Shown in pieces: positions 1 to 43,856 of a DNA stretch of 43,856 nucleotides. Positions within the stretch are counted from its first letter, which is position 1; each line of letters opens with the position of its first letter. Both the position numbers and the translations under genes were made by a program. The notes beneath the pieces were generated by a model. It searched no databases, was not told the origin of the DNA, and saw nothing but the letters and a program-made list of their open reading frames with translations. The stretch is from a virus (lineage: Duplodnaviria; Caudoviricetes), in IMG/VR virus record IMGVR_UViG_3300049982_000052, positions 1-43,856 of that record. One strand, given 5' to 3'.

Positions 1-66
1 GTCACTATGCGGAGACCTCTCCGGATTTTTCGTGACCCTCTGTAAGGTAAAGCCCTGAGCTACACC

Positions 67-492
67 TTACGCAGCATCACCAGTCACGGATCGTGATGCT
101 GGGGCGGTAGTCACTGGTCCTAGTGTGTCAGGTTCGTACTTTGCCCACCATGACTTGACCGCAGCTATCTGCACCTTCAATGGTGGTCGTGGTCTGTTGC
201 GTGCTATCACTCGCTTGACGCACTCATGCTCGGGTGTCGTGACCACTGTCGTCTCAGTCGCGCTCACTAGTGCCGCCGCCTTGGCCCTGGCTGTACGGGT
301 AGCACCTGACCTGATGACCACAGCCTGTGCGTCGAGGTCACGGTTGAGGTGCTCGAGTGCTGCCTTGAACCTGGCCTCGCTGTTGCCCCATTGCGGGTCG
401 TCGATGTCGTACACCTTCAGCCCCAGTGAGTGGGCGAGTGTGGTCTTGCCTGCACCAGGTGGGCCGCAGACCAGGACTACCCGCCTCACCAT
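67..492 (-). CDS. Small P-loop NTPase (AAA/kinase-like)
   Basis: Walker A GPPGAGKTT after a hydrophobic strand. Start moved to ATG 492 (or GTG 489), coupled to the HNH stop. Confidence 0.75.
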   Translation of the reverse strand: MVRRVVLVCGPPGAGKTTLAHSLGLKVYDIDDPQWGNSEARFKAALEHLNRDLDAQAVVIRSGATRTARAKAAALVSATETTVVTTPEHECVKRVIARNRPRPPLKVQIAAVKSWWAKYEPDTLGPVTTAPASRSVTGDAA

Positions 493-761
493 TCGCGTAC
501 GGTCATGGCCTTGGCTGCGTTGGTCACTGCCGCACCGTTGCGTCCACCCGTGGACTCGTTGCACTTGACGCATTCGACACCGCGGTACTTGGTCCGGTCG
601 TGATCGTCATGCCCCAGCTGCCAGTCGCCACCGGGCGGGATGGCGGTACCGCAGCGCCAGCACTCGGCTGCGCCTGCGTCTACCACCTTCTGGTACTCGG
701 CACGCTTGACCTGGTGGGCGTGGCCGTAGCCGCGGGCCGTGGTGCTGCCGGCGCTAGGCAT
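486..761 (-). CDS. HNH-type endonuclease, terminase-associated
   Basis: RGYGHAHQ..CWRCG..LGHDDH..ECVKCN pattern. Typical position just before cos/TerS. Confidence 0.8.
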   Translation of the reverse strand: MPSAGSTTARGYGHAHQVKRAEYQKVVDAGAAECWRCGTAIPPGGDWQLGHDDHDRTKYRGVECVKCNESTGGRNGAAVTNAAKAMTVREW

Positions 762-888
762 TGCCCTTGCCTTGCAGCTTGGCTCTCCACTTGTCCACCA
801 CTGTCTCCCAGGTTTGCACGAGCGGCATCTCGTAGGTCTGGGGTTCAGTCTTGGTGGGGCGGTGACGGCCTCGAGAACGCAGCGGCAC
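754..888 (-). CDS. Small hypothetical protein (44 aa)
   Basis: Manual translation MPLRSRGRHRPTK...LQGKGNA. GGTGG-like RBS; overlaps the HNH start. Confidence 0.45.
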   Translation of the reverse strand: MPLRSRGRHRPTKTEPQTYEMPLVQTWETVVDKWRAKLQGKGNA

Positions 889-899
889 GAGCTATCACC

Positions 900-1320
900 A
901 CCCTGAGTCGAACGAGCCAGTGTGGTCGCCTGTGGCGGCCCTTGTGCATGCCACCCCCAGTGGCGGGTGTTACTCAGCGTGGCTGGACTCAGGGTCTCGG
1001 CCCGTGTTTTCGGAAACCCGGTTACAGCGTGTGCATACCGAAGGCCCGGCTACTCAGGTGGGGTAGCCGGGCCTCGCGGTGTTTCACTTAGGCCGGGGTT
1101 CACACGAGGTGAGCCCCGGCCGTAAGGCACCAACTCAACGATGCGAGTTGGGTGCAGCTACACGCCCGGTGGTCGAGCGTGGTGATCATGGGGTTGAGTG
1201 GAAGCGCATCTCTGACGCTTCGGCAACTGGCGCTTTCGCCCCAGGCTCCCTGAGGACCCAAAGACTAGGGCTCACTCAACGATCAGGCGGCTGGCTCCAG
1301 CAACACGTCAGCCAGTCAAG
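900..1320 (-). ncRNA. Putative structured RNA in the late-transcript leader
   Basis: No convincing gene. Consecutive inverted repeats at 900-909/986-995, 1042-1053/1063-1074, 1091-1103/1109-1121, 1127-1155, 1161-1181 and 1193-1200/1273-1280. Confidence 0.5.
1189..1280 (-). ncRNA. tRNA-like cloverleaf ending in CCA (non-decoding)
   Basis: 8-bp closing stem GTTGAGTG/CACTCAAC followed by C-CCA. Three internal arms; the middle arm is capped by GAAA instead of an anticodon loop. Confidence 0.45.
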
Positions 1321-1350
1321 CAACAGCATAGGAGACGGAGCGAGTCAAGG

Positions 1351-2124
1351 TCACGAAGCCTGCTCACTCGGCGTGTTGCCTGAGGCTAGCATCACCAGAT
1401 CGTCGAAGAGGTAGACCCGCTTGCCCTCGATCTCACCATGGCTGGTGAGCCGTTTCCGCAGGTTCCACTTCTCGACGGTCTTCTGTGACACCTGCACCCC
1501 GAGTCTACCGAGCAGGATCGTCGCTTCCCGTGCTGTGACGAGCTTGCCCGTGAGTTCACCTCGCATCCACGCCAGCATGTCGGGGACGCTGTACTCCACA
1601 CCACAGGGGCGGCATTCGACGGTGGCCGCGTCAGGCTTGGCGTACATGTCCTTGCCGCAGTCGGCGCATGGTCCTGCGTAGACCTTGGGTGCGGGGCGGT
1701 CCACGATCTTGCGGATCTCCCGTACCACCGAGATGATCTCCTCCACTGCCTCGTGGCCTGCCTTGTGGTGACGGAGCCAGGTGACGTGCACCAGCATCCA
1801 GCCGGCCACCGCACTCGGAGTGTCGGTGTCGGGTAGTACCCTTCCGCGTTCCTCGGAGATGAGGCGGCACCAGGTGGACAGGGTGTTGCGCAGGACGTAA
1901 CCAAGCTCGGATGCGGTGGGGTTGAACGGCAGCGCTTTCTCCGAGCCCCCGCGGCCCTCGGCGTCGCTGTAGCGGGCCTGCTTGGTGAGGACGACGTCCA
2001 GCTCCACCCAGAGGGCGCCGACGTCTCCCAGAGCCACTGAGAGCCTGTCGGCGTGGCCCTGGCACACGTATGCCTGGTCAGGTGTGGGGCGTCCGCAGGA
2101 GTCGACCTGGCACTCGGTGCTCAC
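1351..2124 (-). CDS. Zn-finger plus C-terminal HTH DNA-binding protein, probable late-gene regulator
   Basis: Cys pairs (CADC, CRPC) and C-terminal wHTH-like TAREA...QKTVEKW. Last gene of the early operon, upstream of a TATGCT -10-like box (1325-1330). Confidence 0.65.
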   Translation of the reverse strand: MSTECQVDSCGRPTPDQAYVCQGHADRLSVALGDVGALWVELDVVLTKQARYSDAEGRGGSEKALPFNPTASELGYVLRNTLSTWCRLISEERGRVLPDTDTPSAVAGWMLVHVTWLRHHKAGHEAVEEIISVVREIRKIVDRPAPKVYAGPCADCGKDMYAKPDAATVECRPCGVEYSVPDMLAWMRGELTGKLVTAREATILLGRLGVQVSQKTVEKWNLRKRLTSHGEIEGKRVYLFDDLVMLASGNTPSEQAS

Positions 2125-2675
2125 GAGACCTCCATGTTCGGATCGCAGCAGTCATGCGGGCACTGCGCCTTGTGGCCTTCGGCCTGGCATGGCGTCTGAT
2201 CCCAACCTGTCTGGCGGCAGTTGATGCACCCCGGTCCCGGCTGGCGACCGTCAGGTGAGCAGGTCACGCAGGCGTGAGCATGCGGATAGCGCTTCCTGAC
2301 AGCTTGGCGGTCCTCGGACACCTCCGAGTGCCTGGGAACCCCTGAAGTAGCGTCAGAGGCGGCACCAGAGGGCTGCGAGCGGGCGGCGCGGATCTCTTCA
2401 AGCCGCAGATAGCCCTCCTTGTCGATCTGCACGTCGACGTAGCTGATGCGCGGGTCCTCGACCTGCCAGTCCTCGCCGAGGCTGATCTCGTCGGCGATCT
2501 GCTCCCACGCTTCAGCCTTGCCGAGTTCGCGTCCGAGCCTCGTAGCTGTCTCGGTGAGTACCTTCACCTCAGCAGCGGTGTACGTGGCGTTCTCCAGGCG
2601 CTTCTCGTGCTGCTTGGCCTTGCCGAACTGGCGGCGTTCCTGCTGCTCGGCGCGGAAGGCGTCTCGGTCACTCAC
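2121..2675 (-). CDS. Hypothetical protein with Cys-rich C-terminus
   Basis: ORF in the coupled operon; start reassigned to GTG 2675. Confidence 0.55.
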   Translation of the reverse strand: MSDRDAFRAEQQERRQFGKAKQHEKRLENATYTAAEVKVLTETATRLGRELGKAEAWEQIADEISLGEDWQVEDPRISYVDVQIDKEGYLRLEEIRAARSQPSGAASDATSGVPRHSEVSEDRQAVRKRYPHAHACVTCSPDGRQPGPGCINCRQTGWDQTPCQAEGHKAQCPHDCCDPNMEVS

Positions 2676-2808
2676 GAGGCGCCTGCGGGGTGTAAGGCGG
2701 GCGCAGCGCGGAGCAGGTACGGTCGTGCCAGACACGACCACCGCATGACGCACAAGGTGAGCACTCGGACGCGGCCTTGAGAAGGATGCGAAGCCAGAAG
2801 TTAGCCAT
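2668..2808 (-). CDS. Small Cys-containing hypothetical protein
   Basis: MANFWLRILL... with GGAG RBS; overlaps its neighbours. Confidence 0.5.
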   Translation of the reverse strand: MANFWLRILLKAASECSPCASCGGRVWHDRTCSALRPPYTPQAPRE

Positions 2809-3355
2809 TGGTTGTCTCCTGTTCGGTGTAGGGGGTGGCAAGGGGTACGAAGCGGCCAGGAATCTCGACGCCAGCAAGGCGGGCAGCCTCAGCAGACCCG
2901 TAGGCCACAAGCACGGACGGGGCACCCGAGTTCATGTCGGCGCGCTGACCGTTGCGGTAGTGGAACGTCAGTCGGCCCTTGAGGAACAGCAGCGCCGAGG
3001 CTCGGGGCCATACATGGCTGAACCACAACATGGTCTCGGTGCGGGCGAAGATGCACGCCAGCCCATTGCGGTGCTCAGCAAGTCGATGCAGCCATTTGCC
3101 CGCGTGGGCATAGGGCGGATTGAGCCAGACGCGCCCATGCCACGGCTGAGACAGGCCGTCATCCTCGATCGTGTAGTGCTTCGTCGCCGTGTTCCACGGT
3201 CGGGTGATCGGACTGCAGGGATCGAGGTCGAATGTCCCGAGTGCCTCAATCAGCCAGGGTGGGGTGAGCCACTCGTCAGTTCCACCGATGGCGCTCTGGT
3301 GAGAACCCATCGCGCGACGGTCGGTGCCCTCGTGGCCGAATAGGTCCACGCTCAT
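2801..3355 (-). CDS. Phage Dam-like DNA N6-adenine methyltransferase
   Basis: DEWLTP, FDLDPC, DGLSQPW, WLNPPY and ARTET motifs. Confidence 0.9.
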   Translation of the reverse strand: MSVDLFGHEGTDRRAMGSHQSAIGGTDEWLTPPWLIEALGTFDLDPCSPITRPWNTATKHYTIEDDGLSQPWHGRVWLNPPYAHAGKWLHRLAEHRNGLACIFARTETMLWFSHVWPRASALLFLKGRLTFHYRNGQRADMNSGAPSVLVAYGSAEAARLAGVEIPGRFVPLATPYTEQETTNG

Positions 3356-3579
3356 TTTGAGTCTCCGAGATCCTTCAGGCGGTAGTAGTTCTCGCCTTTA
3401 TGGCTGATCACGTCCAAGTCGGCGGAGATAAAGGTCTCGGGACCCAGAACCATCGCATCGCCACTCGCGTGCGGGTATTCGGGCAGTGGAGGTGCGGCGG
3501 CGGTCCAAGACATCGAGTCCGTCGACCCGTCCCACTCATTCAGCACGGTGTCGATTTGATCGACCACTGGCTCATTCAT
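3352..3579 (-). CDS. Hypothetical protein
   Basis: ATGA-coupled ORF. Confidence 0.6.
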   Translation of the reverse strand: MNEPVVDQIDTVLNEWDGSTDSMSWTAAAPPLPEYPHASGDAMVLGPETFISADLDVISHKGENYYRLKDLGDSK

Positions 3580-3722
3580 TCGGTCTCCTCGGTGTAGGGG
3601 CCTGCGTAGTCAGCGGCCAGGTCGTTCAGGTGCGCTGCGAGCTCCGGATCGAACGCCAGCAGACGGCCAGCGGCGTCACGCAGGATGTCCTTGGCTACCG
3701 GGGCGAGGATCTCGAAGGTCAT
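3576..3722 (-). CDS. Hypothetical protein (48 aa)
   Basis: MTFEILAPV..., ATGA-coupled to the helicase stop. Confidence 0.55.
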   Translation of the reverse strand: MTFEILAPVAKDILRDAAGRLLAFDPELAAHLNDLAADYAGPYTEETE

Positions 3723-4929
3723 GCGAACTCCCTCTGGGTGCGGAGCCAGTCCTCGTCGCTGGCCTTCGGGTCGATCGGGGTCCATGGCCACAACCCGCCC
3801 CGCTTGATCCGCTGCGGCCAGTTGCGCTCGTCGCGGTCGCCACGCCACGCGACCATGTCCACATCGCCGACCTCGTTCCAGCGGAGGCCGTAGCCGAACT
3901 CGGGCCAGCCCATCAATGCCGCCGAGCCGCGGGGACGCATGTTGCGCTCGTCGCCCTTCGTGGTGGCGTGGCCGGCATGCGCCTCCAGTACCAGCGTGAT
4001 CCCGCGGGCCCGCAGCGAGTCCAGTGCCGAGATGACAGGGGCCACGTGGTCGTCGGTCTGCAATGCCCTCGGGGCGAGCTTGTACAGCGGGCCGATCACC
4101 AGCAGGTCGGGCTGGGTGGCATCGAGGACGCGATTGACCCATGACAGGTCCTTGTCCTTGACGATGTCGATTCCGCCCGGGCGGCAGTCGATCGACACCC
4201 GGTCGGACGGGTCCTTGCCCTGCGTCTTGGCCTGCAGCCACATCGCGTGGAGTTGGCGCTTCACGTGCCGCTCCGTGTTTTCGAGGTCGATGATGTGCGC
4301 CCGGATCGGCTGCATCGGGTCGCGGGTGAAGGGGTGGATTCCTGCGGCGCCCATGAGTGCGAGCTGCCGCAGGAAGACGCTTTTCCCAGGCCCTCCTCCC
4401 CGGTGATCACCAGTCGGTCCATGCGTTCCAGCAGCTGCGGTATGACCCAGTCGTAGGGCTCCTCGGGCTTGCTCATCAACTCACCGAGGGTCTGGGTCTC
4501 GATGTCCGGTGCGCCCAAGTCGCGGATCCTGGTGAGGTTGTTGACCGCCTCCGACACAAGCGACTGCGGGTCAGTCTCGAGGTCCTCGGCGCGTTGGCGC
4601 ATCCGGATCGCTTGGGCGATCACCTCACGCCGGCGCGCGAATCCCCGAACCGTGGAGGCGTGGTGCTCTACCGAGTCCGGGACGGCGGGGTTGGTGACGA
4701 TCGCCAGGTGTACGCCCATCAGGTGCTTGTTGCCGTTCAGAGCCACCTGGACCGCCATGGCGTCCGTGGGCTTGCCTTCGGCCTTCAACTCGCGCAGAAC
4801 GGCCCACAGGCGCTGGTGGGACATGTTTGCGAAGTCCGTGGAGGTGAGGATCGCGGTCGCGCGCTCCAGTGCCAGGGGTGACTGGTAGCAGCAGGACAGG
4901 ACGGACTGCTCAGCGAGGTCATCGTTCAT
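3719..4929 (-). CDS. DnaB-like replicative helicase (N-terminal DnaB domain plus RecA/AAA_25-type domain), joined by a -1 frameshift at 4381-4387
   Basis: N-part has AEQSVL..DF...HQRLW. Walker A GEEGLGKS is restored only by a -1 shift. C-part has IDLEN, DLLVIGP, LEAHAGH and RPRGSAALMGWPE. About 403 aa when joined. Confidence 0.85.
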
Positions 4930-5576
4930 CCCGCCTCCCCAAAATCGAGCACGCCTTGGCTGAGACGGCTAGCGATGAGGTCGCAATAGCGCTCTTCGAG
5001 CTCAACCCCGATCACCTTGCGCCCCATCGCCTTCGCAGCAACGAGGGTCGTACCGCTGCCAGCGAACGGGTCGGCTACGACGCCGTCGGTCCATTCGATC
5101 AATTGCTCCATCAGGTAAGGCGGCTTGGCATGGGGGTGCTCGTTCAGGTAGCGCGCCTTACCTCCATCTGTCGCGAGCACGGACGATCGCAAGGGCGGGC
5201 GCGCGGGCCAGTTCCCCATCAGGAAGATCAGCTCGGTGTCCAGGCGGTAGCCGGTTGTGCTACCGACGATCCCGGCGTCTACCGGCTTCCTCCAGATAAG
5301 GACCTGCTTGTGTGGCGGGAACGGTGCGCGCCAGGAACCGAAGACCACGGCAGGGCGCGGACCCCACATGCTGAGAATTGTGTCGCGGCAGGTGGTGTCC
5401 TGGTCGTTGATGATGCCTTTGTGCGCGTATGACTTAGCGCGCCTGTTGGTGCCCTTAGTCCAGCCGATGCCGTACGGCGGATCCGTGACAAGCACGTCGG
5501 CAGCCAGCCACTCCGTGACTTCGCGGCAATCGCCGTGGTAGAGCGTGACCGACTCGTCTTCGTAGTAGGGCTTCAC
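4926..5576 (-). CDS. DNA N4/N6 methyltransferase (beta class)
   Basis: LYHGDC, TDPPY, HPHAKP, DPFAGSGTT and GVEL motifs. Confidence 0.92.
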   Translation of the reverse strand: MKPYYEDESVTLYHGDCREVTEWLAADVLVTDPPYGIGWTKGTNRRAKSYAHKGIINDQDTTCRDTILSMWGPRPAVVFGSWRAPFPPHKQVLIWRKPVDAGIVGSTTGYRLDTELIFLMGNWPARPPLRSSVLATDGGKARYLNEHPHAKPPYLMEQLIEWTDGVVADPFAGSGTTLVAAKAMGRKVIGVELEERYCDLIASRLSQGVLDFGEAG

Positions 5577-6622
5577 TGGAACCTCGCCCGTACGTCGTCC
5601 TTGGCGTACCCGTTCCGCCGACCGTCAGGAGACTGGCCGCCCGGGATGAGCGTGAGCGGCTGGTCGTCCCACCGCTCGCCGTTCAGCCAGGTCGAAGGGT
5701 GAGCGGTGAACTTCAGGTCCGGCTTGGATGCGGCGAGAGCGACCGCAGCCGCGATGAGCGTCTGTGGGTCAGTCTTCTTGACCGCCTTGTCCCAAGCCTT
5801 GCGAGCGTTTCCCTTGTCGGTCTTCCGCGGATAGGCCTGCCAGAACTCATCGAACAGGGGATCCGATGAGGTCGCGCGCGCGGTAGTCCTTTTCCTCTTC
5901 CCTTCCTCTTCCTTTCCCTTCCCTTCCGGCGGTGAACCAGACACGGAATCGCTCACTGATCCATTCACTGAATCAGCCACTGAATGGGGCTGTGAGTCGC
6001 TCACGCCGAGCAGACGGGCCACGCTGCGCGGGATCCTGAACGATTCAATGGGCCGGTCACCCCGTCCCTTATTGCAGGAGATGTGGCTGTTGCGGATGTT
6101 CCCCGGGTGGTCCGAGCCACCCTTGGAGCGGGGGACGACGTGATCCGGGCTCGGATCCAGATCGCCGGTACCCTTCGTGGGGCCGACAATGAGCGCCGGC
6201 GTCTCGTTGGTCGGATACCCACAGAGGTGGCAGATGTAGCCGTCCCGCTTGGCGTACAGGAGCCTTATCGCAGACAACTGCAGGCTCGGAGGAGGCAGCT
6301 TGCTCGGCTGCGGGCGGTTGACACGCTGATGCTTGTGGAAGTTGACGATCATCCCGAGCTGCTGCTGTGACTTACCCCCGCGGTACGGGTAGACCAACCC
6401 CGAAGTCACCAACTCGTTCATCAACTCGTTCACGCGAGTCGCGCCCATATCCTCGTCGTACAGGAACGCCTGGGCTTTGACGTAAGCCACGGTCCAGCGC
6501 AGCAGACCCTCGTCGTCTGCCATGTTGAAGGTCGCGATGAAGAGCAGCCGGGCATCTCTTGAGAGTGTGCCGATCGTCTCGTCTTCCCAGAACTCAGGCT
6601 TCACGGTCCTGATACGTGCCAT
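5573..6622 (-). CDS. Replication initiator protein with an inserted HNH domain
   Basis: N-terminal MARIRTVKPEFW..ADDEG; central RDGYICHLC..DHVVP..GG..N..HISCN..RG; C-terminal FDEFWQAYPRK..HPSTWLNGERWDD. Confidence 0.85.
   Translation of the reverse strand: MARIRTVKPEFWEDETIGTLSRDARLLFIATFNMADDEGLLRWTVAYVKAQAFLYDEDMGATRVNELMNELVTSGLVYPYRGGKSQQQLGMIVNFHKHQRVNRPQPSKLPPPSLQLSAIRLLYAKRDGYICHLCGYPTNETPALIVGPTKGTGDLDPSPDHVVPRSKGGSDHPGNIRNSHISCNKGRGDRPIESFRIPRSVARLLGVSDSQPHSVADSVNGSVSDSVSGSPPEGKGKEEEGKRKRTTARATSSDPLFDEFWQAYPRKTDKGNARKAWDKAVKKTDPQTLIAAAVALAASKPDLKFTAHPSTWLNGERWDDQPLTLIPGGQSPDGRRNGYAKDDVRARFQ
5891..6004. repeat. Probable replication origin: 12-bp iterons plus a polypyrimidine tract inside the initiator gene
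   Basis: Tandem units cacggaatcgct, cactgatccatt, cactgaatcagc, cactgaatgggg, ctgtgagtcgct (5942-6001), next to a C/T-only tract at 5891-5927. Confidence 0.65.
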
Positions 6623-6785
6623 CGGTCACCTCCTTCGTAGTTGGGAACTGCAGGACTGTCGCGTCTCTGGGGACAGCGGTGACACCACGACGCAGCAGCA
6701 TCTGCCGCTTGGCGCGCTGAAGTGCTCGAGCACGCTCGTAGAGGCGCCGGCCGGGGTTGGCCATGGGTGAGGAAGGGTCGGTCAC
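6594..6785 (-). CDS. Hypothetical protein
   Basis: GTGA-coupled to the methyltransferase stop. Confidence 0.5.
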   Translation of the reverse strand: MTDPSSPMANPGRRLYERARALQRAKRQMLLRRGVTAVPRDATVLQFPTTKEVTDGTYQDREA

Positions 6786-7534
6786 GCGACCTCCAACAGC
6801 GAGGCGTGGTCCACGACCAAGCGGCCGATGAGTTCAGCCACCGGGGGGACTACGGCATTTCCGAGGGCGTGGAGACCGGGAGCAGCCAGTTGCTTGGGAA
6901 CCCCATGAGCCACGCGACCCACGTCTGGTTCAGGTAGCCACCCGTATCGCCGCGCAAGGCCACTCGTTGCTCGAGAGCCGGCGCGTCCACTCTCCACTGC
7001 GGCCTGTAGGTGCAGAGGCTGTTCGCGATCGACGCCCTGGGGGTAGGCCACAAGGAACAGCCGCTCACGTGTGTGTGGCGCGCCCATGGCGCACGCTGAT
7101 AGCACTGACCATTCCGCATCGAACCCGAGCTCGGCCAGGTCTCCGAGTATCCGGCCGAAGGCGTGTGCATATCCAAGGAGAGCTGCGACGTTCTCCATGA
7201 CGACGTAGCGGGGTCGTACTGCGCGAACGACTCGTTCCATCGCGGGCCACAGCCAACGGGGGTCGTCCACACCTCGCCCCAGACCTGCGGTCGAAACCGG
7301 CTGGCAAGGCGGTCCGCCGGAAACAACGACAACTGGAGGTCGGGGTTCGCTGAGCCACCAGTCGACAGCGGTGGTGACGTCGTCATGCTTGGGCACCTCC
7401 GGCCAATGGGTTTCTAGTACCGAGCGGCAGTAGTCGTCGAGCTCTACCTGCCCAACGGTGGTGATGCCGGCGCACTCGAGACCCAACTCGAGGCCGCCGA
7501 TGCCTGCGAACAGGCTCAGGTTCGTGAGGCTCAT
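6782..7534 (-). CDS. C5-cytosine DNA methyltransferase, large subunit
   Basis: Motif I LFAGIGG, IV GGPPCQ, VI MENV, VIII HTRERLF, X LGNAVVP. No evident motif IX in this frame. Confidence 0.92.
   Translation of the reverse strand: MSLTNLSLFAGIGGLELGLECAGITTVGQVELDDYCRSVLETHWPEVPKHDDVTTAVDWWLSEPRPPVVVVSGGPPCQPVSTAGLGRGVDDPRWLWPAMERVVRAVRPRYVVMENVAALLGYAHAFGRILGDLAELGFDAEWSVLSACAMGAPHTRERLFLVAYPQGVDREQPLHLQAAVESGRAGSRATSGLARRYGWLPEPDVGRVAHGVPKQLAAPGLHALGNAVVPPVAELIGRLVVDHASLLEVA
6850..7386 (-). CDS. Nested alternative-frame C5 methyltransferase small subunit (TRD/motif IX-like)
   Basis: Same-strand overlapping ORF with LWPTPRAS and LNQTWVAWLMGFPSNW. Confidence 0.7.
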   Translation of the reverse strand: MTTSPPLSTGGSANPDLQLSLFPADRLASRFRPQVWGEVWTTPVGCGPRWNESFAQYDPATSSWRTSQLSLDMHTPSAGYSETWPSSGSMRNGQCYQRAPWARHTHVSGCSLWPTPRASIANSLCTYRPQWRVDAPALEQRVALRGDTGGYLNQTWVAWLMGFPSNWLLPVSTPSEMP

Positions 7535-7926
7535 GCGGCACCTTCCCCGGTGTAGGGGATCCAGCCGCCTTCGTTGTCGAGCAGCACCCACCCGCGGTAC
7601 GTGAGCAGGGGCTCCTTGGATGGGTCGATGTCAGGGTTGTTCATCGGCAGGACCCACCCCTCGTCCTTGCCGCGCTCCCGGTCCTCGTTCTCTACGAGGT
7701 TGTGGCATGAGCCAGGCGTGGTGGCGGACCCGCACATCAGTGCCAGGTTGGCCGGCGACCAGATGCGGTCCTCGGCGCTACCGCCGCGTCCCCTGGCGAT
7801 CCGGTGCTGTACCGAGGCGAGCTTGTACAGCACGTTGGCGCCGCACCGCTGGCAGGTGTTCTGGTCGCGCTCGAGGACGATCCTTCTGGCGGCATCCTTG
7901 ACCGCCCTGGTGGCCTTGGGGCTCAT
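7531..7926 (-). CDS. HNH endonuclease
   Basis: RDQNTCQRCG..QHRIARGRGG..NLALMCG..CH..E. Confidence 0.8.
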   Translation of the reverse strand: MSPKATRAVKDAARRIVLERDQNTCQRCGANVLYKLASVQHRIARGRGGSAEDRIWSPANLALMCGSATTPGSCHNLVENEDRERGKDEGWVLPMNNPDIDPSKEPLLTYRGWVLLDNEGGWIPYTGEGAA

Positions 7927-8249
7927 GTGGCCACCCCTGCCAGCATCTTCTCGGCGGACGCCACGGTGCGACCGACGTCGATGCGTGCGTGCAGCGACTT
8001 GACCCGCTGCAGCTGGACGCGCGCCATTGCGGCGGTCTTGTCACGTTCGATGAGCTGGACCTGGGTGGCGATGACTGCCTGGTGTTCGCGTGCCTGCACC
8101 GCGCCTTCGGCGGACATGAACGCGACAGCTTTTGCTACCCGGTAGGCGGACTCGGCTTCTGCGGCGGCGAGCTCCATGGTCTCGAGGTCTTCTATGGCCT
8201 TGTCGAGGTCACGGGAGATCGACTGGAGGTGGTCGAGGATGGTGGTCAC
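7923..8249 (-). CDS. Coiled-coil hypothetical protein
   Basis: GTG start coupled to the upstream stop; helical Ala/Glu-rich sequence. Confidence 0.6.
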   Translation of the reverse strand: MTTILDHLQSISRDLDKAIEDLETMELAAAEAESAYRVAKAVAFMSAEGAVQAREHQAVIATQVQLIERDKTAAMARVQLQRVKSLHARIDVGRTVASAEKMLAGVAT

Positions 8250-8458
8250 CAGCTGTCCTCCTCGCCGGGTGGGAAGCAGTGGCGGCACCGCTCGTCGCTG
8301 TTCATGTAGCGCAGGAAGGTGCGGAGAGCGGCGTCGAGTTGCTGGCCGCAGCGGGTGCGTACACGCCACACGAACGGCCGCACCTCGTCAGGCAGGTGGC
8401 CTTCACGGAACGCGTGCGCCTTACCGTCAGGCCCCTGGATGTAGACGTAGGTAGTCAT
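8246..8458 (-). CDS. Small Zn-finger-like hypothetical protein
   Basis: AH..TRCG..CRHC; coupled ORF. Confidence 0.6.
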   Translation of the reverse strand: MTTYVYIQGPDGKAHAFREGHLPDEVRPFVWRVRTRCGQQLDAALRTFLRYMNSDERCRHCFPPGEEDSW

Positions 8459-8793
8459 CAGCACTCCGCCCCGTCAGGTCCGAAATACGCCTTAAGCTCG
8501 GCGTCGATCGCCTTGTCGTACTCGCGTGGCGTCAGTGCTTCATCCCAGTACTTGCGAGCCTGAGCAATCGCCTTCTGCCTCCATCCGCGCATGAATGGAC
8601 GCTCCAGCCGTTCCCCACCACCCCATCCGTCGCCGCAGTGGCAGCAGTACTGGATAGAGCCGTAGAACACCCCCTGCCAGACGGACACCACTCGACGGTT
8701 GGTCTGGCAGTTCCAGCAGCGCATGACGTAGCGCCGCACGACATCGCGTGGACCACTGCAGATGACTCCGCCCGCGAACTCTTGGCAGCCCAT
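8458..8793 (-). CDS. Cys-rich hypothetical protein
   Basis: CWNC..CCHCG; coupled ORF. Confidence 0.6.
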   Translation of the reverse strand: MGCQEFAGGVICSGPRDVVRRYVMRCWNCQTNRRVVSVWQGVFYGSIQYCCHCGDGWGGGERLERPFMRGWRQKAIAQARKYWDEALTPREYDKAIDAELKAYFGPDGAEC

Positions 8794-8978
8794 CAGTCAT
8801 CCATCTCGTCGGGTCCGAGGACTGTCCGGTACAGGGGTTCCGGATGGTCCAGCAGGCCGGGCACGTAGAACTGCGCGCTGGGGACGACCCGGGTGGGTGG
8901 TTGGGGGATGCCGCAGGGGCAGGCGCCGAACACGACAGGGTCTGCGGTGTGGTCAGGGAGCTTGCAGCGGTCAGCCAT
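8793..8978 (-). CDS. Hypothetical protein
   Basis: MADRCKLP..., overlapping its neighbours in the operon. Confidence 0.5.
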   Translation of the reverse strand: MADRCKLPDHTADPVVFGACPCGIPQPPTRVVPSAQFYVPGLLDHPEPLYRTVLGPDEMDD

Positions 8979-9219
8979 GTGGGTAATCCCCGCAGTTGCG
9001 TCCGTTGCACACCGGTACTGCGATGTAGGAAACGAAAGGCCCGCACTCCACGTAGTGGCCGTCTGGAGCGTCACCCCAGTCGTTCTCGTTCTTCTCGGGG
9101 TCGTAGAGCGGATCGCCTGGCTTGACCCAGCGCGCGTGGCCCTTCGGCTGCTTCTTGGCGTGGGACCACTTGCCGCAGCCAGAACAGCGAAACATTCGGA
9201 CGGTCGGGGTATCAGCCAT
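8971..9219 (-). CDS. Cys-rich hypothetical protein
   Basis: ORF in the coupled operon. Confidence 0.6.
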   Translation of the reverse strand: MADTPTVRMFRCSGCGKWSHAKKQPKGHARWVKPGDPLYDPEKNENDWGDAPDGHYVECGPFVSYIAVPVCNGRNCGDYPHG

Positions 9220-9538
9220 GGCGGTTCACCTTGATCTGCTCCTCGCCGGCCAGGATGCGGCGCTGGATCCGCCGCAGGACCTGTGTGGCTTCCCGCTCCA
9301 CCCACTCCCGTGACCCGCCGGGTTCAGCGACAACACGGACGAACGCGAACAGGGCCCAGAAGCCTTCGGGGTAGCGGCCGGGGTCGTGCCACGCCTCGTC
9401 CTTGACGGCTTCGGCGATACGGTCGGCTTCGCCTTCCTCAAGCCGACTGGGGTCAACGACCGGGGCCTCATCCACCTCCCACGGTGCGACTAGGTCCTCG
9501 CGGTCGAGCGCGGCCAGGCGAGCGGCGGCGTCGGTCAT
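9212..9538 (-). CDS. Hypothetical protein
   Basis: ATGA-coupled ORF. Confidence 0.6.
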   Translation of the reverse strand: MTDAAARLAALDREDLVAPWEVDEAPVVDPSRLEEGEADRIAEAVKDEAWHDPGRYPEGFWALFAFVRVVAEPGGSREWVEREATQVLRRIQRRILAGEEQIKVNRHG

Positions 9539-10125
9539 TCGGACTCACCGCCGTCGTGTTCGCGGTCGACCTCGTCGTTGCCCATCGAGACCTGCTGAGC
9601 AACGCCGTCCTGCACGTCCTCGGGCTTGTCTTCGCCTTCCTTCGGCTGCGGCAGGATGAACGTCCCGCGCACCAGCGCCTCCAGTTGGCCCTTGTTGTAG
9701 AGGCTCAGACCGAACTGGTCCCCGAGGTTGATCGCGGTCCGCTTCTTCGCCAGCGACAGCGCCGACTTGTAGGCCAGGTCGTGGGCATCACCGCGGATCT
9801 GGTTCTGCGCCGTTGCCGTGGAGCCGTCCTCGTAGTGGCAGACCTCGTTGCCGTGCTCGTCGCGGATCGTCAGGCGCAGCAGCGACCGGTAGCAGACGTC
9901 CCACTTGCCGGTGAACTCACCCTTCTGGTTGGTCCGCTCCTGCTCGAACACCAACTCCACTTTCAGCACCTCGGTGTCGAATGAACCGAAACCGAAGATG
10001 CGGATCAGGTGAGCGGTGATGTCCTGCTGGCTGACGTGACTGTGGCCCTTGCCGTCCTGCAGGACCCGGTTCTGCTTGATCGGGGCCAGCAGTTGCAACG
10101 TCTGCTTGGCGTTGAACGCGCTCAT
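9535..10125 (-). CDS. Rad52/Rad22-family (Sak-like) single-strand annealing protein
   Basis: SHV..D...L.RIFGFG.F and HDLAYKSALS.A.KR.A.NLGDQFGLSLY motifs. Confidence 0.85.
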   Translation of the reverse strand: MSAFNAKQTLQLLAPIKQNRVLQDGKGHSHVSQQDITAHLIRIFGFGSFDTEVLKVELVFEQERTNQKGEFTGKWDVCYRSLLRLTIRDEHGNEVCHYEDGSTATAQNQIRGDAHDLAYKSALSLAKKRTAINLGDQFGLSLYNKGQLEALVRGTFILPQPKEGEDKPEDVQDGVAQQVSMGNDEVDREHDGGESE

Positions 10126-10457
10126 ATCTCAGTCCTTGCTGCTGTTAGTAAGTCAGGGTTCGTGCACTCGGGTGCGATCGGCTCGTACACCTGCGGCCGG
10201 TTGGTGCCGCGTTCCGCATGCGGGTCGTGGACCGACACCGCCACGAACACACCGCCGCGGCGTTTACGCCACAGGATCTTCGGCGGGTCCTTCCTGAGTT
10301 CCTTGTCCATCGCGGACTGGTACGCGTTCCTGCCGGACGGCGCGTCGCTCTGCCGCTGCCGGTTCGCTGCCGTGCACGGGTCGCACGGCTTCTCGTTGTT
10401 CCGCAGGTGTCTCGCGTAGGCGGCGTAGGTGCCGCACGGCTTCAGTGGCCTACTCAT
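10122..10457 (-). CDS. Hypothetical Zn-binding protein
   Basis: PCGTYAAYARH..EKPCDPC motif, familiar from actinophage WhiB-adjacent genes. Confidence 0.65.
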   Translation of the reverse strand: MSRPLKPCGTYAAYARHLRNNEKPCDPCTAANRQRQSDAPSGRNAYQSAMDKELRKDPPKILWRKRRGGVFVAVSVHDPHAERGTNRPQVYEPIAPECTNPDLLTAARTEI

Positions 10458-10900
10458 GCCGCCGCCTCCCGCTGCTGTACGAGCTTGCGGCGCTCACGCT
10501 CGGACTTGCCCCCGTAGATGCCGTAGCGCTCCTTGTGCTCGAGCGCGAACTCCAGGCAAATACGCCGTACCGGGCAGCCCTGGCAGATCCGCTTCGCCTC
10601 AGCTGCCGAGCCTCCTTTCTCAGGGAAGAACGCCTCCGGGTCCGTCTGGGCGCAGATGCCCTCGGACATCCACGACTCGTTCCACCGCAGCAGCGCCGAC
10701 GCCAGGTAGGTCTTGAGCTCGTGGCGCTGCACCACTGAGGACCGTTCGCCGCTGGCGGAGAACCCGGCCTGGCTGAGCCGGTCCGCGAGCGTGTGGCTGG
10801 TGATCCCGGCATCAGCAGCCACGGTGTTCAGCGGTTCGCCGGCGCGGAGCCGTTCCGCGGCGTCGGTCACAGCCAGCTTCGAGCGTTTCATTTGGCTCAC
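10454..10900 (-). CDS. whiB: WhiB-family transcription factor with an N-terminal HTH-like extension
   Basis: W...ICAQTDPEAFFPEKG..AKRICQGCPVRRICLEFAL..YGIYGGKSERERR. Confidence 0.92.
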   Translation of the reverse strand: MSQMKRSKLAVTDAAERLRAGEPLNTVAADAGITSHTLADRLSQAGFSASGERSSVVQRHELKTYLASALLRWNESWMSEGICAQTDPEAFFPEKGGSAAEAKRICQGCPVRRICLEFALEHKERYGIYGGKSERERRKLVQQREAAA

Positions 10901-10914
10901 AGGTTTCCCCTCCC

Positions 10915-11070
10915 TCAGTCAGTGGTGTTGAACAGCTCCAGTACGGGACAGTCCGGGTCGTGACAGCGGTCCACCCCGGGACAGTCAGGTTTGCTGCAAG
11001 GGCACTCACACGGCTCCCCAAGACGAATGCCGCACAGGTCGCGGTGACCCAGCCACACGGATTCAGCCAT
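10915..11070 (-). CDS. Small Cys-rich protein
   Basis: Seven Cys in 51 aa. Confidence 0.5.
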   Translation of the reverse strand: MAESVWLGHRDLCGIRLGEPCECPCSKPDCPGVDRCHDPDCPVLELFNTTD

Positions 11071-11338
11071 CGCGAACCATCCACTTCGCCACCGCCGCAC
11101 CCGCTTCCGTGAGGTGCCAGACCTCGAAGTCGCTGTCCCACTCGACGAACCCGTGCCGGCGCAGTGCGTGCATCGTGTTCGGGTGCGCCGCATACCCCCC
11201 AGAACGGGTCATCTCTTCGACCGCGGCACGTGCCGGTTTGGTGAGACGACGCCAAGCCAGTTGCGCAGTCAGCGGACCCAGGATCGAAGGTGTCAGCTCC
11301 GCCGTAGCAGGAGTGAGACCGATCTTCCAGTCACTCAT
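11063..11338 (-). CDS. Hypothetical wHTH-like protein
   Basis: ALRRHGFVEW...LTEAG pattern. Confidence 0.55.
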   Translation of the reverse strand: MSDWKIGLTPATAELTPSILGPLTAQLAWRRLTKPARAAVEEMTRSGGYAAHPNTMHALRRHGFVEWDSDFEVWHLTEAGAAVAKWMVRDG

Positions 11339-11520
11339 AGCACCGCGTCCTGTTCGTGGGAGTGGCTGCGGTCGTGCTTGAGCTGGGCCAGCACTGCGTT
11401 CGGCTGATCCACGAACAGTCGCTTGCCGCGCGCCTTGGCCTTGCGGACCGTCAGCACCACGCCTACGAGGAAGACGCCGGAGCCGGTCACCCAGAGGGCG
11501 CCGATTACCTGCCCTAGCAC
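11335..11520 (-). CDS. Small membrane protein
   Basis: N-terminal hydrophobic helix followed by a basic stretch. Confidence 0.55.
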   Translation of the reverse strand: MLGQVIGALWVTGSGVFLVGVVLTVRKAKARGKRLFVDQPNAVLAQLKHDRSHSHEQDAVL

Positions 11521-11729
11521 GCGGCACCGTCGTGGTCGCGGTCGAGCTTGGGGTTCCAGCCCGGGTCGCCCTGATGAAGCGGCAGCGGCGCGCCCGCGTC
11601 ACGGGCCTGTCGGCAGGACTGGAACTCGACGTACGACTCGTTGCTGCATCCACTCATGGCGATCAGGCCAATGACCGCGAGGACCGCGACGAAAGCGGCA
11701 GCAACGAACCGGACCTGGTTGGGAGTCAT
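11514..11729 (-). CDS. Excalibur calcium-binding domain lipoprotein
   Basis: Signal peptide with lipobox-like MSGC; FQSCRQARDAG..L..GDPGW..KLDRDHDG.AC. Confidence 0.85.
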   Translation of the reverse strand: MTPNQVRFVAAAFVAVLAVIGLIAMSGCSNESYVEFQSCRQARDAGAPLPLHQGDPGWNPKLDRDHDGAAC

Positions 11730-11974
11730 GACGACAGCCCCCGCGCCACGAAGGCCGCAGTAACGCTCTGAGGAGCGTCCGCAAAACGCTCGATGTAGAC
11801 GACCTCATAACCGTCAGGGAAGCGGTTCAGGCGCTTGATGCCAGCAGAAAGATCCCGCCGCGCCCATTCCTGGCTAGAGGAGATGTGGCTGTAGATCACA
11901 GCTCCCGATTCATCGGTGACGAAGCCATACCTAACCGGGCCGATGACGGCGTAGAGCTTCGGTGGCGTCGTCAT
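11726..11974 (-). CDS. Hypothetical protein
   Basis: ATGA-coupled ORF. Confidence 0.6.
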   Translation of the reverse strand: MTTPPKLYAVIGPVRYGFVTDESGAVIYSHISSSQEWARRDLSAGIKRLNRFPDGYEVVYIERFADAPQSVTAAFVARGLSS

Positions 11975-12204
11975 GGCCGCCTCGCCTTCACCGGGTACGC
12001 GCCGCATAGCGACAGGAGACGGTTCGAGAACGCGTCCGTGACGTACTGCGCGTACGCCCTGCTGGCCGGCGCCGGGTCGGACTGTGCGGCAGGGGTCAGG
12101 ATCGCCACCAGTTTCGAGGCGTGCGCCGCGGGGGACTCGACCTGCTTGCCCTCACGTGCAGCCTTGAAGCGCTGGCGGGTCAGGCGCAGGGGTGCGGATG
12201 TCAT
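11971..12204 (-). CDS. Hypothetical protein
   Basis: ATGA-coupled ORF with GGAGG RBS. Confidence 0.55.
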   Translation of the reverse strand: MTSAPLRLTRQRFKAAREGKQVESPAAHASKLVAILTPAAQSDPAPASRAYAQYVTDAFSNRLLSLCGAYPVKARRP

Positions 12205-12524
12205 GACGCCTCCGCTTGCTCGGCTAGTGCGACAGCCTTGGCAAACAAGCCGACAACGTCGGCCTCGGTGCGGCCGTTGGCGTCGTTCCAGTTGACGACA
12301 CTGCTCGTTCCGGTAGCGAGGATCAGGAACTGCCGCGCCTGGGCGAACAACGGCTCGCTGAGCATCGACACGAAGGGGTCGCCTGTCATGGCCGCACGTA
12401 GACCGCCGATAGCGCAGACCCGGCAGGTGGATGGCTTGGCCGGGTCGTCGCCGAACCAGTCCCTGGTCCACCCGCGCCGCTTGATCTCCTCGGCTCCTTT
12501 GCGGAGCAGTTCGCTGGTTTTCAT
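12201..12524 (-). CDS. DUF6197-like hypothetical protein
   Basis: L...A..I..RGW..C.IG.L..WND..GRT..DV..LF pattern. Confidence 0.65.
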   Translation of the reverse strand: MKTSELLRKGAEEIKRRGWTRDWFGDDPAKPSTCRVCAIGGLRAAMTGDPFVSMLSEPLFAQARQFLILATGTSSVVNWNDANGRTEADVVGLFAKAVALAEQAEAS

Positions 12525-12793
12525 CCCCGGCCCTCCCGGTCGAATGTGTCTGGTGGGTGTTCGTCGTCGGAGCTGGGGTGCGCGGTGTCGAAGACAACCT
12601 CGGTCAGCCCGGCGTGCCCGTGGATGAACTCGACGTCGCGGATGTCTCCCCACACCGCCGTCGACGGGTGATCCCCGAACCAGCGGACAGCTACCGTGCC
12701 GTCGCTGAACTCGCAGAACTCGGCCACGTCACCGGTGCCGGAGACCTTGGAGACATCGATGTGGCGGCGGAGACGGCCGGTCATGACGCTCAT
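12521..12793 (-). CDS. Conserved phage hypothetical protein
   Basis: L.R..DVS.VSGTG.VAE..EFSDG.V..RW..IHGH.G.T pattern. Confidence 0.7.
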   Translation of the reverse strand: MSVMTGRLRRHIDVSKVSGTGDVAEFCEFSDGTVAVRWFGDHPSTAVWGDIRDVEFIHGHAGLTEVVFDTAHPSSDDEHPPDTFDREGRG

Positions 12794-12924
12794 GACGCAC
12801 CCCCGAACAGCTCCAGGGCGAAGTCAGCGAAGTCCCAGTCGGACTCGTCCAGCTCGTCGCAGTCCTTCTCACCGAACACGCAGTAGAACCGGTGGTGGGC
12901 AAGGGCCAGCGACTCGCGGGTCAT
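12790..12924 (-). CDS. Small hypothetical protein
   Basis: ATGA-coupled at both ends. Confidence 0.5.
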   Translation of the reverse strand: MTRESLALAHHRFYCVFGEKDCDELDESDWDFADFALELFGGAS

Positions 12925-13106
12925 GACTCCACCGCCTTGTCCAGCACATGGAAGGCGGGCTTGCCGGACACGCGGGTGACCCAGGTGAGCGCCTCCGCGA
13001 TGCACTCAGGCAGTGAGCACACCTTGGTCTCGGCGTGGGACTCGTCGGACAGGGAGTGGTGGCGGCTGGTCACGACGCCGGTGCGGGCATGCGTGCACTC
13101 GGTCAT
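12921..13106 (-). CDS. Hypothetical protein
   Basis: ATGA-coupled, GGAGG RBS. Confidence 0.6.
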   Translation of the reverse strand: MTECTHARTGVVTSRHHSLSDESHAETKVCSLPECIAEALTWVTRVSGKPAFHVLDKAVES

Positions 13107-13396
13107 GGCTGCACCTCCCCGAATAGCTCAACTACCTCTTCCTCGGTGAGGCCCCGCTCCACCTCGCTGTAGAAGCGCTTGGGGTCGAGTTCCTGCACTG
13201 CGGCGTGGGCTTCAGGACGAACGAGTCTGGTGGCTGGGTGCTGAAGGATCTGAAGGGCGAGTGACACCCACTGGTCCCATTGGCCCTCGGCGTTGGAGTT
13301 GTCGTTCCGGGGGCTGTACGACATGAACCAGTCGCCCATCCACTCACTTCTCTCCATACCCAGTCGCTTCCCGCCCTGCGGCAGTCGCGCACTCAC
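13103..13396 (-). CDS. Hypothetical protein
   Basis: GTGA-coupled ORF. Confidence 0.6.
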   Translation of the reverse strand: MSARLPQGGKRLGMERSEWMGDWFMSYSPRNDNSNAEGQWDQWVSLALQILQHPATRLVRPEAHAAVQELDPKRFYSEVERGLTEEEVVELFGEVQP

Positions 13397-13686
13397 GACA
13401 CACCCCCGAACAGCGGGCGGATCGTGACGGCGATCAGGTCTTCGGTCAGGACCACTGCCTCAGTGGAGCCGTACGCGGTACGTGCCAGACCGGCTGTCTC
13501 GCGATGGTTCGGGAGGGCTCGCGCCCAATCCCGCACCTGACCGGTGGTCGCGTCCGCGGCGATCTCGATGTGGCCGTTCGCGTGGATCGTGATCGAGCGG
13601 TAGTGCAGGCTCGGGTGGTCCCGGAACAGGCTGCACAGCCTGTACACACCAGCGGTCTCGCCCATGCCGTGAGGTGCGGTGGTCAT
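13393..13686 (-). CDS. Hypothetical protein
   Basis: ATGA-coupled ORF. Confidence 0.6.
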   Translation of the reverse strand: MTTAPHGMGETAGVYRLCSLFRDHPSLHYRSITIHANGHIEIAADATTGQVRDWARALPNHRETAGLARTAYGSTEAVVLTEDLIAVTIRPLFGGVS

Positions 13687-13823
13687 GCGATCCACCCCGC
13701 AGCTGCGTGCACGAAGTACGACAGACCGGTCAGCAGGGAAGCGCCCACCAGGAGCGTCACCACACAGCCCTGACCCTTGGCCTGCTTGCGGCGGTTCCGT
13801 TTCGCGTACGAGTCCGTGGCCAT
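13683..13823 (-). CDS. Small membrane protein (46 aa)
   Basis: Manual translation MATDSYAKRNRRKQAKGQGCVVTLLVGASLLTGLSYFVHAAAGWIA; coupled at both ends. Confidence 0.55.
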   Translation of the reverse strand: MATDSYAKRNRRKQAKGQGCVVTLLVGASLLTGLSYFVHAAAGWIA

Positions 13824-14026
13824 CAGAGGTCGCCGTCCATCAGGTACAGCGCGTCGCCGTTCTCGCCGTCGTGGATACGGCGGACCTTCCTGTCATCGAC
13901 CAGTCGCGGCGGTGCCGGCGGCTTGCGGAAGATCTTCCGGCCGCCCATCGCCCACGCGACCGCGAGCAGGATCGACAGGGCGAACCACCCTGTGGCGATC
14001 CATTGCACCCATCCCCAAATCCCCAT
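13823..14026 (-). CDS. Small membrane protein
   Basis: MGIWGWVQWIATGWFALSILLAVAW transmembrane-like segment, with RBS. Confidence 0.6.
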   Translation of the reverse strand: MGIWGWVQWIATGWFALSILLAVAWAMGGRKIFRKPPAPPRLVDDRKVRRIHDGENGDALYLMDGDL

Positions 14027-14184
14027 TGCTGCTACCCTCTTTTCGTCTGACCCCTCGGTGCTGCTTTCCGGTAGAGCCGAGGGGTTCGGCTGTTTCTTGG
14101 ATGAAGTTGGAGCCCTCAGGGAGCGCCGCTCAGATCGGCGCTGGGGGGATAGCAGCCGCGGCAAGGCGCCCCCTGAGGGGCTTG

Positions 14185-14379
14185 TTAGCCGGCCTCGCGC
14201 GTGTTCGCGTCGATGTAGGCCTGCAGGTCGTCGCTTCGGACCCGGGTCTTCGAGCTCTTGCCGGTGACCGCGACGTCGACGGCCCGCAGCTGCCCCAGCG
14301 AGATGAGGCGGTACACGCCGTTGCGGCTGATCTTCAGCCGGGCGGCGGCCTCCGGAACGGTGAGAAGTTCAGTAGTCAC
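14185..14379 (-). CDS. Excisionase/Cox-like HTH (HTH_17/MerR-like) protein
   Basis: LLTVPEAAARLKISRNGVYRLI..G.L.A..RV..DL..YI; second gene of the early operon. Confidence 0.8.
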   Translation of the reverse strand: MTTELLTVPEAAARLKISRNGVYRLISLGQLRAVDVAVTGKSSKTRVRSDDLQAYIDANTREAG

Positions 14380-14480
14380 GGGATCACTAGCCAAGTCAGT
14401 AGTGCGACGAGTCCGACGAACCCCAGGAGGATGAAGTCGCAGCCCCACTTCGGCTTCGGTGCCTCTTTGGTCAACGGCAC
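14376..14480 (-). CDS. Small membrane peptide (34 aa), first early gene
   Basis: MPLTKEAPKPKWGCDFILLGFVGLVALLTWLVIP. G-rich RBS; GTGA overlap with the Xis-like start. Confidence 0.55.
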   Translation of the reverse strand: MPLTKEAPKPKWGCDFILLGFVGLVALLTWLVIP

Positions 14481-14532
14481 GGTGTGCCCCCCTGCATCGC
14501 GGTGCGTCGGACTGTGTCTTGCTGTGTCAGCG

Positions 14533-14562
14533 ACGGTAGCACCGGGGGTGTGAGGGGTGCAA
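14533..14562 (-). promoter_or_regulatory. Leftward (lytic) sigma70-type promoter
   Basis: TTGCAC-N18-TACCGT with an extended TG, upstream of the early operon. Confidence 0.6.
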
Positions 14563-14607
14563 TACCTGATCTGTGTCTTGGTGTGTCAGGAAGTAGCAGG
14601 GTGGATC

Positions 14608-14636
14608 TGGACGTGCCAGTATGTGTCCGCTACTGT
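14608..14636 (+). promoter_or_regulatory. Rightward (repressor) sigma70-type promoter
   Basis: TGGACG-N17-TACTGT upstream of the repressor-like gene. Confidence 0.5.
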
Positions 14637-14691
14637 GAAGCTCTGTGAAACACTCTGAGACACCATGAGACAGGAGGAGGTGAAACGGGGC

Positions 14692-15033
14692 ATGCTTCTG
14701 TTCATGATCGATTCGCGCGGGCGTCAACGGATTGGCGAAACCGTCAAAGCAGTCATGGCGTGGGAGGGCTACACAGGTGTCGGCATCGACAACTCCGGAC
14801 GCATCAGCCGCGCCACGATCAACCGGGCCAAACGCGGCGACCAGATATCGGACACCATGCTCCGCGCCCTCGGGGACGCGCTCAAGCTCCCCAGGGACTA
14901 CCTGCTCTACGTAGGCGCCGGCGACATCAGAAAGATCGAGTCGTCGGGAGCAGAGCCGGACCTGATCCGGTGGACCACAGACCTCATCCGGTCAGACGGT
15001 GAGACAACCGAGAGCCAGCAGGCGGACGCATGA
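14692..15033 (+). CDS. XRE-like HTH protein, probable immunity repressor
   Basis: ISRATINRAKRG..DTMLRAL..AL.LP; divergent from the early operon; GGAGGAGG RBS. Exact start uncertain (14665/14692/14704). Confidence 0.7.
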   Translation: MLLFMIDSRGRQRIGETVKAVMAWEGYTGVGIDNSGRISRATINRAKRGDQISDTMLRALGDALKLPRDYLLYVGAGDIRKIESSGAEPDLIRWTTDLIRSDGETTESQQADA

Positions 15034-15533
15034 CGAACTCGTTGCAGCGCGAACAGCCCCCCGTGACCAAATCGATACCTACAGGCCGTAACCCCTTGAG
15101 CATGTTGATCGATCTACTGGCATGGGGGCGACCCAGGGGGGGCGGCCACCGGATGCTTCAGGTACCGGGAAGAGGGATCGTCGTGAGAAGACGAACGGAC
15201 AAGGGGCCAGGTCTGGGGATGGTTCTGCTGCTGGGAGGCCTGGGCGTGATGCTCGCTGACCTCTCAGTGGAAGGGATCGGGCGGGTGGCGGTAGTGGTCG
15301 GCGCCGTTCTGTGGTGCGACCGCCGGCAGCAGGAACGGGACCGGCGTCTCCGCGAACTCAACACGGCCGCGAACGAACTGTGCCAGTTCCACAAAGATGT
15401 CGGTTACGAGGAGGGATACAACGACCGGGACCGGGAGTTACGTCCGAAGCTGGTCGACCTGAACTCCAGGCGGGCCGACGCGGTCGAGCCGCAGGCGTTC
15501 TCTTCTGCGGGAAGCGTGGTGGATCGTGGCTAA
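15030..15533 (+). CDS. Membrane protein (two hydrophobic segments)
   Basis: Hydrophobic helices followed by a charged tail; start uncertain. Confidence 0.5.
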   Translation: MTNSLQREQPPVTKSIPTGRNPLSMLIDLLAWGRPRGGGHRMLQVPGRGIVVRRRTDKGPGLGMVLLLGGLGVMLADLSVEGIGRVAVVVGAVLWCDRRQQERDRRLRELNTAANELCQFHKDVGYEEGYNDRDRELRPKLVDLNSRRADAVEPQAFSSAGSVVDRG

Positions 15534-15607
15534 CTCAGGCGGCATGATCCACCAGCTTCACTGTGGAATGCCGGGAGTGGAGTGGTTGAGGCGACAGACT
15601 GCCCGCC

Positions 15608-15952
15608 ATGAACGACTGGGGACGGCTGGGTTCCGTCGTCACGGGGGAACGTGTCCGCCGTGGCTACCGGAGTCGTTCGGCGTTCGCTCTTGCGTCCGGG
15701 CTGTCACTGTCGACACTGGACAATATCGAGCACGGGCGGAAACAGTCATACGATCCGGCCACCCTCGCTGCTTTGGAGCACGCGCTGGGGTGGGAACCCG
15801 GGTCTGTCGTGAGAGTGCTGCAGGGGATGGACCCGAAGCAACTGGAGGACTCCGACCTGTCCGCCTTGGTGGACGCCTGGCCGAAGCTTTCTCCTGGTGC
15901 GCGGAGGATGCTTCGGATCCTGGCTGCGGAGGCCGCTCGAGCCGAGGACTGA
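15608..15952 (+). CDS. XRE-family HTH transcriptional regulator
   Basis: W.RLG..V..ER..RG..SR..FA..SGLS..TL.NIE.G..TL..LE.ALGW.PGS. Confidence 0.85.
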   Translation: MNDWGRLGSVVTGERVRRGYRSRSAFALASGLSLSTLDNIEHGRKQSYDPATLAALEHALGWEPGSVVRVLQGMDPKQLEDSDLSALVDAWPKLSPGARRMLRILAAEAARAED

Positions 15953-15962
15953 CTGGTTCGTC

Positions 15963-17111
15963 ATGGCCCACGTCCGGCGGCTGAGGTCCGGGAAGTGGCA
16001 GGCGACGGTACGGCACCCTTCGGGACAGCGTTGGTCGAAGTCTGACCCGCTGAAGCGGGTGGTGCAGCAGTGGGCGGCCGATCAGGAGGCCGCGATCCGG
16101 CGTGGCGAGTTCGTGGATCCGTCAGCGGGGAAGCTGACGCTCACGGACTGGTGGGTGAAGTGGAACAAGACCCGCCGGATCGAGGCCGCGACCATGGACA
16201 AGAACGTGTCGTGGTGGCGTAACCACATCGAGCCCCGGTTCGGGTCTTGGCCGCTGTCGTCCCTGCAGAGCTGGGATATCGAGGAGTGGGTCACGGGCCT
16301 GACCGGGAGGGTGGGCGCGGAGACCGTAGCGTCGTCTCTGCGGCTGCTGACGCAGATGCTGTCTGCCGCGGTCAAGCACCGGCTGCTCGGGTCGAACCCT
16401 GCAGCGTTGGTGTCCGCGCCCACCCCGCCGAAGCACGTGGACCGGTTCCTCACCCGTGCCGAAGCCGACCAGCTGCTCGAGCAGTTCGACGGACAGGACC
16501 GGGTGTTCGTTGAGCTGCTGCTGTACTGCGGCCTCCGCTTCCAGGAGGCCGCAGGACTCAGGAGGTTCCGGGTTGACCTGCTACGCCGCCGGATCCAGAT
16601 CGCGAAGGTGCAGCCGCGCAGAGGCGCCGAGAAGAAGCCGAAGACGTCCGCCGGGACGAGGCAGGTGCCGTTGACCGACAGCCTCGTCATCCAGCTGTCA
16701 CAGCTGATCCCCGAACCGAACGACGAGTTGGTGTTCACCGCACCCCAGGCCGGCCGGATCCGGTACGACAACTGGATCCGCCGCGTCTGGTATCCCGCGC
16801 TGCGTGGAGCGCCTGCGGTCGAGGCCAAGCCTGCAGTGCGTGGCCGTGCCGCAACTCCAGCGGTCCCGGCTAGGCCAGGTGCGAATCTGGCAGCGCCAGA
16901 ACCGACCCCTCACGATCTGCGTCACACGTTCGGTTCGTGGCTAGGTGAGGCCGGTGTGCCACCTACGCAGATCGCGGCGTTGATGGGGCACGCCGGACTG
17001 CGGTCGGTCGAGCGGTACCTGCACGCGACGGAAGCACGGTTCGACCAGGCCAGGGTGGCGCTGGAGCGGCAGGAGAGCGGCGAAGCACCTTCCCATGGTG
17101 CAATGCCTTGA
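15963..17111 (+). CDS. int: Tyrosine integrase
   Basis: N-terminal arm-binding domain; GLRFQE (R), PKT (K), HDLRHT, LMGH and YLH catalytic motifs. Confidence 0.95.
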   Translation: MAHVRRLRSGKWQATVRHPSGQRWSKSDPLKRVVQQWAADQEAAIRRGEFVDPSAGKLTLTDWWVKWNKTRRIEAATMDKNVSWWRNHIEPRFGSWPLSSLQSWDIEEWVTGLTGRVGAETVASSLRLLTQMLSAAVKHRLLGSNPAALVSAPTPPKHVDRFLTRAEADQLLEQFDGQDRVFVELLLYCGLRFQEAAGLRRFRVDLLRRRIQIAKVQPRRGAEKKPKTSAGTRQVPLTDSLVIQLSQLIPEPNDELVFTAPQAGRIRYDNWIRRVWYPALRGAPAVEAKPAVRGRAATPAVPARPGANLAAPEPTPHDLRHTFGSWLGEAGVPPTQIAALMGHAGLRSVERYLHATEARFDQARVALERQESGEAPSHGAMP

Positions 17112-17303
17112 CACACTGTGACACAGCTGGCAGACTCAACCCAAGTCGAGAGGCTAGCGTGACCTGCAGGGTGATCTTCCCTTACAAGGAAGATGTCGGG
17201 GGTTCGATCCCCTCTTCGCCCACCTCAGGTTTCACGCTCAGATCCCTCTCGAACCACCAGTTCGGGAGGGATCTTTCACATGTCGGAGCGGCAGGAGAGC
17301 GGC
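17063..17303 (+). repeat. 19-bp direct repeat flanking attP (probable integrase arm-type sites)
   Basis: ggagcggcaggagagcggc at 17063-17081 and 17285-17303, each a tandem GAGCGGC with 11-bp period. Confidence 0.75.
17175..17224 (+). other. attP core: 3' half of tRNA-Val(TAC)
   Basis: Anticodon arm tcttcc-CTTACAA-ggaaga, T arm ggggg-TTCGATC-ccctc, acceptor 3' strand ttcgccc-acc. No 5' half upstream; lies immediately downstream of int. Confidence 0.88.
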
Positions 17304-17795
17304 AAGACGCTGCGGCAGTTGCGCGAACAGGCGCGGCTGAGTCAGGAGGATCTGGCCGCGAAGGCTCAGGTCTCGCGCGCCAGCATCCAGAACTGGGAGG
17401 CCAACCGCACCGCCCCACGTCGCGCTGAGATGAACCGCCTTGCATCGGCGCTGGGGCTGACGGATCTAGCGCTTCGGGCCCGCCTAGTGGAGAGCAATGA
17501 CGACGAGCCAGCGCGAGAGGCCAACTTCGCACGAAATCACCAGGCGCAGTATGTCGAGAAGATCGCCGCGAAGCTGCGGGACATGGCCGAAGAGGTCGAG
17601 CGAGCAGGAAGCCCCCGAGCTGACGGCACCCCATATCCGCCTGGCGTCATCGCGGGCAGGGTCTCGCACATCATCGCGTGGGGTGTCGCGAACCTGAACG
17701 TCGAGTCGCTGGTTACGAACATCGACGACATCTACGCGGTCGACGCACTCCTGGCCGAAGAAGCCACATCTACCGAGGGGGACACCCAAGCATGA
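17280..17795 (+). CDS. XRE-family HTH protein
   Basis: LRQLREQARLSQEDLAAKAQVSRASIQNWEANRTAP; GGGAGG RBS. Confidence 0.85.
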   Translation: MSERQESGKTLRQLREQARLSQEDLAAKAQVSRASIQNWEANRTAPRRAEMNRLASALGLTDLALRARLVESNDDEPAREANFARNHQAQYVEKIAAKLRDMAEEVERAGSPRADGTPYPPGVIAGRVSHIIAWGVANLNVESLVTNIDDIYAVDALLAEEATSTEGDTQA

Positions 17796-18376
17796 GCAAC
17801 CAGTACCCGAACCAGTTCCAACAGCCGGCACCTCAGTACACCCCGCCCAAGAAGAAGCGGCACGTCCTGCGCAACATCGGCATCGTCGTCGCCTCCCTGT
17901 TCGCCCTCTTGATCCTCGCCGCGATCGTCAGCCCGAACACGCCCGCCAAGGACGCAGCCACTCCGGCCGTGGTGAGGACGGTCGACACCGGCCCCACGCC
18001 GGACCCGGTCGTCACTCCGACGAACATCCCGACCGTCGTGGAACCCACCACGCCACCCAAGCCCCCGGCGCCGAAGGCCAAGCCGATGACGGCGAGCCAG
18101 GAGCAGGCGGTCGGCACCGCCGAGGACTACTTGCAAGGTCAGTCCTTCTCCCGGAAGGGGCTCATCGAGCAGCTCGTCTACGAGGGGTTCTCCGCGAAGG
18201 ACGCGACGTTCGGGGTCGACCACGTGAAGGTGAGCTGGAACGAGCAGGCGGTCGGGGCGGCGAAGGACTACCTGAACGGTCAGCACTTCTCGCGGTCCGG
18301 TCTGATCGAGCAGTTGGAGTACGAGGGCTTCACCCACAAGCAGGCTGTGTACGGCGTGACGAAGGCGGGGCTGTGA
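17792..18376 (+). CDS. Ltp-family membrane-anchored protein, putative superinfection exclusion
   Basis: TM helix, Pro/Thr linker, two Ltp repeats (EQAV..A.DYL....FSR.GLIEQL.YEGF). Confidence 0.85.
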   Translation: MSNQYPNQFQQPAPQYTPPKKKRHVLRNIGIVVASLFALLILAAIVSPNTPAKDAATPAVVRTVDTGPTPDPVVTPTNIPTVVEPTTPPKPPAPKAKPMTASQEQAVGTAEDYLQGQSFSRKGLIEQLVYEGFSAKDATFGVDHVKVSWNEQAVGAAKDYLNGQHFSRSGLIEQLEYEGFTHKQAVYGVTKAGL

Positions 18377-18606
18377 TGGAGACCCGCGAACCGGCGACGT
18401 TGGAGATCAAGCCTCTCGGGACCCCCGCCAGGGACCTGCCGTTCGGCATGGCCTATGACGTGTGCCGAGTGCTGAAGGCGTACGGGCTTGACGTCCTCGA
18501 CGAGTCACTGGAAGGGCAGGGGATGGCCGAGGTTCAGTTGGCTCTGGTGAAGGTGATCCAGGCTGTGCCGCCGCAGCTGGGTGGGCGGAAAGGTGAAGCG
18601 TCATGA
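18376..18606 (+). CDS. Hypothetical protein
   Basis: Coupled ORF. Confidence 0.55.
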   Translation: METREPATLEIKPLGTPARDLPFGMAYDVCRVLKAYGLDVLDESLEGQGMAEVQLALVKVIQAVPPQLGGRKGEAS

Positions 18607-18770
18607 GCCTTGATCGTGCTGCTGTCGACGCGGCTCTGCGGCGGGTTGTGGAGTTCCTGGACTACGACCTGCATAAGCAGCTGGAGTGCGACGAGGAGAC
18701 CGGTGAGGACACTTACGGTGAGCATGTGGACCGGTTCACCGAAGAGTACGTGAAGGCGGTGCAGTCATGA
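18603..18770 (+). CDS. Small acidic hypothetical protein (55 aa)
   Basis: Manual translation MSLDRAAVDAAL...KAVQS; ATGA-coupled at both ends. Confidence 0.55.
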   Translation: MSLDRAAVDAALRRVVEFLDYDLHKQLECDEETGEDTYGEHVDRFTEEYVKAVQS

Positions 18771-19339
18771 GCGACCAGTCCCTACGGGAGGCGCTGGAGC
18801 GGATCTGCGACGACTACTCCGCGATCGACATCGAGATGCTGCGGGACCTGCTCGCTGCGTATCCCGTTGTGCCCGCTTCGGATTGTCTTCATGTCTGCGA
18901 GCACCTGTACGAGAGCGAGTGCACCGATCAACCGCGCCCTTGCCGGACGCGTGAGGAGTTGGACCGGGACTTGGGTCCTATCGAGCCCACCATGGACCGG
19001 CAGCCCTCGGATGCTGCGGTAGAAGCGGCAGCGCGGGGGATGTTGGATGCGGTTGTCTCCGACGACCCGGAGGCATATCAGTCCTGGGACGAGATGTCAC
19101 AAGAAGCCCGAGACCTGTCACTGGTTGCCGGTCGCGCAGCTCTGGTGGCTGCGTACCGTGTGGACGCACCCCGACCCAGCATCGATCGGGTAGCGGTCGA
19201 GCGCACGTTGCGGGATCGGCTCGTACGGTCGAACTTCAGCGACAACCTGCATGAGCCGTTGCGTACTCAGGTGATCGACCAGTGGGTCGACGTTCTCGCT
19301 GGGCCTGTCCACGCTCTGCTGAACGGAGACGGGTCGTGA
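18767..19339 (+). CDS. Hypothetical protein
   Basis: ATGA/GTGA-coupled ORF. Confidence 0.6.
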   Translation: MSDQSLREALERICDDYSAIDIEMLRDLLAAYPVVPASDCLHVCEHLYESECTDQPRPCRTREELDRDLGPIEPTMDRQPSDAAVEAAARGMLDAVVSDDPEAYQSWDEMSQEARDLSLVAGRAALVAAYRVDAPRPSIDRVAVERTLRDRLVRSNFSDNLHEPLRTQVIDQWVDVLAGPVHALLNGDGS

Positions 19340-19995
19340 CCCGCCTGCGTGTGGCTCTGGTGGCTGTCCTCGCGACTGTGTCTCTGTGGCTCCCTACGCC
19401 TGCTGGGGCGGACTACGGGTCCGGTGTGGCCGGTGGACCGGTCGGTACCCCGGTGGTGTCCACGGTCCCGTACACAGCGATCAGTGACGTGCTGCTGGTG
19501 GGTGACTCGATCTCGGTGCGTGGCTACAAGGACCTCGCTGCCTACCTGCCGGGGAAGCGGCTGGCGGTGAACGCCTGGTCCGGACGCGGCACGAAAGCGT
19601 CCGTGGACGCGGTCCTCAGCATGCCCTACCTGCCTCCGGTGCTGGTGATGGCGGTGGGCAGCAATGACGTGATGGCACCGTTCGAGATGGCGGCGCAGGT
19701 GAAACGGCTGCTCGCCGGCGTTCCGGGTTCGGTGAAGGTGTTCTGGGTGGATGTGCAGGTGAGCCGTCCCGGGTTCGCGGTGGCGGACCAACGCAATTCT
19801 GGGGTCGTGAACATGGCGGTCTGGCAGGGGTGTACCGGTAGGTGCAGTGTGGTGTCGTGGGCGTCGTTCCTGGCCGCGAAGCCTTCCCGTCTCACCATGT
19901 ACCTGGATGCGGGTGGTGTGCATCCGGTCATGGGGGTGGGGACGAAGGCTTGGGGTTGCCTGATCGCCAGTGCGGTACGCACGGCGGTAGGCTGA
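19336..19995 (+). CDS. Secreted SGNH/GDSL-family hydrolase
   Basis: Signal peptide, then block I GDSI, block II SGRG, block III GSND and block V D..GVHP. Confidence 0.85.
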   Translation: MTRLRVALVAVLATVSLWLPTPAGADYGSGVAGGPVGTPVVSTVPYTAISDVLLVGDSISVRGYKDLAAYLPGKRLAVNAWSGRGTKASVDAVLSMPYLPPVLVMAVGSNDVMAPFEMAAQVKRLLAGVPGSVKVFWVDVQVSRPGFAVADQRNSGVVNMAVWQGCTGRCSVVSWASFLAAKPSRLTMYLDAGGVHPVMGVGTKAWGCLIASAVRTAVG

Positions 19996-20060
19996 CACAA
20001 AGAAGAGCCGCCCGCCCCGAGCGACCGGGACGAGCGGCGAGCCGACTGATTGGAGTCGAC

Positions 20061-20261
20061 ATGGAGAACGTTAGCAACATTGCCGAGGAACCTGAGCGTG
20101 GCGAGTGGGTCTATGTGACCACCGAGACGCCGCCACGGGTCATGAGGGTCGATCTGCCGTTTGGGCTGATCGCGCCGCCCACGATCGATCTGCACCAGCC
20201 CACGGTGGGACCGGTGACGTTCTACCACGCGTCCAGCTACGGGCTGAGGGTCCCGCGATGA
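20061..20261 (+). CDS. Hypothetical protein
   Basis: GGAG RBS; coupled to the next gene. Confidence 0.55.
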   Translation: MENVSNIAEEPERGEWVYVTTETPPRVMRVDLPFGLIAPPTIDLHQPTVGPVTFYHASSYGLRVPR

Positions 20262-20626
20262 CTGAGCAGCAGACGGTTGACCTAGTAGCCTGGCTCACCG
20301 CGATCTGGGATGAGGAAGAGCGGATAGGGAAGAGCGCCGATTGGGGCGTCCGCAGCGGCAGTGAGCTGCGGGTGCAGACGATCAGCTCGCCGGGGATCGC
20401 GCCTGGAGTCTGCGCTTCGCCGCAGCACGTGCTGGCGCGGATCGCGGCCGACCGGAAGATCCTCGAACTGCACAGCCCTGTGACCGAAGGCGAGATCCTG
20501 TGCGCCACGTGCGCCACGCGTATCGTCGCTGCGGAACTTGCCGCTGATCCCTGGCCTTGTCCCACGGTTCGCCTGCTCGCTTCCCCGTACAAGGGGAGAG
20601 AGGGATGGCAGGAGGAGTGGGAATGA
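20258..20626 (+). CDS. DUF6221-like hypothetical protein
   Basis: DLVAWL...DEEE..P..VLA.IAA.R.IL.LH..PCPTVRLLA.PY...GWQEEW pattern. Confidence 0.75.
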   Translation: MTEQQTVDLVAWLTAIWDEEERIGKSADWGVRSGSELRVQTISSPGIAPGVCASPQHVLARIAADRKILELHSPVTEGEILCATCATRIVAAELAADPWPCPTVRLLASPYKGREGWQEEWE

Positions 20627-20841
20627 AGTCAGCAGACATCGACGATCAGCATGTCATCGATCTCGCACAGGCTTGGCACGACAACCCACTGGCGAACCCT
20701 GGCGTCGTGCAGGCTCTCGTGCAAGAGGGCGTTCCCAAGAAGTTGGCGTTCTCCAAGGTCGAGCGGCTGAGTTCCCGAGGGTTCCTGGACTACGGCGTCT
20801 CTCCAAGTTGCGCTTGGCCAACGGGGAAGAAGCTCCCATGA
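20623..20841 (+). CDS. Hypothetical protein
   Basis: ATGA-coupled ORF. Confidence 0.6.
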   Translation: MKSADIDDQHVIDLAQAWHDNPLANPGVVQALVQEGVPKKLAFSKVERLSSRGFLDYGVSPSCAWPTGKKLP

Positions 20842-21074
20842 CCAAGCCGCTACCTGGCTACGCGACCCCGTCTCTTCGGAAGCGGGACAGTCCTGAGGGT
20901 GCTGTGTGGGTGGTCCACGCCTACCCGTGGGGCGGGTACGTGGGATGGGTACAGCAACACCCCTCCGGGTGGACAGCGCACAATGGCGATGTGACGCACG
21001 GGTTGTTCCCGGACAGGCAGGCTGCTGCTGAGGTACTGGTGAAACAAGCAGGCTACGAACTGGAGATGACATGA
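20838..21074 (+). CDS. Hypothetical protein
   Basis: ATGA-coupled ORF. Confidence 0.6.
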   Translation: MTKPLPGYATPSLRKRDSPEGAVWVVHAYPWGGYVGWVQQHPSGWTAHNGDVTHGLFPDRQAAAEVLVKQAGYELEMT

Positions 21075-21244
21075 GCGCCAAGCCAGGCACAGAAGAGTGG
21101 TTCCGGGAGGCCGGTGCTGCCGCCGGTAAGGCCATCGGCGAGGCGATGACCAAGGCTCACGAGGCAGCGCTGGAGCAAGCCAGACTGACCGGTCAGACCA
21201 TGGCGCGGGCCTTCGCCGCGTGGGGCAAGAAGGTGGAGCAGTGA
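21071..21244 (+). CDS. Small hypothetical protein
   Basis: MSAKPGTEEWFREAG...; ATGA-coupled. Confidence 0.5.
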   Translation: MSAKPGTEEWFREAGAAAGKAIGEAMTKAHEAALEQARLTGQTMARAFAAWGKKVEQ

Positions 21245-21275
21245 GCCGCCCCGGTGTCGAGTGGAAGGTGTCGTG

Positions 21276-21467
21276 ATGGCCGGCGACCCGAAGTTCCACA
21301 AGGTCCACGTGGAGCGGGTGCGTTCCCCCGAGTACGGCGACGGGACCGTGGTCGCTGACCTTGGCCCTATCGGGGTGCAGATCATGTGGGACCGGATGGA
21401 AGGGGCCGTGGGGCGGCAACTGTTGACCCATGACCGTTCGTTCGTGGAGAGACTGGAGCGCATCTGA
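21276..21467 (+). CDS. Hypothetical protein
   Basis: ORF with RBS; TGATG-coupled to the next gene. Confidence 0.55.
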   Translation: MAGDPKFHKVHVERVRSPEYGDGTVVADLGPIGVQIMWDRMEGAVGRQLLTHDRSFVERLERI

Positions 21468-21679
21468 TGGACGAGCTCAGTGAGACGGAGAAGGCTGCGG
21501 CGCTGGACGACCTCGTGCAAGCGTTCTGCGAGGAGTGGTGGGATTTCCAGGGTGAGACATGGCTTGTGCTAGACGGGTCCGTTGAGCTCTCGCCTGAGAC
21601 GGCGAGGGTGCTATCGGCGATGTTCCGTGAAGCGCGCGGCAAGGTCGACCCGGAGTGGCTCCGCATGGAGCGTGCCTAA
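21467..21679 (+). CDS. Hypothetical protein
   Basis: Coupled ORF; last rightward gene. Confidence 0.55.
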   Translation: MDELSETEKAAALDDLVQAFCEEWWDFQGETWLVLDGSVELSPETARVLSAMFREARGKVDPEWLRMERA

Positions 21680-21776
21680 GTTTCGCCTCCCTGGTGGGTC
21701 TCTGACCTATCCCCGGTTCCCCCTGATGCTTCGTGCCCAGTGGGGGACCACTCGCACCGGGAAGCCAGGGAACGCG

Positions 21777-21816
21777 AAAAGACCCCGCCACCTTCTCGGT
21801 GGCGGGGTCACTCTTG
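21777..21816. terminator. Intrinsic terminator between convergent transcripts
   Basis: Perfect 12-bp stem gaccccgccacc/ggtggcggggtc (21781-21809), with a U4 tail on the - strand and a weaker T-rich tail on the + strand. Confidence 0.85.
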
Positions 21817-21825
21817 TCACGGGTA

Positions 21826-21924
21826 CTACTTGCCGTCCTGGCCGGTCTCCTGCTCGGTGCCCTCGTTCGGCAGGTTCGGGTCCGTGGGCTGGGGCGTCTC
21901 GGGTACCGGGTTCGTGGTGCTCAT
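21826..21924 (-). CDS. Small Pro/Thr/Glu-rich peptide (32 aa)
   Basis: AAGGAG RBS; MSTTNPVPETPQPTDPNLPNEGTEQETGQDGK. Confidence 0.45.
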   Translation of the reverse strand: MSTTNPVPETPQPTDPNLPNEGTEQETGQDGK

Positions 21925-21964
21925 GCCAACTCCTTCGTAGGGGGATGCCAGCCCGGTACCCACG

Positions 21965-22366
21965 TCAGCGGGCGTACATCTCTCGCGTCAGCGAATCGAA
22001 GTAGGCCGTATCGATCGCACCCTGGCTCACGATCCGAAGGTCGCTGGCGACGGACTCCCAGCCGAGCATGATTGCGATCGAGCCTCCGGGGATGTCGACA
22101 GCTAGCCAGTCCTGCGTGCGCCCGACCTCGTTTAGGACCGCGTCGCCCATCGCGCGCTGGTAGGAAACCAGGCGCTGCATTGGCGTGTTGAAGAGTGGCT
22201 CACCGAGCGAGAGCCATGCCATCGGCCAGGTGTCGACGAAGCTGCCGCCGTTCACTGTCGCGATTGGTACGGCGGTCCCGGCGGGGGCGATGAATCTGAA
22301 GCCTACGTTCTCGACTTCGCCGAAGGCCTGCCGTTGCAGCTCGTCCCAGTTGCTATCGTTCGTCAT
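21965..22366 (-). CDS. Hypothetical protein behind a PafBC-type promoter
   Basis: 133-aa ORF with AGGAG RBS. Confidence 0.65.
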   Translation of the reverse strand: MTNDSNWDELQRQAFGEVENVGFRFIAPAGTAVPIATVNGGSFVDTWPMAWLSLGEPLFNTPMQRLVSYQRAMGDAVLNEVGRTQDWLAVDIPGGSIAIMLGWESVASDLRIVSQGAIDTAYFDSLTREMYAR

Positions 22367-22428
22367 GTCGGCTCCTAGCTAGCTGGCCAGTCCCCGGCGG
22401 CTACCACCGTGCGGGGACACTTCCATTC

Positions 22429-22451
22429 AGGCTACCTCAAGCCACCGACAA
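22429..22451 (-). promoter_or_regulatory. PafBC/RecA-NDp-type DNA-damage-inducible promoter
   Basis: TTGTCGGTG-GCTTGAGG-TAGCCT matches the consensus tTGTCRgtg-N8-TAnnnT; intergenic and correctly oriented. Confidence 0.7.
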
Positions 22452-22460
22452 TCTTCGCTG

Positions 22461-22697
22461 TCAGACAACGTCCTTCGGCTTGTTCTCTACCCGGTACACC
22501 GTGGCAGCCAGCACCCCACCCGTAGCAGCGGCAGCCACCAGCGCGATCAGGCCACCGTGCAGCCACTCCGTACCCGAGATGCCGTCACCGTCCACCGTCA
22601 GCAGGTACGTGGCACCCGGTGCGAGCAGACCCGCGACAGCGCCGATGACACCCGCAGCCTTCGCCTTCGTTGCCTGGAGCATGTCTCCCGTAGCCAT
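22461..22697 (-). CDS. Holin
   Basis: 78 aa, two TM segments, KA..G and VY.VEN.P ends; directly after the lysin. Confidence 0.75.
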   Translation of the reverse strand: MATGDMLQATKAKAAGVIGAVAGLLAPGATYLLTVDGDGISGTEWLHGGLIALVAAAATGGVLAATVYRVENKPKDVV

Positions 22698-22706
22698 AAC
22701 GCTCTC

Positions 22707-23230
22707 CTATCGTGTGCTCGAGATGCCGTCAGGCACCGAGCCAGTCAGGTACTTCAACGCGGCAGCGAACGAAGCCGTGCGCCGCTTGTCTTCGGACCCG
22801 TCCCCCAGCGGGTAGCCGATCGCCTTACAGACCTTGCCCATCTGCAGGGCGTCAGCCATGGGGTTGCACTTACGTGCCACGGTCCAGTACCAGCGGGCGA
22901 TCTTCGCCGACCAGTCCAGCGACAGCGCCAGGTCCGGATCGAGCGCCAGATCGGCGTTCAGGTACGCGCCGGCCGCTACGTAGTTCGCGGAGCCCGTGAG
23001 TTGGATGTAGCCACGTCCCGCGTACTCGGCGGTGGCTCCACGCTGCTTCACGTTGTAGAGGAACGCTGACTCGTGAGCCAGTGTCGCGAGGAACGCCGCC
23101 ACTCTGCGGTGGGTGTTGATCTCCGCCGAGTTCATCTGCTCCAGCAGGCTCGGGAGGCCCTCGGCAACCACGGCCGGGTCACCGACGCGGCCGGGGAACA
23201 TGGCCTGCAGGTCAGCGACCGTCAGGCTTT
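22707..23230 (-). CDS. GH19 (chitinase/lysozyme-like) endolysin domain, probably expressed as a -1 frameshift extension of the upstream lysin
   Basis: AAFLATLAHES, YAGRGYIQLTG.ANY and A.WYW motifs. The only nearby in-frame start (ATG 23201) lacks a clear RBS. Confidence 0.85.
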
Positions 23231-23944
23231 TGGGGCAGCCACCAACTCGTCGACCTTCGCCTTCAAGGCCGCCACGTCCGCGTCGTTGGCCTGATCGAGC
23301 TGGGAGATGAACGCGTTCACCGCGTTGGCGTACTTCTCGTCCAGCGTCTCCACCTGCCCGAGCGCGCCGGCGAGCTGCTGGGTGAGGTTCTTGGCGTTGA
23401 ACGAGGAGTAGCTCTGCACCACCGGGGTCATCTTGGCGACGACCGCGTTGACGATCTTGTCGATGTCGGACTGCTGCACGTCGTCCTCCGTGAGTAGATG
23501 CGGGTAGGTCTTGGCGTACTTCTCCCAGGTCCACGAGACCCAGGTGCGGGGGCCGTTGTCCGGTCCGTTGTTGGCCAGACCGTTGCGTCCGGCCTTGTAG
23601 TCGGCGACCTGGTCCTTGGCACCACGGGAGAGGTCGGGACAGCCGATGGCGATGCAGTGGATGTGCTCTGGCCAGACGTTCTTGATTTCCAAGCGGTGCC
23701 ACGCAGCGAAGCCGACCTTGCGGAGGATGCTCACCGCCTCACCGACCTGCGCCGCAGTCAGCGTCTTGGCGCGGATGTCTACCGCACCACCGCCGTCGTG
23801 GGTGCCCGCCGATGCCGCCACGGCACCGTTGTTGTAGCAGCCCTGAGTGATCTCCAGGGGGGCGTCGCAAACGACGCGCGCTGCTACCACCATGTCACGA
23901 GTGCGGGCATCCATGGTGTGGCCTTCGAACACGACTCTCGTCAC
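23222..23944 (-). CDS. Endolysin, M15/LAS-type Zn peptidase with a helical C-terminal region
   Basis: SAGTHDGGGAVD, GFAAWHR and EHIH motifs; GGGAGG RBS before GTG 23944. Confidence 0.85.
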   Translation of the reverse strand: MTRVVFEGHTMDARTRDMVVAARVVCDAPLEITQGCYNNGAVAASAGTHDGGGAVDIRAKTLTAAQVGEAVSILRKVGFAAWHRLEIKNVWPEHIHCIAIGCPDLSRGAKDQVADYKAGRNGLANNGPDNGPRTWVSWTWEKYAKTYPHLLTEDDVQQSDIDKIVNAVVAKMTPVVQSYSSFNAKNLTQQLAGALGQVETLDEKYANAVNAFISQLDQANDADVAALKAKVDELVAAPKA

Positions 23945-23945
23945 G

Positions 23946-24119
23946 TCAGTCCTCCCTATCCGTCCAGACATTCAGGTACTCGTCTGGTTCGAAGTGGAAG
24001 ACGCGCTCAGCCTCGTCCACAATCTCGATGTCGACACGTTCCCAGGTGAAAGGATCCGCGTACGCGCTATCGTCCGGCGGTTCCACGAAGACGTAGTCGG
24101 CCATCTCGGTCTGCGCCAT
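23946..24119 (-). CDS. Small acidic hypothetical protein (57 aa)
   Basis: Manual translation MAQTEMADYVFVEPP...TDRED fills the gap between lysis genes. Confidence 0.45.
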   Translation of the reverse strand: MAQTEMADYVFVEPPDDSAYADPFTWERVDIEIVDEAERVFHFEPDEYLNVWTDRED

Positions 24120-24131
24120 GTCTCAAACCCC

Positions 24132-24521
24132 CTAGTCGTCGAGCTCGAGTCCTGCGGGGACAGGCGGCGGGTGCACTGTCGCGTCGGTGATCTGCTGGTC
24201 GATCCATTGCCGCAGGATGCGGATGTAGCGGACCGCGATCGTGGTCTGGGTGGCACGCCGCTCCAGTTCGGTGATGCGTGTGCGCAGGTTCGTGATCGTC
24301 GCCTGCAGGGCCTGGATCTCCTGGTCGTGGACCTGTTGCATCACGTTCAGGCGGCGCTCCAGGTTGCCGAGTGCCGCAGCTTCAACCTGCGCTCCGACCG
24401 TCTGCGCCGCCACCTGCCGCTGGGGTTTGCTGTCGCGCCGGTCGACGAAGTACTTCACCGCGGCCCACAGGGTGCCGCCGCCGAGAAGGAACGTCGCGAG
24501 GTACTGCAGGATCTGCTTCAC
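24132..24521 (-). CDS. Single-TM coiled-coil lysis-cassette membrane protein
   Basis: N-terminal TM (FLLGGGTLWAAV), coiled coil, C-terminal PPPVP. Confidence 0.7.
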   Translation of the reverse strand: MKQILQYLATFLLGGGTLWAAVKYFVDRRDSKPQRQVAAQTVGAQVEAAALGNLERRLNVMQQVHDQEIQALQATITNLRTRITELERRATQTTIAVRYIRILRQWIDQQITDATVHPPPVPAGLELDD

Positions 24522-24973
24522 AGGCGCACCGCCACCGTCAGGAGCCGGATCGCGCAGAACCCGGAGAACATGAACGCCAGGCAGGTGGGGAACAGCCCGT
24601 TCCATCCGGAGTTGCCGACCAGCGCCAAACCGTAGGTGAGCGACCCGAGACCAAGCAGCCGCAGACCGAACTTGTAGCAGGCCGGACGGGTCAGCTCGTA
24701 GCGGAGCGGCGCCTGCAGCCACCGGATCGAGGTCAGCCCGCACGCCATGAAGACGCAGCCGGCTATCAGGCACGTCGCCCACAGGTAGTAGCCCCAGTCC
24801 GGGAGAACGCTCTCCACCGCGGGCGAGTGGCTGGTGCGAGTGATGACCGCCAAGCCGGAGGTGCCACACAGGACCGCGATGAGCCATTCGCCGGGGCGGG
24901 CGATCAGGCTCGCGGGCAGGTGCTGTATCGCCCAACGCTGGAACGCTTCAGTCAGGTGTCGCAGTCTCGGCAT
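24518..24973 (-). CDS. Four-TM membrane protein (holin-like)
   Basis: Four hydrophobic segments; lysis cassette position. Confidence 0.7.
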   Translation of the reverse strand: MPRLRHLTEAFQRWAIQHLPASLIARPGEWLIAVLCGTSGLAVITRTSHSPAVESVLPDWGYYLWATCLIAGCVFMACGLTSIRWLQAPLRYELTRPACYKFGLRLLGLGSLTYGLALVGNSGWNGLFPTCLAFMFSGFCAIRLLTVAVRL

Positions 24974-25118
24974 CAGAACTACCTTCCCCAGGATGTGGCA
25001 GACGCCTGACGCCATATACCACGATGAACGCGTTCACTGCTCCCTCGAGCGCCAAGAGTCGCTCCTCGAGGGATGTGATGCGTGCTTGCAGTTCCTGGGT
25101 GGGCTGGGGCGAGTCCAC
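24948..25118 (-). CDS. Small coiled-coil protein (56 aa)
   Basis: AGGAGG RBS; MDSPQPTQELQARITSLEERLLALEG... Confidence 0.5.
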   Translation of the reverse strand: MDSPQPTQELQARITSLEERLLALEGAVNAFIVVYGVRRLPHPGEGSSDAETATPD

Positions 25119-25128
25119 CCTTCACCTC

Positions 25129-26046
25129 CTACGCGTGCCAAAGGTTGCCGATCGACACGCCTGTGCCGAAGTTCGAGGCGAACTGTGCTGCGACCTGGTG
25201 GTAACCGATCCCGTACGCGCCCTCGGCCGGGTTCCATGCCCGGTACGGCTTGACCACCTGGTTGCGGAGCCAGTCGCAGAACCGCGAGTAGTTCGAGCCC
25301 GAGTAGTTGAACCACGCCAGCGCGGGCATCGACGCCACGTCCGCGGGGTACTTTCCGTCGGGCTGCGAGGTCGCCCAGTACAGGCGGGACACGAAGAACC
25401 GGGCATTCACCAGTGCGTCGTGGTAGCTGATGTCGGCCCACGGCACCTTGTTCGTGGTGTCGTCCATCAACTCCCGCAGGCCGAACCCGCACGCCGCATG
25501 GTCGTGGTGGTCGTCGGTCTGCGACATCGTGAAGTGGAACGAGTTCGGGTAAGCGTCCACGTACCTCTTGATGATCGCCTTCGCCTGAGCGATTCCCTCC
25601 GGAGTCACCGGTGAGGTGGAACTCGAGCCCGTTCCGGCGAAGTCTCCCGGCAGGTCCTCGATGTGGTGCGTCACCGAACCTGTGACGCCGGGGGTGACGG
25701 GCGGGACCATCGCCATCGCGGCGAGAGCGGAGCGCGCCTCCCGGTTGCGGGCCGCGCCGACGTCTCCTGCCGTGAGGCGGGCGGCCGGCGCGGCTAGGGG
25801 GTACCCCTCACGGGCCGGGTTGTGGATGTACGGGTGGTCGCTGATCGTGCACGCCACGGCAGCGCCCGCGTCGGTGGATCCGTTGAGGGTGTACGCCACC
25901 CCAAGTGCACTGCCGTTAGTGATTGACACGAGGTGCACGTCGACGCCGTTGGCGATGTAGTACAGCATCGCCAGACCCATCGACAGCGTCTCGTCGTCCG
26001 GATGAGGCGAGTAGAAGAAGGCGCGCGCCATGGGGTCTCCGGTCAT
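25129..26046 (-). CDS. PIG-L/LmbE-family deacetylase
   Basis: PHPDDETL, V.LVSITNG, R.REA..AL and DDHHDH motifs. Start 26046 or 26031. Confidence 0.85.
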   Translation of the reverse strand: MTGDPMARAFFYSPHPDDETLSMGLAMLYYIANGVDVHLVSITNGSALGVAYTLNGSTDAGAAVACTISDHPYIHNPAREGYPLAAPAARLTAGDVGAARNREARSALAAMAMVPPVTPGVTGSVTHHIEDLPGDFAGTGSSSTSPVTPEGIAQAKAIIKRYVDAYPNSFHFTMSQTDDHHDHAACGFGLRELMDDTTNKVPWADISYHDALVNARFFVSRLYWATSQPDGKYPADVASMPALAWFNYSGSNYSRFCDWLRNQVVKPYRAWNPAEGAYGIGYHQVAAQFASNFGTGVSIGNLWHA

Positions 26047-26315
26047 GTCGGGTCGAAGCTCGCCGCGAACACGTCGGGCTTGTAGACGCTGAACTCCCCG
26101 CCGGAACCGCACACCACCCAGTCGTTGGGTGATGCGTTGAGGGGTCCGTTGAGGGTGTTGATCACCACGTACAGCGCGTCGGGGAACTGGGAGGTGTCGT
26201 AGTAGGCGAGCATCCCGCCGGCCTGGATCCAGTCCACGAGCTTGTTCGCGCCCGCGGCGGTGCCGTCCCACTGGCGGGCCTCGACCTCGATGGGTTTGGT
26301 CGTGTACTTGGCCAC
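26043..26315 (-). CDS. Conserved phage hypothetical protein
   Basis: KY..KP.EVEA.QW.G..I.TL.G...AS..DW...G..GEF...KPD.F pattern; AAGGAG RBS. Confidence 0.7.
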   Translation of the reverse strand: MAKYTTKPIEVEARQWDGTAAGANKLVDWIQAGGMLAYYDTSQFPDALYVVINTLNGPLNASPNDWVVCGSGGEFSVYKPDVFAASFDPT

Positions 26316-26326
26316 GGCTCTCCTTG

Positions 26327-27991
26327 TCAGAACGCCTTGCGCTTGAACTGTTTCGCTGAGGCGGCGGAGATCGCCTTGAACAGCGACCACGGCTCGGCGT
26401 CAAGGTCGATGGTCGCGGAGTTGTCGGACGAGTCGTAGTCGGTGTTGACGATCTGGCACACCGTGGACCCGTTGCGGGGACTGTTGTTCAGGGCATCCAC
26501 CGACGGGTTGATGCCCACCACCCGCGCGAGATAGGCGGGTTCGATCTGGTACGGGGCGACCTTGCAGCCGGTGAACAGGTCCACCACGTCGCGCTGCACC
26601 TTGATCTGGCCGCCGTTGCGGGGGAACCGGTGGTCGTTGAGGACCGTCTGGTTCGCGATCGCCGCGTTCGCCGCGTTCCCCGTGATGTCACCCAGATCCT
26701 GGAAGAACACCCTCGACCTGCCCACCGCGGTCATCTCCGGGATCGACTGGGTGGAGGAGGTGAAGCGCAGGTTGCCGGTCTGGGTCTTCCACCGGGTGAT
26801 GACCTGGTCGTACTGGTCGGTGGGCTGCGCCCCGCCCGAATGCTCGTCGGTCCAGATCAGGAACTCGTACCGGACAGTGTTGGTGCGCTGCAGCCACGTC
26901 AGGGAGTACTTGTCGTTGAGCGGGTTCGACGGCCCCACCAGATAGGTGCAGGAAGGCTCGTACTTCTGGAGCTCGTCCAGGATCCCCATCGGGGTCACGC
27001 CGTCAGGGAACACGAGGTGCTTGATGTCGTTCGACACCCCCGCGTCCAGCTGGGCGTTGGCGCCGTCGAACGTTCCCGCGAGGATCGACGGGTCCCCCAG
27101 GAGGTCCTCGATCACGTGGGTGGCCTTCACCGAGTCGTCCGTGGTGGCACCGGTTCTGCGGGTGCCGTCCTTCAGCCACAGGTACGCCACGACCGTGAGG
27201 TCCATGATGGAGGCCCACACGATGTCCGTGGTGCCGGTGTTGCTGGAGCCGCTGGTCCAGATCAGCTGCAGGTCAGCGGTGGTCGCGCCCGCGGCCCATG
27301 AGGGGCCGACGTACGCAGCAGAGACACCCGAGCCTGCGAGGTTCAGGATCAGGGTCCTCGCCACGGTGGAGGGCGGGGTGACGAGCAGACGCACCAGCCA
27401 CCCCGGAGAACCGGACGTGTGGCCGCCGTCGTAGGAGAAGTTGATCCTACCCAGCAGCTGGCCGGCCTCAGCGATCCTCGTGTAGAGAACCTCGCACCGG
27501 TAGTTCGCGTCCACGTGGGTTTCCTGCGGGAACGCCAGCGTCAGAGCGTCATCACCCGAGCCGCCCTTGTCGGTGTCGACACTGACCTCGGTCGCGGTGA
27601 GGGAGGTGGTGGCCTTGTTCCACGCGGTGAAGTCGGAGTCGCAGTAGATCCGCGGCCCGGTCCAGTCGTTCAACCGTTCCATGCCGCCGTCGACCTGCAC
27701 CTCGAGCAGCGCCCCGTCATCTGAGACGGAGCGTCCGGGGTGGGTGACGTCTCCTTCGAACACCACGTCACCGGACTGCATGTCCATGATGTAGATCCGC
27801 GAGTACGGCATGATGAGGTCGGTGCGGTACCCGAGCTTCTGGCTGACGACGAAGCTGGCGGCCTTGAACCCGCCCGGGTCGGACTTCTGGAACTTCACCC
27901 CGCCGTGCAGGAACCCGGTCACCATCTGGTCGACCCTGGCGTTGCTGACCCGCACCGCCAAGGGGACGGTGGCAACAGTCAGGCTGGTCAC
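26327..27991 (-). CDS. Minor tail protein (baseplate hub/Tal-like)
   Basis: 554 aa, second gene after the tape measure; PGGF..ASF N-terminal pattern. Confidence 0.75.
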   Translation of the reverse strand: MTSLTVATVPLAVRVSNARVDQMVTGFLHGGVKFQKSDPGGFKAASFVVSQKLGYRTDLIMPYSRIYIMDMQSGDVVFEGDVTHPGRSVSDDGALLEVQVDGGMERLNDWTGPRIYCDSDFTAWNKATTSLTATEVSVDTDKGGSGDDALTLAFPQETHVDANYRCEVLYTRIAEAGQLLGRINFSYDGGHTSGSPGWLVRLLVTPPSTVARTLILNLAGSGVSAAYVGPSWAAGATTADLQLIWTSGSSNTGTTDIVWASIMDLTVVAYLWLKDGTRRTGATTDDSVKATHVIEDLLGDPSILAGTFDGANAQLDAGVSNDIKHLVFPDGVTPMGILDELQKYEPSCTYLVGPSNPLNDKYSLTWLQRTNTVRYEFLIWTDEHSGGAQPTDQYDQVITRWKTQTGNLRFTSSTQSIPEMTAVGRSRVFFQDLGDITGNAANAAIANQTVLNDHRFPRNGGQIKVQRDVVDLFTGCKVAPYQIEPAYLARVVGINPSVDALNNSPRNGSTVCQIVNTDYDSSDNSATIDLDAEPWSLFKAISAASAKQFKRKAF

Positions 27992-29400
27992 GGCCGCACC
28001 GCCTCACGCCAACGGGGCCAGTAGTAGCACTGGATCGTCGTGGTGTTCGTGATCGCGTCCCCCGTACCGGTCACGTCGACGTTGCGCAGCATGTGGATCC
28101 GGTTCGTCTGCCCCGGGATCAACTCCGGGAACCCGCCGCCACCGACGATCTGCGGAGGCGACGCGATCGTCTGGATCGTGTCCAGCGCCGTATTGACGCC
28201 GTACACCGACCCGCCCTCCCGGGTCGTGCCGTCGATCGCATACGTCGTGTCCGTCGTCGGGAACCGGGTGATCAGGGTGCGGTCGTCGGCCGGCAGGAAG
28301 TACAGGCAGTCCACGTCCAGCGAACCTGTACCGGCGGTGCGGGTGGCCCAGAGCCCGATGAACGGCAGCAGCACCTTCAGGTCCGCGCCGCCGGCGTAGC
28401 CGTGTTTGACCGGGTCGGAGTACGGCGGCACCGGGACCTTCCCGAGGTCGACCCAGTACGGGTTGGTGACGTTCGCGATTGACTGCGCGTCGTTGAACAC
28501 CGCGGTGGCCGACGAGGACCCGTAGCCGAGTTGTACCGAGATGGTGTCGGTGCCGACAGTGAGAGCGCAACGGGCGTAGACCCGGTACTCGCCTCGCGCG
28601 TCGGCCACCGCGGTCCCGTTGTCGGGGAACGTGTCGCTCAACCGCAGCGTGTTGCCCGGCGTTCCGAAACCGATCCGGGACTTCGACCCGCCCGACATGG
28701 TGGCGTCAGCAGTGACCACCGCACCGGTGCCCTGGGTCATCGCCTCTGCCTGGATGACGTTCGAGTAGTTGCCCGGTGTTCCCCTGCGCCGCATCCCGAA
28801 GTGGGCCCACTTGTTCACCAGGCCACTGGGTGCACCACTGGCGCCGGTGGAAGTGGCCAGCATGAACAGCGGGGTCGGCACGTCCCCGGTCACACCGGTG
28901 ATGTCGAACCGGCACGGGTTCGTCCCCGCCGCCGGATCGTTCGACACTGTGAAGGTCCCGGCGTTCACCCTGGTCCCGAACGCGAACGGCTCCGCCTCGA
29001 GCTGCAGCGTGACCTTGGACTCGTGGGTCAGGGTCTTCATGACGTCCCACGCATAGTCCGGGTCCGCATACGTCCGGAAGAACACCGGCGTGGAACCGAA
29101 CTGGACCTTCAGGAAGTTGTCGACCGAGATCTGCAGCCCGAGGTTCTGGATCGCCGTCGCCGCAGCGTCCCGGTCGGCAGTGTTGACCCTCAGCGGGATG
29201 ATCAGCATCCGGTTCCCCGCCACCGAGTTGGTGGGGGTGGAGCCGTGCCTCAGTGAGTTGGCGGCGTAGCCCTTGGTGTACTTCGGGGGGTCGAGGCTGT
29301 ACCCGTCTGCCACCCAGATACCGGCGGACGCATTGTTGATGTCGAGGCTGACGGTGGGGGTCGCGGTGAGGAAGTCCGTCACGAACTGCCAGGTCGTCAC
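27988..29400 (-). CDS. Minor tail protein (distal tail, Dit-like, with an inserted CBM-like region)
   Basis: First gene after the tape measure; L.AEPFAFG, N.GDVP.P-like and L.PG.N...Y.PRW ends. Confidence 0.75.
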   Translation of the reverse strand: MTTWQFVTDFLTATPTVSLDINNASAGIWVADGYSLDPPKYTKGYAANSLRHGSTPTNSVAGNRMLIIPLRVNTADRDAAATAIQNLGLQISVDNFLKVQFGSTPVFFRTYADPDYAWDVMKTLTHESKVTLQLEAEPFAFGTRVNAGTFTVSNDPAAGTNPCRFDITGVTGDVPTPLFMLATSTGASGAPSGLVNKWAHFGMRRRGTPGNYSNVIQAEAMTQGTGAVVTADATMSGGSKSRIGFGTPGNTLRLSDTFPDNGTAVADARGEYRVYARCALTVGTDTISVQLGYGSSSATAVFNDAQSIANVTNPYWVDLGKVPVPPYSDPVKHGYAGGADLKVLLPFIGLWATRTAGTGSLDVDCLYFLPADDRTLITRFPTTDTTYAIDGTTREGGSVYGVNTALDTIQTIASPPQIVGGGGFPELIPGQTNRIHMLRNVDVTGTGDAITNTTTIQCYYWPRWREAVRP

Positions 29401-32376
29401 CTAGTACCCCCTTCCGAGAGCTGATCGCGCCATCTCGAGACTGACCTTGCGCCCGTCCAGTTGCACCTGCGGCGGGCTGTTCTGCATTGCTCCGGCGACG
29501 ACGATCCCGATCGCCTGGATGTCGTCTGGGTGGAGCCGTAGATGGTTCTCATGGGTCTCGTGGCTCTGGTGCGTGACATGCGCCTGGTGTGCCACGTGGC
29601 GCTGGTGCAGTTCGCTGCGGAGCCGTCGGCTCCAGTTGCGCATGTTGTTCGCTGGCTTGGCGGGGACCACCATCTCGTCCTTGTGCACCATCGCCAGCTG
29701 ATCGGCGAGGATCCGCCAGGCGCCGTCGGCGTACGAACCGATGCCGAGCTGGGCGACCAGGTCCTTGCCTTGGTACGCCTCTCCTCGGGGGTCGAGCAGG
29801 TCGAACGGCAGATCCCCGCCCTCGACCTTGCCGCCCTTGGCGAACCCCTTCACCTTGGCCCTGTTGGTGAACAGCCCGTCATAGGCGCCGCGGGCGCTGC
29901 CACCCACCCGGACACCGACACCCCCGGCGGACTCGAAGTTGACACCGTTGATCGTTGCCGCCGTGTGGCCGGGGTTGCCGTTGAACCAGCCCACCATGAA
30001 CCGTCCGGTGCCGGAGGCCATATCGGACCACGGCATGGAGCCCGTCGCCCCGAGGCGGTGATACGGGCTCCTGCCGCGGGAGACGTTGATAAGGGCGCTG
30101 ATGAACCCGGAGCAGTCGTAGCCCTTTGGTCCGACGCCGCCCCAAATGTAGGGCTTGCCGACTTGGGAGCGTCCCCACTTCATCGTTCCGAGAAGGCCGC
30201 CGAGTTCGTTCGCTATCGCCTGCGCGGCGGGGCGAACCATCGCCCGTGCGGACGCGGCAAGAGAGTTCGCGAACGGGCCAGGGTCCGGCGTGCGTGGATA
30301 GACTCCGACGTTCACAGCGCCGCCCTTGGCATAGCCGCGGAACTGGCTGCGCATCGACTCCATGGCCTGATGGCCACCGGCGTTGGCTACCTCCCGTGCG
30401 GTCCAGACGTGTTCACCGTTGGACAACATCGCCGGGATGGAGTCCGATGTTCCGGACCCCGCTCCGCGTACGGCGCCGCCAACCGCAAAGGCGTTCTTGA
30501 GGCGCGGGTCGTTCGCGTTCTTGTTGTTGATATTCGCAGCGTTCAGCTTCGCCGTGACTGTAATCTCTTGGTCGGTGATCCCGGCAAGCTTGTTGTTGAC
30601 GTTGTCGCGGAACTTGCCGAACTCGGTCGCAGCCGCCTTGAGCTTCGGGCCTAGATTTGGCACCCAGCCGAACGCCTTCGACGCTCCGGTCAGGATGTCG
30701 CCGACGAAGCCGAGGAACTTCCCGATCACGAATGCGATCGCGGCGCGGGCCGGCTCCTTGATCGCATTGAACCCGGCTGCGACGACACCGCCGAACTTCG
30801 TCGCCAGCCCCCACGCGGTGGTGAGCGCAACCCCGAAGCCCTTCAGGATCGGCTTCGCGTAGTAGTTCCACCACAGCGAGAAGACGCCGATGACGATGTC
30901 GATCGCGGCCTTGACCAGCGGCGCGAAGATCTGCGCTGCTGCCCTGATCCCATTGAACGCACCCTGCAGCACCTCGCGGAACTTGGCGCTGTGCTTGTAG
31001 GCGTAGATCAGTCCCGCGACCAGAGCGGCGATCCCGATCACGACCAGACCGATAGGGTTCGCCGACAGGACCACGTTGAGGATCGCCTGCGCCGCCGACC
31101 ACGCCTTGATCGCGAGACTCACGGCCTGGAACACGATGAGTCCGCCGGCGAGGATCGCGACAAACGGGACGAGGAAGTCCTTGTTCTTGGACAGGGCCGT
31201 TGCCAGCTCCACCACCTTCGGCACAACCTTGGCGCCGACGAACGACGCGAAGTCCTGCAGCCGTGGGAGGACTTCGGTCTTGAAGAACCCGAACACATCC
31301 TTCACCGCGGGCGCGAACGTAGTCACCAGGTTCCCCGCCAGCGTCGCCACGGTCGGAATGACTCGACTGGTGACGAACCCCGCGAACTCGAGCAGACGAG
31401 GGAGGATCTGGTCACGGAAGAACCCAGCGAACTGGACCAGCCGCGGGATCACGTTGGCCTGGATGAATCCACCGAAGTCGCGCAGCTTCGGGAGGACCTT
31501 CGCTGCGAACACGTCGGCGAACGCGGACACCTTCGGGACCACGGTGTCACCGACGAACGTCGCGAACCTGTCCACCACCGGCAGCAGGAACCCACCGAAC
31601 TGCTCGGACAGGTTCCCGGCGATCGTCTTCAGCCTGACCAACGGATCCGATGCAGCCGCAGCGGCGCCACCGAACTCCTTGCCGACCTCACCGAGAATGA
31701 TCTTCTGCGCATCGAGGGTCTTACCCGAATCGACCAGAGTCTTGATCTGGTCCTTCTGCTGCTGGGTGAACGACACGCCCACCTTCGACAGCGCCGTGAC
31801 GCCCTTCACCGGGTCGTTCAGCGCCTTGCCCAGCTGGATGTTCGCGGCCTTCAGCCCGTTGGCGTCGACGATGCCGCCGTTCATCGCCGCAGCCATGTCT
31901 ACAGCTGCCTGCGTGGCACGGTTGAAGACGTCGTTGCCCTTGCCGGTCTCGTTCCGGACGTTCGTGAACGTGGCCAGCAGGTTCTCGCCGGACTGGATCG
32001 CCTCGTCGTCGGCGCCGGTCTTGTTGCTGATCGCGGTCGCGAGATCACCGAGCTGGCCGGCGGTGATGCCCGCCACCCCGCCGGTGGACTTGATCACCGC
32101 GGCGCTGATCCGGCCGACCTTTGCCGACTCGCGCGCATCCTCGATGAACCCGGTGAGGAACTGTACGCCCTTGATCGCGGCGAACGCCCCCACGAACAGG
32201 CCGGCCGAATGCTTCACGATCCCGCCGAAGGCACCGTTGAACCCGACGCCGAAGCGGCCCGCGACCCGTGAGCCTTCCTTGCGGGTGTCGATCGAGGTGA
32301 GCTTCTTCTTCACCTCGGGACCGAAGCGATCCATGTCCGGCTTCACCGTCACGAAGACTTCCGCGAGTGAGGTCAC
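29401..32376 (-). CDS. Tape measure protein with a C-terminal NlpC/P60 domain
   Basis: 991 aa, Ala/Gly-rich with aromatic-periodic repeats; GSGTSDSIPAMLSNGE; GKPYIWGG..GYDCSG..GHT. Confidence 0.93.
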   Translation of the reverse strand: MTSLAEVFVTVKPDMDRFGPEVKKKLTSIDTRKEGSRVAGRFGVGFNGAFGGIVKHSAGLFVGAFAAIKGVQFLTGFIEDARESAKVGRISAAVIKSTGGVAGITAGQLGDLATAISNKTGADDEAIQSGENLLATFTNVRNETGKGNDVFNRATQAAVDMAAAMNGGIVDANGLKAANIQLGKALNDPVKGVTALSKVGVSFTQQQKDQIKTLVDSGKTLDAQKIILGEVGKEFGGAAAAASDPLVRLKTIAGNLSEQFGGFLLPVVDRFATFVGDTVVPKVSAFADVFAAKVLPKLRDFGGFIQANVIPRLVQFAGFFRDQILPRLLEFAGFVTSRVIPTVATLAGNLVTTFAPAVKDVFGFFKTEVLPRLQDFASFVGAKVVPKVVELATALSKNKDFLVPFVAILAGGLIVFQAVSLAIKAWSAAQAILNVVLSANPIGLVVIGIAALVAGLIYAYKHSAKFREVLQGAFNGIRAAAQIFAPLVKAAIDIVIGVFSLWWNYYAKPILKGFGVALTTAWGLATKFGGVVAAGFNAIKEPARAAIAFVIGKFLGFVGDILTGASKAFGWVPNLGPKLKAAATEFGKFRDNVNNKLAGITDQEITVTAKLNAANINNKNANDPRLKNAFAVGGAVRGAGSGTSDSIPAMLSNGEHVWTAREVANAGGHQAMESMRSQFRGYAKGGAVNVGVYPRTPDPGPFANSLAASARAMVRPAAQAIANELGGLLGTMKWGRSQVGKPYIWGGVGPKGYDCSGFISALINVSRGRSPYHRLGATGSMPWSDMASGTGRFMVGWFNGNPGHTAATINGVNFESAGGVGVRVGGSARGAYDGLFTNRAKVKGFAKGGKVEGGDLPFDLLDPRGEAYQGKDLVAQLGIGSYADGAWRILADQLAMVHKDEMVVPAKPANNMRNWSRRLRSELHQRHVAHQAHVTHQSHETHENHLRLHPDDIQAIGIVVAGAMQNSPPQVQLDGRKVSLEMARSALGRGY

Positions 32377-32725
32377 GGTCCGACCCCCAATGCGGCTAGA
32401 AGTTGAGCCTTTTCACGGTCGACCGGCTCCGGTTCGGACAGGAGCCACTCGTCGAACTTCTCGGTCAACTCGCCAGGAAGGAGCTCGCCGCCACCGGAGA
32501 TGACGGCGAGCTCGAGCGCCTGCGTGTGTTCGATCTGGATCGCGTAGACCACATCGCACAGATCGGGCAGGCTCAGCCCGTCTGCTGCCGGTAGACCGCC
32601 ATCGCGAGATCCGGGCGGCCCTGTGACTTCAAGCGGCGCACCACCTCGAGCGAGGATGAGTCGGCCGCGGAGATAGGAGCGGTTTGCTGCGGCCCAGCCG
32701 AGGAGTCGGAGGGCCGCGAAGTAGG
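32373..32725 (-). CDS. Tail assembly chaperone -1 frame extension (gpT-like)
   Basis: -1 frame reads PYFAALRLLGW..LSLPDLCDVVY..FDEWL from CGCCCTAC to a stop overlapping the TMP start. Confidence 0.7.
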
Positions 32726-33127
32726 GCGCTGCGACAGGATCGTCATGACCCGCTGGATGACACCGAACAGCTCAGCCGCATCGTCGGCGCGCTCCCTGGT
32801 GGCGTGGGCCTCGAACTCGTCCCAGCCGCCGTACACGGTCACCTGACTGGTCGCCTCCGGAGGGAGGCCGTTGGCTTCGTCGCGGGTGATCTCGCGGCCC
32901 TGGAACACGAACACGGGCTCGTCGGCGATGGCCTGGCGGAGCATGTCGTACATCGCCGCCATGCCCTCCATGTCGTCGGAGTCCAGCCCGGACTTCGCGG
33001 CGTGCGCGAACCGCATGAGCGGCATGAGGCCGATCTTGGTCGCGATCGCGAAGTCCTTGCCGAGGAACTCGACGCTGCGCACCTCCACCGGTTCGGGCGG
33101 TAGCTCCGCGACGATCTCGACCGGCAT
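32573..33127 (-). CDS. Tail assembly chaperone (gpG-like)
   Basis: Between major tail and tape measure; TGATG-coupled start. Confidence 0.8.
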   Translation of the reverse strand: MPVEIVAELPPEPVEVRSVEFLGKDFAIATKIGLMPLMRFAHAAKSGLDSDDMEGMAAMYDMLRQAIADEPVFVFQGREITRDEANGLPPEATSQVTVYGGWDEFEAHATRERADDAAELFGVIQRVMTILSQRPTSRPSDSSAGPQQTAPISAADSSSLEVVRRLKSQGRPDLAMAVYRQQTG

Positions 33128-33720
33128 CAGGCACCGAGCCGGGTGGCACCGGCGGAGTAGACCGAGAACACGGCCAGCGCCGACGGGACCTCGAAGTTGA
33201 AGGTGGCCGGCAGCACCGCGAACGCCGGGGCCTTCTGGAACTCCATCGACATGTCGCCGCCCTGGATGGCCTGCCGGATCACGATGCGCATCGTGCCGTC
33301 GGTCGACTCCCAGCCGAGCATGATCCGGACTTCGCTGCCGGGAGCAACGGGCTCGAACTTCGCCAGCGCGGTCGCACCGGTACCGGAGATCGGGGTGATG
33401 GCCCCGACGCCGCCGTTCAGCGCCCGCTTGATGTTGTGCAGGGTCACGCTCGCCATCGCGAACGCGAGACTGCCGGACCGCTCCGTGGTGGAGTACTTGA
33501 TCGGGTCGAAAAACTCTGCGACCGAGATCGGCTCGACCTTCGACCCGTAGGTGAAGTTCGAGCCTTCCTTCGTGGCGCCGGCGCTGATCCAGGCAGCCGG
33601 CCATGCGTCGGTGAAGATCGACCCGGCGACGGTGTTGGTCGGCTCGGTGCTGAGCAGCGGCGCGACGAACAAATATCCGGGGTCGGTGAGCAGGACGGGT
33701 ACTGCAGTGGAACCGGGCAT
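33127..33720 (-). CDS. Major tail protein
   Basis: PG.LFVAP..W...GAT.EG pattern; position before the chaperones. Confidence 0.85.
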   Translation of the reverse strand: MPGSTAVPVLLTDPGYLFVAPLLSTEPTNTVAGSIFTDAWPAAWISAGATKEGSNFTYGSKVEPISVAEFFDPIKYSTTERSGSLAFAMASVTLHNIKRALNGGVGAITPISGTGATALAKFEPVAPGSEVRIMLGWESTDGTMRIVIRQAIQGGDMSMEFQKAPAFAVLPATFNFEVPSALAVFSVYSAGATRLGA

Positions 33721-33758
33721 GTAACGGCCCTCCTAAGGGCGTCGTGGTGGGAGAGCCG

Positions 33759-34076
33759 CTAGGCGCGGCGATTGTTGATCTCGTCAGCGGCGGGCCGCAG
33801 GTGCGGCCGGGCCGGTGTGTCCTCGGTGCCGAGCTCGACCAGAGGCCCGTACCAGGCGGTCTTCTTCGACCAGCCGACGTGGTACTCGACCAAGCCCGTG
33901 CTGGAGTCGTACATGTTCTCGACCTGGATCCCCTTGGCCATCGCGCCGGTTTGCTTGACGGCTTTCTGCCGGGCGATCTTGCGGACCTCGGTGGCGACCT
34001 CGCGGACCTGCTTCTTGACCGAGGGGGCTTGGGAGACCGCGGCCAGCACCTCGGGTCGGAACTGGCCGATGCGCAT
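33759..34076 (-). CDS. HK97 gp10-like neck protein
   Basis: A.KQTG.M..I..YG.LVELGT....RPHLRPA. Confidence 0.8.
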   Translation of the reverse strand: MRIGQFRPEVLAAVSQAPSVKKQVREVATEVRKIARQKAVKQTGAMAKGIQVENMYDSSTGLVEYHVGWSKKTAWYGPLVELGTEDTPARPHLRPAADEINNRRA

Positions 34077-34330
34077 CAGGATTCCAGGAGTTCCTGGTGG
34101 GCCTTGCTGCCGTTCTTCACGACCCAGCCGAGCTTGTCGTACTGGTGCTGCTCGACGTTCGAGATCGGCACGGCGTCGCCCCGGTTGTAGGCCAGGGCGC
34201 CGTGCGGGGTGAAGATCTGCTGCGCCGCGACCCACTGGCCATACTCCTTCTGCTGCGCCAGGATCTGCTCGGACAGCTCGGAGGAGACAGTCTCAGCGAC
34301 CGTCGGGTCCGGCTTGGTGGTGTCAGCCAC
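34076..34330 (-). CDS. Hypothetical structural-region protein
   Basis: AAGGAG RBS; EY..WVA...I...G.LAYN.GD.VP.SNV pattern. Confidence 0.65.
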   Translation of the reverse strand: MADTTKPDPTVAETVSSELSEQILAQQKEYGQWVAAQQIFTPHGALAYNRGDAVPISNVEQHQYDKLGWVVKNGSKAHQELLES

Positions 34331-34341
34331 GATGGGCTCCT

Positions 34342-34761
34342 TCACTGATTGACTTCGAGTTGGAGGTCGACGATGGTGCGGGTGCGGCCGGTGGTGGAGT
34401 CCGGCTGCGGTACGGCCTGGCCGGCTACGGCGTTGCCGATAGTCCCGCCGGTCCAGGTGCCGACGAGATTGCGGGCGACCGACCTGACCACAGCCGCAAT
34501 AGTTTCCGCGTCGAGGACGTCCTGGGTGGAGTTCCCCTTGCCCCAGACGTCGGCCTGTACGCGGGCCGTGAGGGTCTCTGGGCGGAGTTCGTCGCTGTCC
34601 ACGACCGATAGGACAACCAGCGGGTACGTCGGCTCTACGCCGCCCACAGGGGCCGGGATGGCGTAGTAGATTCGCTGCGCCACGAGCGCGGTGAGTGGGG
34701 CCTGCGCCAGGAGAGCAGTGCGGGCCAGGACCTTCGGGTTGGGTAGTACGGGGATCGCCAC
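34342..34761 (-). CDS. Tail terminator protein (DUF3168-like)
   Basis: L.ALV..RIY..P..YP.VV..VQ.DVW pattern. Confidence 0.75.
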   Translation of the reverse strand: MAIPVLPNPKVLARTALLAQAPLTALVAQRIYYAIPAPVGGVEPTYPLVVLSVVDSDELRPETLTARVQADVWGKGNSTQDVLDAETIAAVVRSVARNLVGTWTGGTIGNAVAGQAVPQPDSTTGRTRTIVDLQLEVNQ

Positions 34762-34764
34762 GGC

Positions 34765-35109
34765 CTACCCTCCGGACACTCGGAAGACCAGGACCTCGAG
34801 ATGGTGGTTGCGGCCGCCTCTGCGCCACAGCTCCGGCTGGCCGTCGACCTGATAGTCCACGCCGAGGAACCGGACGCGGTCGGTCGAGGTGACGTCTGCG
34901 TAGTCCGGCAGGAACACCTTGTGCGTGGACTCGGTGCGCTGCTGCGCCACCACGTCTTCAGTGGAACCCAGCGGCTGGAACTCAGCCGGGTAGTCGACCT
35001 TGATCAGCTGGCCGTCAGTGACGTTCGTCCAGTCCCCGGGGATCGTTGCCCCGTCAGGGCCGGTGATGTCGGGTGCGCGGAGTCGGGTGACTGTGTCACG
35101 AAACCGCAT
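34765..35109 (-). CDS. Head-to-tail stopper (head closure)
   Basis: QP..STE..D...DRV...G..Y.VDG.P..W..HH.E pattern. Confidence 0.8.
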   Translation of the reverse strand: MRFRDTVTRLRAPDITGPDGATIPGDWTNVTDGQLIKVDYPAEFQPLGSTEDVVAQQRTESTHKVFLPDYADVTSTDRVRFLGVDYQVDGQPELWRRGGRNHHLEVLVFRVSGG

Positions 35110-35111
35110 GG

Positions 35112-35513
35112 CTATGCGTTGCCGGCGGTGATGGTGAAGCTGGTCACGGCTACCGATCCGCCGATGGTGAGGGAAACGCTGTTCAGGTTCAGGTCCGAAC
35201 CGGAGGTGCCGACGTCTCCGTCGATGACGGCGGTGGTGCCGTTGGACTGGAAGATCCGGAAGTGGGTGGCGGTTCCGGTGGCGTCGGCTGACGAGTCGGC
35301 GGTGATTGAGTTCAGGGTTAGCACGCCGGACGCAGCACCCGGGGCGAAGGTTGCGTTCAGCGTCAGCTCAGCAAGTTGAGTCCCGGTGATGGATGCCGCG
35401 ACGTTCGCCGGGCGCGTGCCGCTGTAGATGCGCAGCTTGCCAGAGGCGCCTACCGCCGTGGTGATCGCGTCCAGCTGAGCATTCCGCAGAGTCGTTGAAT
35501 ATGACAGGGCCAT
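35112..35513 (-). CDS. Small beta-rich virion protein (fibre/collar-associated)
   Basis: RNA.LD.I...L.IYSG..P..GTATHFR pattern; follows the repeat protein. Confidence 0.65.
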   Translation of the reverse strand: MALSYSTTLRNAQLDAITTAVGASGKLRIYSGTRPANVAASITGTQLAELTLNATFAPGAASGVLTLNSITADSSADATGTATHFRIFQSNGTTAVIDGDVGTSGSDLNLNSVSLTIGGSVAVTSFTITAGNA

Positions 35514-35525
35514 GGTCTCTCCTTG

Positions 35526-37172
35526 TTACGGACGCTCAACGACGCCGGCGAACGGGCGCGGCGTACTGCCGCTGGAAGGTGTAGATGTCTCCCCGATGAA
35601 GGGGCGGAGCGTGATCCCGATGAAGGGGCGTTCGACGATCGCGCCGAAAGAGCTACCGGAGGCAGTGGCTACCTGGCTGTCCTGAGTCTCCGCGATGGCC
35701 CCGGTGACAGAGATGAAGACGATGCCCTGAATGACTGCGGTATTAGATCCCTGACTGACCGAGACTGTTCCCGTGTAGCGCAGCACACCCGTCGCTGCAG
35801 ATGTCTGGCTGGCCTGTGTGGTAGACGCTGTACCTGTGGCCGGGTTGACCACTGAACCGGCTGCGGTTGCCGTGTTGCCCGCCTGCAGGCGGGCTGCGGT
35901 GCCGCTGTAGCCCAACTGACCGGAGGCGTTCGAGGCCTGGTTCGCCTGGACTGCGGCGACCGTTCCCGCAGTCGAACCGGGAGCCGTGAAGACACCTGTC
36001 GCGGACGAGGTCTGCGCCGCCTGGGAGGCCGTCGAGGTCCCGGCGTATCCGAGCTGTCCCGTTGCGGCGGAGACCTGACCTGCCTGGGTTGCGGCGGTGG
36101 AGCCTGAGTATCCGAGCTTGCCCGAAGCGGCGGACGTGTTCGCAGCCTGGTTCCCGGCGCTAGACCCCGTGTAGCCGAGCTGACCTGAAGCAGCGGAGAA
36201 GTCAGCCGCTTCCGTGGCAGCTACCGTCCCGCTGATCCCGGTGGGGGTGAAGGTTCCCGCAGCGCTCGACGTGTCCGCCGCTTCGGTTCGTGCGAAGGTT
36301 CCGCTGTACCCAATCTGTCCGGTCGCAGTTGAGGTCTGTGCCGCTTGCGCTCTCGCGACCGTTCCTGCGTAGCCGAGCTGCCCTGAGGCTGTTGCCGTCT
36401 GGCTGGCCTGGGCGGCCACTGACGTGCCCGTGACGGGGTTGGCGACCGTCCCGGTAGCTGAGGACGTGTCGGCTGCTTCTGTCCTCGCAGAGGCCCCGCT
36501 GTAGCCCAGCTGCCCCGACGCGGACGAGGCCTGGTTCGCCTGCGTTACGGCAGCCGTTCCGGTGAAGCCACTACTCGCGATCGCCAGGACACCCAGGAAC
36601 GCCTTCTGGAACCCGGAGATGTTCGACGTCGCCGAGACACTCCCGGTCGACCCCGACGCGACCGCGTCACGGGTGTCGAGAGTGATGACGTCCAGGTCTT
36701 GCCGCTCGGTATAGCTGGCTGGCGGGGTGTAGGCGTTGCCGCCGGAGAAGTTCGTCCAGAACCCGAGCGCGTCACCGTTCGAACCAGCGGGGCTGGTGGA
36801 GACATTCAGCGTGGTCGCGGCGGTGGTGTTCTCCCCGGTTCCCACGGTGCCGTCGAACGGATCGCCTGTAGCTATCCGACCGGACCACAACCCGCAGGCT
36901 GCGGCACGGAAGGTGCTCGAGAAGGTGAAGGTGTAGGTCCCTGTGTCGGCGGCGGTGAGCCGCTTCCAGAACACATCCAGCCGGCCGCGTGCGGTAGCCG
37001 ATGTCTGCAGGCTGGCCTTTAAGGTGAACCCGGACGGAGGCGTGACCGCCGCCGTGGACTCCATGTAGATGCCAACTACGGCGATGTCGCCGATCGCCGC
37101 ACCTGTCGGGACGGGAACCACGGCGTTGGCAGTGCTGGCGCCCGCGAGCGGGGATGACGACCGGAAGGCCAT
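35526..37172 (-). CDS. Ala/Thr/Ser/Gly-rich repeat virion protein (putative neck fibre)
   Basis: N-terminal globular domain, then about 14 repeats of 21-25 aa (G..A.TQA..TS.ASGQLGY). Confidence 0.75.
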   Translation of the reverse strand: MAFRSSSPLAGASTANAVVPVPTGAAIGDIAVVGIYMESTAAVTPPSGFTLKASLQTSATARGRLDVFWKRLTAADTGTYTFTFSSTFRAAACGLWSGRIATGDPFDGTVGTGENTTAATTLNVSTSPAGSNGDALGFWTNFSGGNAYTPPASYTERQDLDVITLDTRDAVASGSTGSVSATSNISGFQKAFLGVLAIASSGFTGTAAVTQANQASSASGQLGYSGASARTEAADTSSATGTVANPVTGTSVAAQASQTATASGQLGYAGTVARAQAAQTSTATGQIGYSGTFARTEAADTSSAAGTFTPTGISGTVAATEAADFSAASGQLGYTGSSAGNQAANTSAASGKLGYSGSTAATQAGQVSAATGQLGYAGTSTASQAAQTSSATGVFTAPGSTAGTVAAVQANQASNASGQLGYSGTAARLQAGNTATAAGSVVNPATGTASTTQASQTSAATGVLRYTGTVSVSQGSNTAVIQGIVFISVTGAIAETQDSQVATASGSSFGAIVERPFIGITLRPFIGETSTPSSGSTPRPFAGVVERP

Positions 37173-37217
37173 GGATCCTCCCGCCGATCAGGTCAACCGA
37201 GGGGCACCGGTTCTTCG

Positions 37218-37628
37218 TTACCAGTTGTCGACCCGACCCCAGCGCCGGGTCGGGTCGGGCCAGCACTCCGATTCAGGGAACGACCCCTGGGGCTGATTCA
37301 GAGTCGAGCCTCCTGGGCCGTTCGACCACTGATGCAGACTCGCCTTCTCCAACTCCGACAAATACACGCCGTTCATGTAGAGCGGGGTGTTGTAGATCGC
37401 GGTCGTTCCGCCGGTGGTGTCCTGCTTCAAACCCTCAGGATTGACGTAGGCCCGGCCGGCCGCGGCCAGCGCGACCGACCTGGCGACCGACGGCCACGGG
37501 TTCTGGATGCCGATCTCAGCGGTGACAAGCCCCTGCGCCAGATCCAGGAGGAGCAGGTTCGCCGTCGCCGTGTCCAGGTCGGTCTGCAGGAAGGACGCGA
37601 GCTCTTCGACGGTCGCGATGTCAGCCAT
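37218..37628 (-). CDS. Head-to-tail adaptor
   Basis: AT.EELA..A.LL..RAY.NPEG..G.YLS..E...L pattern. Confidence 0.8.
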   Translation of the reverse strand: MADIATVEELASFLQTDLDTATANLLLLDLAQGLVTAEIGIQNPWPSVARSVALAAAGRAYVNPEGLKQDTTGGTTAIYNTPLYMNGVYLSELEKASLHQWSNGPGGSTLNQPQGSFPESECWPDPTRRWGRVDNW

Positions 37629-37650
37629 GTCCGCGCCCTTCCTTCAGTTG

Positions 37651-37980
37651 TCAGTCGCTGTACTTCTCGCGAAGCTCGGTCTGCTTCAGGCCACCCTCTT
37701 CGACGGGCCTAGTCTCCTCGACGGGAGCACCCTTCGAGGTGGCGTACGCGGCCCACTCATCGCGGGAAGCGTTGCCCTTGGGAGAACCCGAGACCGGCTC
37801 TTCGGGCGTTGGCTCTTCGGTCGGCTCCTCATCCTTCTCCGAGATGTGGCCCTCGTCGGCGAGGCGCTTGATCTCGTCCTTGCCGATGTAGGGCGGGATC
37901 GGAGATCCCTGGTACAGGTGGTGCTGCGACCCGTTCTCGGCGGTCGCGATCACCAGAGGTGAGGTCACGGTGTAGGTCAT
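37651..37980 (-). CDS. Capsid-adjacent protein with a small C-terminal helical domain
   Basis: PKGNASRDEWAAYA..G..L...ELREKY; follows the major capsid gene. Confidence 0.7.
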   Translation of the reverse strand: MTYTVTSPLVIATAENGSQHHLYQGSPIPPYIGKDEIKRLADEGHISEKDEEPTEEPTPEEPVSGSPKGNASRDEWAAYATSKGAPVEETRPVEEGGLKQTELREKYSD

Positions 37981-37982
37981 GA

Positions 37983-38912
37983 CTACACACCCGTGACCTT
38001 CCAGGCGGAGGCGGGCTCGAGCACGATCGGGACCGTGACCCGGCGGACGCGGATGCGCCACTGGTCGTCGTCGTCGTCGCGCATCGTCTTCGCCTGCACG
38101 CCAACACCACCCGCGGACACGTAGCCCGGGCCACCCAGGTCCTCGTCGGCCATGCCGCCGAGCTGCTGCGAGTCCAGGATCAGCGCGTTGCCCGCAGTCG
38201 GGAGGTTCGGCGTCGACAGCCACCGCAGGCCCGCGATGACCGGGAAGCTCCCCGTCAGGGCCGGGTTGTCAGCGTTGGTCTCGCGGGCGAAGTAGCCGGC
38301 CGCGACGAACTTGCCCAGCGCGTACGCCAGGGTCGCGTCGCTGACGACCACGGTGTCCGGGTCGTAGCCCTGGTTCAGCGCCAGGATGTTCGCCTTCGCC
38401 TGCAGCACGTCGTTCAGGATCTGCTGCGCGGTCGTACCGCCGGTGCTCCACGCGGCGGCAGCGGCGGTGTTCTGGGTCACCGCCGTGCTGATCGCCGACA
38501 GCGCCACGGAGTCGATGTACTTGACGTTCGTGTTCGCCAGCTTCAGGAACGCACGGTTCACCGGGTCGATGTTCTGCCGCTTGATCGACTCGTCGGTGAT
38601 CAGCGCGTCCGAGCCCCACTTGACGGTCTTCGCCAGCGAGGCGACACCGTTCGCGGGGTTGGTGATCGGGTACTCCGAACCCGGCATCACGGCGCGCGGG
38701 TCGTCCGGGGTGAAGATCGACTCGCCGGTCTCGTACAGCACCGCACCGCCGGACACCTGGAAGCGGCCGGTCAGGAGAGCGTCGGCGATGTAGCGCTGCT
38801 CGAGCAGCGTCCGCAGCCGGCGGGCCACGAGGGTCGGGTTCTGGAGGAACCGGGAGATGGTGACCAGGTCGCCGGACAGGGTCGGCGACGGAGGCGGGTA
38901 GACAGTGGGCAT
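37983..38912 (-). CDS. Major capsid protein
   Basis: 309 aa after protease and decoration genes; V.PGSEYP, KWG....ITDE and P.VLEP motifs. Confidence 0.9.
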   Translation of the reverse strand: MPTVYPPPSPTLSGDLVTISRFLQNPTLVARRLRTLLEQRYIADALLTGRFQVSGGAVLYETGESIFTPDDPRAVMPGSEYPITNPANGVASLAKTVKWGSDALITDESIKRQNIDPVNRAFLKLANTNVKYIDSVALSAISTAVTQNTAAAAAWSTGGTTAQQILNDVLQAKANILALNQGYDPDTVVVSDATLAYALGKFVAAGYFARETNADNPALTGSFPVIAGLRWLSTPNLPTAGNALILDSQQLGGMADEDLGGPGYVSAGGVGVQAKTMRDDDDDQWRIRVRRVTVPIVLEPASAWKVTGV

Positions 38913-39036
38913 GAGTTACCTCTCAGGGGGATGAGTACTGCGTTGCTGCCGCAGACACAGCCCCCCGAAGGGAGAAGTGGTCTTGCGGAGTAGGCCCGCC
39001 CACAGCCGAAGCCACAGACGGGTTTCCTCAGGTGGG
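38913..39036 (-). promoter_or_regulatory. Structured intergenic RNA element ahead of the major capsid gene
   Basis: Two C(UUCG)G-capped stems with several G-U pairs that work only on the - strand. Confidence 0.55.
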
Positions 39037-39399
39037 CTATCGAGCCCAGAGAACCTCGACCTTGTTCGGGTTGGTCGCGGTGGTGAGAGCGACACCTACC
39101 GCCTGCCCGGCCGTACCGGGACCGGTGGCGACGGTGCCGGCGGCGGCGGCGACCACCATGTCACCGGCGGTGACGGTGCCGGTCGCGACGAGGCGGTGGA
39201 TGCCCTCGGTGACGACGGTGATCTTGTCACCCGTGGCTGCGTCGGAGGCAGCGACGCCGACGACGGCGACCGACGCCGCGGACGAGGGAGCGACGGTGCC
39301 GGCGCCGGAGGCGATGAGCACCTGTCCACCGGTGATCGTGGCGGACGCCTGCGAGGTGAAGGTGTCGGCTTCGGCGTAGAGCGGAACATACTCGGGCAT
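39037..39399 (-). CDS. Capsid decoration/cement protein
   Basis: 120 aa, Ala/Gly/Thr/Val-rich; VGVA..DAA.G..V..AGD.V..G.VG.AL pattern. Confidence 0.8.
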   Translation of the reverse strand: MPEYVPLYAEADTFTSQASATITGGQVLIASGAGTVAPSSAASVAVVGVAASDAATGDKITVVTEGIHRLVATGTVTAGDMVVAAAAGTVATGPGTAGQAVGVALTTATNPNKVEVLWAR

Positions 39400-39401
39400 G
39401 G

Positions 39402-40598
39402 TCAGGACTCCTTCGAGCCGTAGAGCTTGTTGTAGATGGCGTCGTCGGCGGACTCGCCGGCCTCACCGAGACTGCCGGTGTAGCCCTTCGCCTCGACTGG
39501 GACGAGGCCCTTCGGCAGCGCGTTCAGCGTCGCCTCCGCGCCCGGATCCTTCTCGAGGGTGGCCAGCCAGTCGGCCTGCCGCGCCGGCGAGATCCGGCCG
39601 TCGCCGACCGCGGCCGTCACGAGGGCGTTGCGGTGCTCGGCGAGCTGCTGCGCGCGGGCCTGCTGCCCCTGCTCCGCCGCAGCCTTCAGCGCGTTGAACT
39701 GATCCTCGTCGACCAGGACCGTTCCGGGTGCGGCCACCGTCTCCTCCGTCTCGGTCTCCTCGACCTCTTCGGTCTCCTCCTCTTCGGCCGGGGCCTCGGA
39801 GTTCTGCAGCACTGCGTCGAGCTTCGCGGTGACTTCCTCGTCACTCGCGTCGGCCTTGAGGCCAAGCCGCTCTCGCAGGTTCAAGGTGTCCGACATGTCG
39901 GATCCTTCCTGGTTGGTGGTCTCCGGCGGCTTGGCCGGAAGATAGGGTGCCGGGGCTTCCGCACGTCCGGCATACGCGTACAGCGACAGGTTGAACGAGT
40001 TCTTCACCTTGTCGCTCGCGGTCTTGTTCGTCTCGACCCGGTCCGCCAGGCCCGCAGCGACGGCTTCCTTGTCGTAGTACCAGGTCTCTTTCTGCATCGC
40101 TTCACGCATGACCTTCGGGCTCTGCCCGGTCTTCTCGGCGTACACCGAGGCGATGTTGTCGGAAGCCCTGTTCAGCCGCTCACCGAGGTCCAGCATCACC
40201 TCGGCGGGGCCCATCCCTACGCCTCGGGCGTCGTGGATCATCATCTGCGAATTGCGCGCCATGACCACCTGGTCCGCACCCATCGCAATGAACGACGCTG
40301 CCGAAGCGGCGATCCCGTCCACGAACGCGGTGACCTTCGCCGGGTGCCGGCGGATTGCGTTCAGCATCGTGAGACCCTCGAACACGTCGCCGCCCGGCGA
40401 GTTGATCCTCAGGTGGATCTCCGGGGTGTCGATGGCCTGCAGGTCCTCGGTGAACTGCTTCGCCGAGATGCCCCCGCCGAAGAACGGATCCTCGCCGATC
40501 TCGTCGTACAGCAGGATCTCTGTGACGGAGTCCGCGGCGTTGCGGATGCCATACTCGCCGCGGCGGTTCATCAGGCGCAGCGCGCTCGGTTCGGTCAC
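39402..40598 (-). CDS. ClpP-like capsid maturation protease fused to scaffold
   Basis: INSPGGDVF, DGIAASAAS, MMIH and ETW..EAV..GLAD; acidic helical C-terminal half. Confidence 0.92.
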   Translation of the reverse strand: MTEPSALRLMNRRGEYGIRNAADSVTEILLYDEIGEDPFFGGGISAKQFTEDLQAIDTPEIHLRINSPGGDVFEGLTMLNAIRRHPAKVTAFVDGIAASAASFIAMGADQVVMARNSQMMIHDARGVGMGPAEVMLDLGERLNRASDNIASVYAEKTGQSPKVMREAMQKETWYYDKEAVAAGLADRVETNKTASDKVKNSFNLSLYAYAGRAEAPAPYLPAKPPETTNQEGSDMSDTLNLRERLGLKADASDEEVTAKLDAVLQNSEAPAEEEETEEVEETETEETVAAPGTVLVDEDQFNALKAAAEQGQQARAQQLAEHRNALVTAAVGDGRISPARQADWLATLEKDPGAEATLNALPKGLVPVEAKGYTGSLGEAGESADDAIYNKLYGSKES

Positions 40599-41824
40599 GG
40601 TGCGCTCCCAGGTAGCGGGTCTTTGGGTGGAAGCCCGAGGGTCTGCCGCATGGCTTCCTCGAGCGAACGGTCAGGCAGCAGGATCCCCGCGTCTGCGAGG
40701 AGTTTGATCGCCGCGGCAGTGGCCTGCTGCTGCGAGCCGATCTCCTGGAACCCGATGACCGGGGCGGGTTCGGACTCGCCGTAGTTCCAGTCGACGAGAT
40801 CCTCGACCACGTGCTGGGTGGCGACGTCGGCGATCTGCTGAGCGAGCGCCTGCAGTGACAGCGTGAAGAAGTCAGCGAACGTGGACCCCAGCGCCCATGA
40901 TCCGGTCTGGGTCCCCAGGTTCAGGAAGTGCGCCAGGACGGCGCGGGCGATCTGCTCGTCGTGGTAGCGGATCGACGGCATTGCATCCGGCAACTGCCCC
41001 TCAGGGGCAACGAGGCGCATCTTCGACCCGTTCGGCGTGGCGCCTCCCGCGGTCTCGCCGGCGCGCATGCTCTGCGCCATCGTCGTACCGGCGGTGAGGT
41101 CTTTCTCGTCCGGGCCACCCTCGTAGATCGGGATGCCCAGACCGTTGCGCTCCAGCGTCATCGTGTTGATCCGGAGCAGCCGGTCCTTCAGGAGCCAGTT
41201 CTTGTACGCCGGCCGCAGCAGGGATGTCCCCGCCCAGTTGCCGCCCTCGCGTTCGTACACGTACGCAACCAGACGATTCACCGGGATCTGCACCGGACCC
41301 GAGGTCTCGATGTGGCCGTACTGCTCGATCGACTCCAGGCCACCATCGGCGCCGACGTTGAAGCTGGAGATCGTCCGCGCCGGTCGCAGCGACAGCCTCC
41401 TCAGCCGCGCTCTGCCCTGGGCGTCGATGCGCGCCTCCTGCTCGAACATCGAGAACCCGTACGGCAGCATCAGCAGCGCCAGGCGCAGATGCTCGTTCCA
41501 CGAGAACCGGTCCCGCGTCCTGCGGGTCGGGGTCGGAGGTGCGCCCTTGATCGGGAGGTTCAGATCCTCCGACACCAGCTGGACAACCTCGTCGCGGGCA
41601 CCGTTCGGCTCGATCCACCAGTCCGTCCGAAGGATCGGCAGCACCACGGCCCGCAGAACGGAACGGATCTGCGCGTCCTGCCGGCGCATCTGATCGTAGA
41701 TCTCGATCGACAGCGGCCACCGCAACTCAGGGGTGTGCTCCTCGGAGGTCCCCGGAGGAGCCCAGAAGATCGACGGAGCATTCTGGTAGCCCTTGACTGT
41801 GGTCGGTGCGGGAACGTCAGCCAC
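40595..41824 (-). CDS. Portal protein (DUF935/Mu gp29-like)
   Basis: Follows TerL; YGFSMFE, G.SLLR.AY..W..K and GS.ALG motifs. Confidence 0.88.
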   Translation of the reverse strand: MADVPAPTTVKGYQNAPSIFWAPPGTSEEHTPELRWPLSIEIYDQMRRQDAQIRSVLRAVVLPILRTDWWIEPNGARDEVVQLVSEDLNLPIKGAPPTPTRRTRDRFSWNEHLRLALLMLPYGFSMFEQEARIDAQGRARLRRLSLRPARTISSFNVGADGGLESIEQYGHIETSGPVQIPVNRLVAYVYEREGGNWAGTSLLRPAYKNWLLKDRLLRINTMTLERNGLGIPIYEGGPDEKDLTAGTTMAQSMRAGETAGGATPNGSKMRLVAPEGQLPDAMPSIRYHDEQIARAVLAHFLNLGTQTGSWALGSTFADFFTLSLQALAQQIADVATQHVVEDLVDWNYGESEPAPVIGFQEIGSQQQATAAAIKLLADAGILLPDRSLEEAMRQTLGLPPKDPLPGSAP

Positions 41825-41834
41825 GGTCCACCTC

Positions 41835-43310
41835 TCAGAAGCTCGTAGACATCACGGAATCGACGGCCTGCGTTCGCCCGGTCGAAAGAGATACCGGCGG
41901 CGGGGGAGGCTCATTCGGGACTTCAGGCAGGGTCACGGCGTGGGCCGCGAGGGTGGCCGCCTCGAGGGTGGATATGTCCGAGGTCGACAGCTTCCGGCCC
42001 CACGCCCACCGGTCCCCGACGAGACGTCTCACAGCACCCTGCACCGCAGCCTCGAGTTCCGGATACATCGCGTGCTGGACCTTCCGTTCACGGACCCGGT
42101 CCAGCAGGGTCGCGCACGCATCCATCACGCCTTGGGTATCGAGCACCGTGAGCTCCACACCCGCACGCTCCATGTGCGGGATCAACGGCGCGGCGGGGCC
42201 GCGCTTGTCGATCACCACCGGAACCTTGTGCTGCGCCTGCAGGTCAGCGACCCGCTGCACCACCCACGCCGTACCAGGGCCGTGCTGCAACGGCTTCAGG
42301 TGAATCACGCGACCGTCACTCGCGGCAGCGGTGACCGCGCCGTGCTTCATGTCCATCGACGCAGCCACGCCGATAGCGCCCATCGGGACACCACTTACCG
42401 CCGAGCCAGCGCACGCTTCCCAGTTGCCGGGACCGAATGCCGCGTCCGCCGTACCCGGCTCGTCCCACCAGCCCAGAAACTCGCGGATGAACTCGTCCGG
42501 AGGCATCTCCTCGCGGAAGTCCTTGAGGCGCTCCATCGTGATCCGCCGGCCAAGCGCGGGGTTCGCCTCGGTCAGCAGGTCCAGCCGGTCCGCCACGCAC
42601 CCGGTTACACCGAGCTCGTGGTTGCACGCCGGATCTTCGCACTCCGCGAGTGGTGCGCACCACTCGAAGTACGCCGACCGCGGATGCCCGCCCAGACGGC
42701 CACGGTCACGGATCCGGCGAAGCACCGTCGAGGTGACGAACCCCGCGCTCGACCCGTACCGCACCTGCGCGCCCTTCCGGGTAGCGAGGATCGGCAGCAG
42801 CGCACCAGTCTCAGCGGGCTGCAGGAACAGTGCCTCGTCCCAGGTGATCTTGTCCCCGGTGATCCCACGGCCGCCGCCCTTGGAGCGGGCGTGGAACTCG
42901 ATCTTCTCCCCCGTGAGGAGCTCGATCGACTCGTTGCCGTTCGCGGTCCGCGGCTTCCTGCACCGCTTACGGTAGTCGTCGCTGGACTCGATCAGCTGGC
43001 ACATGTGCTCGAACGTGGCGCGCGCCGTGTCGAACAGGTGCGCCGTCCACGCATGCAGCGGCTCACCCAGCACGAACACATCCGTCAACGCGGCGATCTC
43101 GAGCGTGGCGGTCTTTAGGTTCTGCCGAGGTGCGACAGCCGCCACCGAGAAGCACGCCGGTTCACCCGGCCCGTTCTCGGCGAAGATCGCGTCCAGGATC
43201 ATCTGCTGCTCGGGATCCATCGGCATGCCGAGGTCCTCAGCAACCCCGGCCGCCAGGTCGCCGAACGTCTCCTTGTAGGGCGGAACCCACATGTACGCGG
43301 GCTCACGCAC
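41835..43310 (-). CDS. terL: Terminase large subunit
   Basis: APRQNLKT, GRG..D....DEA, SSAG, EW.A and ANPALG motifs. Confidence 0.92.
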   Translation of the reverse strand: MREPAYMWVPPYKETFGDLAAGVAEDLGMPMDPEQQMILDAIFAENGPGEPACFSVAAVAPRQNLKTATLEIAALTDVFVLGEPLHAWTAHLFDTARATFEHMCQLIESSDDYRKRCRKPRTANGNESIELLTGEKIEFHARSKGGGRGITGDKITWDEALFLQPAETGALLPILATRKGAQVRYGSSAGFVTSTVLRRIRDRGRLGGHPRSAYFEWCAPLAECEDPACNHELGVTGCVADRLDLLTEANPALGRRITMERLKDFREEMPPDEFIREFLGWWDEPGTADAAFGPGNWEACAGSAVSGVPMGAIGVAASMDMKHGAVTAAASDGRVIHLKPLQHGPGTAWVVQRVADLQAQHKVPVVIDKRGPAAPLIPHMERAGVELTVLDTQGVMDACATLLDRVRERKVQHAMYPELEAAVQGAVRRLVGDRWAWGRKLSTSDISTLEAATLAAHAVTLPEVPNEPPPPPVSLSTGRTQAVDSVMSTSF

Positions 43311-43755
43311 CTCGAGCAGCCCTCCGCGCCGCCAGATCGTCGCGCCGCTTGTCCAGCACCGACTGGTCCGACTTCACGTCAGCTGTCGCGGCCTTCACCG
43401 TCGCCTCGAGCTGCTTGACCAGTGACGCCAACCCGGCACCCGTATCGCGGCCGATGTCCACCCGCCGAGCCAAAGCAAGCGCGGCCTGACCAAGCGCAGT
43501 CGCCGCGCGCTCCACCTCAGTGAGCTCCGACAGCAGCGCCGTCTCGACCGGACCTACCTCAAGGTCAACCGACGGAACCAGGGACGCTAACGGATGCACG
43601 TCACCCTTAGTCACAGGTGCGGTTTCACGCTCAGTGACCTCCGGGAGAGTGACTACGCCCCGTGAGAATCGCTTCCGGCAGGTCCCCGAGCAGAACCGCG
43701 AGTTCGGCCGCTTGGCTTCGTAGGAGACGCCACAGACATCGCAGGGACGAAACAT
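43303..43755 (-). CDS. terS: Terminase small subunit with an N-terminal Zn finger
   Basis: C..CG..FCS.TCR followed by helical AL.LARR.D..LD..R..R.AR; directly upstream of TerL. Confidence 0.7.
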   Translation of the reverse strand: MFRPCDVCGVSYEAKRPNSRFCSGTCRKRFSRGVVTLPEVTERETAPVTKGDVHPLASLVPSVDLEVGPVETALLSELTEVERAATALGQAALALARRVDIGRDTGAGLASLVKQLEATVKAATADVKSDQSVLDKRRDDLAARRAARGA

Positions 43756-43856
43756 GGCGCCGTCACCTCCGAGCGGGGCTCCTGGGTGCCTCGGAGGGCC
43801 TGCCAGGGGTCATCTGGGGGTCACGAGACACACGTTGATCGGGGAGAGTGGATGCT

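What the first reader, a model, noticed from the sequence alone, without database searches (positions are those of the whole stretch)
4339..4401. dnaX-style -1 frameshift cassette inside the Walker A of the replicative helicase
Seen on the - strand: GGGGAGGAGGG-CCT-G GGA AAA-GCGTC-TTCCTGCGGC(17 nt)GCCGCAGGAA. The heptamer (4387-4381) is in the correct X XXY YYZ phase. A perfect 10-bp stem starts 5 nt downstream (4375-4339) and an SD-like GGAGG lies just upstream. Frame 0 gives a 222-aa N-domain-only protein; a -1 slip gives GEEGLGKSVF and a ~403-aa helicase. Known: SD + heptamer + stem-loop is the E. coli dnaX/IS911 architecture, and GGGAAAA is a common actinophage tail-chaperone slip site. 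Inference: the phage makes a minor full helicase and an abundant ATPase-less N-domain. I do not know a described case in a phage DnaB-like gene. Caveat: the SD is partly dictated by Gly-Glu-Glu-Gly codons, and a 1-nt homopolymer error gives the same ORF pattern.
Basis: partly seen in the sequence, partly recalled or inferred. Interest (0 to 1): 0.88.

Follow-up and report, generated by a model that had tools for sequence, protein, structure and literature searches.

The report
Programmed frameshift in phage replicative helicase
In a group of soil phages, the DNA-unwinding enzyme gene is broken by one base inside its ATP-binding loop, and ribosomes most likely slip back one base there on purpose, which would be a new use of a known trick to ration a replication enzyme.

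Summary
A temperate soil actinophage's DnaB-N/AAA_25 helicase gene is split by one base inside Walker A at G GGA AAA (4387-4381), with a 15-bp hairpin 5 nt downstream. The same split occurs in 3 other contigs read as DNA and in 30 distinct 222-aa frame-0 proteins (12 clusters); 35 sister clusters are contiguous. Both halves, and the overlap read in the -1 frame only, are under purifying selection. Heptamer, stem and SD codons stay fixed at dS 0.4-1.2. Eight distant clusters (27-42% identity) leave frame at the same Lys|Ser bond (seen as protein only), where others carry inteins. Best reading (0.87): programmed -1 ribosomal frameshifting makes the 403-aa helicase; unshifted ribosomes make an N-domain product. 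The signals are dnaX/IS911-like, but the outcome is IS3/lambda G-T-like. A second split-specific signal, GGAG plus a GTGA overlap at the frame-0 stop, suggests re-initiation. No RNA, ribosome or protein data exist; product ratio and purpose are unknown. Ten literature searches found no described case. This scan earlier noted a similar Walker A slip in a jumbo-phage SF2 helicase (another superfamily; not checked here).

The parts
4261..4929 (-). Frame-0 ORF, 222 aa: DnaB N-terminal domain, linker, first strand and P-loop up to the Walker A Lys (aa 1-183), then a 39-aa out-of-frame tail
   Evidence: PF00772 E 8e-13; 30 distinct homologues of exactly 222 aa
3719..4387 (-). -1 frame: RecA-like AAA_25 ATPase domain from the Walker A G-K-S to the stop
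   Evidence: PF13481 E 9e-11; dN/dS 0.015-0.14 among split loci
4381..4387 (-). Slippery heptamer G GGA AAA (Gly-Lys of Walker A)
   Evidence: identical in 4 of 4 split DNA loci; 0 of 79 distinct contiguous IMG/VR loci use GGA AAA for Gly-Lys
4395..4401 (-). Conserved SD-like GGGGAGG, ending 7 nt before the heptamer
   Evidence: GGG GAG in 4 of 4 split loci, GGC in 13 of 13 close contiguous loci; effect not tested
4376..4380 (-). 5-nt spacer
4339..4375 (-). Stimulatory hairpin: 10-bp outer stem plus 5-bp inner stem, 6-nt loop
   Evidence: -23.4 to -25.9 kcal/mol in 4 split loci versus -11.9 to -21.6 in 13 close contiguous loci; 0 of 79 IMG/VR loci reach -23.4; no double compensatory change
4271..4274 (-). 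Second SD-like GGAG (ACG GAG), 6 nt before the GTG at 4264
   Evidence: ACG decoded in 30 of 30 split proteins versus 2 of 13 contiguous loci
4261..4264 (-). GTGA overlap: frame-0 stop over a -1 frame GTG; candidate re-initiation site for a 181-aa C-terminal piece
   Evidence: the tail ends here in 30 of 30 split proteins; the GTG is also present in 13 of 13 contiguous loci; inferred
3576..3722 (-). 48-aa ORF whose ATG overlaps the helicase stop (ATGA); context
4926..5576 (-). N6/N4 DNA methylase, overlapping the helicase start; context
5573..6622 (-). Replication initiator with an HNH segment; context

Best explanation
A programmed -1 ribosomal frameshift controls production of this phage's replicative helicase. 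Ribosomes start at 4929 and translate the DnaB N-domain. At G GGA AAA, with tRNA-Gly and tRNA-Lys on two rare codons, the hairpin 5 nt downstream stalls them, possibly helped by the SD-like GGAGG. A fraction re-pair one base back on GGG AAA, read the Walker A Ser next and complete the 403-aa helicase. The rest finish a 222-aa protein that has the N-domain but no working ATPase. They stop at a GTGA overlap where some may re-initiate in the -1 frame. SHOWN: the split, its conservation, selection on both halves and on the -1 reading of the overlap, and fixed cassette codons. INFERRED: that ribosomes shift, the product ratio, re-initiation, and the purpose. The most likely purpose is to ration active helicase in a temperate phage, possibly with the N-domain product acting as a competitor.
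For: (1) Recurrence: 3 of 20 genome/metagenome loci with the junction are split, all with GGGAAAA. A gap-free contig comes from another study. There are 30 distinct 222-aa products in 12 clusters, down to 68% N-domain identity. (2) Selection among 4 split loci (6 non-independent pairs): dN/dS 0.09-0.25 for the N part, 0.015-0.14 for the C part, 0.05-0.35 for the overlap read in -1, and 0.85-2.1 or undefined for the overlap read in frame 0. In 11 cluster representatives, 88 frame-0 tail changes need only 22 changes in the -1 protein; the null gives 53.8+-5.1, minimum 40 of 300. (3) Residues from the Ser onward are conserved before any shared start codon: the Val codon is GTG in only 14 of 30. 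(4) Cassette codons: 6 of 6 synonymous-capable codons in the SD/heptamer stretch are identical in 4 loci, against 31 of 122 in the far regions. The stem codon GCA is decoded in 29 of 30 split proteins versus 3 of 13 contiguous loci. (5) Eight distant clusters leave frame at the same bond, and each tail decodes to the canonical post-P-loop helix better than all 200 shuffles. (6) G_GGA_AAA is used by IS elements (PMC4066793) and is cited for mycobacteriophage TM4 (PMC4626039).
Against: There is no RNA, ribosome-profiling or peptide evidence. The stem shows no double compensatory change, only U-A to U-G and G-C to G-U. Both arms are partly dictated by protein, and some contiguous relatives keep -19 to -21.6 kcal/mol stems. 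Stem-region codons are only 5 of 10 identical (loop included). The SD spacing is shorter than the 9-14 nt optimum. G_GGA_AAA was called inefficient in E. coli in early work (PMC4066793 introduction). Most relatives do without the split: 0 of 79 distinct IMG/VR loci, 35 contiguous clusters, and no frameshift-type split among 54 GenBank phage records. Only 4 split loci were read as DNA; the other 26 close proteins and the 8 distant ones are protein only, and 6 of the 8 are single sequences. Helicase activity itself rests on annotation and fold.
Confidence: 0.87

Rival explanations
1. Transcriptional slippage: RNA polymerase adds one base in the G3A4 run, and ordinary translation of those mRNAs gives the helicase.
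For: It gives the same ORF pattern and the same selection signal. Slippage replaces frameshifting in some IS elements and in Thermus dnaX (PMC5009743).
Against: The run has only four A; runs implicated in slippage are A(n>7) or T(n>8) (PMC3711429). A conserved hairpin at 5 nt, tRNA re-pairing phase and an upstream SD-like element are ribosomal signals.
Confidence: 0.04
2. Two separately initiated polypeptides (N part and C part) assemble without any frameshift.
For: There is a split-specific GGAG plus GTGA overlap. Gene callers list C-terminal ORFs of 181, 197, 198 and 218 aa.
Against: A start at 4264 omits the Walker A Ser, the following helix and the strand with the conserved acidic residues (model of a contiguous relative). 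Yet those codons are selected in the -1 frame. No start codon is shared ahead of them, and frame 0 has Ala or Val in place of the P-loop Ser.
Confidence: 0.03
3. A dead or dying gene: one inherited deletion, with the phage relying on the host helicase.
For: Monophyly of the close split group is not rejected (AU p 0.054). Temperate phages can borrow host helicases (recalled). Scattered random breaks exist in this family: 16 of 24 broken distant proteins are not of the GK|A/V type.
Against: The C half has dN/dS 0.015-0.14 at dS 0.37-1.2 and no stops in the 4 split loci read as DNA. The other genes scanned match intact phage families.
Confidence: 0.03
4. Assembly or homopolymer error.
For: A one-base loss in a G3A4 run gives this pattern; no raw reads were seen.
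Against: The same split occurs in independent JGI, ENA and Logan assemblies, linked to split-specific codons up to 110 nt away.
Confidence: 0.01

Closest known systems
IS3-family / IS911 OrfA-OrfAB -1 frameshift
   Same: An upstream ORF is fused to a -1 frame catalytic domain; the shift makes the active enzyme, and the short product may regulate (PMC5009743). Signals are SD, heptamer and stem; G_GGA_AAA occurs in these elements (PMC4066793). A coupled downstream product (OrfB) is recalled for IS3, not read here.
   Different: The gene is a phage replicative helicase, not a transposase. The shift site is the catalytic P-loop itself, not a linker. Close contiguous alleles coexist.
E. coli dnaX tau/gamma
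   Same: A replisome gene with an SD-like element, a heptamer and a simple stem-loop.
   Different: In E. coli the shift makes the short product at about 50% on A AAA AAG (PMC5009743); here it makes the long one. A reversed dnaX arrangement is mentioned for a few bacteria in the same passage. The protein families are unrelated.
Lambda G/GT tail-assembly-chaperone frameshift
   Same: A phage -1 shift giving a longer product; GGGAAAA is cited for mycobacteriophage TM4 (PMC4626039).
   Different: That is a morphogenesis gene, with the shift near the end of the short ORF. 2397 of 2476 annotated actinophage frameshifts are tail chaperones and 79 hypothetical (PMC10885494). This phage's own putative chaperone region has no XXXYYYZ heptamer.
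Magnesium chelatase frameshift clusters (GeneTack)
   Same: An ATPase gene with split and fused forms, and a conserved slippery site (PMC5009743; PMC3711429).
   Different: A cellular gene with an A_AAA_AAR motif.
P-loop inteins of DnaB (M. smegmatis DnaBi1)
   Same: They interrupt the helicase at the P-loop serine and gate its activity after transcription (PMC6195587). 12 of 146 distant members of this family were classed as having an intein-like insert right after the Walker A Lys; LAGLIDADG domains were found in 2 of 3 scanned.
   Different: Protein splicing rather than recoding.
Jumbo-phage SF2 helicase Walker A slip noted earlier in this scan (e1-1992082 and repeats)
   Same: G GGA AAA/G in the Walker A codons plus a hairpin, as those notes describe it.
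   Different: A different helicase superfamily and a Pseudomonas jumbo phage; AI notes, not checked here.

Membership tests
Bacterial -1 programmed ribosomal frameshift (dnaX/IS3 type) | X XXY YYZ heptamer in phase, in the overlap of two ORFs | tested here: met
Bacterial -1 programmed ribosomal frameshift (dnaX/IS3 type) | Site conserved in diverged homologues | tested here: met
   4 of 4 split DNA loci at dS 0.37-1.2; 30 split proteins read G-K then A/V
Bacterial -1 programmed ribosomal frameshift (dnaX/IS3 type) | 3' stimulatory structure a few nt downstream, beyond chance | tested here: met
   supported by stability and synonymous conservation
Bacterial -1 programmed ribosomal frameshift (dnaX/IS3 type) | Covariation in the stem | tested here: inconclusive
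   0 of 24 predicted pairs show a double change in 4 sequences; only one-sided changes that keep pairing
Bacterial -1 programmed ribosomal frameshift (dnaX/IS3 type) | 5' SD-like stimulator at working distance | tested here: inconclusive
   split-specific GGAGG, 7 nt before the heptamer: inside the 6-17 nt search range of PMC4066793, outside the 9-14 nt of PMC5009743
Bacterial -1 programmed ribosomal frameshift (dnaX/IS3 type) | Both frames under purifying selection | tested here: met
Bacterial -1 programmed ribosomal frameshift (dnaX/IS3 type) | Transframe protein made; shift is ribosomal | not testable with these tools
   no RNA holder listed; needs reporter, MS or profiling
E. coli dnaX tau/gamma | dnaX gene, A AAA AAG, shift gives the short product | tested here: not met
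   different gene, motif and outcome
Phage tail-chaperone G/GT frameshift | Located between major tail and tape measure genes | tested here: not met
   it lies in the replication module
DnaB-like (SF4) replicative helicase | DnaB N-terminal domain | tested here: met
   PF00772; 14 PDB DnaB-type matches
DnaB-like (SF4) replicative helicase | RecA-like C-terminal ATPase in DnaB architecture | tested here: met
   model of contiguous relative P0040 (pLDDT 72.9); top Foldseek hits are DnaB, E 3e-15, TM 0.3-0.5. Pfam assigns AAA_25, not DnaB_C
DnaB-like (SF4) replicative helicase | Canonical Walker B aspartate | tested here: inconclusive
   the strand I take for Walker B (assignment recalled) ends in an invariant G-P in all 35 contiguous relatives: a family trait, not a result of the split
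DnaB-like (SF4) replicative helicase | Hexamer, ATPase and unwinding activity | not testable with these tools

The most novel reading that the evidence does not exclude
The Walker A Lys|Ser bond of phage DnaB-N/AAA_25 helicases is a recurrent post-transcriptional valve. At least nine lineages have independently turned the Gly-Lys codons into a slippery site, at the bond where sister lineages carry inteins. In this lineage the cassette yields three products, as recalled for IS3: an N-domain decoy, a transframe helicase and a re-initiated C-terminal piece. It is exchanged as a switchable allele that sets replication strength in temperate phages.
Probability: 0.3. Interest if true: 0.87.

Novelty: new variant of a known kind. 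Interest (0 to 1): 0.74.

Why it matters
Described phage frameshifts are almost all in virion assembly genes. A conserved shift that gates the catalytic loop of a replicative helicase would extend recoding to control of phage DNA replication. Split and contiguous alleles sit on 97-98% identical N-domains, which gives a natural pair for asking what the shift is for. It would also supply a compact actinobacterial frameshift cassette, and it means that a set of phage helicases now called as truncated or hypothetical are misannotated.

Tried and rejected
The P0180 query gave 2 contiguous loci. 0 of 400 sampled genomes of G001's phylum matched. So no DNA was obtained for the eight distant splits. 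No RNA holder was listed; this is no evidence either way. Runs X2 and X20 did not cover the site. Rfam gave 0 matches. The promoter/terminator scan found nothing above chance. Complex prediction of the N-domain with the initiator tail was not available, so binding is untested. Several origins for the close split group: the tree needs 6 changes, 3 forced by starred branches, but the AU test does not reject one clade (p 0.054), so this is left open. The nearer GGAGG was rejected as the stimulator (not conserved, 4 nt away). GTG in the spacer was rejected as a shared start (14 of 30). P0287, P0291 and P0331 were rejected as same-site splits. P0014, P0015, P0017, P0018 (fragments or other breaks), P0016 (contiguous, 355 aa) and P0028 (178-aa fragment) were left out of the split count. 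Loci lacking the junction (L017, L029, L040) were left out. The relay idea is only weakly supported: contiguous relatives also overlap the next gene and carry an SD there. A paper search on dominant-negative DnaB fragments gave nothing usable.

Full report
WHAT IS THERE. The window is a whole virus record of 43,856 bases. It has terminase, portal, capsid, tape measure, endolysin, integrase, repressor and a WhiB-like gene, so it is a temperate tailed phage, most likely of an actinobacterium (inference from WhiB, 66% GC and the hosts of relatives). Its best sequencing-run holder is a soil metagenome. In the replication module (initiator, methylase, helicase) the helicase gene is split. Frame 0 gives 222 aa with a DnaB N-domain and ends its homology at the Walker A Lys. 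The -1 frame continues with the Walker A Ser and the AAA_25 ATPase domain. The join is G GGA AAA at 4387-4381, followed after 5 nt by a 15-bp hairpin of -25.3 kcal/mol. Only 0.3% of 3000 synonymous recodings fold as well, and the Gly and Lys codons used are rare in this phage.

IT IS NOT AN ERROR. Of 18 IMG/VR loci, the 17 with the junction are contiguous. Of 22 genome and metagenome loci, 20 hold the junction and 3 are split with the same heptamer: L020, L025 and L027. Run X1 (possibly the source) matches exactly at depth 15. A contig from another study spans the site with 21 substitutions and no gap; 18 of the 21 are listed and none falls in SD, heptamer or outer stem. A protein search with the frame-0 product gave 17 hits, 12 of them exactly 222 aa including our own. 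Opening 7 of these clusters brought the total to 30 distinct 222-aa proteins, all with the same type of tail. C-terminal ORFs are on record with matching longest-contig lengths for eight of them (linked by length only). 35 clusters of 399-415 aa are contiguous.

IT IS NOT A DEAD GENE, AND THE -1 FRAME IS READ FROM THE HEPTAMER. Among the four split loci, dS is 0.37-1.2, dN/dS is 0.09-0.25 in the N part and 0.015-0.14 in codons 42-138 of the C part. In the overlap it is 0.05-0.35 read in -1 but 0.85-2.1 (one pair undefined) read in frame 0 (simple counting, pairs not independent). In 11 cluster representatives, 88 frame-0 tail changes need only 22 changes in the -1 protein, against 53.8+-5.1 for unselected change. 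The residues just after the heptamer precede any shared start codon. In the model of a contiguous relative they form the helix and strand that complete the ATP site; that model's best matches are DnaB helicases.

THE CASSETTE IS SELECTED. All 6 synonymous-capable codons of the SD/heptamer stretch are identical in the four loci, against 31 of 122 in the far regions; the stem region gives 5 of 10. All four split hairpins (-23.4 to -25.9) are more stable than those of all 13 close contiguous loci (-11.9 to -21.6) and all 79 distinct loci from the best 80 of 186 IMG/VR family hits plus two more (these sets overlap). The stem codon GCA is decoded in 29 of 30 split proteins versus 3 of 13 contiguous loci. 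Against this, there is no double compensatory change, and the protein sequence already favours a partial stem. The conserved SD-like element is GGAGG 4399-4395 (GGG in 4 of 4 split, GGC in 13 of 13 contiguous). It lies 7 nt before the heptamer, shorter than the 9-14 nt reported for -1 stimulation (PMC5009743), so it may stimulate weakly or damp the shift.

A SECOND SIGNAL. All 30 split proteins stop at the same TGA, 41 codons on, whereas 8 of 13 contiguous loci would stop earlier in that frame. Met followed by an A-starting codon, which creates an early stop, occurs in 12 of 34 contiguous proteins and 0 of 30 split ones. The stop overlaps a -1 frame GTG (GTGA), and GGAG lies 6 nt before it. 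The ACG codon that creates this GGAG is decoded in 30 of 30 split proteins versus 2 of 13 contiguous loci, while another Thr codon in the same tail varies; ACC is the commoner codon here. The nominal Fisher p of 2e-5 overstates the case because the sequences are related, and the GTG itself is shared with contiguous genes. I infer re-initiation of unshifted ribosomes to make a 181-aa piece. That piece lacks the P-loop, so its use may be to keep ribosomes on the mRNA for downstream genes; this is weakly supported. An SD before a terminator is described as likely important for coupling (PMC5009743).

HISTORY AND REACH. On an N-domain tree of 30 split and 35 contiguous proteins, the split forms nest within the family and need 6 changes, 3 forced, but one clade is not rejected (AU p 0.054). 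Split and contiguous alleles occur on 97-98% identical N-domains, pointing to exchange or reversion. A profile search of 50%-identity representatives (best 150 of 1907 listed; 146 new) gave 99 complete, 11 edge fragments, 12 with an intein-like insert after the Lys, and 24 broken. Eight of the 24 break exactly after G-K with Ala or Val next, which in the -1 frame means AAA then an AGY serine. The rest are scattered, apart from one broken intein start. These eight are 27-42% identical to our N part, and each tail decodes to the canonical helix better than all 200 shuffles. The profile included the tail, which favours such hits, though not that exact position. Two of the eight have a second member. 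Their DNA could not be obtained, so their heptamers and stems are unseen.

MECHANISM. The most likely mechanism (0.87) is tandem tRNA slippage on G GGA AAA, stimulated by the hairpin, giving the 403-aa helicase, while unshifted ribosomes give the 222-aa N-domain protein. The ratio is unknown. G_GGA_AAA was called inefficient in E. coli in early work yet is listed among the more efficient IS motifs (PMC4066793); nothing was found for actinobacterial ribosomes. The purpose is inferred by analogy with IS elements, where the shift level sets enzyme level and the short product can regulate (PMC5009743). Since most relatives are contiguous, the shift is a tuning device rather than a requirement of the family.

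COMPARISON WITH WHAT IS KNOWN. It works like an IS3/IS911 or lambda G/GT shift and carries dnaX-like signals, but it is not a member of those gene families. Ten full-text searches showed no described frameshift in a phage DnaB-like helicase; I saw listings and abstract openings for most hits. Passages only were read from PMC5009743 (first 300,000 of 449,034 characters held; no mention of DnaB or primase), PMC3711429 (no helicase or DnaB in the text or two supplements; supplementary file 1 not searchable), PMC4066793, PMC4626039, PMC7556043, PMC10885494 (no mention of helicase), PMC8008677, PMC13313380 and PMC6195587. Subscription journals are not covered. IS3's coupled OrfB is recalled. The 54 GenBank phage matches show one piece each, except one single CDS with an in-frame insert. 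Earlier notes of this scan report a similar Walker A slip in a jumbo-phage SF2 helicase, and one DnaB look-alike judged a plain mutation; none overlaps this family by sequence, and I did not test them.

VERDICT. The feature is real and conserved, and very probably a programmed -1 frameshift that gates a phage replicative helicase at its catalytic loop. It is a new variant of a known kind. Interest 0.74; 0.87 if convergence at this bond and a three-product regulatory design are confirmed (probability 0.3).

Noticed in passing
window 5576-5620 (-); L004, L025, L042, L043, L044: The initiator ends in a short peptide (ending DDVRARFQ) that is invariant across otherwise dissimilar initiator C-domains in relatives of this helicase. 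It may be a helicase-recruiting tail, or simply conserved ribosome-binding and crossover DNA.
   Followed up: partly
window 32372-33127 (-): Putative tail-chaperone G ORF (33127-32573) and a -1 frame T-like ORF ending at 32372, just before the tape measure gene, have no XXXYYYZ heptamer. The assignment rests on position only, and how T is made is unexplained.
   Followed up: partly
P0241, P0242, P0252, P0277, P0318, P0320, P0341, P0353, P0356, P0359, P0364, P0367, P0369: Distant family members carry intein-like inserts, most starting with Ala, right after the Walker A Lys (P0252 was classed as complete by the script). LAGLIDADG domains were found in 2 of 3 scanned.
   Followed up: partly
L026 and L028 versus P0031/P0032: Contiguous and split alleles share 97-98% identical N-domains, while split members differ from each other down to 68%: allele exchange or reversion.
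   Followed up: partly
window 2801-3355, 4926-5576, 6782-7591 (-): Three DNA methyltransferases (Dam-like, N6/N4, C5) in the replication module. One sits between initiator and helicase, which appear directly coupled in L020, L025 and L027.
   Followed up: no
window 5573-6622 (-), aa about 120-200: An HNH segment inside the replication initiator.
   Followed up: no
   Followed up: no
window 15897-17111, 17193-17795 (+), 10122-10457 (-): Tyrosine-type integrase family match, repressor and WhiB-like gene, pointing to a temperate phage of an actinobacterium.
   Followed up: no

Follow-up and report, generated by a model that had tools for sequence, protein, structure and literature searches.

Comparison of an endolysin gene end across loci of related soil phages and of prophages makes it very probable that programmed -1 ribosomal frameshifting yields a short lysin and, from the same gene, a long lysin with an added GH19 domain, slip site and GH19 frame together forming a conserved and portable cassette located where actinophage endolysin genes end. 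The window analyzed here is the whole 43,856-base virus record (65.7% G+C), whose genes include portal, protease, capsid, tape-measure and integrase genes. Its minus-strand lysis region is made up of a 240-aa open reading frame (ORF), the frame for GH19 and a small ORF with a hydrophobic product (Table 1); the last gave no Pfam or PHROG match, and no sigma-70 promoter or terminator signal was found across the region. The minus strand reads GCT GCC CCA AAA GCC TGA at the end of the lysin gene. As the original prediction had stated, the heptamer is in -1 phase one codon ahead of the lysin stop, and the -1 frame, which reads PKSLTVADLQAMFP..., runs into GH19 as far as a stop at 22707. The predicted product sizes of 240 aa and 412 aa likewise agree with the computed frames, and at the site the GC3 signal switches frame, being 0.87 in the 0 frame before it and 0.85 in the -1 frame after it. 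The closest prophage copies, L110 (Kribbella deserti) and L363 (G042, same family), make a Kribbella-like host likely, and both adjoin genes for phage tails or heads. A PIG-L-like deacetylase gene (25129-25950, minus strand; Pfam score below the cut-off) lies upstream of the lysis genes, and such a gene is also found near the cassette in L176 and L271.

Table 1. Features of the lysis region and of the helicase gene, in window positions
Feature	Position	Strand	Basis or remark
0-frame endolysin gene, 240 aa	23222..23944	-	GTG start with SD-like site; C-terminus ...VAAPKA-stop
N-terminal domain, predicted Hedgehog/DD-peptidase fold (M15/LAS-type Zn peptidase)	23540..23944	-	structure model
Long helical stalk, residues 158-236	23237..23473	-	model helices, pLDDT 56-72; no recognized wall-binding domain
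Slippery heptamer C CCA AAA, then invariant G	23228..23234	-	sequence and locus comparison
0-frame stop TGA	23222..23224	-	one codon past heptamer; overlaps -1-frame CTG
Candidate 3′ stimulatory hairpin, 16 pairs, 7-nt spacer	23177..23220	-	RNA folding
-1 frame GH19 domain, 173 aa	22707..23228	-	opens with helix SLTVADLQAMF; acid E53; Q62 at inferred base position
Internal ATG, gene callers' start (164-aa call)	23199..23201	-	no SD-like site
Hydrophobic ORF, 78 aa	22461..22697	-	holin-like by inspection only
Second heptamer G GGA AAA, in Walker A of DnaB-like helicase	4381..4387	-	sequence
15-pair hairpin, 5 nt past helicase heptamer	4339..4375	-	RNA folding

Twelve phage or prophage loci (the window, L001-L003, L110, L176-L178, L267, L268, L271 and L363) were gathered via the GH19 protein, not via the slip site. 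Comparison of these homologues for the slip site, as proposed originally, returned XXXAAAA-G in -1 phase in 12/12 loci. Eleven of them read CCCAAAA, the heptamer used by phage A2, and one (L110) reads GGGAAAA, so that all three X bases are changed (G GGA AAA) and the slip rule is kept. The 0-frame stop follows one codon after the heptamer (two codons in L003), and each phage locus examined has an open -1 GH19 frame behind it. The codons of the heptamer are rare in the remainder of these genes, AAA accounting for 20 of 189 Lys codons and CCA for 16 of 250 Pro codons. The lysin heads upstream fall into seven groups that are unlinked by BLAST over their catalytic parts and represent at least two folds: window-like peptidases (three loci), Amidase_2 types (Pfam matches in five loci, one below the cut-off; L002 by PHROG) and three unassigned heads. 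Within the 45 nt before the heptamer, only 13-22 positions are identical to the window in the other slip loci. The rare codons, the unrelated heads and the switch from CCC to GGG indicate that the site is conserved beyond the needs of protein or codon usage.

A pattern search biased toward slip sites added a 13th locus, L397, its 12 hits comprising six known loci, this new one and five chance matches. The pattern hits L257, L259, L394, L398, L399, L401, L402 and L427 proved to be unrelated chance matches, and L428 was a helicase read in frame. Among 120 peptidase homologues, 53 end in [PG]K[AVG]x (51 when the window and one doubtful row are subtracted), and the C-terminus of many others is an in-frame PG-binding-type tail. 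Thirteen PK-ending peptidases come from contigs of exactly the same size as contigs with a GH19 match, suggesting that each pair shares one contig. The twelve loci found via the peptidase (L004-L015) showed no heptamer near their stops, one of them stopping at a contig end. No close relative was found in the annotated phage collection, and genome samples at order and class level, each of 401 genomes, yielded no new prophage copy; a metagenome scan returned mostly distant GH19 and one duplicate of L003. Four distant viral GH19 loci that were checked (L272-L274 and L278) contain ordinary stand-alone genes.

In cellular homologues the GH19 domain follows a signal peptide or another domain in frame and has the same T-x-ADL helix. 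The heptamer occurred at 0/46 anchored cellular loci and was absent from 58 of 59 rows of an overlapping set, the exception being L110 again. Since secreted cellular members carry T-x-ADL-x-AMF in mid-chain, the helix noticed upstream of the ATG at 23201 is confirmed as part of the domain. The Met of MFP is therefore structural, and translation begun at it would lack the first helix; it is the called start in most of the 120 nearest GH19 proteins. In a tree of 74 rows (quick method, midpoint root, L267 omitted as truncated), 12 slip loci group with 24 database proteins that start with MFP; this clade of 36 rows (SH-aLRT 98) lies among secreted actinobacterial GH19 sequences. The nearest cellular kin in the tree are GH19 proteins that Kribbella and other Actinomycetota secrete, with a 61% identical domain and the same first helix. 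Unlike the phage cassette they are in frame, have no heptamer and mostly keep the Glu at the base position (108/130). The simplest reading of these sequences is a single capture of a secreted actinobacterial GH19, which would then have been shuffled behind many heads. Among 101 genomes of the G001 family, 70 contain a secreted GH19, frequently as two tandem copies (L096-L122 and other family genomes).

The GH19 frame could also be a separate gene reached by translational coupling, with restart at the codon overlapping the stop or at the MFP ATG and without a fusion product, a reading that we regard as improbable. GTG, a normal coupled start, does overlap the stop in L001 and L003 (2/13 loci), but the codon in this position is CTG in 10/13 loci and CTA in 1/13. 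The MFP ATG is kept in 12/13 loci and is where gene callers start; it is, however, equally conserved inside the in-frame cellular proteins, and initiation there would cut the first helix. The ATG at 23201 had been described as lacking a clear RBS, which agrees with an SD-like pairing of -1.0 kcal/mol as compared with -6.4 to -10.8 kcal/mol at seven ordinary starts. Scored against the anti-SD motif, this pairing is weaker than -2 kcal/mol in 10/12 loci, and the ATG itself is missing in L177. For clade members P0032, P0090 and P0364 the called start is a Met immediately ahead of the helix, and coupled starts may act in some members, but coupling explains neither CCA-AAA nor its change to GGA-AAA.

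Considerably less probable still is a fusion arising from RNA-polymerase slippage, in which an extra A in the run of the transcript would give nearly the same protein as frameshifting. The A run is only four long, while polymerase slippage sites usually have much longer runs, and the XXX triplet is conserved and in codon phase in 12/12 loci, which matters to tRNA re-pairing and not to a polymerase. A precedent is Thermus thermophilus dnaX (T. thermophilus), which according to the covered portion of a review uses slippage in place of frameshifting (PMC5009743). An assembly error or dead gene, with one A lost from an in-frame fusion, has practically no probability left despite the A-run context and the fact that the sequence support comes from contigs: the break is repeated in 11 unrelated loci, two of them in bacterial genome assemblies (L110 and L363), a Logan contig across the site (depth 12.8, possibly from the source sample) has 0 differences and 0 gaps, 14 longer homologues, inspected out of a list of 120, included no in-frame amidase- or peptidase-GH19 fusion, and the undercalled A run first offered as an alternative to recoding is excluded because the same break recurs across loci.

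For programmed frameshifting, a stimulatory structure had been proposed in the form of the stem GGTCGCTGAC/GTCGGTGACC. This stem does start 7 nt past the heptamer; its stability is modest, and no single structure is common to the loci. On the best cut, a 50-nt piece, the window hairpin folds at -25.3 kcal/mol (z -2.4, 4/200 shuffles as good), and z weakens to -0.3 to -1.5 on four alternative cuts. RNAalifold found 0 pairs shared across the slip loci. Pairing of the window's stem holds in 57% of cells, double-sided changes being no more frequent than in shuffles; L363 and L267 retain this stem with altered bases. Folding after the site has z below -1.5 in 7/12 slip loci versus 8/46 cellular and 8/48 downstream control windows, a comparison whose p values overstate independence because the control loci are mutually related; at the other slip loci (5/12) the hairpin z lies above -1.5. 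This stronger local folding than in the controls suggests locus-specific hairpins. A search for an upstream SD-like stimulator gave no common site or spacing among the 12 loci.

The model of the N-terminal domain (mean pLDDT 78.5) aligns with VanX (Z 7.3, rmsd 2.9, 100 aligned residues) and with the endolysin Ply500 (Z 6.5, rmsd 4.1, 100 aligned), and its top 13 VIA structural matches all have the Hedgehog/DD-peptidase fold at middling scores (Z 5.8-7.6). Zinc ligands of M15/LAS enzymes follow the pattern H-x6-D ... H, to which H49, D56 and H96 correspond in the lysin. Together with H94 these residues are invariant in 57/57 rows, and the fold alignment and the invariant residues make an M15-type zinc peptidase likely. 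By sequence, the N-terminal domain had no Pfam, PHROG or PDB match; for the head family the best Pfam hit was a weak one to Peptidase_M15_3 (E 0.14) in 1/14 members, with an Atlas lead of 0.88, and Foldseek returned no match at E 0.001. The modeled stalk resembles coiled coils at no better than Z about 5, and may possibly serve oligomerization.

The appended domain matches Pfam Glyco_hydro_19 (PF00182) at 35.4 bits, above the cut-off of 25.5, and has the GRG-x-IQLTG-x2-NY motif as well as the catalytic acid, E53, which is invariant in 12/12 loci. The earlier designation as a glycosidase is thus right as to family and acid, and falls short at the second Glu, the inferred base, which is replaced by Q62. 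Glu is found at this position in 2/12 slip loci and 14/98 phage-type proteins, the 108/130 cited above being GH19 proteins with a long N-terminus, mostly cellular; the position was set as nine residues after the acid by counting from the lysin of mycobacteriophage D29, not by structure, and 12/240 rows without the motif were left out of the counts. Because the inferred base is missing, the GH19 domain may bind rather than cut. We lean slightly toward a glycan-binding or weakly active module, and an active muramidase is nearly as probable. Five GH19 proteins of the phage clade (P0121, P0123, P0193, P0210 and P0216) are extended in frame by a GH12-like domain, two of them with a match to Pfam PF01670. 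As two GH12-extended proteins come from contigs equal in size to those of PKA-ending peptidases, a three-domain frameshift product is possible.

In the mechanism that we propose, Pro- and Lys-tRNAs would slip from CCA-AAA to CCC-AAA, aided by the rare AAA codon, the close stop and the locally evolved hairpin. The majority of ribosomes would terminate and release a 25.8-kDa protein, and a minority would continue to a 44.1-kDa protein; the fixed ratio given in the original prediction calls for more cautious wording. The added domain could stand in for the wall-binding domain that these lysins are missing, and more speculatively the short and long forms might co-assemble via the helical stalk. 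In the covered part of a study in E. coli, C_CC.A_AA.A is among the shift-prone motifs and X_XX.A_AA.A is weaker than X_XX.A_AA.G (PMC4066793).

The window has a second break of one base, within the Walker A motif of a DnaB-like gene (3719-4929, minus strand). The hairpin following its heptamer has z -4.9 with 0/200 shuffles as good, whereas 16 in-frame relatives fold only weakly there (z -2.1 to +1.0), and only 1/229 background windows lies below z -3. Relatives found with the C-terminal half of the helicase are in frame in 17/17 cases (18 loci, one without the site). A search with the 222-aa 0-frame product, which is biased to such forms, listed 150 representatives, of which 10 go out of frame directly behind GK. 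In the nearest cluster there are 10 full sequences of 222 aa, from three sources, 85-91% identical to that of the window and all with the same off-frame tail; the other representatives are nine diverged ones. The strong hairpin and the off-frame relatives, from one lineage and some distant ones, speak against a one-off break, and the helicase site is likely programmed too, in some lineages, given the hairpin and the relatives with the same break. Full-length helicase relatives (P0385, P0388, P0396, P0424, P0434, P0437, P0446, P0457, P0499 and P0510) have a long insertion straight after the Walker A GK, which we take to be intein-like; a frameshift at the insertion point might thus alter a homing target. 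Three DNA methyltransferase-like genes (Dam, N6/N4 and C5) surround the helicase gene (2801-7591, minus strand).

From the XXXAAAAGC shared by the lysin and helicase sites, genome-wide use of recoding had been suggested. The second site does look programmed, but its break is limited to some lineages, the hexamer AAAAGC alone is not over-represented (3 observed versus 4.8 expected), and "genome-wide" is too strong since two or three sites make no genome-wide code. A tail-assembly-chaperone-like ORF (33127-32573, minus strand) is followed by an open -1 frame onward to 32376 without a canonical heptamer, and this stretch (33127-32376) is a possible third, non-canonical shift site. A more far-reaching reading, tentative and on balance unlikely as a whole, would see in the cassette a mobile "slip-and-append" module of Kribbella-type phages. 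A host-derived GH19 domain, mostly without its catalytic base, would be placed as a glycan-binding arm on any head at a set low fraction; the holoenzyme would assemble through the stalk with a stoichiometry set by slippage, and the helicase would be independently dosed by its Walker A frameshift.

If the frameshifting reading is true, many database entries, namely the 164-170 aa "putative chitinases" that start with MFP and the lysins that end in PKA, are halves of one recoded gene. Such halved entries matter for endolysin mining, as standard annotation misses the long form, and the presence of the L110 and L363 prophages in bacterial genome assemblies makes the frameshift reading testable. 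A literature search over listings and the texts cited here gave no description of such a lysin cassette, and we regard this as a known mechanism in a gene class for which no clear precedent was found. The word "endolysin" is absent from the covered portion of a frameshift review (PMC5009743), as is "frameshift" from that of a paper on mycobacteriophage lysins (PMC3314691). Frameshifts in genes near endolysins, not the GH19 cassette, are predicted in the covered part of another study (PMC9671017). The lysin of Lactococcus phage phiVML3, encoded by two overlapping genes, is cited as a frameshift-containing lysin in the part of the PRFect paper covered (PMC10885494); its products are described second-hand as a larger lysin and a small holin-like protein, unlike a peptidase-GH19 pair.

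The long form resembles gp10 (LysA) of mycobacteriophage D29, in which an N-terminal peptidase and GH19 are joined in one chain, as described in the covered part of the lysin paper (PMC3314691), and one of the closest solved structures is that of the D29 GH19 domain (9hqw, E 8e-15). According to the portion covered of a preprint, the D29 lysin differs from the cassette in being an in-frame fusion with a C-terminal domain and both Glu residues, E228 and E237, of which E237 is the catalytic base (bioRxiv 2025.01.22.634383). The capsid and tail proteins of phages T3, T7, Lactobacillus A2 and Listeria A118, A500 and PSA offer a parallel in mechanism: a shift near the gene end adds a C-terminal domain to part of the product, as set out in the portion of the review covered (PMC5009743). 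Those systems add mostly Ig-like domains to virion proteins, whereas the cassette would give lysis enzymes with many unrelated heads a GH19 domain, which has an enzyme fold. Two forms from one gene are also described, in the parts of the sources covered, for the endolysins Ms6 LysA, 2638A, Lys170, CD27L and LysP7951, some of which co-assemble (PMC9430671, PMC3111421). Isoforms from such in-frame internal starts share the C-terminus and the stop, whereas the two cassette products would have the N-terminus in common and be set apart by a -1 shift; in the window the two parts lie in different frames and the internal ATG is without SD pairing. Phage frameshifts are known mainly from tail chaperones and virion proteins, and two-form endolysins from internal starts; a frameshift in a lysis gene would, if true, be a third route to lysin isoforms and a new lever on lysis.
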